Made by a program: the position numbers and the translations under genes
Assembly (NCBI GenBank): GCA_943788175.1
Contig: CALSPG010000001.1
Coordinates: 32,001 to 96,000, forward strand
Source of the DNA: an uncultured bacterium
Lineage (GTDB): Bacteria > Fidelibacterota > Marinisomatia > Marinisomatales > UBA1611
DNA: 64,000 bases
Direction: 5' to 3'
Notes under the pieces: model-generated
Seen by the model: the letters and a program-made list of their open reading frames with translations, nothing else
Databases searched by the model: none
Told to the model about the DNA's origin: nothing
Shown: positions 1 to 64,000 of the stretch, piece by piece
Layout: every line of letters begins with the position of its first letter
Numbering within the stretch: the first letter of the stretch is position 1

Positions 1-210
1 TCCAATACTTTAGTGTCTATTCAATTAAAAGAAGAAGATAATTTTTTAATTAAAGAAATTGAAGTATCTCACTCAAAACATCTATTAAATAGATTTGTTG
101 ATAGTACTTCTGTAACAGGATTTAATTATGGTGGAGTAGTCTCAATTTCAGAGAATTTATTTAAAAAAGTAAAAAGTATTGATCTAATGACTGTAATTGA
201 CGATTTATAG
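1..210 (+). CDS. Hypothetical protein, 5'-truncated by the window edge
   Basis: Frame 1 is open from base 1 (SNTLVSIQLKEE...) to TAG at 208-210. No recognisable motif. Confidence 0.5.
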   Translation, partial: SNTLVSIQLKEEDNFLIKEIEVSHSKHLLNRFVDSTSVTGFNYGGVVSISENLFKKVKSIDLMTVIDDL

Positions 211-555
211 TCATTTTCCATATTTCTGGAACTTCCAAACTACACTCATCTACAGTCGAATAATTTCAACTTTGTTGGTTAACTTGTAGTCTCAGACACC
301 AAGTTAACGTCGACAAAACCATAACTATAAAACTTACAGAAAAACACTATAATGGATTCTCATTATCTCATTATGAGGTTTTGTTTATTTTTGTTACAGT
401 TTTTTCAAATTATTAAGCCTTTTCACAAATTTTTTCTACTATTAAACCTAATCTATAGGTAATTATTGGCCCGGCGGCCTTTCAAGCAAGAATGTTTTTC
501 CTCAAAAAATGCTTGTTGATTACATGCGGGTTTATAAGCTTTACGCTTGATTTTT

Positions 556-2196
556 ATGCTAAAAATAATATTAATTAGCTTATCCATTTTTTCTATCGGA
601 TGCGAAACAAAAAAAGAGCGAAAAGAGGAGCGGGCACTTACTATTTATCAAGAAAATACCGCGTCTTGGGTTAGGAACTTTAATCCACTTTCAACATCGG
701 GAACTGCTAGGTGGCCTACATCATGTGGAATATATGAACCTCTTTTTATTTATAATTCAATGCAGGGTGAATATATACCTTGGCTTTGCACTGACTATAA
801 ATGGGAAGATAATAATAAGACGTTAATAATGTACGTTAGAGAAAATGTGTTGTGGTCAGATAAAACCCCTTTTTCATCGGAAGATATTGCTTTTACATTT
901 AACTTGAAAAAGAAACATAAAGGCCTAGATACTAGAGACTCTTGGAGCTATTTAAAAAGCGTAAAAGCATTAAATAAAACAACTGTTGAGTTCAAGTTTA
1001 GTCGAATTTATGTTCCGGGTTTTGACGCAATCGTTGGGCAACCAATTGTAGCTAAACATATATGGGAAAAAATTAAAGATCCAATACGTTTTTCAAATCC
1101 AAACCCTGTTGGGACAGGACCTTTTACTGAAATTCTACGTTTTGACAATCAAGTTTGGGAGCTTGGCAAGAATCCAAACTATTGGCAACCTAATAAACCA
1201 GAAGTGAAAAAACTGAAGTTCCCTGCATTTCCAAGCAATGAACAAGTCACGCTTGCTCTAATTAGTGGAGATTTAGATTGGGCCGGAGCATTTATCCCCG
1301 CAATTGATAGAGTTTATGCAAAAAAAAACCCAGAATTTCATAAGTACTGGTTCTCCGAAACGGGGCACACAACATTTTTTTATACAAACACAATGAACAA
1401 AGTTTTAAAAGATTCAAAAATTCGGAAAGCTATTAGCTATGCAATTGATAGAAGTTTAGTCGTAAAAGTAGGTATGTATAACTACACGGAACCTGCTCAT
1501 GTAACTGGTATATCCGGTAAAATGGCAAAATGGCATCCAAAAGATATAGAAACAAAAGAAAACTGGGTTAAATATAATCCAATACTATCTAATCAGATTT
1601 TTGATGATGCGGGGTATTATAAAAATAAAAATGGTTTTCGTGAAGATAAAAATGGGGACCCATTATCCTTTGATATAATTGTTGTCTCCGGTTGGAGTGA
1701 TTGGATTAGATCTGCCCAAGTTATATCGCAGAATCTTAAAAAAGTTGGTATAAAAGCAAAAGTGAAAACATATGACTTTGGCGCCTGGATGAGCAGAATG
1801 CAAAAAGGTGAGTTTGATATGGCTATAGGTTGGGCAGAAAAGGGGACAAACCCTTTTCCTTTATATAGAGGCATGATGTCATCTAGGTATATAAAACCCA
1901 TAGGGAAAGATGCTGACGCAAATTGGCATAGGTTTTCAACTGCTGAAGTCGATTCTTTATTATTACAATTTGAAAAAACATCAGACAAATATGTGATTAA
2001 AGATATTTTACATAAACTGCAAAATATATTCATTGATTATGCTCCTGCTATACCTCTATTTGCAGAGGTGTCATGGGGAGAATGCAATACGACTTATTTT
2101 ACTAACTTCCCGAGTAAAAAAAACCCCTATGCGCCTTTGTCACCAAACTCCCAGCTAGAAAATTTAATGGTATTAGTTAATGTGAAGGTACGATGA
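556..2196 (+). CDS. ABC transporter substrate-binding lipoprotein, family 5 (OppA/DppA), oligosaccharide-binding type
   Basis: Lipobox (FSIG-C) after ATG 556. NFNPL, IYEPL, PVGTGPF and GWSDW motifs resemble cello-/chito-oligosaccharide-binding family 5 SBPs. First gene of a complete ABC operon. Confidence 0.88.
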   Translation: MLKIILISLSIFSIGCETKKERKEERALTIYQENTASWVRNFNPLSTSGTARWPTSCGIYEPLFIYNSMQGEYIPWLCTDYKWEDNNKTLIMYVRENVLWSDKTPFSSEDIAFTFNLKKKHKGLDTRDSWSYLKSVKALNKTTVEFKFSRIYVPGFDAIVGQPIVAKHIWEKIKDPIRFSNPNPVGTGPFTEILRFDNQVWELGKNPNYWQPNKPEVKKLKFPAFPSNEQVTLALISGDLDWAGAFIPAIDRVYAKKNPEFHKYWFSETGHTTFFYTNTMNKVLKDSKIRKAISYAIDRSLVVKVGMYNYTEPAHVTGISGKMAKWHPKDIETKENWVKYNPILSNQIFDDAGYYKNKNGFREDKNGDPLSFDIIVVSGWSDWIRSAQVISQNLKKVGIKAKVKTYDFGAWMSRMQKGEFDMAIGWAEKGTNPFPLYRGMMSSRYIKPIGKDADANWHRFSTAEVDSLLLQFEKTSDKYVIKDILHKLQNIFIDYAPAIPLFAEVSWGECNTTYFTNFPSKKNPYAPLSPNSQLENLMVLVNVKVR

Positions 2197-3179
2197 GTAA
2201 CTCTATACGATACCTTACCAGAAGGCTTGGCTTTTATTCTATTGCAGCGTGGGCAGCACTTACTCTTAATTTCTTTATACCAAGACTAATGCCTGGAGAT
2301 CCAGCTGCAATTATCTTTGCAAGATTTAGAGGGAAATTAACACCAGAGGCAATGGTTGCACTTAGAGAAACTTTTGGTCTCACAGATGGCCCGCTACTTA
2401 TACAATATTTCTCTTATATCAAAAGCATGTTTAAAGGGGACTTAGGAGTTTCTATTGCATACTTTCCAGAGCCTGTTGCTAATATTATTTCTACCGGATT
2501 ATTGTGGACAATATTTCTTGCGGGCACCTCTCTTGTTATTTCATTTATTATCGGTACTTTGCTGGGTGCAATAATTTCTTGGAAAAGAGGTGGTCGACTT
2601 GACTCTTTTCTTCCTCCATTTTTGGCTTTTATTGGTGCTTTTCCATACTTTTGGTTAGCAATGTTATCGCTATATATTTTTGGCTTTAAACTTGAGTGGT
2701 TCCCACTTCGGCATGCCTATAGTGATGATGTTACTGTTGGTCTGAATATCCCATTTATTTTTAGCTCCATTTATCATGCTATACTACCAGCAACTACAAT
2801 GGTTCTGGTAAGTCTTGGAGGGTGGATGCTCTCTATGAGAAATACGATGATTACCACGTTAGGATCTGATTATATAACTCTTGCTAGAGCAAAAGGCCTG
2901 TCATCTTGGATTGTAATGTTAAAATATGCAGCCAGAAATGCAATCCTACCAAACTTTACAGGATTTGGAATGGCGCTTGGGTTTGTGCTTAGTGGTGCCT
3001 TATTAACTGAAATTATTTTTTCTTATCCAGGACAAGGTTATTTGCTTCTACAAGCAGTAAGATCCCAAGACTTTCCTTTAATGCAAGGGCTATTCATGAC
3101 AATCACGCTCGCAGTTTTAGCTGCCAATTGGTTTGTGGATATAGCCATTTTATTTCTAGATCCAAGGACACGAAAATAA
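2193..3179 (+). CDS. ABC transporter permease (OppB/DppB family)
   Basis: PRLMPGDP N-terminus, GDLGVS, EAA-like loop (DYITLARAKGL), LDPR C-terminus. Overlaps the upstream stop. Confidence 0.93.
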   Translation: MSNSIRYLTRRLGFYSIAAWAALTLNFFIPRLMPGDPAAIIFARFRGKLTPEAMVALRETFGLTDGPLLIQYFSYIKSMFKGDLGVSIAYFPEPVANIISTGLLWTIFLAGTSLVISFIIGTLLGAIISWKRGGRLDSFLPPFLAFIGAFPYFWLAMLSLYIFGFKLEWFPLRHAYSDDVTVGLNIPFIFSSIYHAILPATTMVLVSLGGWMLSMRNTMITTLGSDYITLARAKGLSSWIVMLKYAARNAILPNFTGFGMALGFVLSGALLTEIIFSYPGQGYLLLQAVRSQDFPLMQGLFMTITLAVLAANWFVDIAILFLDPRTRK

Positions 3180-3180
3180 A

Positions 3181-4104
3181 ATGAATAAGAACAGTATCCT
3201 TAAACGATGGGGTAGGGGAATCATAAAAAACAAAAAAGCTTCTTTTGGTATTTACTTTGTTTCCTCACTTATTGGACTATCAATTTTTGGTCCTTTATTT
3301 ACTCTTGATCCTACTGCTTTCTTAGGTACCCCTCTTTCGCCACCTTCGCTGGAACATTTTTTTGGTACAAATGGTCAAGGACAAGATGTTCTATCTCAAA
3401 CAATCGCAGGTGCAAGACAAACTCTTCTAGTTGCATTTACGACAGGATTCTTTGTTGTTCTTGTTGGAGCATTCATTGGCGGAGCAGCTGGATATTATGG
3501 AGGTAAAATCGATGATTTTTTATCTCTAATTATTAATGTTTTTTTAGTAATGCCCGGTTTGCCTTTAATGGTAATTTTAGCTAGTTGGTTACCACCTGGC
3601 CCTTTAACGCTTGCTGGTGTCTTAATTCTAACTGGGTGGGCTTGGAATGCTCGAGTAATCCGATCTCAAATGATGTCTTTGAAAGGAAGAGATTTTGTAC
3701 TAGCTGCAATTATAAGCGGAGAGAGTAATACTCGAATTATATTTGTAGAGATTATGCCTAGAATGCTATCATTGTTAGCTTCTTCATTTATTGGAGCATC
3801 GATATACGCAATTGGAGCCCAGGTGGGACTAGAGTTTTTAGGTCTTGGTGATGTTAGTACTGTTTCATGGGGTACAAATTTATACTGGGCATCTAACGAC
3901 TTAGCTTTACTAACTGGATCTTGGTGGACATTTGTTCCTACTGGATTAAGTATAGCGCTAATAAGTTTTTCGCTTACTCTTATAAACTTTGGCATAGATG
4001 AAGTAACAAACCCTCGTTTAATTTCAGAGAGAAATTGGAAAAAACAATTACCTGATAACACACTGAACAACGGTGTAACACCAGTAGTAAGAAAAAATGG
4101 CTAA
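3181..4104 (+). CDS. ABC transporter permease (OppC/DppC family)
   Basis: PPSLEHFFGTNGQGQDV, ARVIRSQ...RDFVLAA and LEFLGLG motifs. Confidence 0.93.
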   Translation: MNKNSILKRWGRGIIKNKKASFGIYFVSSLIGLSIFGPLFTLDPTAFLGTPLSPPSLEHFFGTNGQGQDVLSQTIAGARQTLLVAFTTGFFVVLVGAFIGGAAGYYGGKIDDFLSLIINVFLVMPGLPLMVILASWLPPGPLTLAGVLILTGWAWNARVIRSQMMSLKGRDFVLAAIISGESNTRIIFVEIMPRMLSLLASSFIGASIYAIGAQVGLEFLGLGDVSTVSWGTNLYWASNDLALLTGSWWTFVPTGLSIALISFSLTLINFGIDEVTNPRLISERNWKKQLPDNTLNNGVTPVVRKNG

Positions 4105-5743
4105 AAATTTAATATCAATAAAAAATTTAGATGTTAAATACATCACAAATAAAAAGCCTATTCATGCTGTAAAAAACGTCTCTTTTGATATTAAAAAAGG
4201 TGAGATATTTGGCCTTGTGGGTGAATCTGGTTGTGGTAAAAGCACTGTTGTACAATCAATAATAAGGACATTGAATCCACCAGCAATCATAACTAATGGT
4301 TATATAAAATATGACAATAAAGATATCCTCTCATTATCTGTAAGCGAAGTAAGAAAATTAAGATGGAGTCAAATTTCAATTGTTATGCAGAGTGCACTTA
4401 ATGCTTTGAACCCTGTTCTAACAATCAAAGAACAAATAATTGATGTATTTATAACACATAAAGGAATGTCAAAATTTGAAGCAGTTGAAAAATCTAAGGT
4501 GTTATTAGAACTTGTTGATATAAATAATGATAGGTTAGAAAGCTACGCTCATGAATTGTCTGGTGGTATGAGACAGAGAGTTGTTTTAGCAATAGCCCTT
4601 GCTCTTACACCTCCATTAATTATTATGGACGAACCAACAACGGCTTTAGATGTAATTATAGAAAGAGAAATTTTACTCAAAATATTGGAACTTAGAAAAA
4701 GTCTCAACTTCACAATCTTATTTATTACTCATGACCTTAACTTACTACTTGAGTTCGCTGATAAAATAGGTGTCATGAAAGAGGGTGAGCTTATTGAGGT
4801 TGGTATAACAGAAAAAATTAAACTAGGCGGCCAAAAAGAATATACAAAAAAATTAATTTCTTCTATACCATCTGCGTCAGGTAAAAGAGGAGTAGAGTTT
4901 TTCCCAGAACCCAATCTTTCGATTAAAACTGGTGCACCAATGTTGGAAATGAAAAATATAAATAAAGAATACTTAATTGGCGGCTTTTTTAATAAAAAAA
5001 CTCTTCATGCTGTAAAAGATTTTTCTTTAAGAATATTTAAAGGTGAAATTATTGGACTAGTCGGTGAATCGGGTAGCGGTAAAAGTACAATAGCTCAGCT
5101 TATTACGAGATTAGAAACTCAAACATCGGGTTCAATTTTATTGAATGGGACTGATTTAAAAAGAAATAGATCAAAAAATGTATCTCTTGGTTATCGTAAA
5201 AAAGTTCAAATGATATTTCAAGATCCATTTGGATCCTTGAATAACATACACAATGTATACCATCACCTTTCCAGGCCTATTATTAGACATAATATTGTTC
5301 CTAAAAGAAAGTTAGAAAAATATATCTATAAACTATTAGAATCTGTTGAATTAAGCCCAGGGAAACTCTTTGCGAAAAAATTTCCACATGAAATGTCTGG
5401 TGGCGAGCGTCAGAGAGTTGCGATAGCTAGAGCGTTAAGCGTTAAGCCGGACTTAGTTATTGCCGATGAGCCAACCTCGATGCTTGATGTCTCCATACGA
5501 ATGGATATACTTAGAATATTAGCTAAATTACGTAATGAGCACAATGTTGCGATATTATTCATAACTCATGATTTAGCCTCAGCAAGATACCTGGCTGATA
5601 GAATTATTGTATTACAAAACGGTAAAAAAATTGAGCAAGGTATTTCCGAAGATTTAATACAATCTCCAAAGGAGTTATACACTAAACAATTAATTGCAGC
5701 CGCCTCACCCGGTTGGCTGAAAAATGCCATACTTGAGCAATAA
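4097..5743 (+). CDS. ABC transporter ATP-binding protein, fused OppD/OppF (two NBDs)
   Basis: Two Walker A motifs ([16 protein letters not shown]), two signatures ([16 protein letters not shown]), DEPT Walker B and ITHDL in each half. Confidence 0.95.
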
Positions 5744-5746
5744 AAA

Positions 5747-5839
5747 ATGGATATGAAAAACAAATCATTTATAAAAGATTTTACTTATAGTGTCGCAACC
5801 TCCGTCTATCATGAGTGTCTACATAATATTGATGCGTGA
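5747..5839 (+). pseudogene. Probable N-terminal remnant of a GH1 beta-glucosidase
   Basis: Own translation MDMKNKSFIKDFTYSVATSVYHECLHNIDA* resembles the GH1 N-terminal signature (FPxxFxWGxATxAYQ). It begins 3 nt after the ABC ATPase stop. Confidence 0.5.
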
Positions 5840-5855
5840 GGTCAGGTTTTAAAAT

Positions 5856-6275
5856 ATGAATGAAAAAATAAAAGATGGGTTACATACTGAGTGGCATGAA
5901 AATGGAAAGAAAAAATTTGAAGGAACTTTCAAGGATGGAAAACCAGTTGGATTACTAACAAATTGGTTTGATAATGGACAAAAGAAAGAAGAAATGAATT
6001 TTAAAAATGGAAGATTAAATGGTTTAGGAACCACATGGTATAAAAACGGACAAAAAGAATTGGAAGGATATCTTAAAAACGATAAAAAAGATGGACTAAG
6101 CACTTCGTGGTATGAAAATGGAAATAAACAATTAGAAACGAACAACAAAGATGGGGAACTCGATGGACTAAGTACTATGTGGTTTGATAATGGTCAGAAA
6201 AAAGTAGAAGTAACATTTAAAAAAGGTAAAATACTTTCTGAAAAAAAATGGAACGCGGATGGATCATCCAATTAG
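5856..6275 (+). CDS. MORN-variant repeat protein (YwqK-like)
   Basis: Tandem ~24-aa repeats of the form G-x-x-T-x-W-(Y/F/H)-x-NG-x-K. Confidence 0.85.
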   Translation: MNEKIKDGLHTEWHENGKKKFEGTFKDGKPVGLLTNWFDNGQKKEEMNFKNGRLNGLGTTWYKNGQKELEGYLKNDKKDGLSTSWYENGNKQLETNNKDGELDGLSTMWFDNGQKKVEVTFKKGKILSEKKWNADGSSN

Positions 6276-6347
6276 AACTAAATCTAAAGGTGCATATAAG
6301 ATTTTTATCTTCAATAAAAGAATTATGAAAGATCAAGCAAAAATAGA

Positions 6348-6773
6348 CTAAGTATCAGATGAATTAATTTTCCGACGATCTTTCTTCTTTAAACTATGAG
6401 CACGTTTATTCTTCAATCTTTTTTCAATACTACTTCTTTTGGGGTAGGTGGACTTCCTGTTTTTGGGCTTTTTAGATGCCTCTCTTAATAAATAAATTAA
6501 CTTATCATGTGCATTTTTACGGTTACGTATTTGTGACTTGTGTTTACTAGAAGTAATAATTAAATCACCGTTTCCTTTTAATTTTGATCCTGCCATATTT
6601 TTCAATCGCGAAAGCATATTATTGCTGATTTGTATGGACTTAATTACGTTAAAACGAAGTTGTACTTGAGTTGAAACTTTATTTACATGTTGTCCGCCTG
6701 GTCCAGAAGATCTTACAAAAGTTTCTTTAATATCACTTTTGTTAACATATAAATTATTTGATATTTTTATCAT
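6348..6773 (-). CDS. arfB: Alternative ribosome rescue peptidyl-tRNA hydrolase ArfB (YaeJ)
   Basis: RSSGPGGQHVNKVST (GGQ motif), SQIRNR, and a basic C-terminal tail (KRLKNKRAHSLKK). Confidence 0.93.
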   Translation of the reverse strand: MIKISNNLYVNKSDIKETFVRSSGPGGQHVNKVSTQVQLRFNVIKSIQISNNMLSRLKNMAGSKLKGNGDLIITSSKHKSQIRNRKNAHDKLIYLLREASKKPKNRKSTYPKRSSIEKRLKNKRAHSLKKKDRRKINSSDT

Positions 6774-7042
6774 ATATCCTCAATAAAAATAATTATATAA
6801 TGATTTTCTTATATTAAAATTGTAAATGAATGTATTATAAAGTATAGACAATGAAAGTTTTTTTTAGCATAAATTTTTTATCGATTATAAAATTAATTTA
6901 CGTTAATGGAATACTCTTATTTATATGCTACTAAAATACTGCTTAAGTTGTAAATGTGATTTTAATCTGAGTGTGTTTATTTTTTAATGTCTCATCAAAT
7001 TTGAGGACCCAGATGCCATTAATTGTTATTTGATGAGATTAA

Positions 7043-7226
7043 ATGAAAAAGAAGGACAACAAACATTAAAAGAAAATTAATATATATTGAGTTGGTTTTA
7101 ATATCTATACTACTTTTATTATATGTAACAAAAAATCTAACACTGCCTATAGTGGTAATAATTTCAATATTATATTTTATATGTTTTGTTATGTGGTTTC
7201 GATTAAATAATCATAATGAAAAATAG
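7043..7226 (+). pseudogene. Small 2-TM membrane protein, apparently +1 frameshifted in an A-run just after the ATG
   Basis: Removing one A from 7046-7050 gives a 60-aa ORF, MKRRTTNIKRKLIYIELVLISILLLLYVTKNLTLPIVVIISILYFICFVMWFRLNNHNEK. Confidence 0.35.
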
Positions 7227-7288
7227 TAATAGATTTAAGAAAGTAATAATATATTTATATTTCGAAGTAAAATAATTATTCTATTGAT

Positions 7289-7786
7289 ATGAATAAATAT
7301 AGCATAGAGAGTGCCACCAAAAGCGACATGGATTTTATTTTGAAGTTAAACCAAAATAATATGCCTGCTGTGAGCATACTTTCTAGTAATCTTTTTTTAA
7401 AGTTTTTAAATATATCAGATTACTTTAAAATCATTAAATATGATGACGAATCTGTTGGTTTTTTAATCGCATTAATTCCCAATAAACTTTATAATAGTAT
7501 TAATTATCAATGGTTTAATAACCATTACAACTCTTTTATCTACGTTGATCGAATCGTTGTTTCAAACAGTAATCAAAATAAAGGAATTGGTAGTTACTTT
7601 TATAATGACATCAAGTCAAAGTACATAAATAAAGTAAGTCATTTAGCATGCGAGGTAAATATCAAGCCATTAAATCAGCAGTCAATTAATTTTCACAAAA
7701 AGTTCGGATTCAAGGAAGTTGGCCAGCAATTTTCAGAAGAAAATAAAAAACTCGTATCGTTACAAGTATTTAAGCTTAAAAATTAA
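7289..7786 (+). CDS. GNAT family N-acetyltransferase
   Basis: YVDRIVV...QNKGIGS acetyl-CoA motif A, CEVN...NQQSINFHKKFGF. Confidence 0.88.
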   Translation: MNKYSIESATKSDMDFILKLNQNNMPAVSILSSNLFLKFLNISDYFKIIKYDDESVGFLIALIPNKLYNSINYQWFNNHYNSFIYVDRIVVSNSNQNKGIGSYFYNDIKSKYINKVSHLACEVNIKPLNQQSINFHKKFGFKEVGQQFSEENKKLVSLQVFKLKN

Positions 7787-7804
7787 TTATAATTTTTTAA
7801 GCTA

Positions 7805-8206
7805 TTATTTTTTAGTTATTACTGCCACATAGAGTGTATAAGCTGTTAAAATAATCCATAAAGCAACCGCTGGTTGAGGCGTTGCAATCATAGGCTCTGT
7901 TGGAAATTTTTCGTATGCAGACAAATTTGATGCAATAATTACAGCGTCCGCTATTGCCATAATACTTCCTACGCCGAGCAGTATTCTTTTTGCTTTTTTA
8001 CCCTCGATATCTCGAAGCATAAAAAAAGTATATGAAATCATCATAGAAAGCGTGCCACCAATATAACCCATCACTCTAGCCATGAACTGACCCTTTTCGC
8101 TCTCAACTAAAGCTTCTACACCTGTTGGGTTTAATACCCAGAAAATAAAAATATGAAAAGCAAACCAAGCTGCTAGTACTGTGAATACCATTTTAGGTTT
8201 TAACAT
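7805..8206 (-). CDS. Hypothetical 4-TM membrane protein (homolog of 23255..23635)
   Basis: Four hydrophobic segments. Shares RD(I/M)E-x-K-x-AK and P-x-PAV motifs with 23255..23635. Confidence 0.75.
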   Translation of the reverse strand: MLKPKMVFTVLAAWFAFHIFIFWVLNPTGVEALVESEKGQFMARVMGYIGGTLSMMISYTFFMLRDIEGKKAKRILLGVGSIMAIADAVIIASNLSAYEKFPTEPMIATPQPAVALWIILTAYTLYVAVITKK

Positions 8207-8373
8207 ATTATTAACCTTTCTTAAATGAAGTTATAAATTATTATCAGATTAAATTTAACTTTTTATTTAATGTATTTAAAAAATTTAATATTTGTAAAAA
8301 ATTGAAATCAATTTTAACAGGGTTATTTAAATTCGGTATCTGGAAAGTCAATTAAAAAATAAAAGAGAAATCA

Positions 8374-8829
8374 ATGAGCAAAAATATCCAAAGAATTAAG
8401 AAAAATTTAAATATCGTACTAAGCGCAGAAGGTAATAATGATATATCATTATTAATTCTTCGGGTTACGACAGGTTTATTAATGTTTTTTGGTCATGGAC
8501 TCAATAAGCTAACTGCTGGCACAGCAAGGTGGGAAAAGTTGGGGCATGCCTTTACCGATTTAATAGGCCTAGATTCATTTCACATATTTTTTGGTTTCTT
8601 AGCTTCCTTATCTGAATCAATAGGGGCTTTGTTAGTAGCTTTTGGCCTTGTTACTCGTTTTTCTTCATTCTTCTTATTTTTTACAATGGCAATAGCATCG
8701 CTAAAGCATTTATTAAAAGATGATTTTTCAGAATTAGCATTAATTTATGCTTTGATATGTCTAGTTATAATGATTTCGGGATCAGGTAAATACAGTTTGG
8801 ATTATTATTTGTTTAAAAAAAATGATTAA
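8374..8829 (+). CDS. DoxX family membrane protein
   Basis: LLILRV..GLLMFFGHGLNKL, E..GALLVAFGLVTR, GSGKYSLD. Confidence 0.88.
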   Translation: MSKNIQRIKKNLNIVLSAEGNNDISLLILRVTTGLLMFFGHGLNKLTAGTARWEKLGHAFTDLIGLDSFHIFFGFLASLSESIGALLVAFGLVTRFSSFFLFFTMAIASLKHLLKDDFSELALIYALICLVIMISGSGKYSLDYYLFKKND

Positions 8830-9220
8830 AATTTTGAATTTTATAAAGTCAACTTTCTCCATTACAATGTTTAGAAATCTATCAATGCTTTTCACGATAA
8901 TGTTTTGTCTTATAAAGGGTCAAAACGAACTGGATGGCAAGTGGTATAAGGATAGAACAAATTGGCAAATTTATATAAAAATCAATACATCGAATGATGG
9001 TCAAATGTTAGAAGAATATATAAAAGTGGCTGATAAACAAAATTTAATATATTCGAGAAAAGTTCATAAAAAGTGGCTTGGAAAACCCTACACATTAACT
9101 AAGTACAAGGGTAAATCATATAAAACTGAATTGAAACTCATTGATGATAAAACTATATTGTATGGGAATGATTTATATAAAAAGTATGATTTGCCGAGAG
9201 GTTTTTTAAAAGGTAGCTAA
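8822..9220 (+). CDS. Hypothetical exported protein
   Basis: Signal-like N-terminus followed by LDGKW. Overlaps the DoxX stop. Confidence 0.6.
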   Translation: MIKILNFIKSTFSITMFRNLSMLFTIMFCLIKGQNELDGKWYKDRTNWQIYIKINTSNDGQMLEEYIKVADKQNLIYSRKVHKKWLGKPYTLTKYKGKSYKTELKLIDDKTILYGNDLYKKYDLPRGFLKGS

Positions 9221-9226
9221 CATTTT

Positions 9227-10351
9227 ATGAAATATTTAAAATATTATATTTCTACCATTACAATTTTGAGCGCTGGGTACATATGCACATTGGGAAAATT
9301 CTTTCCATTGGTGTTTTTCATTTCTTTCTCTTTATTTATAATATTTGGAGATTTGATTTTAAAAGGCGATGATAAAAAACATAATTATAAATATAATTTA
9401 TTCCTAAATCTCCCTATTTATTTGAATCTGCCATTACTAATATTATTTTTGATGACTGTAGTATTCATCCTTGGAAATTCTGATGAAAATGTATACTCAA
9501 TATTTTTTCTAGATATTTTAAATATAGACTTATTACATTTGAGAGAGTCCATTTATTTTTCTGATAAAATAGCACTTATTGCCTTAACAAGCTTATTTAT
9601 CGGCATCATGGGTACAGTTCCAGGACATGAATTAAGTCATCGGATTAAGGAAAAATTTGATTTATTTGTTGGAAATTGGCTTTTATCTTTATCTTGGGAT
9701 TGTGCATTTGCGATAGAACACGTTTATGGACATCATAAAAATGTGGGATTACTTAAAGACCCTGCAACTGCAAAGCGCGGAGAGAATGTGTATAAATTTG
9801 TGTTTACCGCTATCATTAAAGAACAAATTGATGCTTGGAAGATCGAGATTGAGAGATTAAAGCATAAATCATTATTTATTTTCGGTTTTCAAAACAAATT
9901 AATGATAGGGTATTCTAGGAGCGCCCTCATTGCGGTTTTAGCCTTTTATATTGGTGGAATAAAGGGATTATTCATTTTTCTATTATGCGCTTTTACTGCG
10001 AAATCACTTTTAGAGGTTATTAATTATATTGAACATTATGGCTTAATAAGAGTGGCAGGTGAAAAAGTTATGCCAAGACATTCGTGGAATTCTAATAGTG
10101 TAATGAGTAGTATTTATCTCTACAATGTAACTCGACATTCTGCTCATCATGAAAAACCCTATCTTAAGTTTTGGGAGTTGGATGCATACCATAAGGCCCC
10201 TATGATGCCTTATGGATATTTAGCCATGTTATATATGACTATTTTTACTCCTTTTTATTTTCAAAAAATAATGTCTAAAAAGTTAGCAGAATGGGATAAA
10301 CTTTTTGCGTCAGATGAAGAAAGAAAAATAATAAAAGCACAATTTTTATAA
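9227..10351 (+). CDS. alkB: Alkane 1-monooxygenase (AlkB family membrane non-heme diiron enzyme)
   Basis: His boxes HELSH, EHVYGHH, NYIEHYGL (the AlkB HYG motif), PRHSWN and HSAHH, plus DPATA and N-terminal TMs. Confidence 0.9.
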   Translation: MKYLKYYISTITILSAGYICTLGKFFPLVFFISFSLFIIFGDLILKGDDKKHNYKYNLFLNLPIYLNLPLLILFLMTVVFILGNSDENVYSIFFLDILNIDLLHLRESIYFSDKIALIALTSLFIGIMGTVPGHELSHRIKEKFDLFVGNWLLSLSWDCAFAIEHVYGHHKNVGLLKDPATAKRGENVYKFVFTAIIKEQIDAWKIEIERLKHKSLFIFGFQNKLMIGYSRSALIAVLAFYIGGIKGLFIFLLCAFTAKSLLEVINYIEHYGLIRVAGEKVMPRHSWNSNSVMSSIYLYNVTRHSAHHEKPYLKFWELDAYHKAPMMPYGYLAMLYMTIFTPFYFQKIMSKKLAEWDKLFASDEERKIIKAQFL

Positions 10352-10422
10352 AGCTGTATTCAAGCTTTTTTAACATTAGATTAATGGATTGTGGTTTTAC
10401 TAACAAAAAAAAGGAGCTAAAA

Positions 10423-10842
10423 ATGGATATTAAAAAAATAGGTATTACTGGCGCAGTCGGCTTTGTCGTAATGGGAATAATTGGTGGCATAACCACTGTA
10501 TTGTTCTATGAAGGTCATATGACCTTATTATCTGAGAAATTTCCTGGAGTGGTACAATTCCCGCCTGATATGGCGCCTGCCATGATTGGAGGCCTTGTTT
10601 ATGTTTTTGTAATGGCTATCATTTATGATAAAATGGGTGTTTTGGGCGTAATTAATGGAGCAATCACTGGAGCATGGTTTGGCGGAACAAAATGGTTCTT
10701 TATGAATATGCAAATGGCAGGCCTGATGCCTAATGTATGGGGTGATATGACTTACATAGTGATTGATGTTTTTATTACTGGAATAATGTACGGTATTTCT
10801 GGAGCCGCAATGGGATGGGCGTTAGAGAAATTTAAAAAATAG
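10423..10842 (+). CDS. Hypothetical 4-TM membrane protein
   Basis: AAGGAG RBS upstream of ATG 10423. Four Gly-rich hydrophobic helices. Confidence 0.75.
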   Translation: MDIKKIGITGAVGFVVMGIIGGITTVLFYEGHMTLLSEKFPGVVQFPPDMAPAMIGGLVYVFVMAIIYDKMGVLGVINGAITGAWFGGTKWFFMNMQMAGLMPNVWGDMTYIVIDVFITGIMYGISGAAMGWALEKFKK

Positions 10843-10937
10843 ACTTTATCTAATAACGATGTCCTCATTGTTACTATTGGGGACCTCGTATGATTAGTTT
10901 TGATTATTATTTATTATTTATTTTGTAACTTAAACTC

Positions 10938-11345
10938 ATGAAGAAGTGTCCATATTGCGCCGAAAATATTAAAATCGAGGCTATTAAATGTCGTTTTTGC
11001 GGGGAATTTTTTGAAGAAGAATTTACGGATAAAGCTGAAAAGCCTAAGGTTGAAATCAAGGAAGTCTACGTAAACGATACTGACACTGCACAGTTAGATG
11101 AAAAGCCAAAAGAAATAAAAAGGCGAAGGCGAAGACTTTTAAGAATAAAAAATATTTTTAGTTTTGATGCGCCTTCATTTCTAATTGTTTCTACCATTAT
11201 TGGAGGTTTCGGCCTTTACCTGGATACATATTCTTCAGAAGAGCTTGAGTGGCTTGCTGTTATGTTACAAATGGTTGGTGGAATGTTGTTCCTTTATGCA
11301 TGCATAACTTTTGGCAAAAAAGATAGGCAAAATATTCTAGACTAA
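10938..11345 (+). CDS. Zinc-ribbon domain membrane protein
   Basis: KKCPYCAE...KCRFCGE double CxxC, then two C-terminal TMs. Confidence 0.8.
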   Translation: MKKCPYCAENIKIEAIKCRFCGEFFEEEFTDKAEKPKVEIKEVYVNDTDTAQLDEKPKEIKRRRRRLLRIKNIFSFDAPSFLIVSTIIGGFGLYLDTYSSEELEWLAVMLQMVGGMLFLYACITFGKKDRQNILD

Positions 11346-11394
11346 TTCAATGCCGCTAAATAAGCAGCATTAATCCAACATTTTAATTCTAAAC

Positions 11395-12510
11395 ATGAAA
11401 ATTTTAAAAATTATGTCTTATATAATTACCGTCCCGTTTACACTAATTTTACTATTTGTAAACCTCAGTCCCCAGTTTGGATCAAATCCAAAAAAACTAG
11501 AAAAGGAATATTATTCCGCTTATAGTAATTACGATGAAGGTGAATTTAAAAATAAAGAAGCAACGGCTCTTTTTACAGATGAAATGAGTTTCTGGGATTT
11601 TTTTAAAACAGAAATAAATAGAGTGCCTATAAAAGAATTGATTCCCCTAGACCTTGATATAAATTCATTTATTTCTAACAATTCAAATGAAATAAAATTG
11701 GTCTGGTTAGGTCACTCCGCTTTTATTATTAATATCAATGGTGTCATTGTCCTGCTCGATCCAATGCTCGGTAATCATGCAGCTCCGGTTCCTTTGCCAT
11801 CGTTAAAACGTTATAGCTCACAATTAGCTTTTGATATTGATGAATTAGAAAAAATTGATTTTGTTATTTACTCACATGACCACTATGACCATTTAGATTA
11901 TCCAACTATAAAGAAAATCAAAGATAAAGTTGGTCTATTTATAGTACCACTAGGCATCGGAAATCATCTAGAGGGATGGGGTGTAAATAAAAACTCTATT
12001 AAAGAACTTAATTGGGATGAATCTTACAAACATAACGAAATTGATTTTGTATGTTTACCTGCTAGACATTTTTCTGGAAGAGGCCCTTTAAATAGGAATA
12101 GTACTCTTTGGAGCTCTTGGGCTATTAAAAGCCCTTTCGGAAAAATATATTTTAGTGGAGATAGTGGGTATGGTTCTCATTTTGAGGAGATAGGATTAAA
12201 CCATGGTCCCTTTGATATCTCCTTAATAGATTGCGGTCAATATAATAAGGCTTGGAAATTTTCACATATGTTTCCGGAACAATCTATTAAAGCTGCAAAA
12301 GATTTAAAAAGTGAATATTTAATTCCAATACACTGGGGTGCCTTTACATTGGCCTCACACAGTTGGGTTGAACCACCTGAAATTGTTTCCAGAGAAGCGG
12401 TAAAGTTGCAGCAGAAATATCTTCTGCCTGAAATAGGGCAAGTACTTAAACTCGGTTCGAATCATAATACAACAAAAAAGTGGTGGAGAGAATTTAGTCA
12501 GGCCAATTAG
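11395..12510 (+). CDS. Metallo-beta-lactamase fold hydrolase (RomA/NAPE-PLD-like)
   Basis: WLGHS, SHDHYDHLD, PARHFSGRG, FSGDSGY, PIHWG; N-terminal anchor. Confidence 0.9.
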   Translation: MKILKIMSYIITVPFTLILLFVNLSPQFGSNPKKLEKEYYSAYSNYDEGEFKNKEATALFTDEMSFWDFFKTEINRVPIKELIPLDLDINSFISNNSNEIKLVWLGHSAFIININGVIVLLDPMLGNHAAPVPLPSLKRYSSQLAFDIDELEKIDFVIYSHDHYDHLDYPTIKKIKDKVGLFIVPLGIGNHLEGWGVNKNSIKELNWDESYKHNEIDFVCLPARHFSGRGPLNRNSTLWSSWAIKSPFGKIYFSGDSGYGSHFEEIGLNHGPFDISLIDCGQYNKAWKFSHMFPEQSIKAAKDLKSEYLIPIHWGAFTLASHSWVEPPEIVSREAVKLQQKYLLPEIGQVLKLGSNHNTTKKWWREFSQAN

Positions 12511-13516
12511 ATATTATGTTTTTTGCAAGCTTTCCTGCCGCCGTTAAATCTGATTCTTGCCATTGACCTAAAACGCTCGCACCTGGAACAACAATTGACC
12601 ATTCTTCTTCTTTATCATTTACTGACCAATTCACATGGCTAACTTTATTCAAATGGCACCAACTCATCCATTTATTTACTTCTAAATCAATTATACTATA
12701 TCCTATAGAGCCCCATTCAGAAATAAATATCGCAATTCCGCTATCTAAAGCAGCTGTTGCTCTTTCTCTAAGCCAATCTTGGTGATATACCGTGTAAAAA
12801 TGTAACGTGTAAGCAATATTTGCGAAGGTAGTAATTGGATCTTGAGCTGCAAGGTCTATTCTTTGCGACCATTCTGGAGACCCCACAATAATTAAGTTGT
12901 CTGGATCGATAGACCTAATTACTTCTATGACTTCTAGAGCATATGGTTTAACTACTTCAGACCAAGAAACATCAAGAGGCTCATTATAAATTTCATAAAT
13001 AATGTTTTCATATTCTCCATAATCCTGTGCCATTTCTTGAAAAAATATTTTTGCTTCTTCAATATGATTTTCAGCATGGTGTGAGTGCCAATCAATTATA
13101 ACATAAATGCCTTCATCTATGGCCGACTCAACTATAGTTCTTATTCTTAGCTTGTTTGCCTGCTGATTCTCCAAATAACCACCTGAATCCTCAACGCCCA
13201 TTGCTGCTCGAACAATTTTCGTATTCCAATCTCTCTTGAGCCACTTAACAGTAGAAGCGTTGTAAAATTTTTCTCCACCCCAGTTATCATTGCTCCAGAA
13301 AAAACTATTGCCGGCGAAACTCACAGGCTTATTATTTTTATTTACTATTTTATTTCCAGACACAGTTAACAAACCATTCAACTTCACAACTGAACTATCT
13401 ATTTCTTCAGGAATAATATTTGAGCTTTGTGTACTATCATTATCACAAGATATGATAAAAATATGAAGAAAGATAAAAGATGAGAGTAGAATAGTTTTAG
13501 TTGATTTATTGCACAT
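12494..13516 (-). CDS. GH5 endoglucanase (cellulase-like), lipoprotein
   Basis: Lipobox IISC; VRAAMGVE, YVIIDWH, YEIYNEP (acid/base), YTLHFY, FISEWG (nucleophile). Confidence 0.92.
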   Translation of the reverse strand: MCNKSTKTILLSSFIFLHIFIISCDNDSTQSSNIIPEEIDSSVVKLNGLLTVSGNKIVNKNNKPVSFAGNSFFWSNDNWGGEKFYNASTVKWLKRDWNTKIVRAAMGVEDSGGYLENQQANKLRIRTIVESAIDEGIYVIIDWHSHHAENHIEEAKIFFQEMAQDYGEYENIIYEIYNEPLDVSWSEVVKPYALEVIEVIRSIDPDNLIIVGSPEWSQRIDLAAQDPITTFANIAYTLHFYTVYHQDWLRERATAALDSGIAIFISEWGSIGYSIIDLEVNKWMSWCHLNKVSHVNWSVNDKEEEWSIVVPGASVLGQWQESDLTAAGKLAKNIISNWPD

Positions 13517-13710
13517 AAAAAAGAATCAGTTCCTTTTCTTAATTGATTTTTTAATTTAAAACATATTTAAAATTATTATTATTTGGATATTATTATCTCA
13601 TCATGGGCTTACACGTAAATTACCAATCAAAATACAATAGATGGTTTCATAAATCTTGTTTTTTATTAACTATCAATATAAAAATCTTAACAAAGGTTTA
13701 GATTTTTATA

Positions 13711-13738
13711 TTGACAATTTATATTCTCATTTAATAAT
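13711..13738 (+). promoter_or_regulatory. Sigma70-type promoter for proteorhodopsin
   Basis: Perfect TTGACA at 13711-13716, 16-nt spacer, AATAAT at 13733-13738. AAGGAG RBS before ATG 13824. Confidence 0.5.
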
Positions 13739-13823
13739 TTAAGAAATTAATTGGGTATTAATGCGTTAAATACCTGATGCGTTTAAGTAGCTTAAGCGTC
13801 AAAACAAGAAAAAAGGAGTAAAA

Positions 13824-14525
13824 ATGATAGCTTCAATAACTTTGTTAGCCGAAAACGATTACGTTGGCATGACTTTTTGGTTAGCCACTGCGATAATGTT
13901 GGCATCTACAGTATTTTTCTTTGTAGAGAGGTCTGATGTTAGTGCAAAATGGAGGACATCGATGACCGTTGCAGGATTAGTAACGGGTTTAGCGTTCTGG
14001 CATTATTTATACATGAGAGAAGCTCACCTGCAAGGCGAAGTAACTACTGTCTTTCGTTATATAGACTGGCTTATTACTGTGCCGCTTCAGATAGTTGAGT
14101 TTTATTTAATTCTTGCGGCTGTTACGGCAGTATCAAGTGTTCTGTTCTGGCGACTATTGGGTGCTTCATTAGTCATGCTCATTTTTGGTTTTCTTGGAGA
14201 AGCAGGTATTATGAATGCCACAATAGGCTTTGTAATTGGAATGGCCGGTTGGATATACATTATCTATGAAATTTTTGCTGGGGAAGCTGCAAAGCTTAGT
14301 GAGAACAGTAAAAATGCAGGTGGTCAATTTGCTTTTAATACCTTGAGATTAATTGTGACAGTTGGTTGGGCAATTTACCCTATTGGTTATTTTCTAGGTT
14401 ATTTATCTGGCGGTGAACCGAATTTTGATACGATAAATATCGTATATAATGTTGCAGATTTAGTAAATAAAACTGCATTTGGTTTGGCTATCTGGGTAGG
14501 TGCAACGATGGATAACTCTAAATAG
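13824..14525 (+). CDS. Proteorhodopsin, DTE proton pump, Gln at the spectral tuning position (blue-absorbing type)
   Basis: RYIDWLITVPLQIVEF contains the R94/D97/T101/Q105/E108 equivalents. His75 equivalent in FWHY. Retinal-binding Lys in ADLVNK. Seven TMs. Confidence 0.96.
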   Translation: MIASITLLAENDYVGMTFWLATAIMLASTVFFFVERSDVSAKWRTSMTVAGLVTGLAFWHYLYMREAHLQGEVTTVFRYIDWLITVPLQIVEFYLILAAVTAVSSVLFWRLLGASLVMLIFGFLGEAGIMNATIGFVIGMAGWIYIIYEIFAGEAAKLSENSKNAGGQFAFNTLRLIVTVGWAIYPIGYFLGYLSGGEPNFDTINIVYNVADLVNKTAFGLAIWVGATMDNSK

Positions 14526-14540
14526 TACAAACGTTCGTTA

Positions 14541-14576
14541 AAAAGTCAGGCAGCTTTGTTAAACTGCCTGACTTTT
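14541..14576. terminator. Bidirectional intrinsic terminator
   Basis: Perfect 13-bp stem AAAAGTCAGGCAG / CTGCCTGACTTTT between convergent genes. Confidence 0.85.
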
Positions 14577-14592
14577 AATTTAAAGTTGTAGT

Positions 14593-15222
14593 TCAATTAT
14601 ATCTTATGTTATCCACAATCTTTACTTGATCTGAAATTTTAGTGCTCAAATCTAATTTCTTTAAATTTGAGTGATTATGCACAAGTAATAGTTCTCTCTT
14701 CAAAACTTCGTATTTACTTCGCCCCAAGTCTTCTAAAGCTAAATAATTAAGGCTAAGTGAGTGCATCACTTGGTTGTATTTTTCAAAGAGAAAAGTTGAA
14801 TTGAAATTCAGCTTGTCTGTTTCAAAGCTTTTATAATCTAAGTCGATTATCTCCGTTTCAAAACCAGCACCATAACCATAGTTTAATTTTATTAAAAAAT
14901 ATTCAATATTGATCTTTCCAAATGGGATGGTAATATCTTTATCTTGATGGTCAATATCATCGAGATTAGATCTGAAAAATGTGTATCCATCATCATAATA
15001 ATTATCATTTTCAAAAGATGAAACTTGTAATTCTAAACTTTCATCTATAATTGGCAAAATATTTCGATAAATATTTTTAGTAGTATTGATTTTTTGTTTC
15101 TCGATGTCATTTAATAAACTGATTTGAGGTACTGAAGTTTTTTGTAATTTAGATATTTCACTTGAAGAAAGTTTTTCTAAAACTACTTCAATCAAATTGC
15201 CTCTTATTTGTATGTTTACCAT
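14593..15222 (-). CDS. Hypothetical protein
   Basis: Long ORF with no recognisable motif. ATG 15222 preferred because the longer start abuts the divergent kynU start. Confidence 0.6.
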   Translation of the reverse strand: MVNIQIRGNLIEVVLEKLSSSEISKLQKTSVPQISLLNDIEKQKINTTKNIYRNILPIIDESLELQVSSFENDNYYDDGYTFFRSNLDDIDHQDKDITIPFGKINIEYFLIKLNYGYGAGFETEIIDLDYKSFETDKLNFNSTFLFEKYNQVMHSLSLNYLALEDLGRSKYEVLKRELLLVHNHSNLKKLDLSTKISDQVKIVDNIRYN

Positions 15223-15270
15223 ATAAAGAATTAAACTATATTTAACTAAAATTTTCAAATAATTTAATAT

Positions 15271-16545
15271 ATGTCCATAAGTTTTAACGAAATAAAAAAG
15301 CTAGATCAATCTGATCCAATTTCAAATTTCAGAAATGAGTTTCATTTCCAAAAAAAAGATCTTTTATACCTAGATGGAAACTCTCTTGGGCGTTTGCCAA
15401 AAAAAACAATTCATGATTTAAATTCATTTATTACAGAAGAGTGGGGCAATCAATTAGTTGAAGGTTGGGAAAACTGGATAAATGAAGCTCAAGTTAGCGG
15501 TGATTTATTAGCAGAAAATGTTCTAGGTGCGAATTCAGGTGAGGTTTTAGTGTGTGATACAACTTCCGTCAATTTTTTTCAAATTTGCTTAGCTGTAGTG
15601 AAAGCAGCTTCAAATCGTAAAACTATTATAACTGATGCTGCTAATTTTCCAACAGATAGATATATATTAGAAGGTATCGCAAAAGATTTTGGTTTAAAAC
15701 TTATTATTATTGATAATGAAAAAACTGACGTTGATGAATATGAGCGTATTACGCCTACTATATTAAAACCTCATCTTAATGAAGATGTCGCACTAGTAAC
15801 TTTTCAAGTATTACAGTATAGGTCTGGTGCTCTTAACCCTGTGAAAGAAATTACAGAATTAGTAAGAGAATATGGTGCTTTGACTGTTTGGGATGCTAGT
15901 CACGCTGCCGGCTCAGTTCATCTTGAATTCTCAAAAAATGAAATTGATTTAGCCGTGGGATGTACATATAAATATCTATCATCTGGCCCTGGGTCGCCTG
16001 CGTATTTATATGTTAAAAAAAATCTTCAAGAAAAGCTCCAAGTTCCAATTCAAGGATGGTTTGCTCAGAAAGACCAGTTTGAAATGGGACCTAACTTTAT
16101 CAAAAGCCCCGATATTCGAGGCTTTCAAATTGCAAGTCCCTCGATACTGGGAATAAGATGCGTGAACGTAGCAATTGATATGATAAATAGAGCTGGAATG
16201 AAAAATGTAGTTCTAAAGGCTCAAGAAGGTACTGAAGTCATGATTAAACTATATGATACATATCTAAAGAATTTAGGCTTTAGACTAATGACTCCAAGAG
16301 ATAAAACTAAAAGGGGAGGTCACCTCTCTCTTATGCATGATAAAGCTAGAAACATTAGTATCGCTTTACGTAAATATGAAAATGTCATTGTCGATTACAG
16401 GAAACCTAACCAGATAAGGATCGCTATCTCTCCCTTAGCGATGAGCTATTCTGAGGTATATTTTGGTATGATGAAAATTAAGGAACTAACTGAAAGAAAA
16501 TCTTACGAAAAAATAAAAGATTTTGATGGAAAAAAAATATACTAA
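15271..16545 (+). CDS. kynU: Kynureninase
   Basis: YLDGNSLG, NFPTDRY, WDASHAAG, VGCTYKYLSSGPG (PLP Lys), QGWF, RGGH. Confidence 0.93.
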   Translation: MSISFNEIKKLDQSDPISNFRNEFHFQKKDLLYLDGNSLGRLPKKTIHDLNSFITEEWGNQLVEGWENWINEAQVSGDLLAENVLGANSGEVLVCDTTSVNFFQICLAVVKAASNRKTIITDAANFPTDRYILEGIAKDFGLKLIIIDNEKTDVDEYERITPTILKPHLNEDVALVTFQVLQYRSGALNPVKEITELVREYGALTVWDASHAAGSVHLEFSKNEIDLAVGCTYKYLSSGPGSPAYLYVKKNLQEKLQVPIQGWFAQKDQFEMGPNFIKSPDIRGFQIASPSILGIRCVNVAIDMINRAGMKNVVLKAQEGTEVMIKLYDTYLKNLGFRLMTPRDKTKRGGHLSLMHDKARNISIALRKYENVIVDYRKPNQIRIAISPLAMSYSEVYFGMMKIKELTERKSYEKIKDFDGKKIY

Positions 16546-16646
16546 ATCTGAAATAAGTAGATTATGTAACCTATCAGTAAGCCGCCGATGATTGCAATTA
16601 ATCTAAATAATGAAGGATTATCTTCAATTAAATCGTTTATGTCCAT
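16542..16646 (-). CDS. Small single-TM protein (34 aa), missing from the ORF track
   Basis: MDINDLIEDNPSLFRLIAIIGGLLIGYIIYLFQI*. Its stop overlaps the kynU stop. Confidence 0.5.
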   Translation of the reverse strand: MDINDLIEDNPSLFRLIAIIGGLLIGYIIYLFQI

Positions 16647-16700
16647 AGTATAATTTATGGGAACAATTACTATTCAATCAACATAACATTAGGGTCATTT

Positions 16701-17126
16701 ATGTTTAATTTAAATTTCCTTATCGATATTCATTTTTTATCAACTTCAATTATGGTGGGTGTGATATGGGTTATTCAGATTTTGCATTATCCTTCGTTTC
16801 ATTTCATTCAAAAGTCTGATTATCCAAAATTTCAACAATTTCATATGAGTCGAATTTCCCTTATCGTCATTCCTGCGATGATAATTGAATTTATTACGGG
16901 CATCATGATGCTCCAATTTGGATTTAGTTCAAACTTTTTATTTATTTCTTCATTATTTATATTGTTAATTATCTGGGGAATAACTTTAGTTTTTTTCACA
17001 AAAATGCACCAAGGTCTAACTAGTGGCTATAATGAAATAATTGTAAATAGGTTAATTTCAATAAATTGGTCCAGAACTCTATTATGGTCTCTAAGACTTC
17101 TTGTTTTATGTTATATCCGATTATAA
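16701..17126 (+). CDS. Conserved hypothetical membrane protein
   Basis: MVGVIWVIQILHYP, FQQFH, NWSRTLLW; 3-4 TMs. Confidence 0.75.
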   Translation: MFNLNFLIDIHFLSTSIMVGVIWVIQILHYPSFHFIQKSDYPKFQQFHMSRISLIVIPAMIIEFITGIMMLQFGFSSNFLFISSLFILLIIWGITLVFFTKMHQGLTSGYNEIIVNRLISINWSRTLLWSLRLLVLCYIRL

Positions 17127-17256
17127 AAAGATAGTTACCTCAAATTGATTAAAAATTCTTGATAAATAGTCTATTTGTTATATCTATTGTGTAAAAGTAT
17201 AGGATGCTAATTTTATAAACTATCATTTAATGTTTAAGATGAAAAAAGGAGTCTTC

Positions 17257-17592
17257 ATGAACAATTATAAAAATTGGACAGAATTAGAGTTTAAAGCATA
17301 TTTATGTTTATACGCGGCTGACTCAAATTTTGAATACAATGCTGATGAAAGAAAATTGATAGAATCAAAATTTGATGCAAAAACAATTGAAAAGGTTAAA
17401 TCAGAATCTGATAATCTGAATGATCATCAACGATCATCAATTATTAATCAATATGTTAGTTTAAAGAAATATAACCAAAAACAAATTGATGCGCTGCTTT
17501 CTGAGGTGAAAGAAGTCTACTTAGCTGATGGTAATTTTGACAAATATGAACAATCCATTTTTAAGATGCTTAAAAAAATAATGAAAGCATAA
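17257..17592 (+). CDS. TerB-like domain protein
   Basis: AAGGAG RBS. Duplicated ADxxxxxxE motifs (AADSNFEYNADE, LADGNFDKYE). Confidence 0.65.
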   Translation: MNNYKNWTELEFKAYLCLYAADSNFEYNADERKLIESKFDAKTIEKVKSESDNLNDHQRSSIINQYVSLKKYNQKQIDALLSEVKEVYLADGNFDKYEQSIFKMLKKIMKA

Positions 17593-17601
17593 TAAAAATA
17601 A

Positions 17602-18375
17602 ATGCTTGGAAATGATGAACGCATAACGAGAGATATAGAATATATTATGAGAATTTATAAAAATAAACTTACCAGCCACCCTAGAGGTGATATTTCTAAT
17701 AAAAAAAATAGAGGAATTATTGTTGGAGCAACTGGAGCTACTGGGTCAAAACTTGTTAAATTATTATTGGAAAGTGATAAATGGGAAAAAATAACGACAG
17801 TTAGCCGCAAACCAGTTTTTGAGGGTAATAGTCATAAAAAGCTGAATGAGGTAATTATCAACTCCTTCGACAAACTCGATCAGACATTTAATCACTGGAA
17901 AGGACATGATTCATTTTTTAATTGTATTGGAACAACAAGAAAAATTGCTGGAGGTGCTAAACAATTTGTCGATATCGAATATGGTATATCTCTAAAGTCT
18001 GCTGAGTTAGCAAATAAAGCCGAAATACCTAATGCGTCAGTTATATCTGCAAGTGGTGCTAATCCAGATGGTTTTTCAGTTGATTGGATTCATCCTCTCT
18101 TATACACAAAGACGATAGGCTTGAAAGAAGAGACACTAAGTAGAAAATACAATTTTAATAATGTTTCAATATTTAGACCAGGAATGCTAATAAGATATTA
18201 TGATAAGACTTCATCCTTACAACAATTTTTCAATAATTCTTGTCTAGGGTTGCCTGTTAATTCACTTGCCTCAGCTATGAAACGTGATGCAGAATCAATT
18301 CAAACACAAGCAAGTAAAACTGAACCGATCGTATACATCGGTAATAAATGTATAAAATCTTCGATAACACTTTGA
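17602..18375 (+). CDS. NAD(P)-binding atypical SDR (TIP30/HTATIP2-like)
   Basis: VGATGATG Rossmann motif, FNCIGTTR, Y...K..KE, IFRPG. Confidence 0.85.
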   Translation: MLGNDERITRDIEYIMRIYKNKLTSHPRGDISNKKNRGIIVGATGATGSKLVKLLLESDKWEKITTVSRKPVFEGNSHKKLNEVIINSFDKLDQTFNHWKGHDSFFNCIGTTRKIAGGAKQFVDIEYGISLKSAELANKAEIPNASVISASGANPDGFSVDWIHPLLYTKTIGLKEETLSRKYNFNNVSIFRPGMLIRYYDKTSSLQQFFNNSCLGLPVNSLASAMKRDAESIQTQASKTEPIVYIGNKCIKSSITL

Positions 18376-18529
18376 TAATTTGAACACAAAACTATTGAGG
18401 TATCGTTTTTTGATAAATTAATAAATTAAATTATTTTTTGGTTTTTTAGTATTTTGTCATTTTTTTATGATAAAGAATGGTTTTCAGTAATAATTGTTAT
18501 TAATGTTCTAAACGAAAGAGAAGAGGTTA

Positions 18530-20287
18530 ATGAAATTTTTTTATAATTTATTTGTGTGTTCCTTTGTACTCTTTAACTCATTACTTTCACAAGATGGTAA
18601 TACACCTACAAATTTTCAGGTAGACGCTGCATCAATAGGTGGGGTTCAATTATCATGGGAAACTCCCGAAAATTTTAGACGACAGTGGATTAGCCATTCA
18701 AACCTTCAATATTTTGGAGGAATAGGGGCCGGTAGCACTCCTGCTTTTTATTGTCATAAATTTCCTGATTCTCTTCTAACTGATTACCATGGGATGCTTG
18801 TAAAAGATATCGCTTTTGTTCCCTCAGCAGATTCTGATTCTGCATCTTTTCAACCGCTTGTTTTTGAAACCGATTCGTCTGGTATAATACCTGATATTGT
18901 TGGCCGGACAAATCTAGTTTTAAGCGCTCCAAAAGTATCTTTTTCAGAGAATACTGCTTTTGAAAATGAATGGAATACAATTCAACTAAAAAATCATGTG
19001 CCAGGACAATCCATTGAAAATGATGTAATACCATCAACATATGAAATAGATAGTACCAAAACATTATGGTTTGGTTACTGGCTTTATGATTACGTTAATT
19101 TTCCCGCTGGTGCCGATATCGGACCGGCCAATGAATCTCTGGGTAATGTTATCATTTGGTGTCCCGTAGGCGGTTGTTTTGAGTCTACGCTTAATCTTTC
19201 TGCTCAAGATGGGTCTTCTCTTAATTTTGATTGGCTTTTATCTGTAAGCCTTTTACCTGGTAATAATTCGGAAGATACAAGGGAAGTAATATTGTCAAAT
19301 TCAAATGATAACATGATATCTAACAGTTCTATGAATAACTATAGTATGGAAAATGTTAAAATAGATATTGGACCTATAAAAGATAATATATGGATGGAGC
19401 CAATTAATTTAAATGGAAGAGATATATCTAATTATTTTGTATTTGAAAATGGCGTTGTGGCGGATGTTGTTCAACCAGATTATGTTAATTTTAACACTAC
19501 AACTAGAGAGAGTTCGATGCTCGGTCCGAGAAACCCAGGCGTTTACAGTTATTATGTAAGAGCGCAAACAGCAGATGGGTTATCTGATTCTTCAAATGTA
19601 GTTTCTGTAGAACTTGTGAATACTTTACCCGGGAGTTTTGATATGATTGCTCCTGAAAATGGAATAAATATTTCAGTTACTTCATCAAATATTAATAATC
19701 CAAATATGTTCATTTGGACAAACTCAGTAGATACAGATGGTCAAGAATTAACATACTCCTTTGAGATGTGTTCTGTTTCAGATAATGTTGTCTGTTTTGA
19801 CACATCAATGACTGAAAGAATACTTCAATTAACTAATCAATCTATTATTGAAAATTTAAATTTAACAAATGGCAATCATGACCTTTCGTGGACTGTAGAT
19901 GTATCGGATGGAATTGACATTACTACGATTGGAAGTAATGGCGCAGATAGTATTCGGTATTTAACATTTGCAGTAGACCAACTAGAACTAGATATCATTG
20001 AACTTCCAAATAGGTACAGCTTGAGTCAAAATTATCCAAACCCATTTAATCCCTCTACAACTATCTCTTATCAAGTCGAAAAAAGTGAATTTGTTAGTCT
20101 TTCCATATTTGATTTGAATGGTAATCTGATTAAAAATATTTTGCATCAGCATGTTAAGGCTGGGCCAGGGACTGTGGATTGGGACGGTAAAAATAATTAT
20201 GGACAAAACGTAAGTGGAGGTATTTATCTATATTCACTTGAGTCACCTACTTTTTCAAAAACAAAAAAGATGATTTTATTAAAATAA
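18530..20287 (+). CDS. Secreted protein with FN3-like segments and a C-terminal sorting domain (T9SS type A/FlgD Ig-like)
   Basis: Signal peptide; QNYPNPFNPSTTI...WDGKN...SGGIYLY...KKMILLK. Confidence 0.85.
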   Translation: MKFFYNLFVCSFVLFNSLLSQDGNTPTNFQVDAASIGGVQLSWETPENFRRQWISHSNLQYFGGIGAGSTPAFYCHKFPDSLLTDYHGMLVKDIAFVPSADSDSASFQPLVFETDSSGIIPDIVGRTNLVLSAPKVSFSENTAFENEWNTIQLKNHVPGQSIENDVIPSTYEIDSTKTLWFGYWLYDYVNFPAGADIGPANESLGNVIIWCPVGGCFESTLNLSAQDGSSLNFDWLLSVSLLPGNNSEDTREVILSNSNDNMISNSSMNNYSMENVKIDIGPIKDNIWMEPINLNGRDISNYFVFENGVVADVVQPDYVNFNTTTRESSMLGPRNPGVYSYYVRAQTADGLSDSSNVVSVELVNTLPGSFDMIAPENGINISVTSSNINNPNMFIWTNSVDTDGQELTYSFEMCSVSDNVVCFDTSMTERILQLTNQSIIENLNLTNGNHDLSWTVDVSDGIDITTIGSNGADSIRYLTFAVDQLELDIIELPNRYSLSQNYPNPFNPSTTISYQVEKSEFVSLSIFDLNGNLIKNILHQHVKAGPGTVDWDGKNNYGQNVSGGIYLYSLESPTFSKTKKMILLK

Positions 20288-20386
20288 ACTTTTTAGTTTT
20301 TATCTTTTAAATATCTGAAACCTAGATATTGTTTAGTTTTTATTTTAGTCCACCTTTATTAGATTTATTATGATTATGGAGTATTT

Positions 20387-20851
20387 ATGAAGAAAATTTT
20401 TATTTTTTCAATGTTAGTTTTTATTGGGTGTTCTAAGACACCCGTTGATATGGATGAAAAGCTGTTTGATCGAGGTGGTAGATATATAACAAGACCTGAT
20501 TTCAGTTCAATGTGGTTCTACAATCTAAAAGTTTATAATGGACCTGCTTTTAGCATGCATAAAAATGGTGAGCGTAAAGAAAAGGGCGATATTGTTAATG
20601 GTGCTAAATCAGGCTCTTGGTCAGGATGGGATGAAAAAGGAAATTTAAAATATAAAGGTGATTATCTAGATAATAAGGAAGATGGGAAATGGATGGGATA
20701 TCATGTGAACGGTAAGACTAAATATGAAGGGTTGTATAAAGACGGTAAACAGATAGGTAAATGGAAATATTTTAATAAAAGAGGTAAACTAGCCACAGAG
20801 GAAGAATATAATTCTGATGGCATAGTGGTAAAGTCAAAGAACTTTAAATAG
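20387..20851 (+). CDS. MORN-variant repeat lipoprotein
   Basis: Lipobox FIGC; G-x-W-x-x-Y-x-x-NG repeats. Confidence 0.82.
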   Translation: MKKIFIFSMLVFIGCSKTPVDMDEKLFDRGGRYITRPDFSSMWFYNLKVYNGPAFSMHKNGERKEKGDIVNGAKSGSWSGWDEKGNLKYKGDYLDNKEDGKWMGYHVNGKTKYEGLYKDGKQIGKWKYFNKRGKLATEEEYNSDGIVVKSKNFK

Positions 20852-20854
20852 CTT

Positions 20855-21391
20855 CTAGTCTTTTGATTTTTGATGTTCTTTATGAATCTTAGCAAGTTTT
20901 ACATACTTGCTCGCCCAATCTATATTTTGATTTAAAACTGTTTCAGGTAGTTTTTTTACAACTTTTCCTGGAACGCCTACTACAAGCTCGCATGGTTTTA
21001 CAATCATATTCTCTTTTACAACAGCGCCTGCTCCGATAACAGCTCCAGAACCAATAACTGCACCGTTCATAATTATGGCTCCCATTCCGATAAGTGCACC
21101 ATCTTTAATATTACATCCATGTATGATAGCATTGTGGCCAATAGTTACATCTTTACCAATAATGACACCTTGATTATTCTCTAAATGTATAACTGAATTA
21201 TCTTGAATGTTTGACCTTGCGCCAACAATAATTTGGTTAATATCACCTCTTGCAACAGTGTTATACCAGATTGAGGAATCTTTATGCAATATCACATCTC
21301 CAATTATTCTAGCCCCCTCGGCAATGAATGCAGAATCATGTATTGAGGGTTCTTTAATTTTTATATTATCTCTTAATTCTGTTTTTTCCAT
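20855..21391 (-). CDS. Gamma carbonic anhydrase family protein
   Basis: RGD, SNIQDNSVIH, TIGHNAIIHGC hexapeptide repeats, GVPGK. Confidence 0.92.
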   Translation of the reverse strand: MEKTELRDNIKIKEPSIHDSAFIAEGARIIGDVILHKDSSIWYNTVARGDINQIIVGARSNIQDNSVIHLENNQGVIIGKDVTIGHNAIIHGCNIKDGALIGMGAIIMNGAVIGSGAVIGAGAVVKENMIVKPCELVVGVPGKVVKKLPETVLNQNIDWASKYVKLAKIHKEHQKSKD

Positions 21392-21472
21392 AAGTAAATA
21401 CTAATTCATTTATTGAAAAACTCAAAATCATAAATCTTTTATTGAATTAATACATATTAATTTTTATTTGTT

Positions 21473-23147
21473 ATGTTGATTCAATTTCAAAAAGTTAAAT
21501 ATTTAATTGTTTATTACCCGCATTCTCTTTTATTTACTTTATGCTTTTTATATTTGCTACCGTCATTAACAATATTTTTCATCCCCGATGATGTAAGGTT
21601 TGCCGTTTTTTACAATAATTATGGATTTTTAGAAAACCTTAAAAATATTTGGTTGTCCCCGAACGATCTTTATAATAAAAGTTATTCATTTAAGCCTATC
21701 CTAGATTCAATTACTTTAATTGAATCTTCAATATGGGGAATAAATCCATTTTGGTTTCATTTAACTAATGTCTCTTTTCATATTTTTAATGTTATTCTTT
21801 TTTATCAGTTTTCATTTGCATTGCTAAAGCGTAGAGAATTATCATTTATCTGCGCAGTAATATTTATTATCCACCCTATTATGACCAATTCTACATTTTG
21901 GGTTTATAGTAGGACCGAGCTAGTTGCATGTAGTTTTTATTTATTATCATTGATAACATTATTCCGATACTTTGCTAAAGAGCAGTTAATTTTTTTGATA
22001 TTATCCCAACTTCTTTTCTTTTTCGCCTTATTATCTAAAGATGCAAGTATTACTTTACCCTTTGCTCAGTATTGGTTGGTTGTTTGGAAAAAAAATGAAT
22101 TAGTAGAAAAAGGTAGAAGTCGTAGGATTTTATTGAAACTACTTACAGGTAATATTTTAACTGTTTTGATCTTTTTATCTTTTTTGATCATCCTATGTAA
22201 CCAAAATCGATTTTCAATAATTAATAATTATAATTTTAGTGAGTTATTTCAATTTTTAACCAGTCCAATAAATAGTGGTTTGGCAATACTTTTTCCTTTT
22301 CGTTATAATTGGTTTGAAACTATACTTTTTGAAAGGAAATATTATTTGATAGTATTAATAATCCCATTTTTTATTAAGTCGCTTTTTTTCATTTATTCAA
22401 ATAATAAAAAATATTATAAATACATCATGTTGTTTATGCTATTTCTTATATCAATTCTTTATACTAGTAGTTCTTTAAAAACAGGGACTCTGTACCTGCC
22501 ATCATGTTTTTTTGCAATATTTGTGGGTACAATCATTTACAGATCTTACCGGAAGTCAAAAATCATCTTTTTAGTTTTAATATTTTATGCATCAACTCTA
22601 TTTTTTGGAAGTATCAATAATTATAAAGTTTGGGTAGATAACACACTAATTAATAAGCTCGCTTGTAAATGAACTTGAAAATGAATTGACAGAGAACCAT
22701 AGTCTTAATACGTATGTGATTTTAAACTTCCCATCAAAAATTAATCATGCGCCAACTTTAACATTAGACTTGGAACCTTTTATGAATTTAAAAACAAGTT
22801 CTAATCGAAGAATTGTAAATCCAGTTTTTATTGCACATAATAATGGTATTAAGCCAACAGCTATTCATCATTCAAAAGAGGGCATTATTTTAAATGCTTG
22901 CGAAGAAAGTTCATATTTTGTTTTGGAAAAAAAATCATTTAGTCCAGGAGAAGTTCTCGACATTAAAAATGGAAAGATAATAATTCAAAAAATAAATAAA
23001 AAGGGTAAAGCAATTAGAATAATTCTAAAATTAAAAAATGACACATCAGATTCAAATATTTGTTACTTGTATTTTGATGAAAATAGCTTGCAATATAAAG
23101 TTTTCGATTTCTTAGATAGTGCCAATAAGCCTAAAGTATCACTTTAG
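21473..23147 (+). CDS. Multi-pass membrane protein, GT-C/PMT-like glycosyltransferase; split by one +1 frameshift at ~22650-22669
   Basis: PDD, FKP, FHLTNV..H, FIIHP, LLSKD motifs. The +1 frame reads SLVNELENELTENH directly into ORF 22686..23147. Confidence 0.65.
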
Positions 23148-23254
23148 TTAAAATTTAATAAATGCACATATATTGTTAATATTATCTTTTAAAACAATTT
23201 ATTTGGAATTGTAAAATATATTATTAATTTTAGTTAAAACTACAAGGAGTTTGT

Positions 23255-23635
23255 ATGAGTCCTCAATTAGTTTTAACAATCATTGGTGCGATAAATGTGT
23301 TGATGGGTATTGCCATTTATGTTGGCGCAGAGGGTATTGTAAGTGGTGGCGCTTTTAGTCAACATTTGATAAATGCCACATCTATAACAGTAGGCACATA
23401 CATGCATGAAGCAGTGGCATCTTTTATGATTGCCTTTGGATTTGTTGCATTACTTTGCAGAGATATGGAAAATAAATCTGCAAAAAAGCTTCTTTTCGCG
23501 ATTGGTGTAGCATACATTATAAACCTAGCTAGCGTACTGCTGCATGTCATAAACCCAGAAGTCCATCCTCCTATTCCTGCCGTTATTATAATGTTAGTTT
23601 TAACAGGTGTAGCCTTCTATAGCTCAAAAACTTAA
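23255..23635 (+). CDS. Hypothetical 4-TM membrane protein (homolog of 7805..8206)
   Basis: AAGGAG RBS; four TMs; motifs shared with 7805..8206. Confidence 0.78.
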   Translation: MSPQLVLTIIGAINVLMGIAIYVGAEGIVSGGAFSQHLINATSITVGTYMHEAVASFMIAFGFVALLCRDMENKSAKKLLFAIGVAYIINLASVLLHVINPEVHPPIPAVIIMLVLTGVAFYSSKT

Positions 23636-23686
23636 AAGTAAGAAAGTGCCAAATAAAATAGATAATCAATAAATAAAGGAGATCCG

Positions 23687-24079
23687 ATGCGTTTTATTAT
23701 AAAAATTAGTTCAGTGTTTTTGATATATAATGTTTTTCTTTCAGCTCAAATAATGGTTATTTCTCAAAACAAAGTTGTTTTTAGTAAAATGAAAGAATAT
23801 CAAGATTTAATGGAGAAGCATTGGAATCCAGTTTTTGATAAATTAGTCGACGAAGGCAAACTGAATGAAGTTGGCTCGTTGAGCCATAGCTGGGGAGATG
23901 AATGGAATATTGTTGGTTATTATAAGGCAAAAGATCTTGCTTCTTTTGAAAAAGCATGGTCTGAAGGGTATAAAAAATTTGCGGATAATACCCCACAGAA
24001 TGTTCGAAATAGGATAACTGCGATGATTATTGAGCATAAAGATAATATTTATCAAATAAAACACTCATATTCAAAATAA
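23687..24079 (+). CDS. Hypothetical exported protein (possibly dimeric alpha/beta barrel-like)
   Basis: AAGGAG RBS, signal peptide (LSA-Q), HSWGDEWN and EHKDNIY motifs. Confidence 0.7.
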   Translation: MRFIIKISSVFLIYNVFLSAQIMVISQNKVVFSKMKEYQDLMEKHWNPVFDKLVDEGKLNEVGSLSHSWGDEWNIVGYYKAKDLASFEKAWSEGYKKFADNTPQNVRNRITAMIIEHKDNIYQIKHSYSK

Positions 24080-24099
24080 GAATTTCATTCTTCTAATTT

Positions 24100-24128
24100 A
24101 AAAGCTCGTTTCTAACGGGCTTTTTTTT
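24100..24128 (+). terminator. Intrinsic terminator
   Basis: AAAAGCTCGTT-TCT-AACGGGCTTTT stem running into a T8 tract. Confidence 0.85.
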
Positions 24129-24169
24129 AATTTTTTTTTTGCATTAGTTAAATGATTGTGGTTAAGTTT

Positions 24170-24190
24170 AATGAGATTAAGTCTCAATAA
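24170..24190. promoter_or_regulatory. Fur-like operator, copy 1
   Basis: AATGAGATTAAGTCTCAATAA contains a 7-1-7 inverted repeat (TGAGATT-A-AGTCTCA). 18/21 identical to 28011-28031. Lies upstream of an iron permease. Confidence 0.65.
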
Positions 24191-24221
24191 AGATAACATT
24201 ATATAGAAATACAAACAAACT

Positions 24222-24306
24222 TAGCAATTTAGGCCTGACCTCTCTTTGAATTATAAGTCTACACTCCAAGAGCATGTTCCAACTCAGAGTCTGGGCCTAA
24301 TTGCTA
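24222..24306. other. 85-nt structured inverted-repeat element in the FTR1 leader (candidate ncRNA, cis-regulator or miniature repeat)
   Basis: TAGCAAT(T)TAGGCC ... GGCCTAATTGCTA outer stem with further inner pairing. GC-richer than its flanks. Confidence 0.5.
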
Positions 24307-24324
24307 GAAACAGAAAAAAATAAA

Positions 24325-25269
24325 ATGGCAGAATTAATAATTGTATTTAGGGAAGTTCTAGAGGGCTCTCTTATAGTAGGTATCCTTTATACTTATTTAA
24401 AAAAAACAAATCAGTCTGATGCTATTATTCGATTATGGCAGGGTGTTGCAGCCGCATTAGTTGCTAGTATAATTGGCTCATTCCTCTTTCAAATATTTGC
24501 GAATGGATTTGAAGGGAAGTCAGCGAAATTATTTGAAGGGGTTGTAATGATAATTGCAGCTGCTATCTTAGGGTCAATGATTGTCTGGATGGCAAAAAAC
24601 AGGAATATAGCAGGTGATCTTAAAGAAAAAGCGGATAATGCGTTATCGAGCGATAAGGTCGGGTATAGTATTTTTGCTTTATCTTTTATTTCGGTTTTTA
24701 GAGAAGGTATAGAAACAATTCTCTTTTTATATGGAATCATTATAAAAGAAGGTGGTTTAAATATTGTTTTGTCGCTCATTGGCGCTGCTCTCGGCATTGG
24801 ATTGTCATTTATGATTTTTATACAAGGTCGCAAAGTTCCTTTGAAAACTTTTTTTAACGTGACCTCAGGTGTCTTGGTGTTTGTTGCCGCTGGTATGTTC
24901 ACATATGGAGTTCATGAGCTTGAGTCTGCAAATATAATTCCTTATTACGGTGGTGCAATTAAAACAGATAACAATAATATAATTGCGACAAGAATAAATG
25001 GAGATATAAAAGTATTTACTTTCGAAGATAGTAAAAATAATCGGGCAACAGTGGTCAATAAAGCAAGTAAGTGGGCCTCTCGAATTTGGGATTTAAACCC
25101 GCCAAAAAATGAAGACGGTACTTACCCTGTCATGCATGATAAAGGAGCTGTAGGGGGCTTAATGAAAGGCTTATTTGGTTACAATGGTGATCCTAGCATG
25201 ATCGAAGTAATTGCCTGGGTTCTCGTTGTTCTAGGTCTTGGCTTTACATGGAGAAAGGCAGCAGCATGA
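24325..25269 (+). CDS. FTR1/EfeU family iron permease
   Basis: Two RExxE motifs (REVLE, REGIE), ELFEG-like KLFEG, GVHEL, LFGY...P. Confidence 0.92.
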   Translation: MAELIIVFREVLEGSLIVGILYTYLKKTNQSDAIIRLWQGVAAALVASIIGSFLFQIFANGFEGKSAKLFEGVVMIIAAAILGSMIVWMAKNRNIAGDLKEKADNALSSDKVGYSIFALSFISVFREGIETILFLYGIIIKEGGLNIVLSLIGAALGIGLSFMIFIQGRKVPLKTFFNVTSGVLVFVAAGMFTYGVHELESANIIPYYGGAIKTDNNNIIATRINGDIKVFTFEDSKNNRATVVNKASKWASRIWDLNPPKNEDGTYPVMHDKGAVGGLMKGLFGYNGDPSMIEVIAWVLVVLGLGFTWRKAAA

Positions 25270-25463
25270 TAAAAACAGTATTAAGGATTCCTTCCTTTTT
25301 TATGACAACTTCACTTTTTTTAATTCTATTTCTTGGTTGTGAGGATGATGCAATCCTTGAGCCTCAAACTGATACGGGTTCAGATGGTGGTAGTTATGGC
25401 TTTTTAATGCTAGAGAATGATACTGAAGTAGATGAGTTTGAAGAAAACCCTGAAATATTTTAG
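25266..25463 (+). CDS. Small acidic lipoprotein (65 aa)
   Basis: ATGA overlap with the FTR1 stop; lipobox FLG-C; 14 D/E in the 40 residues after Cys. Confidence 0.7.
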   Translation: MIKTVLRIPSFFMTTSLFLILFLGCEDDAILEPQTDTGSDGGSYGFLMLENDTEVDEFEENPEIF

Positions 25464-25472
25464 AAAATATAG

Positions 25473-27953
25473 ATGAATAAAATATTGCTCAAAAGCATGA
25501 TTGTTTATTTAGGCCTTCTTTTTTCTTCGTTTTTATTTGCTGACGACGATCAAAATAGTGTTAAAGGCTCAGTAATAAATAACAGCCAAGGAATACCTCT
25601 GCAAGGAGCAAATGTTGAGCTTATGGGTGATAACAGTCAAAAATATGGAGTAACCACTGATAAAGAGGGAAAATTTAATATTGATGATATAGAAGATGGC
25701 AAATATAAGATTAGTATAAGTTTCATTGGTTTTGAAGATTACAGAGAAGATGTCGCTATAGAGTCTGGCAAATCTTACAAAATTGATGCTGTTCTTGAAA
25801 TTCAGCCAATTGCTATGAGTCGTTTAGAGATTATAAGTGATGCAACCGCACCTTATCAGAAATTACCTGGCGCTGCAACTGTTATGGGTATGCAAACAAT
25901 AAAACTTGTTAATCCTTTAGGAACGCAAGAAATGTTAGAACACATACCAGGTATTAATGGCTTTTCCGATGATGGAATTGGAAACTCTCGAATTAGTATT
26001 GGTATTAGAGGTTTGAATCCAAGACGTAGTTCAAGAGTATTAATTTTAGAAGATGGAGTGCCAATTCAGCCAGCGTTATATGTTTACCCTAACATGTATT
26101 ATAACCCTCCGGCAGAACGAATTGACCGATTAGAAGTGATCAAAGGCAGTGGTGCTATTAATTTTGGACCTCAAACTATGGGGGGAGTAATAAATTATTT
26201 CACTCGCAGACCAAGAAATGATTTTGGAGGTACTTTCAAAATAACTACTGGAGAGAATGGTTTTGCTAGTATTTTTTCTGAAATTGGTGGTTCTAAAAAT
26301 GAAAAACTAAAACCAGAATTGCAACTTGTATACAAGAAAGGAGATGGATTTAGGCAAAATAATGAATTTGAACAAATTAATGCAACCTTGAAAATTAATT
26401 ATTTGCCTTCATTAAATAAGAATGTTTATCTCAAATCAAATATCAATTATGAAAATTCAAACGCTACTTACACTGGATTAACAGAATGGTCATTTGAAAA
26501 CGATCCTAAATTCAATCCAAAAGAGAATGATAACTTCAAGATTTTTAGAGCTTCTATCGATTTAATACAATCAGAACGCTTGAGTTCAGTTTTATCAAAA
26601 AATACAACTGCTTTTACAAGTTATTTTGATAGGCGGTGGTGGAGAGAAAATGACGTTTTCATACTAGCGTCTGATCTTGGCACAGAAAGCCCAAGCGCAG
26701 CAAATTATTACGATCCGTATGATTTAGTCAGAGTAGGCAACGGGCAAGACAATTTTGGGATACTTAGAACTTTTTATGTCGCTGGCTACGAGCAGTCATA
26801 TCGTTTAAAGCATTTGCTTTTTGAAAATAAATCCACCTTGGAAATTGGTGCTCGAATATATTGGGAGCGCTTTATCGATGATAAGAAACAAGGCGATAGT
26901 CCAAATAGTCGTGACGGCATTTATTTTATACCAGCTACATCTGAAGACGAGGCTCCAACAATAGTTGGTCAAAGCCATCATTATGAGACAATGGCTTTCA
27001 GTGGTTTCTTAACCGAATCAATAGAGTTTGGCTCTTTTGATGTTCGACCAGGTGTTCGCATTGAGGTTTTTGAACAGGAGAGGATTGATCGCCTTGCTGG
27101 TTCAACTTATTTAGACAAAACAACATCTGCTATTTTACCAGGGGTTGGTTTTATCAGCGAACTTCAAGGTTTTAACTTTTTTGGAGGTGTCCATAGAGGT
27201 TTTACTCCGCCATCAAGTGGTGCTTTGAAGATATTAAATTTTGGGGACAGTGTTTCAGATGGTGGGTTAGATCTTAAATCAGAAAAAAGTTGGAATAAAG
27301 AAATTGGAATTAGAGGAAATATTTCATTTATACAGTTTGAATATTCAGGTTATCATGTTGCAATAGAAGATTTAGTTGCCGCTGGAAGAGGAACTGCTTT
27401 TAAAAATTTAGGTAAGGCTAATACGATGGGTGTAGAAACAAAAACCATCTTTAACTTTAGTGATTTAAACAAACTATTCCCAAGCGTTGATGTTTCTTAT
27501 TCTTTTTTAAAAACAGAAGTTATAGAGGGCGAAATAATATCGAATGTTGCTGGTTCAGTCGGGAATCAAATAGATATTAGTGGAAAAGAGCTGCCATATG
27601 CGCCTTCTCATACCTTAATGGCTGGTATTTATAATGATTTTGGTGAAAAACTATCTCTTAGGGTAGATTTTAAATATGTAAGTAAAGTCTATACAGATTT
27701 TGAAAACATAGAAAAGACTAAAAATCTCGGTATTCAAGGGTCCGTTCCTGAGTATGCTACTATAAATTTAAGCGCTAATTTTCATCACAGCGAAAAATTA
27801 AGAATATATTTATCCGGAAAAAATATTACCGATGAAAGTTATATTGGATCAAGGCTTCATTCTAATCCAGGTCAGAAAGAAGCGGGTCTAAGTTCAGGAA
27901 TAATCATAGGCCCAAGAAGACAGATTAATCTTGGGTTAGAATATACTTTCTAG
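25473..27953 (+). CDS. TonB-dependent receptor, FecA-like, with N-terminal carboxypeptidase-regulatory-like domain
   Basis: Signal peptide; plug motifs IGIRGLNPRRSSRVLILEDGVP and RLEVIKG...GGVINY; LPYAP; C-terminal LEYTF. Confidence 0.93.
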   Translation: MNKILLKSMIVYLGLLFSSFLFADDDQNSVKGSVINNSQGIPLQGANVELMGDNSQKYGVTTDKEGKFNIDDIEDGKYKISISFIGFEDYREDVAIESGKSYKIDAVLEIQPIAMSRLEIISDATAPYQKLPGAATVMGMQTIKLVNPLGTQEMLEHIPGINGFSDDGIGNSRISIGIRGLNPRRSSRVLILEDGVPIQPALYVYPNMYYNPPAERIDRLEVIKGSGAINFGPQTMGGVINYFTRRPRNDFGGTFKITTGENGFASIFSEIGGSKNEKLKPELQLVYKKGDGFRQNNEFEQINATLKINYLPSLNKNVYLKSNINYENSNATYTGLTEWSFENDPKFNPKENDNFKIFRASIDLIQSERLSSVLSKNTTAFTSYFDRRWWRENDVFILASDLGTESPSAANYYDPYDLVRVGNGQDNFGILRTFYVAGYEQSYRLKHLLFENKSTLEIGARIYWERFIDDKKQGDSPNSRDGIYFIPATSEDEAPTIVGQSHHYETMAFSGFLTESIEFGSFDVRPGVRIEVFEQERIDRLAGSTYLDKTTSAILPGVGFISELQGFNFFGGVHRGFTPPSSGALKILNFGDSVSDGGLDLKSEKSWNKEIGIRGNISFIQFEYSGYHVAIEDLVAAGRGTAFKNLGKANTMGVETKTIFNFSDLNKLFPSVDVSYSFLKTEVIEGEIISNVAGSVGNQIDISGKELPYAPSHTLMAGIYNDFGEKLSLRVDFKYVSKVYTDFENIEKTKNLGIQGSVPEYATINLSANFHHSEKLRIYLSGKNITDESYIGSRLHSNPGQKEAGLSSGIIIGPRRQINLGLEYTF

Positions 27954-28010
27954 ACCAATATAGACTAAAATCTTATAATAATAATTGATAGCATAATCTT
28001 TTTAATAAAT

Positions 28011-28031
28011 AATGATAATAAGACTCAATAA
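28011..28031. promoter_or_regulatory. Fur-like operator, copy 2
   Basis: AATGATAATAAGACTCAATAA has a perfect TGATAAT Fur half-site. Lies just upstream of the AGGAG RBS of 28051. Confidence 0.65.
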
Positions 28032-28050
28032 CATAATAGGAGAAAACAAA

Positions 28051-29349
28051 ATGAAACTAAACAATAGTTTAATGTTTCTTTCATCACTATTGCTTTTTGT
28101 CTTCATTGGGTGTGAATCCAGTGACGATAATGACGATGATGGAGCTGCATTGATTGATACGCCGACTGAATACTCATTTGAGAGCAGGTTTAATAGCGGA
28201 GAAAACAGCGTCTCTTATTCTGGGCAAGTAGTAAGAAACTTACTGATCAATGACATCAAAACTCAGATAGGTACTGATGCTGCTTCTGGTAACCCGGCTA
28301 CGTTAGTTAGTATGATGGCAAATGACAATGCTAATCAAGCTATTCTATCATCTGCTGGTGATATGTCGACCGTACAGGCAAAGTACCATGATATCTCGTC
28401 GAGTCATTTAAATGATAGGCTAACAGCAGTAGATAGCTATGTAATACCTGGATATGGAGCTAATGCTGGTACTTTGGTTAATGGATGGGTTCAAGAAAGT
28501 GTTGTGAACGGTTTAACCAGAACAACTGGTAATAATGCTGGGATTCGTTTAGATCAAATTACTCAAAAGACTTTGTGGGGTGCTGTTTCATACTGGCAAG
28601 GAACTTCAAAGTATATGAGTAAAATTCCAACAGATGACAACTCAGTAGCTAGTGGCGATGCAAATTATACAGCGATGGAACATCACTGGGATGAATCATT
28701 TGGTTACTTTGGTGCTGCGGTTGATTACAACACTGGGTATACAGATGATGTTGATAGAAAATCAAGTCCATACAATGATTCAAATAGTGATGGCTCTATT
28801 GATTTTAAATCTGAATACAACGTTGGCTGGGCGATCACAGCTGCAAAAAGAGATGAATGTAGCGCTTGTGATGTTAACTACGATTTCACAAAAAAAATAT
28901 TCGATGCTTATCTAGAAGGAAGGACACTTATTACTAACCAAGCTGACCTTGCTGATATTTTAGTTCAAAGAGATATTGTGATGAATAACTGGGAAAAAGT
29001 AGTTGCTGCTGTTTCTATTCATTATGTAAATGATGTGGCAGCTGATATTGCTGGATTAATTGCTGCTGCTGATACTGCTATCGTAGCGGGTTCTGACGCA
29101 ACCGCTGATTATGAAAATCATTGGGGTGAAATGAGAGGTTATGCAAATGGTCTTCTTTATAATGATTTCAAAGTCATTACGGATGCAAACCTTGATCGTA
29201 TTTTGACCGTCATGGGTACAGCGCCTGTTTATCCATCAAACGGAAATTTTGATGCGATGCAAGCATATCATACTTCTCTAGTGGGTGAAGTTAGAGCTAT
29301 CTTTAAAGCGTCTTATGGTTTTTCCGATGCTAATGTAGCTGGTTGGTAG
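28051..29349 (+). CDS. DUF4856-like lipoprotein, putative iron-binding/uptake accessory
   Basis: AGGAG RBS; lipobox FIGC; PTEYSF, SVSYSGQ..R, MEHHWDESFGYFG, HY, HWGE motifs. Follows the TBDT. Confidence 0.75.
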   Translation: MKLNNSLMFLSSLLLFVFIGCESSDDNDDDGAALIDTPTEYSFESRFNSGENSVSYSGQVVRNLLINDIKTQIGTDAASGNPATLVSMMANDNANQAILSSAGDMSTVQAKYHDISSSHLNDRLTAVDSYVIPGYGANAGTLVNGWVQESVVNGLTRTTGNNAGIRLDQITQKTLWGAVSYWQGTSKYMSKIPTDDNSVASGDANYTAMEHHWDESFGYFGAAVDYNTGYTDDVDRKSSPYNDSNSDGSIDFKSEYNVGWAITAAKRDECSACDVNYDFTKKIFDAYLEGRTLITNQADLADILVQRDIVMNNWEKVVAAVSIHYVNDVAADIAGLIAAADTAIVAGSDATADYENHWGEMRGYANGLLYNDFKVITDANLDRILTVMGTAPVYPSNGNFDAMQAYHTSLVGEVRAIFKASYGFSDANVAGW

Positions 29350-29374
29350 ATAAAGGTTAAATAATAGTTAAGAG

Positions 29375-29409
29375 AACAGGGAACCATATTTGGTTCCCTG
29401 TTTTTTTTT
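29375..29409 (+). terminator. Intrinsic terminator
   Basis: 12-bp stem AACAGGGAACCA-TATT-TGGTTCCCTGTT running into a T tract. Confidence 0.9.
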
Positions 29410-29427
29410 GTATAGTTTCTCCTCCAA

Positions 29428-30843
29428 ATGTTTAAACGTAATAATAGTTTATTAATCTTTTTATTTTTGATTTGTTTACTCTCAAGAGCTTTAACTAGTA
29501 TTTATTATATTGAAGATATTGATAGTCTAAGGTTTGCTCTCAGTATTAAAGATTACGACATAACAAAACTACAGCCTCATTTTCCAGGCTATATTATTTT
29601 CTGCTTTTTAATTAAAACTCTTTATCTATTTGTCGGTAATATGGGTTTATCCTTCTCAATAGTAGGCGGTTGTTCCATTTTTTTTATTATATACTACTTA
29701 CTAAGAATATTCAACACTAGTCTTAAGTCTTATGAAGGCAGGTATATAGCTTTTATTATATTTCTCAATCCTCTTTTTTGGCTAATGAGTAATAGATATA
29801 TGCCTGATTTAATGGGCTTAGCGATTTCAGTGAGTGCTATTTACTATCTAATTTATGCAAAAATTCAAGGGAGCCACCTTGAAAAAGGATTTTTTATCTC
29901 GGGTCTACTTGCTGGCGTGAGGCTATCATATTTACCATTAATAATTTTTCCTTTGATGAAAATATTTGTTTTAAGCAACCGTAAACAAAGTTTAACTAAA
30001 TCGTTTTTAATTGGTGTCTTTATTTGGCTTGTACCAATGGTTTTATTGACTGGTTCAAGTGACTTAATCATGATGGCTAAAAAGCAAACCTCTGGCCATT
30101 TTATGGACTTCGGTGGTACTATACTCACAGAACAAGGACTCTTTGATCGCTTTATACTGCTTATTAAATCTGTATGGGCTGATGGTTTTGGGGGTTATTG
30201 GTCTTCTAGGGGTGTGACTTCTATTTTTCTATCGACTATTCTTTTGATTCAATTTATAATTAGTTTGAAAGATGTTTCAAAAAAATGGATGTCTGAAAAT
30301 AAAATAAAGCCAATAATTATATGTATGGGTATCTATTTCGTATGGATATTATTATTTCAGAACGTTGTTTACAAAAGTAGGCATGTACTCCCAATAATAC
30401 TTTTTGTATGTATTTTGCTTATTGAGGGACAGGAAAAATACAGGGGCAAACTATTTTCTGGAATTGTTTATACATATTTTGCCATATTATTATTTCATAA
30501 CGCTAATTTAATTAATCAACATGTAAACTTTACTGCTGTTAAAAAATTGAAAGATTATATATCTGCCGACAATGGTTTTGATACGATAATTAGTATTCCT
30601 TTAATGAATTTTTACTTTAAGAGCCACCAAATAAAAGCTGATTTTATAAATGTAGAAAATGATGAGGACATTAAAAAAGTCCTATTTGATAGTTCGGGCA
30701 GGAAAAAAGTCTTAATGGTTGGTGACTATAGACACCTTTTTAATGATAAAAATTCAAGTTTTAATAGAGATACTGTCTTTTACCATAATCCATATATGAA
30801 CCAAATGTGGTCAAAAATAACAACATTTAAGATGATAAAATAA
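29428..30843 (+). CDS. Multi-pass membrane protein, GT-C-like
   Basis: EDIDSLRFAL...QPHFPGY loop, MPD, GVR, RH; about 10 TMs plus a soluble C-terminal tail. Confidence 0.6.
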   Translation: MFKRNNSLLIFLFLICLLSRALTSIYYIEDIDSLRFALSIKDYDITKLQPHFPGYIIFCFLIKTLYLFVGNMGLSFSIVGGCSIFFIIYYLLRIFNTSLKSYEGRYIAFIIFLNPLFWLMSNRYMPDLMGLAISVSAIYYLIYAKIQGSHLEKGFFISGLLAGVRLSYLPLIIFPLMKIFVLSNRKQSLTKSFLIGVFIWLVPMVLLTGSSDLIMMAKKQTSGHFMDFGGTILTEQGLFDRFILLIKSVWADGFGGYWSSRGVTSIFLSTILLIQFIISLKDVSKKWMSENKIKPIIICMGIYFVWILLFQNVVYKSRHVLPIILFVCILLIEGQEKYRGKLFSGIVYTYFAILLFHNANLINQHVNFTAVKKLKDYISADNGFDTIISIPLMNFYFKSHQIKADFINVENDEDIKKVLFDSSGRKKVLMVGDYRHLFNDKNSSFNRDTVFYHNPYMNQMWSKITTFKMIK

Positions 30844-30851
30844 TTTTCCAA

Positions 30852-32186
30852 ATGAAAAATCAAAATAATATAGATATTGTTGGTGGTGGCCCGGCCGGAT
30901 TAAGTGTCGGCTATTTTGCAAAGAAAGTAGGTATCCAAGCAAAGATCCACGAAGCATCAAGCACAATTGGTGGTAACTGTAAAACAATAATTGACGGAGA
31001 ATTTAAGTATGACACAGGCGCGCATAGGCTGCATGATAAGAGTGAGTATGTTACTAGTGAGATAAAACTATTGCTTGGAAATAAATTAAAGCGTGTAACA
31101 TCGCCTAGTAAAATTTATTATAGAGGTAAGTTCTTTAATTTTCCAATATCAATATCAGATTTAGTATATAATCTAGATTTGAGTTCATTAGTTAAAATAA
31201 TATATGAAAATATTCTAACTAGATTAAGAAAAAGACCTCTTCCAGAATCCTTTAAACAACTTGCTTATCAGAGTTATGGTAAAACTATTTCAAAAATGTT
31301 TTTAATATCATATACTGAAAAATTGTGGGGAGAGGACGCTGATAACCTTGATCCAACAATATCAGGCGGTAGACTAAAGGTTCTAAATCTAAGGTCACTA
31401 ATTAAGGATTTATTTTTGATAAAAAAAACTAATTCTGATCATCTAGAGGGTGCCTTTTATTATCCTGAGCAGGGTTTTGGCGAAATATTCAAATCTTTAG
31501 GAGCTAAAATTGGCCCAGAAAATATTTTTTTAAATAAAAAAGTTTGTAACGTATATCATGATAATAATAAGATTTTATCGATTACCGATAACAACGGTGA
31601 AAATAATTTTATAAGTAATTTAGTCTACACTGCTCCAATTGATGAGCTAGTAAGGTCTTTAATTCCTGCTCCTCCAAAACATGTTTTAGATAAACTAAAA
31701 TTCATAAAATACCGAGAATTGATGATCTGTGTTTTATACTTAGACCTAAAATCATTTTCGCGAAATGCTTCAATATATTTTCCAGATTTAGAATGCCCCT
31801 TTACAAGAATTTACGAGCCAAAAAACAGGAGTGCTAAAATGTCTCCTATTGAAAAAACATGTATTGTTATTGAGGTCCCAATGGGAGAAAGAAATGTAAA
31901 AATTGATTCAACAAAAGAAGTGGTTTATCATAAAATTCTTAGTTATTTAGAAAATAAAAACTTAGTAAAATCTGAAAAGATTATTGATTATAAACTTGTT
32001 AAGGTGAAAAGCGCATACCCTATTATTACGATAGATAGCATTTTAAAAATTAAAGAAATAAAAAAATACTTATCTAGGTTTAATAACCTTCATATGATTG
32101 GTCGGAATTCAAGTTTTGAATATTTACACACTCATAATATAATGGAAAAATCGAGGTCGTTAATTAATAAAATGGTTTCATTATAA
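30852..32186 (+). CDS. FAD-dependent oxidoreductase (protoporphyrinogen oxidase/UDP-galactopyranose mutase-like superfamily)
   Basis: IVGGGPAG, EA...IGG, DTGAH, YTEKLWG, FYYP..GFG, AYP, IGR. Confidence 0.82.
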   Translation: MKNQNNIDIVGGGPAGLSVGYFAKKVGIQAKIHEASSTIGGNCKTIIDGEFKYDTGAHRLHDKSEYVTSEIKLLLGNKLKRVTSPSKIYYRGKFFNFPISISDLVYNLDLSSLVKIIYENILTRLRKRPLPESFKQLAYQSYGKTISKMFLISYTEKLWGEDADNLDPTISGGRLKVLNLRSLIKDLFLIKKTNSDHLEGAFYYPEQGFGEIFKSLGAKIGPENIFLNKKVCNVYHDNNKILSITDNNGENNFISNLVYTAPIDELVRSLIPAPPKHVLDKLKFIKYRELMICVLYLDLKSFSRNASIYFPDLECPFTRIYEPKNRSAKMSPIEKTCIVIEVPMGERNVKIDSTKEVVYHKILSYLENKNLVKSEKIIDYKLVKVKSAYPIITIDSILKIKEIKKYLSRFNNLHMIGRNSSFEYLHTHNIMEKSRSLINKMVSL

Positions 32187-32507
32187 CCAGAATTAAAATT
32201 ATAAATAATAATATTAAAGGCGCTTCATTTATAATTCTAAAATATTTTGAAGATTGTTTTTGATTCTGATTTTTGAATTCTTGCAGATTTAAACCTTATA
32301 GGGCATTATGAACGGTTATGGGGCTTGATTATTTAATAGATTATTATCAGTCTGGTTTGTCGCTTCAAGTTGAGGCTATTTTAAGGGGGAAAGGATATCT
32401 TAAGACTTTTCCATTAGATTCAGCTATTATTATTTATGATAATTTATCAGGACTTCAAAAAAATAATAAACGGTAGAGATATTAAAAACTCGTTTTTGTA
32501 ATATTGT

Positions 32508-34574
32508 ATGATGCAATATTTACATATTATCAATGTTTTAACTTTTTTATCAATCATTTTTTTTAGTTCCTGTAATGATAATAAAGGAGATACCTCAGCA
32601 CCTGAAGTATCTATTACGTTTCCTGAAAATGGAGCGGTTGTTAATGAAATTGTCACTATCTCGGCAAATGCCACCGATAACGAGGAAATTGATTTTGTTC
32701 AGTTCTTTGTGAATGATAGTTTAGATAGTGCTTTAGTCTCTGTAGAGCCATATTTATTTAATTGGAATACAAATAACATTGATGATGGAAATTATACTAT
32801 AGCAGTTATTGCGCAAGATGCTAGCAATAACACAAGCGATACATTGCAACTTAATTTAACAGTTGATAATACGCTTTCGTCTCCAAGCGCTGTGGAAATT
32901 ATTGATATATCATATAGCCTCAATCTGATGTCCATTCGTTTTAATAAATCTGTCGAAAACGACTTTAATGATTATACTATTCTCACATCAAACTCCGTTG
33001 AAGGCTCTGAAAAAAGTGAAATTGGTAAAATTGTAGAAGTTACAGACACTCTTTTTACAACTACTGATTTTAACCCTATTGAAGAATTGTGGTATTATGT
33101 TAAAGTAACAGACATTTATGGCTATTCCGAAACTAGTCAAGGGTTCAGAGTAAAAGACAGTGCTCCTTCACTATCTATTTTAAACCCTCCAAACTATAAT
33201 AGAGGGTCACTCCGTTTTCAATGGTCGATGAATAGCGATAATGATTTTTTAAAATATCATTTATATTCTTCCAATAATGAAGATATGTCCAGTAAAGTAC
33301 TAATAATCACTAATAATATAAAAAGTGATACTACTCATTCGGTTCATTTAGATTTAACTAGTCAGACAAAATATTACCAGCTTGAGGTAGAAGACCATTG
33401 GGGGTTTGTAAGTGTCGGAGCCTCGATTCAGGCTAATCTTCCTTTTAAGTTTATAAAGAATTTTGGAGGAACTCAAAATGATAGGGGGTATGCAGTGCAG
33501 TCTGTGATTGATGGCTATGTCATTGTTGGTTCTACAAATTCATTAGGCTCTGGTAATTCAGATGTCTGGGTTTTAAAACTCGATTTTGAGGGACAACAAG
33601 TGTGGTCACGAGTCTATGGTGGTCAAGGGAGTGATTTTGGTAAAGATATCAAAACCACATCGAACCCTGATGGCTATATTATTACTGGTTCGACAAACTC
33701 TTACAATTCAGATTCAAACATGGATATGTGGGTAATAAGGACAGATGATTTAGGTCAAACCTGTCTCTTTGATGAAAATGGTGAATGTTCCGAAAGTGAT
33801 ACTAAATGGGCGCGTACATTTGGAACAAGTGGAAATGATTATGGAAATAGTGTGGTCGAATCAAATGGTGAGTTTATTGCCGTTGGAAAAAGTGGAAGGA
33901 TACCATCTTTTTTTGTAGTGAAGATTGACGCTTTTGGTGGTAAAATTTGGGAAAATCTTTATGGTGAAGGTCCCAACGATAATGGCCAATATGTTATTGA
34001 ATCTCCTGGGCAAACGCCAAAGTATATTGCGCTTGGGCAGAGTAATAATCTTAATACCTCTGATAGTGATATTTGTATAATAGGAATTAATTCAAATGGA
34101 ATAGAGCAATGGGTTAGAAGTATTCAATACGGGAATTCTGTAAATGAACAAGGGTATTATATTTTTAAGCTTAGTGGAGGTGGTTATATCGTAACTGGCA
34201 CTAAACAAATAAATCATTGGGATGACCTATTGATGATGAAAGTGAACAATGATGGCACTCAATCTAGTAGCTGGACTTTTGGTGGTAGTTATAATGAAGT
34301 CGGTAATTTTGCTCAAGAGGTATCAGATGGCTATATCGTTTCAGGGTCTACTGAATCTTATGGCCAAGGTCTATATGATGCTTGGGTAGTTAAAACCAAT
34401 GATGATGGAGAGGAAATTTACAATCATACCTTCGGTGGTAATCTAGATGACAAAGCTCTTGGAGGAGTAAAAAGTATAAATGGAGACCCAGTTCTTGTCG
34501 GTTATACAAAATCTTTTGGTAATGGCGGAGAAGATATTCTTTTGATTGTACTAGACCGTGACTACCAGCCGTGA
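32508..34574 (+). CDS. Lipoprotein with Ig-like/FN3 domains and a C-terminal beta-propeller
   Basis: Lipobox FSSC; PEVSITFPENG...FNWNT...DGNYT Ig domain; repeated W-x-x-x-(Y/F)GG-x-x-x-D-x-G blades. Confidence 0.82.
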   Translation: MMQYLHIINVLTFLSIIFFSSCNDNKGDTSAPEVSITFPENGAVVNEIVTISANATDNEEIDFVQFFVNDSLDSALVSVEPYLFNWNTNNIDDGNYTIAVIAQDASNNTSDTLQLNLTVDNTLSSPSAVEIIDISYSLNLMSIRFNKSVENDFNDYTILTSNSVEGSEKSEIGKIVEVTDTLFTTTDFNPIEELWYYVKVTDIYGYSETSQGFRVKDSAPSLSILNPPNYNRGSLRFQWSMNSDNDFLKYHLYSSNNEDMSSKVLIITNNIKSDTTHSVHLDLTSQTKYYQLEVEDHWGFVSVGASIQANLPFKFIKNFGGTQNDRGYAVQSVIDGYVIVGSTNSLGSGNSDVWVLKLDFEGQQVWSRVYGGQGSDFGKDIKTTSNPDGYIITGSTNSYNSDSNMDMWVIRTDDLGQTCLFDENGECSESDTKWARTFGTSGNDYGNSVVESNGEFIAVGKSGRIPSFFVVKIDAFGGKIWENLYGEGPNDNGQYVIESPGQTPKYIALGQSNNLNTSDSDICIIGINSNGIEQWVRSIQYGNSVNEQGYYIFKLSGGGYIVTGTKQINHWDDLLMMKVNNDGTQSSSWTFGGSYNEVGNFAQEVSDGYIVSGSTESYGQGLYDAWVVKTNDDGEEIYNHTFGGNLDDKALGGVKSINGDPVLVGYTKSFGNGGEDILLIVLDRDYQP

Positions 34575-34912
34575 GGGCTATCAAGTGTTATATAGTTTTT
34601 TTAACCCTTCTAATGCTCCTAGGTTGCATTGGTCCATTTAAAAAGCAACCTGTTCCTAATTCAATAAGCGAGCAAATTATAACTGTTCATCCAGAGATTT
34701 CCTTGGAGTGGAAAAAGATTAGAGCCATTCAATCAGATAAAGCTCAAATAATTAATTTGATTGGAGATCCTGATTTTGTTGATCATCACAATGCCGGCGA
34801 AGATTGGTATTATAGTCATCACAGAAGCATAGATTATGGATTAATAAGTTTTCCTGTTAAAGGACATCTTGTAAATCATGCTCAATATATTAAATACCCT
34901 GAATGGAGATAA
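34571..34912 (+). CDS. Small lipoprotein, BamE/SmpA-like
   Basis: Lipobox LLGC; KAQIINLIGDP...WYY. Confidence 0.6.
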   Translation: MRAIKCYIVFLTLLMLLGCIGPFKKQPVPNSISEQIITVHPEISLEWKKIRAIQSDKAQIINLIGDPDFVDHHNAGEDWYYSHHRSIDYGLISFPVKGHLVNHAQYIKYPEWR

Positions 34913-34967
34913 AATTATTAGATTTATGAACGTTTTAACTAAACTATAGCTATGAGAAATAAAAATT

Positions 34968-36230
34968 ATGACATCATCAAATAAATATGTTTTAAGTATA
35001 ATATTAGTTTCTTCTTTATTTGCGCAGAAAATTGAATTATCGAGTGGCTTTTACCATGATAAAAATCAAAAAGATTCAATAGAAGTTGTTTCTAGTTTAG
35101 AAAAAATTGATTTACAGTTAACTAATGGTTCAAAATTGAGGTTTTTTCGCGAAGACAATGAATATAAGATGCAAAATCTAACGAACGATGGCTTTACAGG
35201 TTTAAGACTACTAAATAACAATAAATTTGAATTGTATTATGATCATAGTCTTCCAAAGTCTTCTTTTAATTCTTATGAACTTTATAAAAAACCTGGAGTT
35301 TTAAATAAAGTAATCGCTTTCTTGGTTACTAGCGCCCTGTTTATTTCAATATTTCAATTTTATCTTAAGCTAAATAAAGTGTGGAAGCGAAGAACTATTG
35401 CTGAAGTTGCCAATAGTATATCTATTGTAGCTGCTTTATTAGGGTTCACTGTGGGCTTTCCATTTTTACTAAATAGTCTTTTTATTAGTGGAGATTATCC
35501 TGCTGCTGGAAAGTCTGTTCTCGGCCTAGGTATGGCTGTAATGATGACATTAATAAGTATGGGTTATTTTGTTGAAGAGAACAAAGGTAAGAACTTTTTT
35601 AGGCTTTTGTTTGATGCGCTAGGAGCAGAGAAAAATGAATCAACCGATTTACTAAGTGCAATGCTTAGACCACAAGGTGCAACAAAAATAATTGAAATAC
35701 TTACACAGCTTGCGGCAATTGATGAAGAAGTAGCTCAAGAAGAGGTAGATTTGATTAATGACTTTGCAAGTAAGTGGAGAATAAATATTCCAGAAATTAA
35801 AGTCGGTGCTCCTGGAAAAATTACGAATCTTGTAGAGCTAAAAGCACTTGTTCAATCATATCTTGATGAAAAACCAGATGTAGAAGTTGCTCAAAACCTA
35901 GTTGACTTAATTAATATGATGGCTGAAGCAGACGATGAGGTTACAGATGAAGAGGCTATGGCAGTTGGGGAGTTTACAGGAATGATTGGACATTACGTCA
36001 GTCAAGAAAAAGGCGGTTCAATTGATGCTTTTGAAGTTGTTATAGTACCACAAAATGAAAATCAGTCCAATGCTGTCAAAGAGCTAATTCCAAATATAGA
36101 CTCTGTTAAAAAACAAGGTGGCGAGATATTTATTGTCGGGACGTTTTATTCTGAGGATTATGCTGAAGCTGTCTGCGGTAAATATATTTCACTAGGTCTT
36201 TTCACTAATTCAATAAAAGTAAAAATTTAA
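34968..36230 (+). CDS. Membrane protein with TerB-like domain
   Basis: Signal peptide, 3 TMs, then LAAIDEEVAQEE and MAEADDEVTDEE TerB-type repeats. Confidence 0.75.
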   Translation: MTSSNKYVLSIILVSSLFAQKIELSSGFYHDKNQKDSIEVVSSLEKIDLQLTNGSKLRFFREDNEYKMQNLTNDGFTGLRLLNNNKFELYYDHSLPKSSFNSYELYKKPGVLNKVIAFLVTSALFISIFQFYLKLNKVWKRRTIAEVANSISIVAALLGFTVGFPFLLNSLFISGDYPAAGKSVLGLGMAVMMTLISMGYFVEENKGKNFFRLLFDALGAEKNESTDLLSAMLRPQGATKIIEILTQLAAIDEEVAQEEVDLINDFASKWRINIPEIKVGAPGKITNLVELKALVQSYLDEKPDVEVAQNLVDLINMMAEADDEVTDEEAMAVGEFTGMIGHYVSQEKGGSIDAFEVVIVPQNENQSNAVKELIPNIDSVKKQGGEIFIVGTFYSEDYAEAVCGKYISLGLFTNSIKVKI

Positions 36231-36248
36231 GTAATAACTATCTGATTT

Positions 36249-37736
36249 TTAGTTTTTTATAGCCCCAGGAACATTTGCTTTAATATATTGGACTGCTTCA
36301 AGGCCTTCATAAATTTTTGCCTTTGTTGGCTTAGTTGGATTTTCTACTGCTAGAAAAATCAACTTTGATTCTTTGTCATTTATAAAATATTGTAAAAGTT
36401 TATCTCCAGAAAGTGTTGTAGCTCCTAAGACCACTTCTAATTCTAATTTGATGTTACCAATACCATTGTATGATCTATATACTATTTCAGAACATGCTTG
36501 TTTTTCGCCACTAGTCAAATCAAAATCAAAATCATAATCATGGCCAAGAAATGAGTAAAGATTTTTGAGGGCTATGCGGATTTCACTATCATTTAAATTT
36601 GGTCTAAATGCGATAATTCTATTTGCATAACCATTTAAATAGGAGTCTAATGTAGATGTTCTTACCCCATCAGAATTTGCCTCAATTATATTATGATTTT
36701 CACCAATGTATTTTTTCTGATTTTCTTTTAGGCGAACTGCGCTTAGCATTGCATTCTTTTTAACGTCTTGAGAGCCGGTAAAAGATAAGGCATGTTTGAA
36801 ATAACCAGGTAAAAAGATATTACTTAGATATCCACTACTATAAGTTAGGATTATATCTCCAGGCTTTAATGCTTTTGTCACATGCTTTTTTTGTCGTCTT
36901 GAAAATTTTATGCCTTCAACAAGTGGCATCCTTACATCTGCCATGATTGTAAATAAAAACTCTTGTATTGCTTTTAGTTGGCTTCCTGCTTCATCAACCA
37001 TCGTGTTTACTGTTTCCTCGATAGTGTTGACCTGCATTATCTCTGCAGCCTCTAAGGGAAGAATAGTATAACTATCTAAGATTAATCTTTTATAATTATC
37101 ATATTCCTTAGCTAAGATTTCGGTCCTAGCTATCAATTCATCTATAAAAGGGAAGTAATCAGTTTTTTTATAAACTTCTTTTCTTCTATTGATTTGCCTT
37201 TTAAAGAATTCATTGGCAATATCAATATTGTTAACATTTTTAGGATTGGTTAGGTTGCTAATTAAGTAATTAAGACCATCTTTTTTTATTTCAGCTCTAG
37301 GGAACTCCTCATTTAATTTATTTATTAGAGGTTGATTACTAGCAGTTTTGAGGACTAATTCAGCGCTATGCTTGTAAAGAGTTAAAGAAGCACAATATCC
37401 AAGAGCAAATGCCTGTGCATTATTTTTCTTAAATTTTGACTTATTAGAAATATCTTTGTAGGCATTTACAATATCTAAAAGAGATTTTGTGCATAATGTA
37501 TATCTAAAGTAGAGTCTCTCAATTTCATCGTACTGGTTATTTGTAAAATATTTTTTGCCATTTTCTACGGAAGGTTTAATTAAAGAAAGCGATGATATTG
37601 TTTGATCTAAAACACTGTCAAATGTTTTTATATGATTGAAGTCATCTTCAGGAACCCAACGTTGAGAATAGTTTTGACCATGAGAAAAGAAAAAAGCAAT
37701 GAGAAAAACTGATTTTCTAAACGGTATTTTGGTCAT
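36249..37736 (-). CDS. Permuted NlpC/P60 (YiiX/YebB-like) cysteine hydrolase with long N-terminal domain
   Basis: LKPGDIIL, PGYFKHA (His), IIEA, YDFDFD...ACSEIVY (Cys); signal-like N-terminus. Confidence 0.82.
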   Translation of the reverse strand: MTKIPFRKSVFLIAFFFSHGQNYSQRWVPEDDFNHIKTFDSVLDQTISSLSLIKPSVENGKKYFTNNQYDEIERLYFRYTLCTKSLLDIVNAYKDISNKSKFKKNNAQAFALGYCASLTLYKHSAELVLKTASNQPLINKLNEEFPRAEIKKDGLNYLISNLTNPKNVNNIDIANEFFKRQINRRKEVYKKTDYFPFIDELIARTEILAKEYDNYKRLILDSYTILPLEAAEIMQVNTIEETVNTMVDEAGSQLKAIQEFLFTIMADVRMPLVEGIKFSRRQKKHVTKALKPGDIILTYSSGYLSNIFLPGYFKHALSFTGSQDVKKNAMLSAVRLKENQKKYIGENHNIIEANSDGVRTSTLDSYLNGYANRIIAFRPNLNDSEIRIALKNLYSFLGHDYDFDFDLTSGEKQACSEIVYRSYNGIGNIKLELEVVLGATTLSGDKLLQYFINDKESKLIFLAVENPTKPTKAKIYEGLEAVQYIKANVPGAIKN

Positions 37737-37759
37737 TAATGAAAGAGCTATATGATGTT

Positions 37760-39136
37760 CTACAGTTCTTTTAAGTCTTTTAGTAATTTTTGAAGCATTT
37801 CTTTTGCATCTCCAAAAACCATAATTGAATTATCATATCCAAAAAGTTCATTTTGAACTCCAGCAAAACCAGTATTCATCGTACGTTTATTTATAATTAC
37901 TGTTCTTGATTTATCTACATCTAAAATGGGCATACCATAAATAGGAGAAGACGAATCGTGCCTAGCTGCGGGGTTTACTACATCATTTGCACCTAAAACC
38001 AAAGCGACATCGCAGTCCTCAAATTCATTATTTACTTCATCAAGATCTTTGAGCTGATCATAGGGGATATTGGCTTCAGCTAAAAGAACATTCATATGTC
38101 CGGGCATTCTACCTGCAACAGGGTGAATTGCGTACAGCACTGTTTTACCATTTTTTGCTAAAAATTCAGCCACTTCTCTTACAGCATGCTGAGCTTGAGC
38201 AACAGCAAGACCATAGCCTGGAACTACAATGATTTTTTCCGCGGCATCAAATATCATTGCGGCTTCTTCTGTCGAATAGCTCTTGATATTTATTTGTTTT
38301 GTCTCACTACCTGAGTCAGTTGTTTGTTCTAGTCCAACAGCTCCAAAAATGACATTTGCTAAGGATCTGTTCATGCCCTTGCACATTATGTTTGTCAAAA
38401 TAAGTCCAGAAGCTCCAACTAGAGCGCCAGAAATAATAAGCGCATTATTATTTAATACAAACCCCGTTGAACTTGCGGCAATACCTGAATATGAATTTAA
38501 AAGAGATATAACAACGGGCATGTCTGCGCCACCAATTGGAATCGTTAAACCTATTCCAATAATAGCGGATGCAGCAATTATTAGATAAAAAATATTAATT
38601 TGCTCAGGGTCTAAAACAATATAAATAGATAATCCTAAAATAGAAATTCCGATAATTGCGTTTAAAAATTGTTGTCCAAAGAAAACGATAGGTTGTCCAC
38701 TAATAAATCCTTGAAGTTTTCCAAATGCTATAAAACTACCAGTGAATGTCAAAGTACCAACAAAAACAGATAAGGATATAGTTGCTAAACTAAAAGAAAG
38801 CAACGGTTCACTAGGGTTTAAAAATTCAGCGGCAGCAATTAGGGCCGATGCAATGCCACCAAAGCCATTAAAAATTGCAACCATTTGAGGCATCTGCGTC
38901 ATTTCTACTCTAATTGCAAAGAAAGCGCCAATGACAGAGCCAATAATTATGCCAATTGCAATTAACTCTAAATTGACGGTACTATTTGAAACTAGGGTTG
39001 TAATAATAGCAATGAGCATTCCTAGTGAAGCAATAAAATTTCCGCTTCTTGCAGTTTTAGGGTGGCTTAATCGTTTTATACCAATAATAAATAATATGGA
39101 TGATAAGACGTATAATATGCTATCTAAGTTTATCAT
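37760..39136 (-). CDS. pntB: NAD(P) transhydrogenase subunit beta
   Basis: MTQMPQMVA, IGGADMPVVISLLNSYSG, VPGYGLAVAQAQH, IHPVAGRMPGHMNVLLAEA, GANDVVNP. Confidence 0.97.
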   Translation of the reverse strand: MINLDSILYVLSSILFIIGIKRLSHPKTARSGNFIASLGMLIAIITTLVSNSTVNLELIAIGIIIGSVIGAFFAIRVEMTQMPQMVAIFNGFGGIASALIAAAEFLNPSEPLLSFSLATISLSVFVGTLTFTGSFIAFGKLQGFISGQPIVFFGQQFLNAIIGISILGLSIYIVLDPEQINIFYLIIAASAIIGIGLTIPIGGADMPVVISLLNSYSGIAASSTGFVLNNNALIISGALVGASGLILTNIMCKGMNRSLANVIFGAVGLEQTTDSGSETKQINIKSYSTEEAAMIFDAAEKIIVVPGYGLAVAQAQHAVREVAEFLAKNGKTVLYAIHPVAGRMPGHMNVLLAEANIPYDQLKDLDEVNNEFEDCDVALVLGANDVVNPAARHDSSSPIYGMPILDVDKSRTVIINKRTMNTGFAGVQNELFGYDNSIMVFGDAKEMLQKLLKDLKEL

Positions 39137-39139
39137 AGA

Positions 39140-39409
39140 CTATTTCTTTTTAAACATTTTTAGCATTCTATCAGTGACCATGAAACCACCGACAACATTA
39201 ACGGTTGCAAGTATGACTGCAACAAAGCCAAGCCAAGTACCAAGTTCACCGCCAACCTTGGTTGAAATTATTGCACCAACAATTGCAATTCCTGATATTG
39301 CGTTTGAACCACTCATTAGTGGTGTGTGCAGAGTAGGCGGTACTTTTGTTATTATCTCTACACCTACAAAAACCGCTAAAATAAAAACCGTAAAAATGTT
39401 TATGTCCAT
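39140..39409 (-). CDS. pntAB: NAD(P) transhydrogenase subunit alpha, part 2 (membrane)
   Basis: VPPTLHTPLMSGSNAISG, NVVGGFMVTDRMLKMF. Confidence 0.95.
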   Translation of the reverse strand: MDINIFTVFILAVFVGVEIITKVPPTLHTPLMSGSNAISGIAIVGAIISTKVGGELGTWLGFVAVILATVNVVGGFMVTDRMLKMFKKK

Positions 39410-40546
39410 CTAAGAATCTTTCATGATGTTATTTGTGGGCTCATGCGTTATACTACCATGATGGGTAAAAGTTGAACCAGAGATTATCTCATCGTTCATA
39501 TCGAAATTAAGATTTTTTTCTTTAGTCATATGCTTAACTAATGCTAAAATATTTTTAGCGTATAATTCACTTGCATGAACCGGCATTGTCGCAGCAACAT
39601 TTGAAGTTCCGTCAATAATTACGCCATCATGTATAATGAGTTCATCTTTCTTAGTAATTTCACAGTTTCCCCCATTCTCCGCTGCAAGATCCATAATAAC
39701 GGAACCAGGTTTCATAAGTTCTACAACATCTTTTCCAATTAAAATAGGAGCTTTTCTACCAGGAATTAGAGCTGTTGTAATAACCATATCCGCTCTTGAT
39801 ATGTGCTCTTTAATAAGCTGCTGTTGCTTTTGCTTATAATCTTCAGATGTTTCTTTTGCATATCCACCTTCACCTACTCCATCATCAGATTCAGAGGAAA
39901 CTTCTACAAACTTTGCTCCAAGCGACTCAACTTGCTCTTTGACTTCAGGGCGAACATCAAAGGCCTCAACTTGAGAGCCAAGTCTCTTTGCGGTCGCGAT
40001 AGCTTGTAAACCTGCGACGCCTGCACCTAAAATTAAAACTTTAGCTGGTCTGATTGTTCCAGCAGCGGTCATCAATAATGGCATGTAAACACTCATATGA
40101 GTAGATCCCATTAGAACTGCTTTGTATCCAGCAATGTTTGCTTGCGATGAAAGTGCATCCATTTTTTGAGCTAGAGTTGTTCTAGGAACTAGGTGCATAG
40201 ACATTCCAGTAATATTGAATTTTTGCATAGCACTTACTTTATCTAATTCAATTGTCGGCTGAAAAAAAGAAATGCAAACTGATTTTTTGGCTAAAAGTGA
40301 AATCTCATCTAAACTTGGTGACGCGACTTTTAAGATTATGCTTGCATCATTTAATAATTCAGCAGAAGATTTAATAATTTTGGCACCAGATTTTTTAAAT
40401 AAATCATCAGAAATAAACGATTTATCCCCAGCACTGGCCTGAATACAAACTTCATAGCCTGATTTTATTAATTCTGAGACAGAATAAGGAGTTACAGCTA
40501 CTCTTGTTTCGCTGTCGACTGATTCTCTTGGTACTGAAATTTTCAT
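39410..40546 (-). CDS. pntAA: NAD(P) transhydrogenase subunit alpha, part 1 (NAD-binding)
   Basis: ETRVA, MDALSSQANIAGYKAV, GAGVAGLQAIATAKRLG, GGYAKE, TTALIPGR. Confidence 0.96.
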   Translation of the reverse strand: MKISVPRESVDSETRVAVTPYSVSELIKSGYEVCIQASAGDKSFISDDLFKKSGAKIIKSSAELLNDASIILKVASPSLDEISLLAKKSVCISFFQPTIELDKVSAMQKFNITGMSMHLVPRTTLAQKMDALSSQANIAGYKAVLMGSTHMSVYMPLLMTAAGTIRPAKVLILGAGVAGLQAIATAKRLGSQVEAFDVRPEVKEQVESLGAKFVEVSSESDDGVGEGGYAKETSEDYKQKQQQLIKEHISRADMVITTALIPGRKAPILIGKDVVELMKPGSVIMDLAAENGGNCEITKKDELIIHDGVIIDGTSNVAATMPVHASELYAKNILALVKHMTKEKNLNFDMNDEIISGSTFTHHGSITHEPTNNIMKDS

Positions 40547-40666
40547 TTTTTAATAGTGTTCTAAGCGCTGAACTTAGTAAGAAAAAATTAATGAACAATT
40601 GTTAAACAATAAAATTATTTACAATAAATTCCTTTCCTGTTTCAAATAAAAATAAATGAAATTTCA

Positions 40667-43348
40667 ATGATAAATAAAATTACAATTATCTCATGTCTTA
40701 TTTTTTCAATAGTTTACTCGAATACAATAACTGTTCCTGATGACTATTCATCTATTCAAATTGCGATAGACAATGCTGAAGAATTAGATACAGTTTTAGT
40801 TTCACCGGGGTTTTACCAAGAAAACATAAATTTTAATGGTAAAAACATTGTAATTACTTCTTCGTATGAATCTCAGAATGATTCCCTGGTGATTTCTACG
40901 ACAATTATTGATGGTGGCGATAATAGTTCCGTAGTTGTTTTTAATAGTAGCGAAAACGAAAATGCAGTTTTAAAAGGTTTTACGATTCAAAATGGTAATG
41001 GTTTTTTTGCGGATCCAGATGAGAATGGGACATTTTATACATACGGAGGAGGTATTTACTGCAAAGGTTCATCACCTGTATTAAAAGATTTAATTATTAA
41101 AAATAATTCGGGCAATGAAGGCGGTGGTGGCGGAATTTTTTGTTATGAAGCTTCCCCTACAATATCGGGATGTATTATAACTGAAAATTCAACAGATGAT
41201 GTGGGTGGTGGCCTTTATGCCAGGTTTTCTAATCTATCTATTTCCAATACCAATTTTATTTCAAACGAAGCTGATTTAGGCGCGGGTTGCTATTTACGAA
41301 ATGAATCAATCCCGAACTTAAATAATGTTGAATTTAGAACAAATATTGCCGCTAATTCTGGAGGTGCTATAGTTTTAAAAGATAATGCGGATGCAGTTTT
41401 CACGAATTTAAAAGTAATAAGTAACGAAGCTGAAGGTCTTGGTGGAGGACTTTATATAAATAATGCTGATCCGAGTTTAGGTCTTGCTCTTATAGCTTTA
41501 AACGTTGCTAGTGCAGGTGGTGGCGTTTATATGCGCAATAATTCAAATCCAATTTTTAATAATATAACTCTGGCATATAATAGCTCAGGCTTCGATGGAG
41601 GTGGAGGAGTCTATCTTAGAGATAACTCTGACTTACTTGTTTCAAATAGTGTATTTTGGGAAAATGGAGATTCGCAGTTTTATTTTCGTGATAGTGGTGA
41701 TGAAGTAGAACTAACTATATCATATAGTTTAGTTCAAAATAATCAAAATGGCGTAGAGGATAATAATAATGGTGATTTAAATTGGGGGCAAGGGATGCTT
41801 GAAGGTGATCCTTATTTTTGTAATGGAGAGGCTGGTGATTTTAGTGTTCGAGAAAATTCTTCATGCATTGATGGAGCTTCTGATGGTGGTTTGGTTGGTT
41901 TTTTAGGAGCTGGATGTGGACCTATTAATACTGGTCCTGTTTGGTATGTGAGCGAATTGGGAAATGATTCAAGTGATGGCTCAGTAGAAACTCCTTTTTC
42001 GTCAATACAAAAAGCAATCGATGTTTCTGTAAATGGGGATACAGTAAGATTGTTTACTGGTGAATATATTGAATCATTTGACTTTTTATCAAAGCAAATA
42101 GTTTTTGAATCCAGAGCTGAAGAGTTAGATAATGATACTATTGCTTTACAGACAATAATTTCTGTTGGGCCTTTAGGTGGTTCATGTATTGAATTAGTAG
42201 GGCAAGATGCTGCTAATGTTGAAATTAAAAATATGACTTTTTCTGGAGGGCAGAGTCAAATAGGTGGAGGTATCTACATAGAGAGCTCAAGTCCAAAACT
42301 TTCAGGAATTTTTGTTGAAAACAACACTGCTGAAGTAGGCGGTGGTCTGTATATAAATCAATCTAATGTTGAGCTGGTTGATGTTACTGTTTTTAATAAC
42401 GGTGCTAATTTTGGTGGCGGTGTTTATGCCACTGGTTCTTCTGTTAGTATTATTAGTTCATCCCTTGATAGTAATCTAGCATATTGGGGTGCTGGTATTT
42501 ATTCCGAAGATTCAAATTTTGATATAGAAATGTCAGATTTGAAACGAAATTATGCTCTAATTGAAGGAGGCGCTGTCTATCAAAGTGGTAATAGTTTTTT
42601 TGTAAGTGAATGTGCTATTTTTGAAAATTCAGGTTTAGATTTTGGCGGAGCTTTGGTCTCTTACAACGGTTTATTAGATGTCCAAAATAGTACTATTGCT
42701 GGAAACATTTCTAATTTTGGTGCTGCATTCAATTTAAGAGAGTCTGCATTAACGATAAAAAATTCAATAGTCTGGGAGAATGGACAGAATAGCTTGTATG
42801 TGGCCGCTGGCAATCAGTCAAGTATGATTTCCATAGATTTTTCAGATTTTTATGGAGGAGAGAACTATCTTTCTGAAAACCCAAATGTAATTTTAAACTG
42901 GGGACTTGGTAACTTTGATGTCGATCCACTTTTTTGTAATGCTTCTAATGGTGATTTTGCACTTCAAGAAAACTCAAGTTGTCTAGTCGCGAGTGATTCT
43001 TCAAGTTTTATTGGAGCGATTGAACAAACCTGCAGCCAACAACTTAGTTTAAATGATAATCTATTACCTATGGATTATAAGCTTTACCAAAATTACCCAA
43101 ATCCTTTTAATCCCAATACGACTATTAGATACACAATCGCAAAATCAAATATAGTTAACCTGTCAATATTCTCAATAAATGGTACGCTAGTAAAGGAATT
43201 AGTCAATGGTTATATGCCAATTGGAAATCATGCGTTAGTATGGGATGGCTCTGATAAAAATAACAATAGAGTTGCATCGGGTGTTTACCTTTACAGATTA
43301 TCAAACGGTGATAAGGTTGTAAGTATGAAAATGATTTTATCTAAATAA
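40667..43348 (+). CDS. Secreted parallel beta-helix repeat protein with C-terminal sorting domain
   Basis: VPDDYSSIQ.AI start, many GGG(I/L/V)Y repeats, two DPxFCN modules, QNYPNPFNP...KMILSK. Confidence 0.88.
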   Translation: MINKITIISCLIFSIVYSNTITVPDDYSSIQIAIDNAEELDTVLVSPGFYQENINFNGKNIVITSSYESQNDSLVISTTIIDGGDNSSVVVFNSSENENAVLKGFTIQNGNGFFADPDENGTFYTYGGGIYCKGSSPVLKDLIIKNNSGNEGGGGGIFCYEASPTISGCIITENSTDDVGGGLYARFSNLSISNTNFISNEADLGAGCYLRNESIPNLNNVEFRTNIAANSGGAIVLKDNADAVFTNLKVISNEAEGLGGGLYINNADPSLGLALIALNVASAGGGVYMRNNSNPIFNNITLAYNSSGFDGGGGVYLRDNSDLLVSNSVFWENGDSQFYFRDSGDEVELTISYSLVQNNQNGVEDNNNGDLNWGQGMLEGDPYFCNGEAGDFSVRENSSCIDGASDGGLVGFLGAGCGPINTGPVWYVSELGNDSSDGSVETPFSSIQKAIDVSVNGDTVRLFTGEYIESFDFLSKQIVFESRAEELDNDTIALQTIISVGPLGGSCIELVGQDAANVEIKNMTFSGGQSQIGGGIYIESSSPKLSGIFVENNTAEVGGGLYINQSNVELVDVTVFNNGANFGGGVYATGSSVSIISSSLDSNLAYWGAGIYSEDSNFDIEMSDLKRNYALIEGGAVYQSGNSFFVSECAIFENSGLDFGGALVSYNGLLDVQNSTIAGNISNFGAAFNLRESALTIKNSIVWENGQNSLYVAAGNQSSMISIDFSDFYGGENYLSENPNVILNWGLGNFDVDPLFCNASNGDFALQENSSCLVASDSSSFIGAIEQTCSQQLSLNDNLLPMDYKLYQNYPNPFNPNTTIRYTIAKSNIVNLSIFSINGTLVKELVNGYMPIGNHALVWDGSDKNNNRVASGVYLYRLSNGDKVVSMKMILSK

Positions 43349-43458
43349 GGTTTTATTAATTATTAAGTAATTTTTTGTTTTTTTTTAAACAATTTTAAAA
43401 AAAATCTAACTTTCTGCTTATAAAGAGCGGATTATTGTTATATTTAGCTCTACTTATT

Positions 43459-44202
43459 ATGAAATTGTTTAATTTTAAAAAGAAAATATTTTGTCTTGTT
43501 TCAATGACTGTTTTTATAAGTGCATCTGATCTTGGTGATTTTGCTGGTAATTGGGAAGGTTATGAATCGCTCAATAGCCCCTCATCAAATTATCAAGATA
43601 AACAGATTTACATTAATATTCGAACAGATGATGTTGAAGACACTAGCCTAGTTTACGTTTCTAATTCTTATTTCATTTATAATGGCTATCTAGATTGGGC
43701 CGATCATTACTTTTCTAATAACAAGAATGATAATATTATAACATTTTCGAGAAGATTCAATACGCCACTTGGGATAATAGGTACTCAAAATCTTGCATAT
43801 AAAATCTTAGATCATACTCAGGGAAGAATGTCTCTTGAATATATCTCTACTGATAGTACAACTATTCACAAGATCAGTGTCAGCATCGCTTCACTTGAAC
43901 TAATGTCAAATAATATTCCCAATTCTGTAAAATTAAAACCTAACTACCCGAATCCTTTCAACCCGTTGACAAGTATACCAGTTGTAGTTAAAAACACAGG
44001 CGAAGTCACAGTCAATATTTACGATTCAAATGGCGCATTTGTTAAAGAGGTTTTTAAAGGTATATTGAATTCAGGTGAGTTTTTATTTCGATGGGATGGT
44101 ATTAGTCAAAGTGGTAATAAAATGAGTTCGGGGCAATATTTTTGCAAATTAATTATAAATAACGAAATTGTAGCCTCAACAAAAATGATTTTACTTAAAT
44201 AG
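43459..44202 (+). CDS. Secreted protein with C-terminal sorting domain
   Basis: Signal-like N-terminus; PNYPNPFNP...WDG...SSGQYF...TKMILLK. Confidence 0.8.
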   Translation: MKLFNFKKKIFCLVSMTVFISASDLGDFAGNWEGYESLNSPSSNYQDKQIYINIRTDDVEDTSLVYVSNSYFIYNGYLDWADHYFSNNKNDNIITFSRRFNTPLGIIGTQNLAYKILDHTQGRMSLEYISTDSTTIHKISVSIASLELMSNNIPNSVKLKPNYPNPFNPLTSIPVVVKNTGEVTVNIYDSNGAFVKEVFKGILNSGEFLFRWDGISQSGNKMSSGQYFCKLIINNEIVASTKMILLK

Positions 44203-44233
44203 CGTTTATTTAAGATATTTAAAAAAATACTTA

Positions 44234-47200
44234 GTGTCTCAAATTAAAATTTTTATTTACCTATTTATCTTTTTTTCTCAAGCGAACGCAACGTGGCTTG
44301 AGAATATTCCACAAAAAATAAAACAGTCTAATGGTCAAGAGTTTGAATTATTTGCCTCTGGAGATCAGTATGCCCACAGGTTGCATGATAAAGATGATTA
44401 CACGATAGTTTTAAACCCGAATGATGGTGATTTTTATTATGCTGAAAAGATTGTCGATGACATTCTTCCCTCGGGCTACAAGGTAGGGTTGGTTGATCCC
44501 AAGCGAACAGGTTTGATACCCGGGTTAAATATTAGTAAAGAGAGATATCTAGAAAAAAAAGAATACTATGAGCAAAGCATGTCTTATAGAAATGGTCGTG
44601 ATGCGCCTACTTCTGGTAATTTATCACAGTTAAATGTTTTTATAAAGTTTGCTGATGATCCAAATTTTCCATTTAATCGCGATTATTATGATGTCCCTTT
44701 TAACTCAACAACAGAAGCTTCAATAAAAGATTATTATTATGAGGTTTCTTATGGAACGCTTACTGTTGATACCTACCATTATCCCCCAAGTATTCTAGGT
44801 TCAAACACATCTTACACTGATAGTAGAAACCGGGGATATTACAGTCCTTACTCTGCAACAAATACAGAAGGTTACCAAACAGATGATGAGAGAGCCACTC
44901 GAGAACATTCTTTGCTTAGAGATGCTGTAGTAGGAATACAGAACTCTGTTCCTGAAGATTTAAATATCGATGCAAATAACGATGGGTATGTTGATGCCTT
45001 GTCTTTTAGTATCAATGGCAATGTTGATGGGTGGTCTGAACTTTTATGGCCTCATCGTTGGGCATTGTTTTCATATGATGTTTATATTAATGGTGCCAGA
45101 GTTTATGACTACACTTTTGAGTTAACCGAAAGTTCCTATTTTACTGCTGGTGTTTTATGTCACGAATTTTTCCATGTGCTTGGTGCTCCAGATCTTTATC
45201 ATTATGATGGAGGAGGCGCTCCAGATGCTGTTGGAGGTTGGGATATTATGGAAAGTACCTCCAACCCTCCTCAATATATGGGTGCATTCTTAAAATGGAA
45301 GTATGGAGATTGGTTGCCGGAAATTCCTGAAATCAACTCTTCAGGTAGATACATGTTAAATCCGCTTCAACAGCAAGACAACGTTGCTTTCAAAATTGCA
45401 TCGCCGAATAGTGAAACAGAATATTATGTCGTTGAGTACAGAGTGAAAGAAGGTCGATATGACTCAAATACGCCTGGTTCTAGAGATGGTTTGCTGGTGT
45501 ACCGTATTAACACAGAAGCTGGAAATGGAAACGCTCAAGGGCCACCAGATGAAATATATCTTTACAGGCCGGGAGGTACACTCACTTCACAAGGGAGTTT
45601 TGTTTCTGCTCCTTACAACGCTTCATGGTCGCATACTGAAATAAATGATTTTTCTAATCCTGAGCCATATTTATATAATAATGGTATTGGAGCGAGTGGT
45701 GGTTTGAATTTATTAAATGTTGGAACAGGTGGAGAAACAATTTCTTTTACAGTCTCAATGGGCTCTCCAACAATTGAATTAAATCAAAGTAATATCTCTT
45801 TTAATTTGGAACCAAATGAATTTCAAGCTCAGAATATTTCTTTGGTAAATGGTGGTGACATAGAAACATTACTAATGTTTGAATTGAACTCTGCAAACTT
45901 ACCTTTTGCTAATCCCAGTAGTGGCCCCGATGGAGGTGGTTATTACTGGTCATCCTCATCCGTTGATACCTCTCTAGATTTTAGTTGGATAGATATTGAA
46001 AATTCTGGTACACAGGTTCAGTTCGTCAATAATGATGATTCTCCAAGTCCAGTATCGATAGGATTTAATTTCCCTTTTTTTGATAGTGAATATTCTGAAG
46101 TTTTAATTAATCCAAATGGCTGGATAGGGTTTGGTGAAGATAGTCCAAGCTGGTCAAACATCAGTATACCCAATGAAAATGCACCGAAACCAGCAATAAT
46201 GGCTATGTGGGATGATTTAAACCCTAATAATGATAACGGGAATACATCATCTGCTGGTGATGTTTATTATTATAATGATATTGAAAATGGCTACTTTGTT
46301 ATTTGGTATGATAATGTTGTTACTTGGCAAAATAATGCGGTCTCTGGCGAGTTTGATTTTCAGGTAGTATTGCATCAAGATGGCACTTTTCAACTTAACT
46401 ATAATGAAATTATTGGGAGCGCTAGTTCGGCAACAATTGGCTTCCAAGATGCGAGCGGTATTAACGGCTCATTAATTTCCTTTGATGAGGATATTTTAGC
46501 TAGTCAACAAACTATATTTGTATCGAAAGCCAGCCAATCTGATTGGCTAACGGTTGGAACTCAGACTGGAGAAATGAGTGGACTGTTAGGTGGGGGGCAA
46601 TCTTTTAATATTAACCTCATGGTTAACACAAATGGCATGGAGATTGGTAGCTACTACAGTTCATTGACTATCTCATCCGATCAAGTTGAATCTCAAACAG
46701 TGCCAATTGAATTAGAAATTTCGGGTGAGAATACTTCCATAATTTTACCATTTATTGATATAAATCAAGATACATTGGGAATAGTTGATATTCCAGAAAA
46801 TGTAGATACGAGAATCTCAACAGTATTTGAAAAATATACTCATTTAGAAATATCGGAAGGTGTCGTAATCCCAATCTTGGCACAAGGCGAGGTCGCAAAT
46901 AGTCAAATCCTACATGTGAAAAAGATACTAAAAGAGTTTTTAACCGATGTTGTCGGAACAGGATGGGGTGCAAATAAAACAGCTGTTATTAATGCTGTTT
47001 CAATGAGTAATGCATTCCTGGCGCTATTGAACGATGAAAATGAATATGGAAATCCAAATGTCCAATTACTGTTTAGTAGTGGTGCGAAAGGTCAAGATAT
47101 CCTTGGTACAGAAATTTTTTATGAAGGAACGAATGATTATATGAATAGCACAAAAAGAGATGCTACGTATGAAGAGGTTTTGCACTTTGTTCACAACTAT

Positions 47201-48202
47201 GGAATAGTAAATGCTCTTCCTTCAATGCAGTTAGCAATAAATCAGGCTATGAATAATGCTATTGAAAATGGTTTTTACGCGCCTCTTGTTGAGATTCCAG
47301 TTGAGGATCATGATGACGAGTATATTGCTTTAGCGATGGAAGTTTATTTTGGTCTTTGGGCTCATGACCCAGAAGGAAACGGCTGGGCAGGTGGACAAGA
47401 ATATCATTTTATTAATCGAGAACAAATGGTTCAAGGTGATTCACTTGGAGCGGAGTTGGTAAAATCATTTTTCGGGGAAAATTTTCGTTATATTGCTGAA
47501 CTTCCTTATTCTTTTGAAGGGTCTTTCAGTATGAGCCTCGACTCGAGTTTGTCGTACACAAATAGATCAAGATATCTTCAAAATGTTAGGGTATTAGGCG
47601 GAAATGACGTTGAAGTCATCGGCAATGATTTAAACAATATTGTTTTTGGAAACTCAGGTACTAATCAATTTACGGGTAAAGGAGACAATGACTATTTTGA
47701 TGGTGGTGATGGAATTGATAGAGCTGTTTTTTCTGGTAGTTATGGTGAATATGCAGTTTTTGAGAGCGCTGATTGGAATAATTACCAGCCCTTTGTTGTT
47801 GATTTATATTCAAATAGGGATGGAGCTGATACTTTGTTAGATATTGAAGAGATGGATTTTAATGGCGTTATATACGGCTTAGGAGAAGAGCTAAATACCA
47901 ATATAAGTAATTTTATAATTGATGAATTCAAGTTATTTCCAAGCTACCCGAACCCTTTTAATTCTTCCACTACTATAAATTTTAATTTACCAAAAGAATC
48001 TACTGTGAATTTAGTTATTATTGATTTACTTGGACGCAAAGTTAGGACGATATTAGATGATGAAATAAAAAATATGGGTTCCTATCAAGTAAAATGGCAT
48101 GGCTATAATGACTCTGGCTCCTTAGTTCCTTCTGGTATATATTTAATTCACTTTACGAGCGAATCATTTTCTAAGCATTTTAAGACAGTTCTTATTAAAT
48201 AA
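44234..48202 (+). CDS. M6 family (immune inhibitor A-like) metalloprotease, multidomain, with C-terminal sorting domain
   Basis: LWPHRW, GVLCHEFFHVLGAPDLY, GGWDIM, EYYVVEYR, GLLVYRI; NIDO-like region; RTX-like GDNDYFDGGDGID; SYPNPFN tail. Confidence 0.9.
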   Translation: MSQIKIFIYLFIFFSQANATWLENIPQKIKQSNGQEFELFASGDQYAHRLHDKDDYTIVLNPNDGDFYYAEKIVDDILPSGYKVGLVDPKRTGLIPGLNISKERYLEKKEYYEQSMSYRNGRDAPTSGNLSQLNVFIKFADDPNFPFNRDYYDVPFNSTTEASIKDYYYEVSYGTLTVDTYHYPPSILGSNTSYTDSRNRGYYSPYSATNTEGYQTDDERATREHSLLRDAVVGIQNSVPEDLNIDANNDGYVDALSFSINGNVDGWSELLWPHRWALFSYDVYINGARVYDYTFELTESSYFTAGVLCHEFFHVLGAPDLYHYDGGGAPDAVGGWDIMESTSNPPQYMGAFLKWKYGDWLPEIPEINSSGRYMLNPLQQQDNVAFKIASPNSETEYYVVEYRVKEGRYDSNTPGSRDGLLVYRINTEAGNGNAQGPPDEIYLYRPGGTLTSQGSFVSAPYNASWSHTEINDFSNPEPYLYNNGIGASGGLNLLNVGTGGETISFTVSMGSPTIELNQSNISFNLEPNEFQAQNISLVNGGDIETLLMFELNSANLPFANPSSGPDGGGYYWSSSSVDTSLDFSWIDIENSGTQVQFVNNDDSPSPVSIGFNFPFFDSEYSEVLINPNGWIGFGEDSPSWSNISIPNENAPKPAIMAMWDDLNPNNDNGNTSSAGDVYYYNDIENGYFVIWYDNVVTWQNNAVSGEFDFQVVLHQDGTFQLNYNEIIGSASSATIGFQDASGINGSLISFDEDILASQQTIFVSKASQSDWLTVGTQTGEMSGLLGGGQSFNINLMVNTNGMEIGSYYSSLTISSDQVESQTVPIELEISGENTSIILPFIDINQDTLGIVDIPENVDTRISTVFEKYTHLEISEGVVIPILAQGEVANSQILHVKKILKEFLTDVVGTGWGANKTAVINAVSMSNAFLALLNDENEYGNPNVQLLFSSGAKGQDILGTEIFYEGTNDYMNSTKRDATYEEVLHFVHNYGIVNALPSMQLAINQAMNNAIENGFYAPLVEIPVEDHDDEYIALAMEVYFGLWAHDPEGNGWAGGQEYHFINREQMVQGDSLGAELVKSFFGENFRYIAELPYSFEGSFSMSLDSSLSYTNRSRYLQNVRVLGGNDVEVIGNDLNNIVFGNSGTNQFTGKGDNDYFDGGDGIDRAVFSGSYGEYAVFESADWNNYQPFVVDLYSNRDGADTLLDIEEMDFNGVIYGLGEELNTNISNFIIDEFKLFPSYPNPFNSSTTINFNLPKESTVNLVIIDLLGRKVRTILDDEIKNMGSYQVKWHGYNDSGSLVPSGIYLIHFTSESFSKHFKTVLIK

Positions 48203-48347
48203 ATAAAAGATATTTGTAAGTGTTTTTCCTCGATTACTCGTTCTTATATTAGTCGGTGTAAATTTATAGTTTTCGCATGCGTTTATTAACATGCAAGTAG
48301 TTTTATTGATAAGTAATTAATAATTAATTTTAATTAAAGGAGTTTTT

Positions 48348-48755
48348 ATGAAAGTATTAAAAAAATTGCGGTCTGGTTTTACTATGATAGAAATTATGGT
48401 TGTTGTTGTTATTGTCGCGATTTTAGCTGCGATAGCACTTCCAATCTATCTTGATTATGTCCAGAGCTCTTACGCTTCGGAAGCTAGGACAGTTATGTCA
48501 AATGTCCATAATGCGGCAAAAATGTATTATCAGACTAAAGGTGAATGGCCGGGTGATGTTGAGCAGTTAGAGAGATCTGGGCAACTTGATTTAGATAGAT
48601 CTACAAAGCTTAAGTGGACTTTTGAGTTGCAATTACCTGATAGATTAAGCGCGACAAGTACCGAGGAGATGACGGGTGGTGCTGGAAAAGTCGTGTCTTT
48701 TGATGCTCTAACCGGAAAATTCAAGGGGTATGGTTCACCAGAAGATAATCAGTAG
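48348..48755 (+). CDS. pilA: Type IV major pilin-like protein
   Basis: Class III signal RSG|FTMIEIMVVVVIVAILAAIALP with E5; AAGGAG RBS. Confidence 0.88.
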   Translation: MKVLKKLRSGFTMIEIMVVVVIVAILAAIALPIYLDYVQSSYASEARTVMSNVHNAAKMYYQTKGEWPGDVEQLERSGQLDLDRSTKLKWTFELQLPDRLSATSTEEMTGGAGKVVSFDALTGKFKGYGSPEDNQ

Positions 48756-48757
48756 CC

Positions 48758-49810
48758 ATGGACCTTAATCAATTATTATCGTACAGTATCGACAGCGGTG
48801 CATCTGATTTGCACTTGAGTGTTGGCTCGATTCCTATGGTACGTATTAATGGAACAATGAAGCCTCTAAATCTCGATGTTCTGATACAAGAGGATATCGA
48901 AAAAATGTTACCCGAAATAATGGACAAGGACCAGCTGGCAATATTTAAAGAACAAAAAGAAATAGATTTCTCGGCTAAGCTTGAAGGTAAGGGTAGGTTT
49001 AGGGTTAATTTTTTCAATCAAATAAATGGCCTTGCCGCTGTATTTAGAACTATTCCTGACAGTATTAAAAGTTGTGATGAGCTGGGTATTCCTCCATTTA
49101 TGCAGGACTTAGCAATGATTGATAGGGGTCTTGTCCTTTTGACTGGGCCAACTGGTTCTGGTAAGAGTACTACTTTAGCAGCAATGGTTGACCATATTAA
49201 TAGAAATAAGGCTTGTCATATCATAACGATTGAGGACCCTGTAGAATATTATCACCACACGAAAGAAAGTTTGATTAACCAGAGGGAGTTAGGCGCGAGT
49301 ACCCATAGTTTTTCAAATGCTCTAAGAGCTGCTTTAAGGGAGGACCCTGATGTTATATTAGTTGGCGAGATGAGAGACTTAGACACTATTTCATTAGCTT
49401 TGACGGCAGCAGAAACTGGTCACCTTGTTCTGTCTACTCTCCATACATCTAGTGCAGTAAAGTCAATTGATAGAATTATTGATATTTATCCATCAGGACA
49501 AAAAGATCAAATTAGATCGATGTTATCTGAATCTCTAGAAGCTGTTATCTCCCAAAAGCTATTGCCTACTAAGGATGGTAAAGGTCGGGTACCAGCCTGC
49601 GAGGTTATGATATCAAGTACAGCAATTAGAAATCTTATTAGAGAAGATAGGGTATTCCAGATAACGTCTGTAATTCAGTCCGGCGGAGTTGAGGGTATGC
49701 AAACTTTGGATCAGGATTTACAGCGATTGGTAACCCAGGGGAAAATTGAGCGTAAGGTTGCAATGGAGATTGCTGACAACCCTAAGCTTTTTAAACAAAA
49801 TGTGTTGTGA
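48758..49810 (+). CDS. pilT: Type IV pilus retraction ATPase
   Basis: ASDLHL, GPTGSGKSTT, EDPVEY, LREDPDVILVGEMRD, TAAETGH, AIRNLIRE, GMQT. Confidence 0.95.
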   Translation: MDLNQLLSYSIDSGASDLHLSVGSIPMVRINGTMKPLNLDVLIQEDIEKMLPEIMDKDQLAIFKEQKEIDFSAKLEGKGRFRVNFFNQINGLAAVFRTIPDSIKSCDELGIPPFMQDLAMIDRGLVLLTGPTGSGKSTTLAAMVDHINRNKACHIITIEDPVEYYHHTKESLINQRELGASTHSFSNALRAALREDPDVILVGEMRDLDTISLALTAAETGHLVLSTLHTSSAVKSIDRIIDIYPSGQKDQIRSMLSESLEAVISQKLLPTKDGKGRVPACEVMISSTAIRNLIREDRVFQITSVIQSGGVEGMQTLDQDLQRLVTQGKIERKVAMEIADNPKLFKQNVL

Positions 49811-50289
49811 TAATGATTAGAAAAACAAGTAGCGGAATAGGTTTTATTGAAGTCATGACAGCGGTTGTAATCATTTCAATTGCTGCTCTAGGTATTCTTA
49901 TGGGTGCAGTTCATGCTCGAGGAGAACTTCATGCTCTAGAAGTAAAGGAGCGCGCAACGGAAGAGCTTCTAAATCATATGGAATACTGGAAAGGAAGAAT
50001 TGCTGATGGTGTTTTATCCTCTTCCGAATGGAGTGGTGATTTACAAGGTGATCAAATTTATCTTTTTGGAAACGCTCAATCTAGTTATAAAGTAAAAGCA
50101 ACATTGTATTATGATATAAATAAGCTCGAGGGCACAACAGAGCATGGGCCAACAGATTTTAGAAGATATCAGCTTGACTGTTGGATAAAATGGAAAGATT
50201 ACATGCAGACGCCAGCTAATAGGTGGAGCGATAAGGTTGAAAAGGAAAGAAGACTTTCTACTGTAATGGCTGTCTTTGATATTGGATAA
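49807..50289 (+). CDS. Minor pilin, PilV-like
   Basis: Prepilin-like SSG|IGFIEVMTAVVII with E5; position in the cluster. Confidence 0.7.
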   Translation: MIMIRKTSSGIGFIEVMTAVVIISIAALGILMGAVHARGELHALEVKERATEELLNHMEYWKGRIADGVLSSSEWSGDLQGDQIYLFGNAQSSYKVKATLYYDINKLEGTTEHGPTDFRRYQLDCWIKWKDYMQTPANRWSDKVEKERRLSTVMAVFDIG

Positions 50290-50906
50290 TGATTTTATTA
50301 AAAACATCTAAAGGTATGACATTAATTGAGATGACCGCGGTTGTTGTAGTTACTAGTATTATTGCTCTGGGAATGACAATGGGTACACAAGGCGTTTTAT
50401 TGCATTATCAATCTGACCATGTCAGACAAGATTTAAGACAATATGGAAGCAATGTAATGCGAGAAGTGGTCAAAGAGTTAAATCTGGCACAAAAAGTCGA
50501 AGTTGATGGTCTCAATGGCTTCTCAAGAATAAAACTATTTAAGTTCTATAATGACCTTACGCCATCGATGGTTATATCCTGCCATCAAACTAATGGAGTT
50601 CAGTTTAATTATGCTGTTCCACTAGATGGGACTCTTAAATTTCCTAATTTTGGAGCATTTAGAGGTAACGGGCAGAGGAGTATCTGGATAAAAGATTTTG
50701 TTGTAAATAGCGAGCCAAGCTCTAGGCCTGGTTTAACAGCCTTTAAACAGTCCTATTTACACCTTGAGTTAACCTTATCAATGGATCAAGACGTATTCAC
50801 TAATGGTCAAACTACCTCCGAGGATCATTATTTTCACAGAGGAGTATTTTTAGGGCAATCCTTTATTATGAAAAAACTTACAAATGACCAGTCTCAGATT
50901 TCATAA
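50289..50906 (+). CDS. Minor pilin, PilW-like
   Basis: SKG|MTLIEMTAVVVV prepilin signal; start overlaps the upstream stop. Confidence 0.75.
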   Translation: MILLKTSKGMTLIEMTAVVVVTSIIALGMTMGTQGVLLHYQSDHVRQDLRQYGSNVMREVVKELNLAQKVEVDGLNGFSRIKLFKFYNDLTPSMVISCHQTNGVQFNYAVPLDGTLKFPNFGAFRGNGQRSIWIKDFVVNSEPSSRPGLTAFKQSYLHLELTLSMDQDVFTNGQTTSEDHYFHRGVFLGQSFIMKKLTNDQSQIS

Positions 50907-53127
50907 TAAGGGGAGTGCTGCTCCATTAGCAATGTTGTTTACTTTGGTGAGCATGACCTTTACTGCTGCGTACCTTAAAAGTTCATTTAATTTATCTGTT
51001 TTGGAAGAGTATCGATATGCTGAACACCGGGCTTTGTACGCTGCTGAAGCAGGCTTGAATGAGGTTGGTGTTGTTATCTTGCCTCAATTGGTTACTGAGG
51101 ACACATTGTTATACCCCGAAGGAAAAAATTATGGTAAAAATGAATATGGCTCTCCTATTGGTAAATATAAAAACATTTATGCTCGAACAGAATTAGAGCA
51201 AAATTCAACCAGAAAATTATATTATGTCTACTCAACTGGTGAAGCGACTCCAATTACTAGTTTTGGGGATAAAGTAGATCCCATTGAGCGTACAGTATTT
51301 ATGACAATGCAAGCCCAAGGCTTTGAAGATTTTATGTATTTTACGAATGAAGAAAAGCCTATCGGGCCTGGAAATACAGGGACCGTGAACTTCGGTACCA
51401 ATGATCAACTTGAGGGTAGGGTTCATACAAATGGAGATATGGTCTTTAGTAGTTATGGTTGTCCTGAATTCTCAGGCTCCGTTACAATCACGAACGAAGC
51501 AGTCGATAATGGTGGCGGCATAGGTTCGTGGGGCGCCTGCGATGAAGGTGTCTTTGAGCAAAATATTGATGGTGAATCTGTTAATATACTTGATACTATA
51601 GCCACAATAACATTTCCGCCTGAAAACTCTGCTCAACTAGTTAGAGCAAATGCTGACTATGTGTTTGATGCTGATAATATGCTTTTTCGAACAGGTAAAA
51701 AAGATACTTTGGTAATGACAGAAATTAATTTTACTCCAAGTGGTTTTTGGGCGTCTCAATGGTGGTACAATATTCCACCTATTGGTGGCCCGCCAAATGA
51801 GTTTGATTATATTTGGGACGGATTAAGTCCAGCATTAAATGTGAATGTTTCTAGCGTTCATTTTGGTCCAGATAACGCCTTTATACCAGGAGTTGGTTAT
51901 GAAGGTACTTTCATCATCCTTAGTGCGTTGGATGTGTCTGGAGAAAATATTAGAGCAACACTCATTGGTTCCATTAGCGCTGGTGATGTTTTGAGATTGG
52001 CAAATCTAGATATTTCTAAATCTGTTTCATTTGCAGTGATAAACGACCCAATACCAATTGGTGAAGATCGTGTAATGATTCAAATAAATTCCGAATCGAT
52101 TAACTTTGTTTCTGCCTCAGAGGAGGGTTTTACTGATGGAGAAGCCATAACGTTAGTGAATACGAGTGCTTCCACAGGTTTAGCTGAAGATGTTGAATGG
52201 AACGATTTTAAATATTACCATGATCATGAAGATGATGGTTCAGAGTATTGTCCTCCTGGTGGAAGGCATCATTTTGATTTCGATTATTGGAACGCAGGCG
52301 GTTTAAGTGGTTTGAATTGCGATATCTTCTCTTGCCCTGATCAAATCTACAATAGTGATTATGTTTATATGCAGAGACTGTTTTACCCCTATTCTGGCCC
52401 ATCAGTTATCTATGTTAAAGGTGGTCAAGTATTAGTCAGGGGGCAGGTAGGAGGGCAGTATACTGTTGTTACGGATGATTATACAGAATATAGGCGACAT
52501 GACGATCAAAGTATTGTAGATCGGGTGTGGGGCAATATCTGGCTTATCGATGATTTAGTTTATGCTGATTCATATGCCAATGGAGCTATCGTTCATCCAG
52601 ATGAAGGGGGTACTCAAAATGTTATTGGTCTAGTTGCTGGCGGCAGTGTAATCGTGGCAAACACTCGACCTAATGGTGCCCGAGGGCAGCTTTATGATTC
52701 TGATATAAAAATTAATGCCTCAATAATGGCACTTTATGGTGGATTCATTTCTCATTATTGGCAAAATACTCTTACGGCATATCATGATTGGAATGATAAT
52801 TTGTCGTATGGTTATATTGCTGACGGCAGAGGGGGTCATAGAAATAATTTTAGATCTCAAGAAAATAATGGTCTTTATACTAACACGAATGATAAACGCG
52901 GGGTTATCCACCTATGGGGTTCTATTGTGCAGCAAAAAAGAGGCTATTTGCTAAGAAATTACCCAGGACCTTACAATGTATCTCCTGGTGTAGGTTATGA
53001 TAAGAATTTTCATTACGATTGGAATTTGCGCATGAATCCTCCTCCTTATTATCCAGACCAGGTTGATGTAAATAATAACGTAATTCTCAAGATGGCATCC
53101 TATGGTGAGCTGAGCGATGATAGTTAA
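50884..53127 (+). CDS. Large PilX-like minor pilin (747 aa)
   Basis: NKG|SAAPLAMLF without E5, RALYAAEAGL PilX-type N-terminal motif, large C-terminal domain ending GYDKNFHYD..PPPYYP. Confidence 0.72.
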   Translation: MTSLRFHNKGSAAPLAMLFTLVSMTFTAAYLKSSFNLSVLEEYRYAEHRALYAAEAGLNEVGVVILPQLVTEDTLLYPEGKNYGKNEYGSPIGKYKNIYARTELEQNSTRKLYYVYSTGEATPITSFGDKVDPIERTVFMTMQAQGFEDFMYFTNEEKPIGPGNTGTVNFGTNDQLEGRVHTNGDMVFSSYGCPEFSGSVTITNEAVDNGGGIGSWGACDEGVFEQNIDGESVNILDTIATITFPPENSAQLVRANADYVFDADNMLFRTGKKDTLVMTEINFTPSGFWASQWWYNIPPIGGPPNEFDYIWDGLSPALNVNVSSVHFGPDNAFIPGVGYEGTFIILSALDVSGENIRATLIGSISAGDVLRLANLDISKSVSFAVINDPIPIGEDRVMIQINSESINFVSASEEGFTDGEAITLVNTSASTGLAEDVEWNDFKYYHDHEDDGSEYCPPGGRHHFDFDYWNAGGLSGLNCDIFSCPDQIYNSDYVYMQRLFYPYSGPSVIYVKGGQVLVRGQVGGQYTVVTDDYTEYRRHDDQSIVDRVWGNIWLIDDLVYADSYANGAIVHPDEGGTQNVIGLVAGGSVIVANTRPNGARGQLYDSDIKINASIMALYGGFISHYWQNTLTAYHDWNDNLSYGYIADGRGGHRNNFRSQENNGLYTNTNDKRGVIHLWGSIVQQKRGYLLRNYPGPYNVSPGVGYDKNFHYDWNLRMNPPPYYPDQVDVNNNVILKMASYGELSDDS

Positions 53128-53148
53128 TAGATTGAAAGGAGACGGCTG

Positions 53149-54201
53149 GTGTTTGTTGGATTAGATATTGGAAGACAATATATCAAAATTGTTGCAATGA
53201 ATAAGACCAAAGACGGTTATAAATTATTAGATGCTGGTCAAAGACTAGTGCCTGAACCTAATCAAGCTTTTGATCCAGATAAAATTGATACTCATCACTG
53301 GGTTATGGCTATAAAAGAATTGCTAAAGCAGCAAAATTTGAATTCAAAAAAAATTAAATTAATTGCAACAGGTGTGAGTGGTGCATCTGCAAGTGTTAAA
53401 CAAATCACTACAATGGAAATGCCTGCAGAAGAGTTGGAATCTGCGATGACGTTTGAAGCAAGAAAGCACATTCCTATGGACGGAACGGATGCAGTAATTG
53501 ATTATCAAATTTTAGGTTCAAATGAAAAAGAAGTTGATAAAATAGATGTAAGTCTCGTTGCATGTACAAAAGGGGTGTTAACCTCTCATATAGATTTGCT
53601 AAAAGAAAGCGGTCTAAAGCCTGGTGTAATAGATGCGGATCCAATCGCAATTACAAATTCATTTACGTATTTAAAAGATATGCCATCTGAAGGCTTAGCC
53701 GTTATCTTAGATATAGGGGCTTTGTCATCGAGTCTAATTGTTTGGGGTAATGGGCAACAATATTTTACGAGGGATTTGCCTGTTGGTGGCCATCAGTTTG
53801 TTAAAGAAATTGTTGATAAAAAAGATATTAGTTACACTGAAGCTCAAGATATTCTTTTCAAAGAGGGTGTTGCTTCAATTATGAAAAATGAAGCAATTGA
53901 AGATCAGTCAACTCTCGGTGTTGCGGAAAGATCGGTTTATGATAATCTAATTGAAGACCTTCGAAGAAGTTTGAGGTTTTATGCTAAGCAAACTGGGCAG
54001 AGTTTTTTCTTGAAAATTTTATTAACTGGAGGAGCGGCCGGAACTCCAGGCTTGGCCGAATTAATCAGCTCTAAACTAAATATAGATTGTGATATTTTGA
54101 ATCCATTTGAAGGTTTAGATGGTGCTGAATCTTTGAACTTTGATAACCCTAGTCAATATGTTCTTGCAATGGGATTATGTATTAGAGCGGGTATGGAATA
54201 A
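53149..54201 (+). CDS. pilM: Type IV pilus assembly protein PilM
   Basis: VGLDIG..IKIV, EARKHIP, IDYQIL, ILDIGA, FTRDLPVGG, RRSLRFY, LTGG, NPF. Confidence 0.92.
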   Translation: MFVGLDIGRQYIKIVAMNKTKDGYKLLDAGQRLVPEPNQAFDPDKIDTHHWVMAIKELLKQQNLNSKKIKLIATGVSGASASVKQITTMEMPAEELESAMTFEARKHIPMDGTDAVIDYQILGSNEKEVDKIDVSLVACTKGVLTSHIDLLKESGLKPGVIDADPIAITNSFTYLKDMPSEGLAVILDIGALSSSLIVWGNGQQYFTRDLPVGGHQFVKEIVDKKDISYTEAQDILFKEGVASIMKNEAIEDQSTLGVAERSVYDNLIEDLRRSLRFYAKQTGQSFFLKILLTGGAAGTPGLAELISSKLNIDCDILNPFEGLDGAESLNFDNPSQYVLAMGLCIRAGME

Positions 54202-54791
54202 TGAAAACCTATATCAAAATTAATCTGAACAAAGCAGAAAGTTCAGAGGTTGTCAAAGAAAGAGTTCTCGAGCGTACTAGGTGGGTTGTTTTTGGAGTTC
54301 TGATATTTAGTTTTTTATTTATTAATATTAGAGTTTTGATGATTGGGTTTGGGTATAACTCCGTAATCAATAAAAAGAAAAATCAAATTGTTCAACTAGA
54401 AAATCAAATTAAGCAGTTGCAATCTAAAGGTAAAAATTTATCCAAGAATGATATTATGTCTTTTGCTGATCTGGAACAGGACAGATTCCTCTGGGCAAGG
54501 AATATGGAATTATTAGGCAAAATGACGCCTGATGATATGGCGATAACTGGAATGAAGTTTAAACGAGATAAATTAACGATTAAAGGCATTGCGTTAACTT
54601 TTGAAGATAGAAAAGATTTCGAAATTATTGATGAATATGTCCAAACATTGAGAAGTAATAAAGAATTTTCGGAGAATTTTTCTCGGATTAAATATGTTGG
54701 GCATCAAAAGGTAAATATTCGAGGACAAAATATTATTCGTTTTGAAGTGATTGCCTCAATCAAAAAAGGTGGTAGTAAGGTATATTCATAA
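54201..54791 (+). CDS. pilN: PilN-like alignment protein
   Basis: IKINL N-terminal motif, one TM, coiled coil, LTIKGIA; follows pilM. Confidence 0.75.
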   Translation: MKTYIKINLNKAESSEVVKERVLERTRWVVFGVLIFSFLFINIRVLMIGFGYNSVINKKKNQIVQLENQIKQLQSKGKNLSKNDIMSFADLEQDRFLWARNMELLGKMTPDDMAITGMKFKRDKLTIKGIALTFEDRKDFEIIDEYVQTLRSNKEFSENFSRIKYVGHQKVNIRGQNIIRFEVIASIKKGGSKVYS

Positions 54792-54792
54792 T

Positions 54793-55362
54793 ATGGCGGA
54801 AAAAAGAAATATCATTTTGTTTGGTGCGATAATTATTTTGACCATTACTTATTGGGCCAGTTCTTCACTTTTTATTGGTGAAAAACCATTAAAAATAAAA
54901 CTCTTAGAACAAGAAGAGACCGAGCTAAATGAAAACCTAATCAGTGCTCAAATACTCGCAAGTAAGCTTGATAGAGTTTACACTCTTTTCCAAGAAAACT
55001 TAGCTTTGTCTCAACAAGACTCATTAGCTGAAGATGCTAGCCTTCCTTTTTTAAATGCTCTAACAGATATATTAGATGATTTAGACATACAACTGTTAGG
55101 TATCAAGCCCAAGGATAGAATAAGTAAAGGGGATTATTATAAATCTCCATATGTTATTACGATTGAGTGTAGTTACGATGAGTTTGGAAAGTTTTTAGCA
55201 GAAATTGAGCGATCGCCTAGATTAATAACTTTGAATGAGTATGAAGTTAAAAATGGTATTGAGAGAGTAAAAACAAATGTTTCAGAAGACGATTTGTCAG
55301 AACAAGTGTTTGAGTTAAATCTTGCGACAATTACATTAGTAAAATCTAGGTCGAAAGGTTAA
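54793..55362 (+). CDS. pilO: PilO-like alignment protein
   Basis: One TM, coiled coil, CSYDEFGKFLAEIERSPRLI. Confidence 0.8.
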   Translation: MAEKRNIILFGAIIILTITYWASSSLFIGEKPLKIKLLEQEETELNENLISAQILASKLDRVYTLFQENLALSQQDSLAEDASLPFLNALTDILDDLDIQLLGIKPKDRISKGDYYKSPYVITIECSYDEFGKFLAEIERSPRLITLNEYEVKNGIERVKTNVSEDDLSEQVFELNLATITLVKSRSKG

Positions 55363-55364
55363 TC

Positions 55365-55904
55365 ATGAGCGAACGATCACTTACTATTTGGAAGCTTTTA
55401 ATAACATTTGCAATTCTTTCGATTGTAGCTGGTGGATTTAGTTTGTATCCAAAAAATAAAAAATATAGGAAAATTATTGCTAAGTCTTCAAGAACTTTTG
55501 GAACAGATAAAGATTTAGAAAATGTTATTGAATATTTAGAAAAACGCTTAGAGCAAAGAGGCTATTATCAGTTTTCATTAGAAAAACAGCCTATGAGACT
55601 TACAAATGTCCTAACCCTAGCTGATGGTAGTGGTCCAAGCAGCAGAAGAAGCCGTAGTGCTTTAAGAATAGCTATGATATATCAGAGCCAAAATAAGTTT
55701 CAGGCCCAATTAAATTATAGAGGGAATATTTATAATGCCACTAGTGGTGAAAACATTCCAAGCCTAGGGAAAGTGGTACATATAGATGAAAAGCAGGTAA
55801 TTATTAAAAGAGAAAATAAAATTTTTTCTTATCCTGCTCCAGGTACTGACAGACAAAATGCTTTAGAAATTAGTGCGGAAGATTTTAAACGAGGTAAGAT
55901 TTAA
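55365..55904 (+). CDS. PilP/GspC-like protein
   Basis: N-terminal TM (no lipobox) and a C-terminal GENI...GKVVHIDEKQVII beta domain. Lies between pilO and the secretin. Confidence 0.55.
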   Translation: MSERSLTIWKLLITFAILSIVAGGFSLYPKNKKYRKIIAKSSRTFGTDKDLENVIEYLEKRLEQRGYYQFSLEKQPMRLTNVLTLADGSGPSSRRSRSALRIAMIYQSQNKFQAQLNYRGNIYNATSGENIPSLGKVVHIDEKQVIIKRENKIFSYPAPGTDRQNALEISAEDFKRGKI

Positions 55905-55910
55905 CGAAAG

Positions 55911-57413
55911 GTGAACAGTAATATGCAGTCCTTAAGAAAATTTATCATTTACACATCATTATCCATTTCGACGATTTTTGGTCAAGACTCGGGTGCTTTA
56001 GATGGAGCCCCAGATCAATCAGAAGAGCTTAATTTGGTTACAGTCCACGCGGAAGATGCTCATTTACCGAGCATTCTTGCAATACTTGCAAAAGAAAGTG
56101 GTTACAATATTGTTACCGACCCCAATGTAAACAGGCAAGAAAAAATATCTATTCATTTAGATGACGTTCCAATAGAACAGGCGATTAATTTAGTCGTTCG
56201 CGCAGTTGGATTGAGTTACGAAGTTGTTGGAAATTCATTTTTAATTGCTGATCCAAAAAAATTAAAGGAAGAGGTAGGGGTTACATCTTATGTAATCGAA
56301 TTAAAATACGCTTCTGCACAAGAAATAAAATCCATGCTGCAAGACATATCTGACCAAATCCAGGTCGATATTTCAGGGAATAAACTTTTGGTAAATGCTT
56401 CTCCTAAAAAAATCGCTGAGATTCAAGAAGTCGTCAAACAGATTGACATTCCTGCTATTCAAATTATGTTGGAAACTCGTTTAATTGAAGTTGCTGCGGA
56501 TAATGAAGAGCAACTTGGCATTGATTGGTCAAGGCTTTCAAAGTTTACGACCATCTTAGCAGAAAATGCGTTAGATGAAGCAACAGGTGGGTCTGTCGTG
56601 CCAGATGACCAGACTATTGGACAAAAGCCAACAACAATGCCTTTTGACCCGCTCAAATCAGACCTGAATGATGGTAGTCAAATTGTACCTAGATACTTTA
56701 GTCGGCAAATGACAGCTTTTGATGTGACTCTAGATATGCTAATGAAAGCAAATCAAGCAGAAGTTTTAGCTGATTCAAGGCTTACGACACTTAACGGTAG
56801 AGAGGCTTCTATTAAGCTCGTTGATATTGTTCCATATATTCTCAGTTCTGGGGGCGTGGGCGGTCAGGTACAAGTTCAGCGAGAAGAAGTCGGTATTAAG
56901 CTAGAGATCAATCCCACTGTAAATACAGATGGTTTTATCACAGTGAAAGTTGAGCCAGAAGTTTCTACAATTTTTGAATTTATTGGTCCTGACAATAATA
57001 TACCTCGAGTTAAAAGTAGAAAATCATCAACTACTATAAGAGTTAAGGATGGTGAAAGTATTATCATTGGTGGTTTGTTAAGTAATGATAGAAAACAAAC
57101 TTTATACAAAGTTCCAATATTGCACAAAATTCCTTGGTTTGGTGAAAAAATATTTACCAGTAAAAACCTTGTCGAAAGGAAAACAGATTTAATTATACAG
57201 ATAACACCAAGGATTGTAGTTGATAACTATACTGGTATTATGAAAACCAATCGAATGAGGTCATTTGAAAAAAATCTACTTGGGAAAAGTGAAGATGGTA
57301 CTGCAAAGAACTCAGACCTTGGTGAGGTCGAATTAGAAAATACGTCTACATACGAAGGAATTTGGAATGACACCTCTTCGTTACCAGAACAAATTGAATC
57401 AGACGAAGAATAA
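55911..57413 (+). CDS. pilQ: Secretin (PilQ/GspD family)
   Basis: IELKYASA, IDIPAIQIMLETRLIEV, LGIDW, LTTLNGREA, GIKLEINPTV, VKDGESIIIGGL, KVPILHKIP, ITPRIV. Confidence 0.9.
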   Translation: MNSNMQSLRKFIIYTSLSISTIFGQDSGALDGAPDQSEELNLVTVHAEDAHLPSILAILAKESGYNIVTDPNVNRQEKISIHLDDVPIEQAINLVVRAVGLSYEVVGNSFLIADPKKLKEEVGVTSYVIELKYASAQEIKSMLQDISDQIQVDISGNKLLVNASPKKIAEIQEVVKQIDIPAIQIMLETRLIEVAADNEEQLGIDWSRLSKFTTILAENALDEATGGSVVPDDQTIGQKPTTMPFDPLKSDLNDGSQIVPRYFSRQMTAFDVTLDMLMKANQAEVLADSRLTTLNGREASIKLVDIVPYILSSGGVGGQVQVQREEVGIKLEINPTVNTDGFITVKVEPEVSTIFEFIGPDNNIPRVKSRKSSTTIRVKDGESIIIGGLLSNDRKQTLYKVPILHKIPWFGEKIFTSKNLVERKTDLIIQITPRIVVDNYTGIMKTNRMRSFEKNLLGKSEDGTAKNSDLGEVELENTSTYEGIWNDTSSLPEQIESDEE

Positions 57414-57425
57414 AAGGAGCCTGAT

Positions 57426-59696
57426 ATGATAATAAATACATTTAAATCTATTTTAGTTAGTTTTTCAATTATTCTAATTTTTTCATCTTTGAGTTGTGAC
57501 GATCGTAAAGTGAGTGCTTCAGTCACAGAAGATGGCTTAACACTTGCTTTTATTGAAGCGCAACCTGTAGCAAGTGGCAGCACCGTTGGCGAAGCAGTTG
57601 TTGGGTATGCTGGTGTCTTTTTAATTGTTGAGCTAAGAGACGCTGATGGAGATCCGGTTAAAGGGGGTGTTATCTCTTTTAGTGCAAAGGCTTTAGAAGG
57701 GTCTTCTTATAAGTCTATCGGCAGTTTTGACGTCAATACAGTAACAACTGGATCTGATGGTTCAGCCTTTGTAACGTATAACGTTAGTAGTGGTAGTGGT
57801 GCTGTTGATAATCCGACTACTCCTATTTTTGAAAACGTTGAGATCACAGCTTATTATGGAGAAAATTTAGAAGCGTCAACTAGGTTTGATGTCTATGGAT
57901 CAAAAGACGATATATGGCCTTATACTTTTACAATGACCGCTCCTAATCCTGAAGAAATAACATTAGCATCAGATACTCCATCTGATATCACATGCAGACT
58001 ATTAAATAAGAACGGTACTCCTGTAAGAAACGTGATTGTTCAAATTGATGCTGGTGAAAAAGGATACATAAAAATTGATGATAATGTTGTGGACTCTGAC
58101 ACAACCAATAATAATGGTGAGATAACATTTAGTTTTCACGATTATGGTGAACAAGAAAATATTGGTATTGCTACAGTTAAAGCGTTGTTTCAACACCCTT
58201 CCATTAGTTCCTCAGTTATCGACTCTTCTACTATCTCTATTGTTACTCAGGTAGGCTTAGTTCAAGAATGTACATATGTAGAAATTGCATCATCAGTGCC
58301 TGATAATATTGTTGTTCGGGATGGTGGAGGAATTGAGTCTACTTCAATAAAGGCTAAACTTTTTGATGATAATGAGAACCTTATCGATGAACCTAGATTA
58401 ATTCGCTTCGTTTTGAATCCAATTATGGAAGGTGCATACTTGGAAGAGCCAGGAGTTACAGATACCAGCGTCTTCACAATTAATGGAATTGCAACAGTTT
58501 CTGTTAATAGTGGCACTGTTCCTGGACCAATTAGGGTGGAAGCTAGTGTAGATTGTGATGAAGATGGAGATTATGAGATTAATGCAAATGCAGTACCTGT
58601 AATTATAGCTTCTGGTGCTCCTTACTACATTGAGCCAGAATATGATCCAAATTCAACAGAGCCGATCGGTGGTGGTTTTTATAAAACCCAATGTGCAGCA
58701 ATAGTTTATGATAAATGGTACAACCCCGTTGAAGATTCAACTTACGTTTATTGGTCAATTGACCCTATTGCGCCTGATACTTTAATTGATGCATTTGTCG
58801 AAGGCATTAGCTTCACCGGCAATGAAAATCTAGATGGTGACGCAAACAAAGGTGTGGCTTACAGCGAACTAGTTTACTCAACAGATGCTATTGGAGATTT
58901 TGGTAGAGTAAAAGCAACAACATTTGGTTCAGATGGTCCTGATGAAGATACAATTGCTGATTCTGTTTCTGCTTTGATAAATGAAGATGTTGGAGATGCA
59001 GCATTGTTTTTTCTTCCTGGTGAATTATCGTTGACTGCCAGTGCTACATATCACGACTTCTCTCTTCCTGCTCCAACAGAGGAAGTAGAGATAACAATCA
59101 CAGCAATTTTGATTGATTTTTATGGTAATCCAGTTGTGAATGCGCCAATATCTTTTGTAGGCACAGGCGTTGAAGCCTGGAGGGAACTTGGCTATGAACT
59201 ATATGAGGATGTTGGAATAAATGGCGTTGCAAATACAGGCGAGGACAACGGCTGCTTTAGTTGGCGCGATTATGGTGCTGATGATAGTTCTCAAACCGCT
59301 GATATGGGTACATTTAACGAAGAACACGATGCTTTTGATACTGATGGTGATGGGAAATTCGATGTTCAGGAGGTTTCAGAACCTTTTAGTGATAATGGTG
59401 TTGATCAAGCTCCAAATACGAATGACCTAGGTGAAGGTAATGGAAAATGGGATGGCTATAGCATGATTAACTGCGAACCTATTGTTAGAACCGACCAAGA
59501 TGGGTATGCAAGAATTATAGCTGTTTTTCCCAGGGAACTGTGTATTTGGCAAGCAACAGATGATGAGACTGGTATTTGTACTTTTGAAGATTTTAGTGCC
59601 TCAATCTCTTCTACTTTATTAATCCCGCAGATTACAACAAGTGATCCGCTAGACATACAATTAGTGCGAACACAAACAACAGTGGGGTGTCCATAA
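57426..59696 (+). CDS. Acidic lipoprotein with invasin/intimin-like Ig domains
   Basis: AAGGAG RBS; lipobox SLSC; repeated DxxGxPV..T...G.A Ig motifs; DxDxDG-type loops. Confidence 0.7.
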   Translation: MIINTFKSILVSFSIILIFSSLSCDDRKVSASVTEDGLTLAFIEAQPVASGSTVGEAVVGYAGVFLIVELRDADGDPVKGGVISFSAKALEGSSYKSIGSFDVNTVTTGSDGSAFVTYNVSSGSGAVDNPTTPIFENVEITAYYGENLEASTRFDVYGSKDDIWPYTFTMTAPNPEEITLASDTPSDITCRLLNKNGTPVRNVIVQIDAGEKGYIKIDDNVVDSDTTNNNGEITFSFHDYGEQENIGIATVKALFQHPSISSSVIDSSTISIVTQVGLVQECTYVEIASSVPDNIVVRDGGGIESTSIKAKLFDDNENLIDEPRLIRFVLNPIMEGAYLEEPGVTDTSVFTINGIATVSVNSGTVPGPIRVEASVDCDEDGDYEINANAVPVIIASGAPYYIEPEYDPNSTEPIGGGFYKTQCAAIVYDKWYNPVEDSTYVYWSIDPIAPDTLIDAFVEGISFTGNENLDGDANKGVAYSELVYSTDAIGDFGRVKATTFGSDGPDEDTIADSVSALINEDVGDAALFFLPGELSLTASATYHDFSLPAPTEEVEITITAILIDFYGNPVVNAPISFVGTGVEAWRELGYELYEDVGINGVANTGEDNGCFSWRDYGADDSSQTADMGTFNEEHDAFDTDGDGKFDVQEVSEPFSDNGVDQAPNTNDLGEGNGKWDGYSMINCEPIVRTDQDGYARIIAVFPRELCIWQATDDETGICTFEDFSASISSTLLIPQITTSDPLDIQLVRTQTTVGCP

Positions 59697-61417
59697 TGGC
59701 TAGTGATTTTAATCCGCAATTTCAAAAAATTGGTGAAATTTTAATTCATGCCTCAAAAATTGATGAAAGCAAATTAAATAGTGCGTTAGCTGAACAAAAA
59801 AAGACGAATGAAAAATTAGGGCAAGTTTTGATTTCGATGGGGTCTATTGATGAAGATGATTTTATTACAGCTTACTCAATGCAAATGGGATATCGTAAAG
59901 CAGATAATTTTTTGCTTTTAGAAGCGGATCAAGATGCAGTTGGTTTAATACCTGAAGATTTTGCTAGATCTAATTCAGTTTTAGCAGTAAAAAGATCAGA
60001 TAGTGCTGTTACGATAGTGATGGAAGATCCTGAGGATATTGCCACGATAGATTCAGTGAAACGTTTAACTGGCCTAGAGCCCGACATTGTTGTCGCTGGT
60101 TTTGATTTAATTAATAAAGCGATGGATCAACTTTATGGCGAAATTACACAAGCGGGTAAAGTTGAAGAGGCTATACAAGGCATTACTGTTATTTCAGGAG
60201 ATGAAGATTCAGCAGAAGAGGTAGACCTCTCCCCAGAGAATGCTAGCGATGAAGATGCTCCAATAGTAAAGCTAGTTAATTTAATCCTGCAGGAAGCAAT
60301 AAAAGAGCGTGCTACAGATATCCACGTTGAACCGCAAGAGAGCAAAGTAAATGTGAGAATACGTATTGATGGTGTTCTTCAAATTATTATGACTCCACCG
60401 TCAACTTCTCTCAGCGGCTTAGTTACAAGAATAAAAATATTGTCAAAACTTAATATAGCAGAAAAAAGATTACCGCAAGATGGTAGGTTTTCTATCAAGA
60501 CAGCAGCAAAAGATTTAGATGTTCGTGTGTCTATTTTACCTACAGTGCATGGGGAAAAAATTGTAATGAGGTTGCTAGATAAAAGTGGATTTGATTTTAA
60601 TCTTACAACATTGGGTTTTCCTAAAAAGAATCTAAGCATCTTTAAAAAAGTTATTAGTCAACCTTATGGTATGGTCGTTGTATCGGGACCGACAGGTTCT
60701 GGAAAATCAACTTCTTTATACGCTGCACTTAAGCAAATAAAAGATGAAAAAACAAATATTATTACCGTTGAAGATCCTGTTGAATATCAACTTGATGGTA
60801 TTACTCAAGTCCAGATTTTTGAAGATATCGGTCTCACCTTTGGTTCTTCGTTGCGATCAATCTTGCGTCAAGATCCAGATGTATTATTGATTGGTGAGAT
60901 AAGAGATGAAGAGACAGCGGATATTGCTGTTAAGTTTTCTTTAACAGGTCATTTGGTCTTTTCAACTGTTCACGCAAATGATGCTCCAGGTACTTTAACA
61001 AGATTGCTAGATATTGGAATTGCCCCATTTTTGGTAGGATCATGCTTGAACTTAGTTATGGCTCAAAGATTGGTCAGAAAGTTATGTGATAAATGCAAAG
61101 AATCATATGCTCCTACGGCTGATGAACTAGCATTGATTGGATTAGAAACCAAAGATGTAAAAGGAGAGCTTAATAAAGCAAAAGGTTGCGCCGATTGCAG
61201 AAATACTGGCTATCGAGGAAGAACAGCTATCTTCGAAATGATTCCTATGGCAAGAGAATTAAGAAAACTTGTTTTTGATAGTGCAAATGAAGACGAGATA
61301 AGGCAGGCGGCTATTAAAAATGGCATGGTAACACTTCGAGACGCTGGTAATGAAAGAGTCCTAGATGGCACTACTAGTGTTGAAGAAGTGTTGAGGTCAA
61401 CTGTCGAGGATTTATAG
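59696..61417 (+). CDS. pilB: Type IV pilus extension ATPase (PilB/GspE family)
   Basis: ATDIHVEP, RLPQDGR, GPTGSGKS, LRQDPDVLLIGEIRD, CxxC...CxxC, GYRGR; MshEN-like N-terminus. Confidence 0.93.
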   Translation: MASDFNPQFQKIGEILIHASKIDESKLNSALAEQKKTNEKLGQVLISMGSIDEDDFITAYSMQMGYRKADNFLLLEADQDAVGLIPEDFARSNSVLAVKRSDSAVTIVMEDPEDIATIDSVKRLTGLEPDIVVAGFDLINKAMDQLYGEITQAGKVEEAIQGITVISGDEDSAEEVDLSPENASDEDAPIVKLVNLILQEAIKERATDIHVEPQESKVNVRIRIDGVLQIIMTPPSTSLSGLVTRIKILSKLNIAEKRLPQDGRFSIKTAAKDLDVRVSILPTVHGEKIVMRLLDKSGFDFNLTTLGFPKKNLSIFKKVISQPYGMVVVSGPTGSGKSTSLYAALKQIKDEKTNIITVEDPVEYQLDGITQVQIFEDIGLTFGSSLRSILRQDPDVLLIGEIRDEETADIAVKFSLTGHLVFSTVHANDAPGTLTRLLDIGIAPFLVGSCLNLVMAQRLVRKLCDKCKESYAPTADELALIGLETKDVKGELNKAKGCADCRNTGYRGRTAIFEMIPMARELRKLVFDSANEDEIRQAAIKNGMVTLRDAGNERVLDGTTSVEEVLRSTVEDL

Positions 61418-62667
61418 TGAGCGTATTTCATTACTTAGTTAAAAATGATGAAGGCAGTAGGTCAGAGGGTGATATACGTGCTGAATCAATGGATTTAGCT
61501 ATCCAAAAGCTCACGTCGAATGGGCAGATAGTTATTACCTTAAAAGAGGTTGATACTACTTTTGATTTCTTAGGGCCATTTCTTGATGAAATCAATCTGA
61601 CTTTTGAAAGACTAAAAAATAGAGTACCTTTAGCAAATATTGTATTTTTTACCAGGCAGCTGGCAACAATGTTTAGTGCGGGATTAACTCTTAGAAAGGG
61701 CTATAAGCGCTCTTTCTGTTGAAGAGAAGCACAAAAAGTTTAAAAAAATTCTTACTGAGGTAGGCTCAAGTATCCGTAAAGGATTAAATCTTTCTGAATC
61801 ATTATCTCGTCACCCAGGTGTTTTTAATAATCTTTTTGTTGCGATGACAAAAGCTGGTGAAGTAAGTGGAAATTTAAATGAGATCTTAGATCAACTGGCT
61901 TCATACCTTGAAAATCTTGATGATACACGAAGAAAAGTAAAAGGGGCAATGACGTATCCTATATTTATGGTCATTTTTCTAGGGTGCATGGTATTAGCAA
62001 TGTTTATTTGGATTATTCCAAAGTTTTCTGAAGTCTATTCTCAGCTTGGGGCTTCACTTCCTGGAGCGACTAAGAAAGATGATGGATGCTAGTGCCTGGG
62101 TAACTGAAAATTTAGGTTTTATGGTTTTTCAACTTTATTGTTGTGTTTTTGGTGGTCTTCTTAATTTCAAAAACCCAGCGAGGAGGATTCATTATTGACA
62201 CTGTTAAATTGAAAATCCCAGTGTTTGGAAGTCTACTTAATCAATCTATATTAAATAAATTTTGTAAAACCTTTGGAATCTTGATTGGTGCTGGTGTCCC
62301 TGTGCTTGAAGCAATGGCGCTATTAAAAAAAGTAGTTGGAAACAAAGTCTACGAAAAAGCAGTTCAAGATGCGTCTAATTACATTAGAGATGGTTACAAT
62401 ATTTCAACAGCGCTACGAAGAACTGAAGTTTTCCCGTCTATCTTGCTTCAACTTGTCTCTACAGGTGAAGAAACTGGGGAAATTGATGATTTACTTGATA
62501 GAGCAGCTGATTATTATCATAAACAGGTTAACGCTCTAGTAGAGCGTATGACTACTCTGATTGAGCCTCTTCTAATATTGATGGTGGGCGCTGTTATTGC
62601 TCTTATGGTTGTTCTTACTTATCTACCAGTCTTTCATCTTGGATCTGCATTGCAGTCGGGTTTGTAA
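61417..62667 (+). pseudogene. pilC: Platform protein PilC/GspF, interrupted by three +1 frameshifts (possible sequencing error)
   Basis: FTRQLATMFSAG, AGEVSGNL..IL, AMTYP, LP..T, GEETGE..., LIEP, YLPVF are spread over three frames. Repair gives about 415 aa. Confidence 0.85.
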
Positions 62668-62672
62668 TAAAA

Positions 62673-63320
62673 ATGTTAAATGTGTTTTTGATATTATGCA
62701 TCAGTTATATTTACGCAAGATCATTAAAATTTTCTATTAATTGGTTGAATGTTGATGGATTCTCTATTAGAAATAACGATTTCAAAATGGAGGCATTTTG
62801 CGCATTATCATGGTTGTGGGGTTCTTATGCATTGCCACCAATGGAAGCTGTGATTTTTAGCTTGCTTGCAGGGTTGCTGTTTGCAATTAGTTGGGTTGAT
62901 TTTTACACCTTTCAAATTCCACTTCTTTTCATTCTCGTCGGTTCTCTGATTGTTTTATATGGTGTTGTAAATGGGGTATTTCATTATAAGACTGCATTTT
63001 ATGGTGTTGTCGTTGGCTCCATTATACCCTTAGTATTGATTTGGCTTATTTTTCTTATTACGAAAAGACAAGGGATGGGTTATGGTGATATTCAACTTGG
63101 TTTTGTTTTAGGTATTTGGTTAGGTCCAATGAGAATGGCACTTACACTTTTTGGCGCATCATTATTAAGTTTAATTGTTTGGGTAATTATAGCTGTTATA
63201 AAAGGTTTTGATAGGAATAGAGCATTGCCGTTTGCGCCATATCTAGCAATTGCTTCTATTGCTATCTATATTGGAAGTTTCTATTTTCCTAACATATTTC
63301 ATTATTTAATATTTAATTAG
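62673..63320 (+). CDS. pilD: Prepilin peptidase A24, lacking the N-terminal Cys/Zn domain
   Basis: WVDFYTFQIP and GMGYGD catalytic Asp motifs, PFAPYL. No CxxC pairs. Confidence 0.82.
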   Translation: MLNVFLILCISYIYARSLKFSINWLNVDGFSIRNNDFKMEAFCALSWLWGSYALPPMEAVIFSLLAGLLFAISWVDFYTFQIPLLFILVGSLIVLYGVVNGVFHYKTAFYGVVVGSIIPLVLIWLIFLITKRQGMGYGDIQLGFVLGIWLGPMRMALTLFGASLLSLIVWVIIAVIKGFDRNRALPFAPYLAIASIAIYIGSFYFPNIFHYLIFN

Positions 63321-63332
63321 AGAGATTTTAAA

Positions 63333-64000
63333 ATGAAAATCAAATTTTTATCGTTTATATTTATTTTTTACACTGCTTTTGGTGCTGAAAATCTTACATC
63401 TATTTCAAAAGATCCAGGGTTTAAGTATCAAGTTAAAAACAATGGTAATGGTCTCATTACATACACCACGCCAGAATATGTTATTGATTCTAAAAATGAT
63501 ATTAATGGTAAAATTCTTAAAAAGCCTGTTTTTTCAAATTCTAGCCAAACTTCTGAGCCTGGAATGCCCGATCTGCCATCAAGCACAACATTTATCGCAG
63601 TTGACCCAAATAAAAATTACTCCATAGAAGTAACATATGGCTCTTCACGCTTTATTAATGACGTTGATATAGTCGCAAAAGGTTCTTGGGATAATAACGT
63701 AAATGAAGACGTAGTCTCAGAACCAAATTATTCTGATATTGATAATTATTATCCAGCTGACATCGCTTTGATATCTGAACCTATGGCTATGAGAGAATTA
63801 TCATTGCTTACATTAACAGTCTCGCCATTTCGGTATCATCCTGATCAAAAAATCTTAGAAGAATTTATTGATATTGAAATAGAATTAGTTGAGAACGGTA
63901 GTCGTGAATCTGCTCTGTTTCACCCTTCAAAACGATCAAGAGCTTTTGAACCATTATATAAATCAATGATTGCAAATTATTCTTCTTTAAACCGTGAAAG
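63333..64000 (+). CDS. Secreted C25 (gingipain-type) propeptide-domain protein, 3'-truncated by the window edge; missing from the ORF track
   Basis: Own translation MKIKFLSFIFIFYTAFGA...EPGMPDLP...YYP...EPMAMR...VSPFRYHP...FEPLYKSMIANY is open to the window end. Confidence 0.78.
   Translation, partial: MKIKFLSFIFIFYTAFGAENLTSISKDPGFKYQVKNNGNGLITYTTPEYVIDSKNDINGKILKKPVFSNSSQTSEPGMPDLPSSTTFIAVDPNKNYSIEVTYGSSRFINDVDIVAKGSWDNNVNEDVVSEPNYSDIDNYYPADIALISEPMAMRELSLLTLTVSPFRYHPDQKILEEFIDIEIELVENGSRESALFHPSKRSRAFEPLYKSMIANYSSLNRE

Follow-up and report, generated by a model that had tools for sequence, protein, structure and literature searches.

A gene for an FTR1-family iron permease in a SAR406/Marinimicrobia genome heads a short cluster on the + strand (24100-29409 of the window, i.e. 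of the whole 64,000-nucleotide stretch of DNA that was analysed), in which it is followed, in this order, by genes for a tiny acidic lipoprotein, a TonB-dependent transporter (TBDT) and a DUF4856 lipoprotein. Our data reveal that the pairing of FTR1 with a TBDT is real in this lineage, and the combination of both with two unstudied lipoproteins in one predicted operon points to a possible, undescribed iron route across two membranes. SAR406/Marinimicrobia rank with the most numerous heterotrophs in dark and oxygen-poor ocean waters, and we know of no iron acquisition route for them. All four genes named in an initial annotation of this DNA are present on the + strand, with Pfam domains for FTR1, the TBDT and DUF4856. 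The host genome comprises 2.27 Mb and is 92% complete, and the genome-wide absences reported below hold for that portion. We found no paper on DUF4856 or PF16148 and none that joins FTR1, a TonB-dependent transporter and imelysin; the parts available to us of the literature on FTR1 with TonB-dependent receptors describe no FTR1-TBDT operon, and those of the literature on Marinimicrobia and FTR1 make no claim of such an arrangement.

Transcription unit and predicted regulatory elements

The cluster is bounded by strong terminators, as had been proposed. On the left, the intrinsic terminator of the upstream gene (24100..24132, + strand; hairpin 24100-24124 in the terminator scan) contains the end of an RNA contig from metatranscriptome run X1, at 24127. 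The strong intrinsic terminator on the right (29371..29409, + strand) was not picked up by the scan, though its hairpin and T-run are plain in the sequence; it folds at -31.8 kcal/mol (z = -8.0), with none of 200 shuffles as good, and RNA contigs end within it at 29392 (X1) and, in a third study (X9), at 29379. A single 5186-nt contig from X1 covers 24207-29392, and contigs from a second study begin at 24200; being assembled contigs from RNA libraries that may contain DNA, they cannot prove a single transcript, its ends or its level. The DUF4856 gene is present in marine metatranscriptomes of several studies. Taken as a whole, the interval 24.1-29.4 kb appears to form one Fur-family-controlled transcription unit of an iron-starvation type, which is part of the explanation weighed in the last section.

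The two Fur-like boxes claimed for the cluster are both conserved in related loci. Box 1 (24172-24186, no strand assigned), a putative Fur-family-like operator, is a 7-1-7 palindrome, TGAGATTAAGTCTCA, situated 14-21 nt upstream of the RNA contig starts; among 77 related FTR1 upstream regions, a set that was not de-duplicated, 72 match TGAGAATNATTCTCA with at most three mismatches. The exact core TGAGA-N5-TCTCA occurs at only two sites in the 2.27-Mb genome, both intergenic: one is Box 1, the other lies ahead of the gene for a small outer-membrane barrel whose role is not known. Only these two were kept, while genome-wide matches to TGAGAATNATTCTCA with two or three mismatches lie mostly inside ORFs and were set aside. 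Box 2 (TGATAATAAGACTCA, 28013-28027, likewise unstranded) sits in the TBDT-DUF4856 spacer, ahead of a strong AGGAG ribosome site. At the same position, loci of Poribacteria have Fur boxes of the E. coli type that are close to consensus, with 1-4 mismatches; sites with at most 4 mismatches in 19 positions were found in 16 of 78 distinct intergenic regions versus 3 of 840 shuffles. Of 44 loci from outside Marinimicrobia, 18 show a box in the 400 nt upstream, where the background rate is 0.06 per 400 nt. No site in the locus itself fits the E. coli Fur consensus at up to three mismatches; two such sites elsewhere in the window (14994 and 63735) are inside ORFs and look like chance. A Fur gene stands directly upstream of FTR1 in three relatives, and the host genome has two Fur-family genes. 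The regulation of the locus as an iron-type unit with Fur-family boxes is supported by these comparisons, the operators themselves being predicted.

Downstream of Box 1, covariation in related loci indicates a structured 5' leader RNA (24221..24308, + strand), in which a long-range stem encloses the near-invariant core TATAAGTCTAAACTCCAAGAAyAGGTTCC. In this stem 94.2% of cells are paired and 8 of 10 pairs are compensatory, compared with 20-58% in slid controls. The leader model, R1, has a single match in the host genome; it finds its own class only, with no confident match in class A2 or class B leaders (69 loci searched). Rfam gives no match at gathering score in the window, and at E <= 10 only terminator-like chance matches between 24000 and 24450. 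The leader is a candidate new regulatory RNA.

FTR1 and the receptor gene behind it

The FTR1/EfeU-family inner-membrane permease (24325..25269, + strand; PF03239, 156.4 bits, cut-off 25.3) is the sole FTR1 in the host genome. Its start ATG at 24325 is consistent with all seven aligned homologues, and the two RExxE motifs that form the signature of the family (REVLE and REGIE) are invariant in all seven aligned sequences; against the EfeU equivalog NF041756 it scores 185.2 bits, under the cut-off of 255. The claim that no known FTR1 partner accompanies it extends to the genome: in the 92% covered, Peptidase_M75 (PF09375, EfeO), Dyp_perox_N (PF04261, EfeB) and P19 (PF10634) have no match, tblastn searches with three Marinimicrobia cupredoxin partners, a poribacterial imelysin and the DHOR of relatives gave nothing, and an FtrD-fusion query matched with its FTR1 part only. 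Our searches of the genome for inner-membrane permeases covered FecCD, FeoB_C and ZIP, none of which was found. Weak matches to FeoB_N (PF02421; 33-42 bits, ORFs of 365-452 aa) were read as other GTPases. A weak Nramp-family ORF (34.7 bits) is located 8 kb ahead of the window.

Of the 70 related metagenome loci with enough flank, 68 (47 + 21) have a TBDT gene directly behind FTR1, which bears out the co-occurrence of these two genes. In 21 of the 70 loci the TBDT is of a different type and DUF4856 is absent. A sample of 201 genomes of the phylum yielded FTR1 in just 27, and since the other FTR1 lineages have cupredoxin or Fur as partner (also an FtrD fusion), with no TBDT within 1.5 kb, the pairing may be one of co-regulation only.

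The gene for the small acidic lipoprotein (25266..25463, + strand; the ORF could start at 25248) probably begins with the ATG at 25266, which forms the overlap ATGA with the stop codon of FTR1. The mature part of about 41 residues, C-E-D-D..GGSYG..NPEIF-COOH, contains 14 acidic residues and not a single basic one; the protein is conserved in 22 of 23 aligned neighbours and belongs to no Pfam or NCBIfam family. The TBDT (25473..27953, + strand) consists of an N-terminal CarboxypepD_reg domain, a plug (PF07715, 59 bits) and a barrel (PF00593, 101 bits). Its previous label as FecA-like is weak, as the match to FecA (NF041676) reaches 122.3 bits versus a cut-off of 1100; SusC/RagA reaches 55 bits (cut-off 368), and the protein stays under every NCBIfam cut-off. 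A complex prediction for residues 120-826 of the TBDT and the small lipoprotein in its mature form returned a score of 0.00, which is no answer and speaks neither for nor against binding. By a rule from Bacteroidota, acidic residues after the lipobox Cys direct a lipoprotein to surface export; because such residues follow the lipid-anchor Cys in both lipoproteins of the cluster, both are probably surface-exposed.

The DUF4856 lipoprotein and the five-gene module

The DUF4856 lipoprotein (28051..29349, + strand; alternative start 28012) matches PF16148 at 55.4 bits (cut-off 22.3), as do all 48 aligned homologues, and marine metagenomes contain over 1000 relatives of it. It is all-helical, with a conserved EHxWDExFGYFG motif, an EF-hand-like DxNxDGxID..E loop, R304, WE328, HY338 and HWxE373. 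Searches of PDB sequences with the protein and its profile gave nothing useful, and the ESM Atlas returned one unnamed cluster at 0.80, under the trust level.

The transcription unit ends at the right-hand terminator, as annotated, but the conserved set of genes continues as far as 32186 and includes two that had been missed. One encodes a GT-C-fold membrane glycosyltransferase of 471 aa (29428..30843, + strand), identified by synteny and Foldseek: the best-ranked 35 matches listed are all GT-C (ALG12, 9s6t, E 1.5e-6; ALG9; ArnT, 5f15; PglB). Among 33 sequences D32 is invariant, and conservation of E29 and D30 reaches 90% or more; GT-C enzymes typically have such an acidic motif in their first outward-facing loop. 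The other encodes a cytoplasmic FAD oxidoreductase of the PRK07208 / UDP-galactopyranose-mutase-like group (30852..32186, + strand). A strong terminator lies between DUF4856 and these two genes, and because it separates them from DUF4856, both enzymes may serve another process.

Together with the small lipoprotein, the TBDT and DUF4856, the two enzymes form a five-gene module. Across 80 genome loci from many phyla, DUF4856 tracks the TBDT rather than FTR1, contrary to what had been expected: an orthologous TBDT stands beside it in 62 loci, and only seven contain FTR1. The GT-C gene comes next in 50 of 53 loci with room for it and the FAD gene in 45 of 48, and in one locus (L057) these two are adjacent yet divergent. 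Judging by their titles, the module loci come from about eight phyla or groups of phylum rank, most of them without FTR1, including Poribacteria, Latescibacterota and Gemmatimonadota. Iron and haem genes near the module in several phyla are FTR1, ferritin, ferrochelatase, imelysin, di-haem DHOR, HmuY and ABM. The 80 loci contain 35 imelysin ORFs, a co-occurrence rather than a replacement, and in L066-L080 an imelysin ORF follows DUF4856. DUF4856 would appear to be a partner of the receptor, not of the permease.

In two congeneric species the block 25276..32313 (+ strand) has no counterpart; the five-gene module stands here in place of a 2.8-kb cassette of TBDT2 and p146. Synteny resumes at 32314, and the displaced 146-aa gene has left a remnant of its 3' end at 32312..32452 (+ strand), which aligns over 47 aa with p146 of locus L123 at 79% identity. 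Comparison of these sequences indicates that the module moved in as a block behind a resident FTR1 and displaced a different TBDT. The FTR1-TBDT link persists through this exchange of cassettes within the genus.

Proposed iron route, rival readings and known systems

On balance, and with restrained confidence, we favour a Fur-family-controlled iron-starvation unit in which the TBDT and lipoproteins would import iron and FTR1 would take over at the inner membrane. The unit would comprise a promoter with overlapping palindromic operator, the leader RNA, FTR1, the 41-residue lipopeptide, the TBDT, Box 2, DUF4856 and the terminator. The TBDT and the two lipoproteins would capture an iron species and bring it across the outer membrane; periplasmic iron would pass through FTR1 into the cytoplasm without EfeO, P19 or a cupredoxin; and the GT-C and FAD pair would modify a component of the module by a glycosylation step. 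In one study, Marinimicrobia TBDT transcripts (K02014) were higher without added iron (PMC11069385). An extended version strikes us as unlikely: a siderophore-ABC-free route in SAR406, with a multi-phylum five-gene capture machine that needs its own GT-C and flavoenzyme, DUF4856 as an iron binder of new fold, TonB import and FTR1, all gated by the Fur-type operator and a metal-sensing leader RNA.

Another explanation is that FTR1 and the TBDT module are independent iron importers that share a promoter and nothing else, FTR1 importing iron that entered through porins and the TBDT cargo using another, unrecognised transporter. This is a serious possibility, if a doubtful one. The module occurs without FTR1 in Poribacteria, Latescibacterota, Gemmatimonadota and others, other FTR1 of Marinimicrobia pair with cupredoxin or Fur, the TBDT behind FTR1 is interchangeable and the genome has its weak Nramp-like ORF; on the other hand, FecCD, FeoB_C and ZIP were not found in the genome, nor was any canonical periplasmic FTR1 partner, the TBDT is kept directly behind FTR1 in the 68 of 70 loci, and the reading frames of FTR1 and the small lipoprotein overlap at stop and start.

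The initial annotation regarded DUF4856 as an imelysin/EfeO-like periplasmic stand-in that hands iron to FTR1, and the conserved EHxWDE, HWxE, R304, E328 and HY338 of the protein are compatible with such a role, as is a genome without M75, P19 and DyP. In VIA-align, imelysin 3pf0 does appear (Z 6.1, rmsd 3.6, 126 residues), at rank 48 among generic helical bundles. However, the Foldseek comparison that had been suggested yields nothing at E <= 0.001, the M75 profile matches none of 48 DUF4856 members even at E = 1, and hhalign aligns only 20 signal-peptide columns with the imelysin profile (probability 34%). The gene follows the TBDT rather than FTR1 across phyla, is missing from 21 of 70 FTR1-TBDT loci and is found together with true imelysin genes, while the acidic residues after the lipobox Cys, by the Bacteroidota rule, suggest surface export. 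A relay to FTR1 is thus quite unlikely. It is more improbable still that the TBDT-DUF4856-GT-C-FAD module handles another metal, a glycan or a cofactor, the palindromes being Zur-, Mur- or PerR-type sites. No role in iron uptake is known for the GT-C or for the FAD enzyme, the TBDT falls under every NCBIfam cut-off, there are two Fur-family genes, the other Box 1 site precedes a barrel of unknown role, and DUF4856 has its EF-hand-like loop; against this stand the iron and haem neighbours in several phyla (FTR1, ferritin, ferrochelatase, imelysin, DHOR, HmuY, ABM), the poribacterial boxes 1-4 mismatches from the E. coli Fur consensus and the Fur genes beside FTR1 in relatives.

If the TBDT-to-FTR1 route is true, FTR1 would be able to work without a periplasmic oxidase or chaperone. 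The module also offers candidate functions for DUF4856, for the 41-residue lipopeptide and for the GT-C and flavoenzyme pair. FTR1 systems with a periplasmic partner are EfeUOB (E. coli, Bacillus), cFtr1-P19, FetMP and FtrABCD; the present locus resembles them in that a Fur-type box stands ahead of the gene for an FTR1-family permease with its two RExxE motifs. Unlike in EfeUOB, P19 and FtrABCD systems, EfeO, EfeB, P19 and cupredoxin were not detected in the host genome, and a TBDT gene sits behind FTR1. SusC/SusD-type and HmuY-type pairs of Bacteroidota combine a TBDT with a surface lipoprotein, and here likewise a CarboxypepD_reg TBDT stands beside lipoproteins with acidic mature N-termini; between DUF4856 and SusD or HmuY, in contrast, no likeness is detectable, and the TBDT reaches 55 bits versus 368. 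A further related system is the DUF4856-imelysin-TBDT form (L066-L080), in which Fur-like boxes likewise accompany a DUF4856 lipoprotein beside a TBDT. Imelysin and a membrane di-iron enzyme belong to that form, its TBDT being only about 25% identical to that of the host, whereas the host form, in Marinimicrobia without imelysin, has the small lipopeptide, GT-C and FAD enzyme.

TonB receptors would gain in FTR1 a third inner-membrane outlet, beside ABC permeases and FeoB, should the proposed route hold. Pseudomonas aeruginosa FecA-FeoB is a similar TBDT-to-FeoB route. For Stenotrophomonas maltophilia, the FciA TBDT is described as working with FeoABI, a non-ABC permease, for ferric citrate (PMC9047314). 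Unlike in FciA-FeoABI, the permease here is FTR1, with its gene in the operon of the receptor, that receptor is no FecA/FciA orthologue, and two lipoproteins of unknown function stand alongside; as in FciA-FeoABI and FecA-FeoB, iron from a TonB receptor would, judging from the genes, enter via a secondary or ferrous-type permease and not via a FecBCDE-type ABC system.

Gene content and limits of the FTR1 unit

Six genes, all in the same orientation, occupy the forward strand between 24100 and 32200. Gene call and family profile searches place FTR1 at 24325-25269, followed by a called gene for a small acidic lipoprotein (25248/25266-25463), whose in-frame ATG overlaps the FTR1 stop as ATGA. Profile searches identify the next two genes as a TonB-dependent transporter (TBDT) with CarboxypepD_reg, plug and barrel domains (25473-27953) and a DUF4856 lipoprotein (28051-29349). 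A polytopic membrane protein of 471 aa and predicted GT-C fold, without Pfam match (29428-30843), and a 444-aa FAD oxidoreductase (30852-32186; Pfam Amino_oxidase, GLF, NAD_binding_8) complete the row; the best NCBIfam models for the latter belong to the PRK07208 'hypothetical protein' group, with scores under the model cut-offs. Just 5' of the unit, a 130-aa ORF (23687-24079) belongs to no family; two congeneric species lack matching DNA and have only about 67 nt in its stead.

The stretch from FTR1 to DUF4856 is flanked by a terminator at 24100-24124 and by a very strong one 3' of DUF4856 (about 29371-29409, folding at -31.8 kcal/mol, z = -8.0), and therefore the boundaries drawn in the initial annotation are correct for the transcript. 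Among marine metatranscriptome assemblies, a contig of run X1 covers 24207-29392 as a single piece, and its upstream neighbour ends at 24127. A second study's contig begins at 24200, and that of a third ends at 29379, with further letters beyond, presumably sequencing adapter. Because transcript ends are not provable from assembled contigs and DNA can occur in RNA libraries, these ends are a weak-to-moderate hint of a transcript that starts near 24200-24207 and ends inside the terminator.

Fur-like boxes and a candidate leader RNA

Upstream of FTR1 lies box 1, TGAGATTAAGTCTCA, a 7-1-7 palindrome at 24172-24186, 14-21 nt 5' of the putative transcript start. Of 77 related regions 5' of FTR1, 72 contain a similar site, with at most three mismatches to TGAGAATNATTCTCA. 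The exact core occurs twice in the genome, both times in intergenic DNA, versus 2.4 copies predicted by composition alone. Its other copy (TGAGAATTATTCTCA; C8:58954, locus L083 at about 2455-2469), on a different contig, lies 55 nt 5' of a 201-aa OMP_b-brl outer-membrane barrel gene (L083:2510-3115), adjoined by a T9SS-tailed PSCyt1 cytochrome c; the barrel gene may belong to the same regulon as the FTR1 unit.

Box 2 (28013-28027) is situated in the TBDT-DUF4856 spacer, 5' of a strong AGGAG. In Poribacteria this position is occupied by GATAATGAGACTCATTATC-type sites with 1-4 mismatches to the E. coli Fur consensus; 16 of 78 distinct spacers contain one, versus 3 of 840 shuffles. Outside the Marinimicrobia, 18 of 44 loci have a box in the 400 nt 5' of the module, compared with a background rate of 0.06 per 400 nt. 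A Fur gene stands immediately 5' of FTR1 in three Marinimicrobia relatives (L185, L187, L188), and the genome under study encodes two Fur-family proteins, at C6:291920-292267 and C5:457196-457513. We infer that iron is the metal sensed by the box-binding regulator. Across the window, the E. coli Fur consensus is matched best at 14994-15012 and 63735-63753; both sites fall inside ORFs and are probably due to chance in AT-rich DNA.

Between box 1 and FTR1, covariation supports a structured leader RNA of 88 nt (24221-24308). In 26 distinct sequences, 94.2% of the cells of its long-range stem are paired and 8 of 10 pairs display changes on both sides; none of the shuffles reached the covariation score, and slid controls of the alignment were merely 20-58% paired. 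The covarying stem encloses a near-invariant unpaired core. An Rfam search returned no match, and the covariance model has one match in the genome. The leader accompanies FTR1 whichever TBDT comes next, because alignment A5 includes loci of either kind; in other lineages the leader of FTR1 is a different one. Judged from these aligned sequences, it is a candidate for a new regulatory-type leader RNA.

Neighbourhoods of FTR1 and of the DUF4856 module

Among 80 metagenome loci with an FTR1 57-100% identical to ours, 70 continue for 700 nt or more downstream of it. The orthologous TBDT follows FTR1 in 47 of these 70, nearly all with the small lipoprotein (no match was detected in three), and a different CarboxypepD_reg-type TBDT, 25-28% identical, comes straight after FTR1 in 21 (Pfam check on six). 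The remaining two, L161 and L169, have no TBDT in this place: an aminotransferase comes next in the former, and the flank of the latter measures merely 711 nt. The pairing recurs in related metagenome loci, but phylum-wide a TBDT neighbours FTR1 in just 8 of 26 loci, and FTR1 itself was present in only 27 of 201 genomes sampled across the phylum. A cupredoxin (146-147 aa) adjoins FTR1 in all four checked loci of a streamlined 1-Mb genus (L177, L180, L192, L197), and one locus, L198, carries FTR1 fused to an FtrD-like domain. Since the neighbours of FTR1 vary across the phylum, the TBDT pairing is a lineage-specific variant beside canonical ones.

In a survey of 80 genome loci from the DUF4856 side, the orthologous TBDT lies immediately 5' of DUF4856 in 62, and FTR1 occurs in only seven (six titled Marinimicrobia/Neomarinimicrobiota, one 'uncultured bacterium'). 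Where room remained, the gene for the 471-aa protein followed DUF4856 in 50 of 53 loci and that for the FAD enzyme was present in 45 of 48; in a Cytophagales locus these two are again neighbours, placed 5' of the TBDT in divergent orientation. The locus titles name Marinimicrobia, Poribacteria, Latescibacterota, Gemmatimonadota, Kapaibacteria, Rhodothermales, Fibrobacteria and Bacteroidota. In Poribacteria (e.g. L036) the module is preceded by a porin-like gene, an imelysin and a di-haem DHOR, and followed by genes for an ABM monooxygenase, another TBDT and two HmuY proteins; it is set within an iron/haem island.

Compared with two species of the same genus, the leader and FTR1 (24131-25275) and the stretch 32314-37000 align at 71-72% identity; nothing in these species corresponds to 25276-32313. 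In its place they have a 2.8-kb cassette of a different TBDT (TBDT2) and a 146-aa gene (p146), and what is left of the 3' end of p146 stands in the window at 32312-32452. This relic marks the right edge of the 7-kb block that replaced the cassette. It follows from these comparisons that the five genes from the small lipoprotein to the FAD enzyme moved in as one unit and that FTR1, its operator and its leader are resident.

Proteins, partners and possible iron routes

The small lipoprotein represents a conserved family, C-E-[DS]-D-P..GGSYG..NP-x-x-F, with the F at the C-terminus. The predicted model of the 471-aa protein (pLDDT 85.5) has a GT-C fold; the best-ranked 35 Foldseek matches listed are GT-C enzymes throughout, and E-D-x-D is conserved in its first loop. 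FTR1 carries an insertion of about 45 residues (~211-255) between its last two membrane segments, shared by four of seven aligned homologues and absent from three.

The AlphaFold model of DUF4856 is all-helical (pLDDT 90.5). Conserved are E223, H224, W226, D227, E228, Y232, a DxNxDGxID..E loop, R280, D281, R304, W327, E328, H337, Y338, H370 (35 of 48), W371 and E373, residues that could act as metal ligands. The loop, at residues 256-268 of the 445-aa ORF, resembles an EF-hand; D256, D264 and E268 are at least 90% conserved, and six of 48 members gave weak EF-hand Pfam matches. Sequence, profile and fold searches did not establish that DUF4856 resembles imelysin or a protein of solved fold.

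The genome (2.27 Mb, 12 contigs, 92% complete) holds a single FTR1. Profile searches of this 92%-complete assembly found no Peptidase_M75, P19 or Dyp_perox_N, and no FecCD, FeoB_C or ZIP; tblastn found no imelysin, no DHOR and no cupredoxin of the kind that other Marinimicrobia place 5' of FTR1. A weak Nramp-family ORF (420 aa, 34.7 bits; C1:23491-24510, 8 kb before the window) is the sole other candidate divalent-metal permease found in the assembly.

The initial annotation had proposed a different iron route with a lipoprotein that captures or relays iron; its observation of FTR1 beside a TBDT and two lipoproteins is confirmed, its interpretation supported in part only. We lean towards an iron-starvation operon in which the TBDT and the two lipoproteins would carry iron over the outer membrane and FTR1, lacking any recognised periplasmic partner, would move it over the inner membrane, with DUF4856 acting as the receptor's partner. 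FTR1 and the TBDT module may merely be co-regulated, a less probable reading which the rarity of FTR1 at DUF4856 loci favours and the recurrent pairing in metagenomes opposes. It is unlikely that DUF4856 is a stand-in for EfeO; at most loci it accompanies the TBDT without FTR1. A substrate other than iron seems quite improbable.

The operon reading, which we prefer, can be set beside PMC11069385, according to which Marinimicrobia K02014 TBDT transcripts are up without added iron. The literature searched holds no account of DUF4856 or of an FTR1-TBDT operon. In Stenotrophomonas, according to PMC9047314, a TBDT supplies FeoABI. The present locus would represent iron uptake in a new form; several of its parts are uncharacterised, and its leader RNA is a candidate for a new one.
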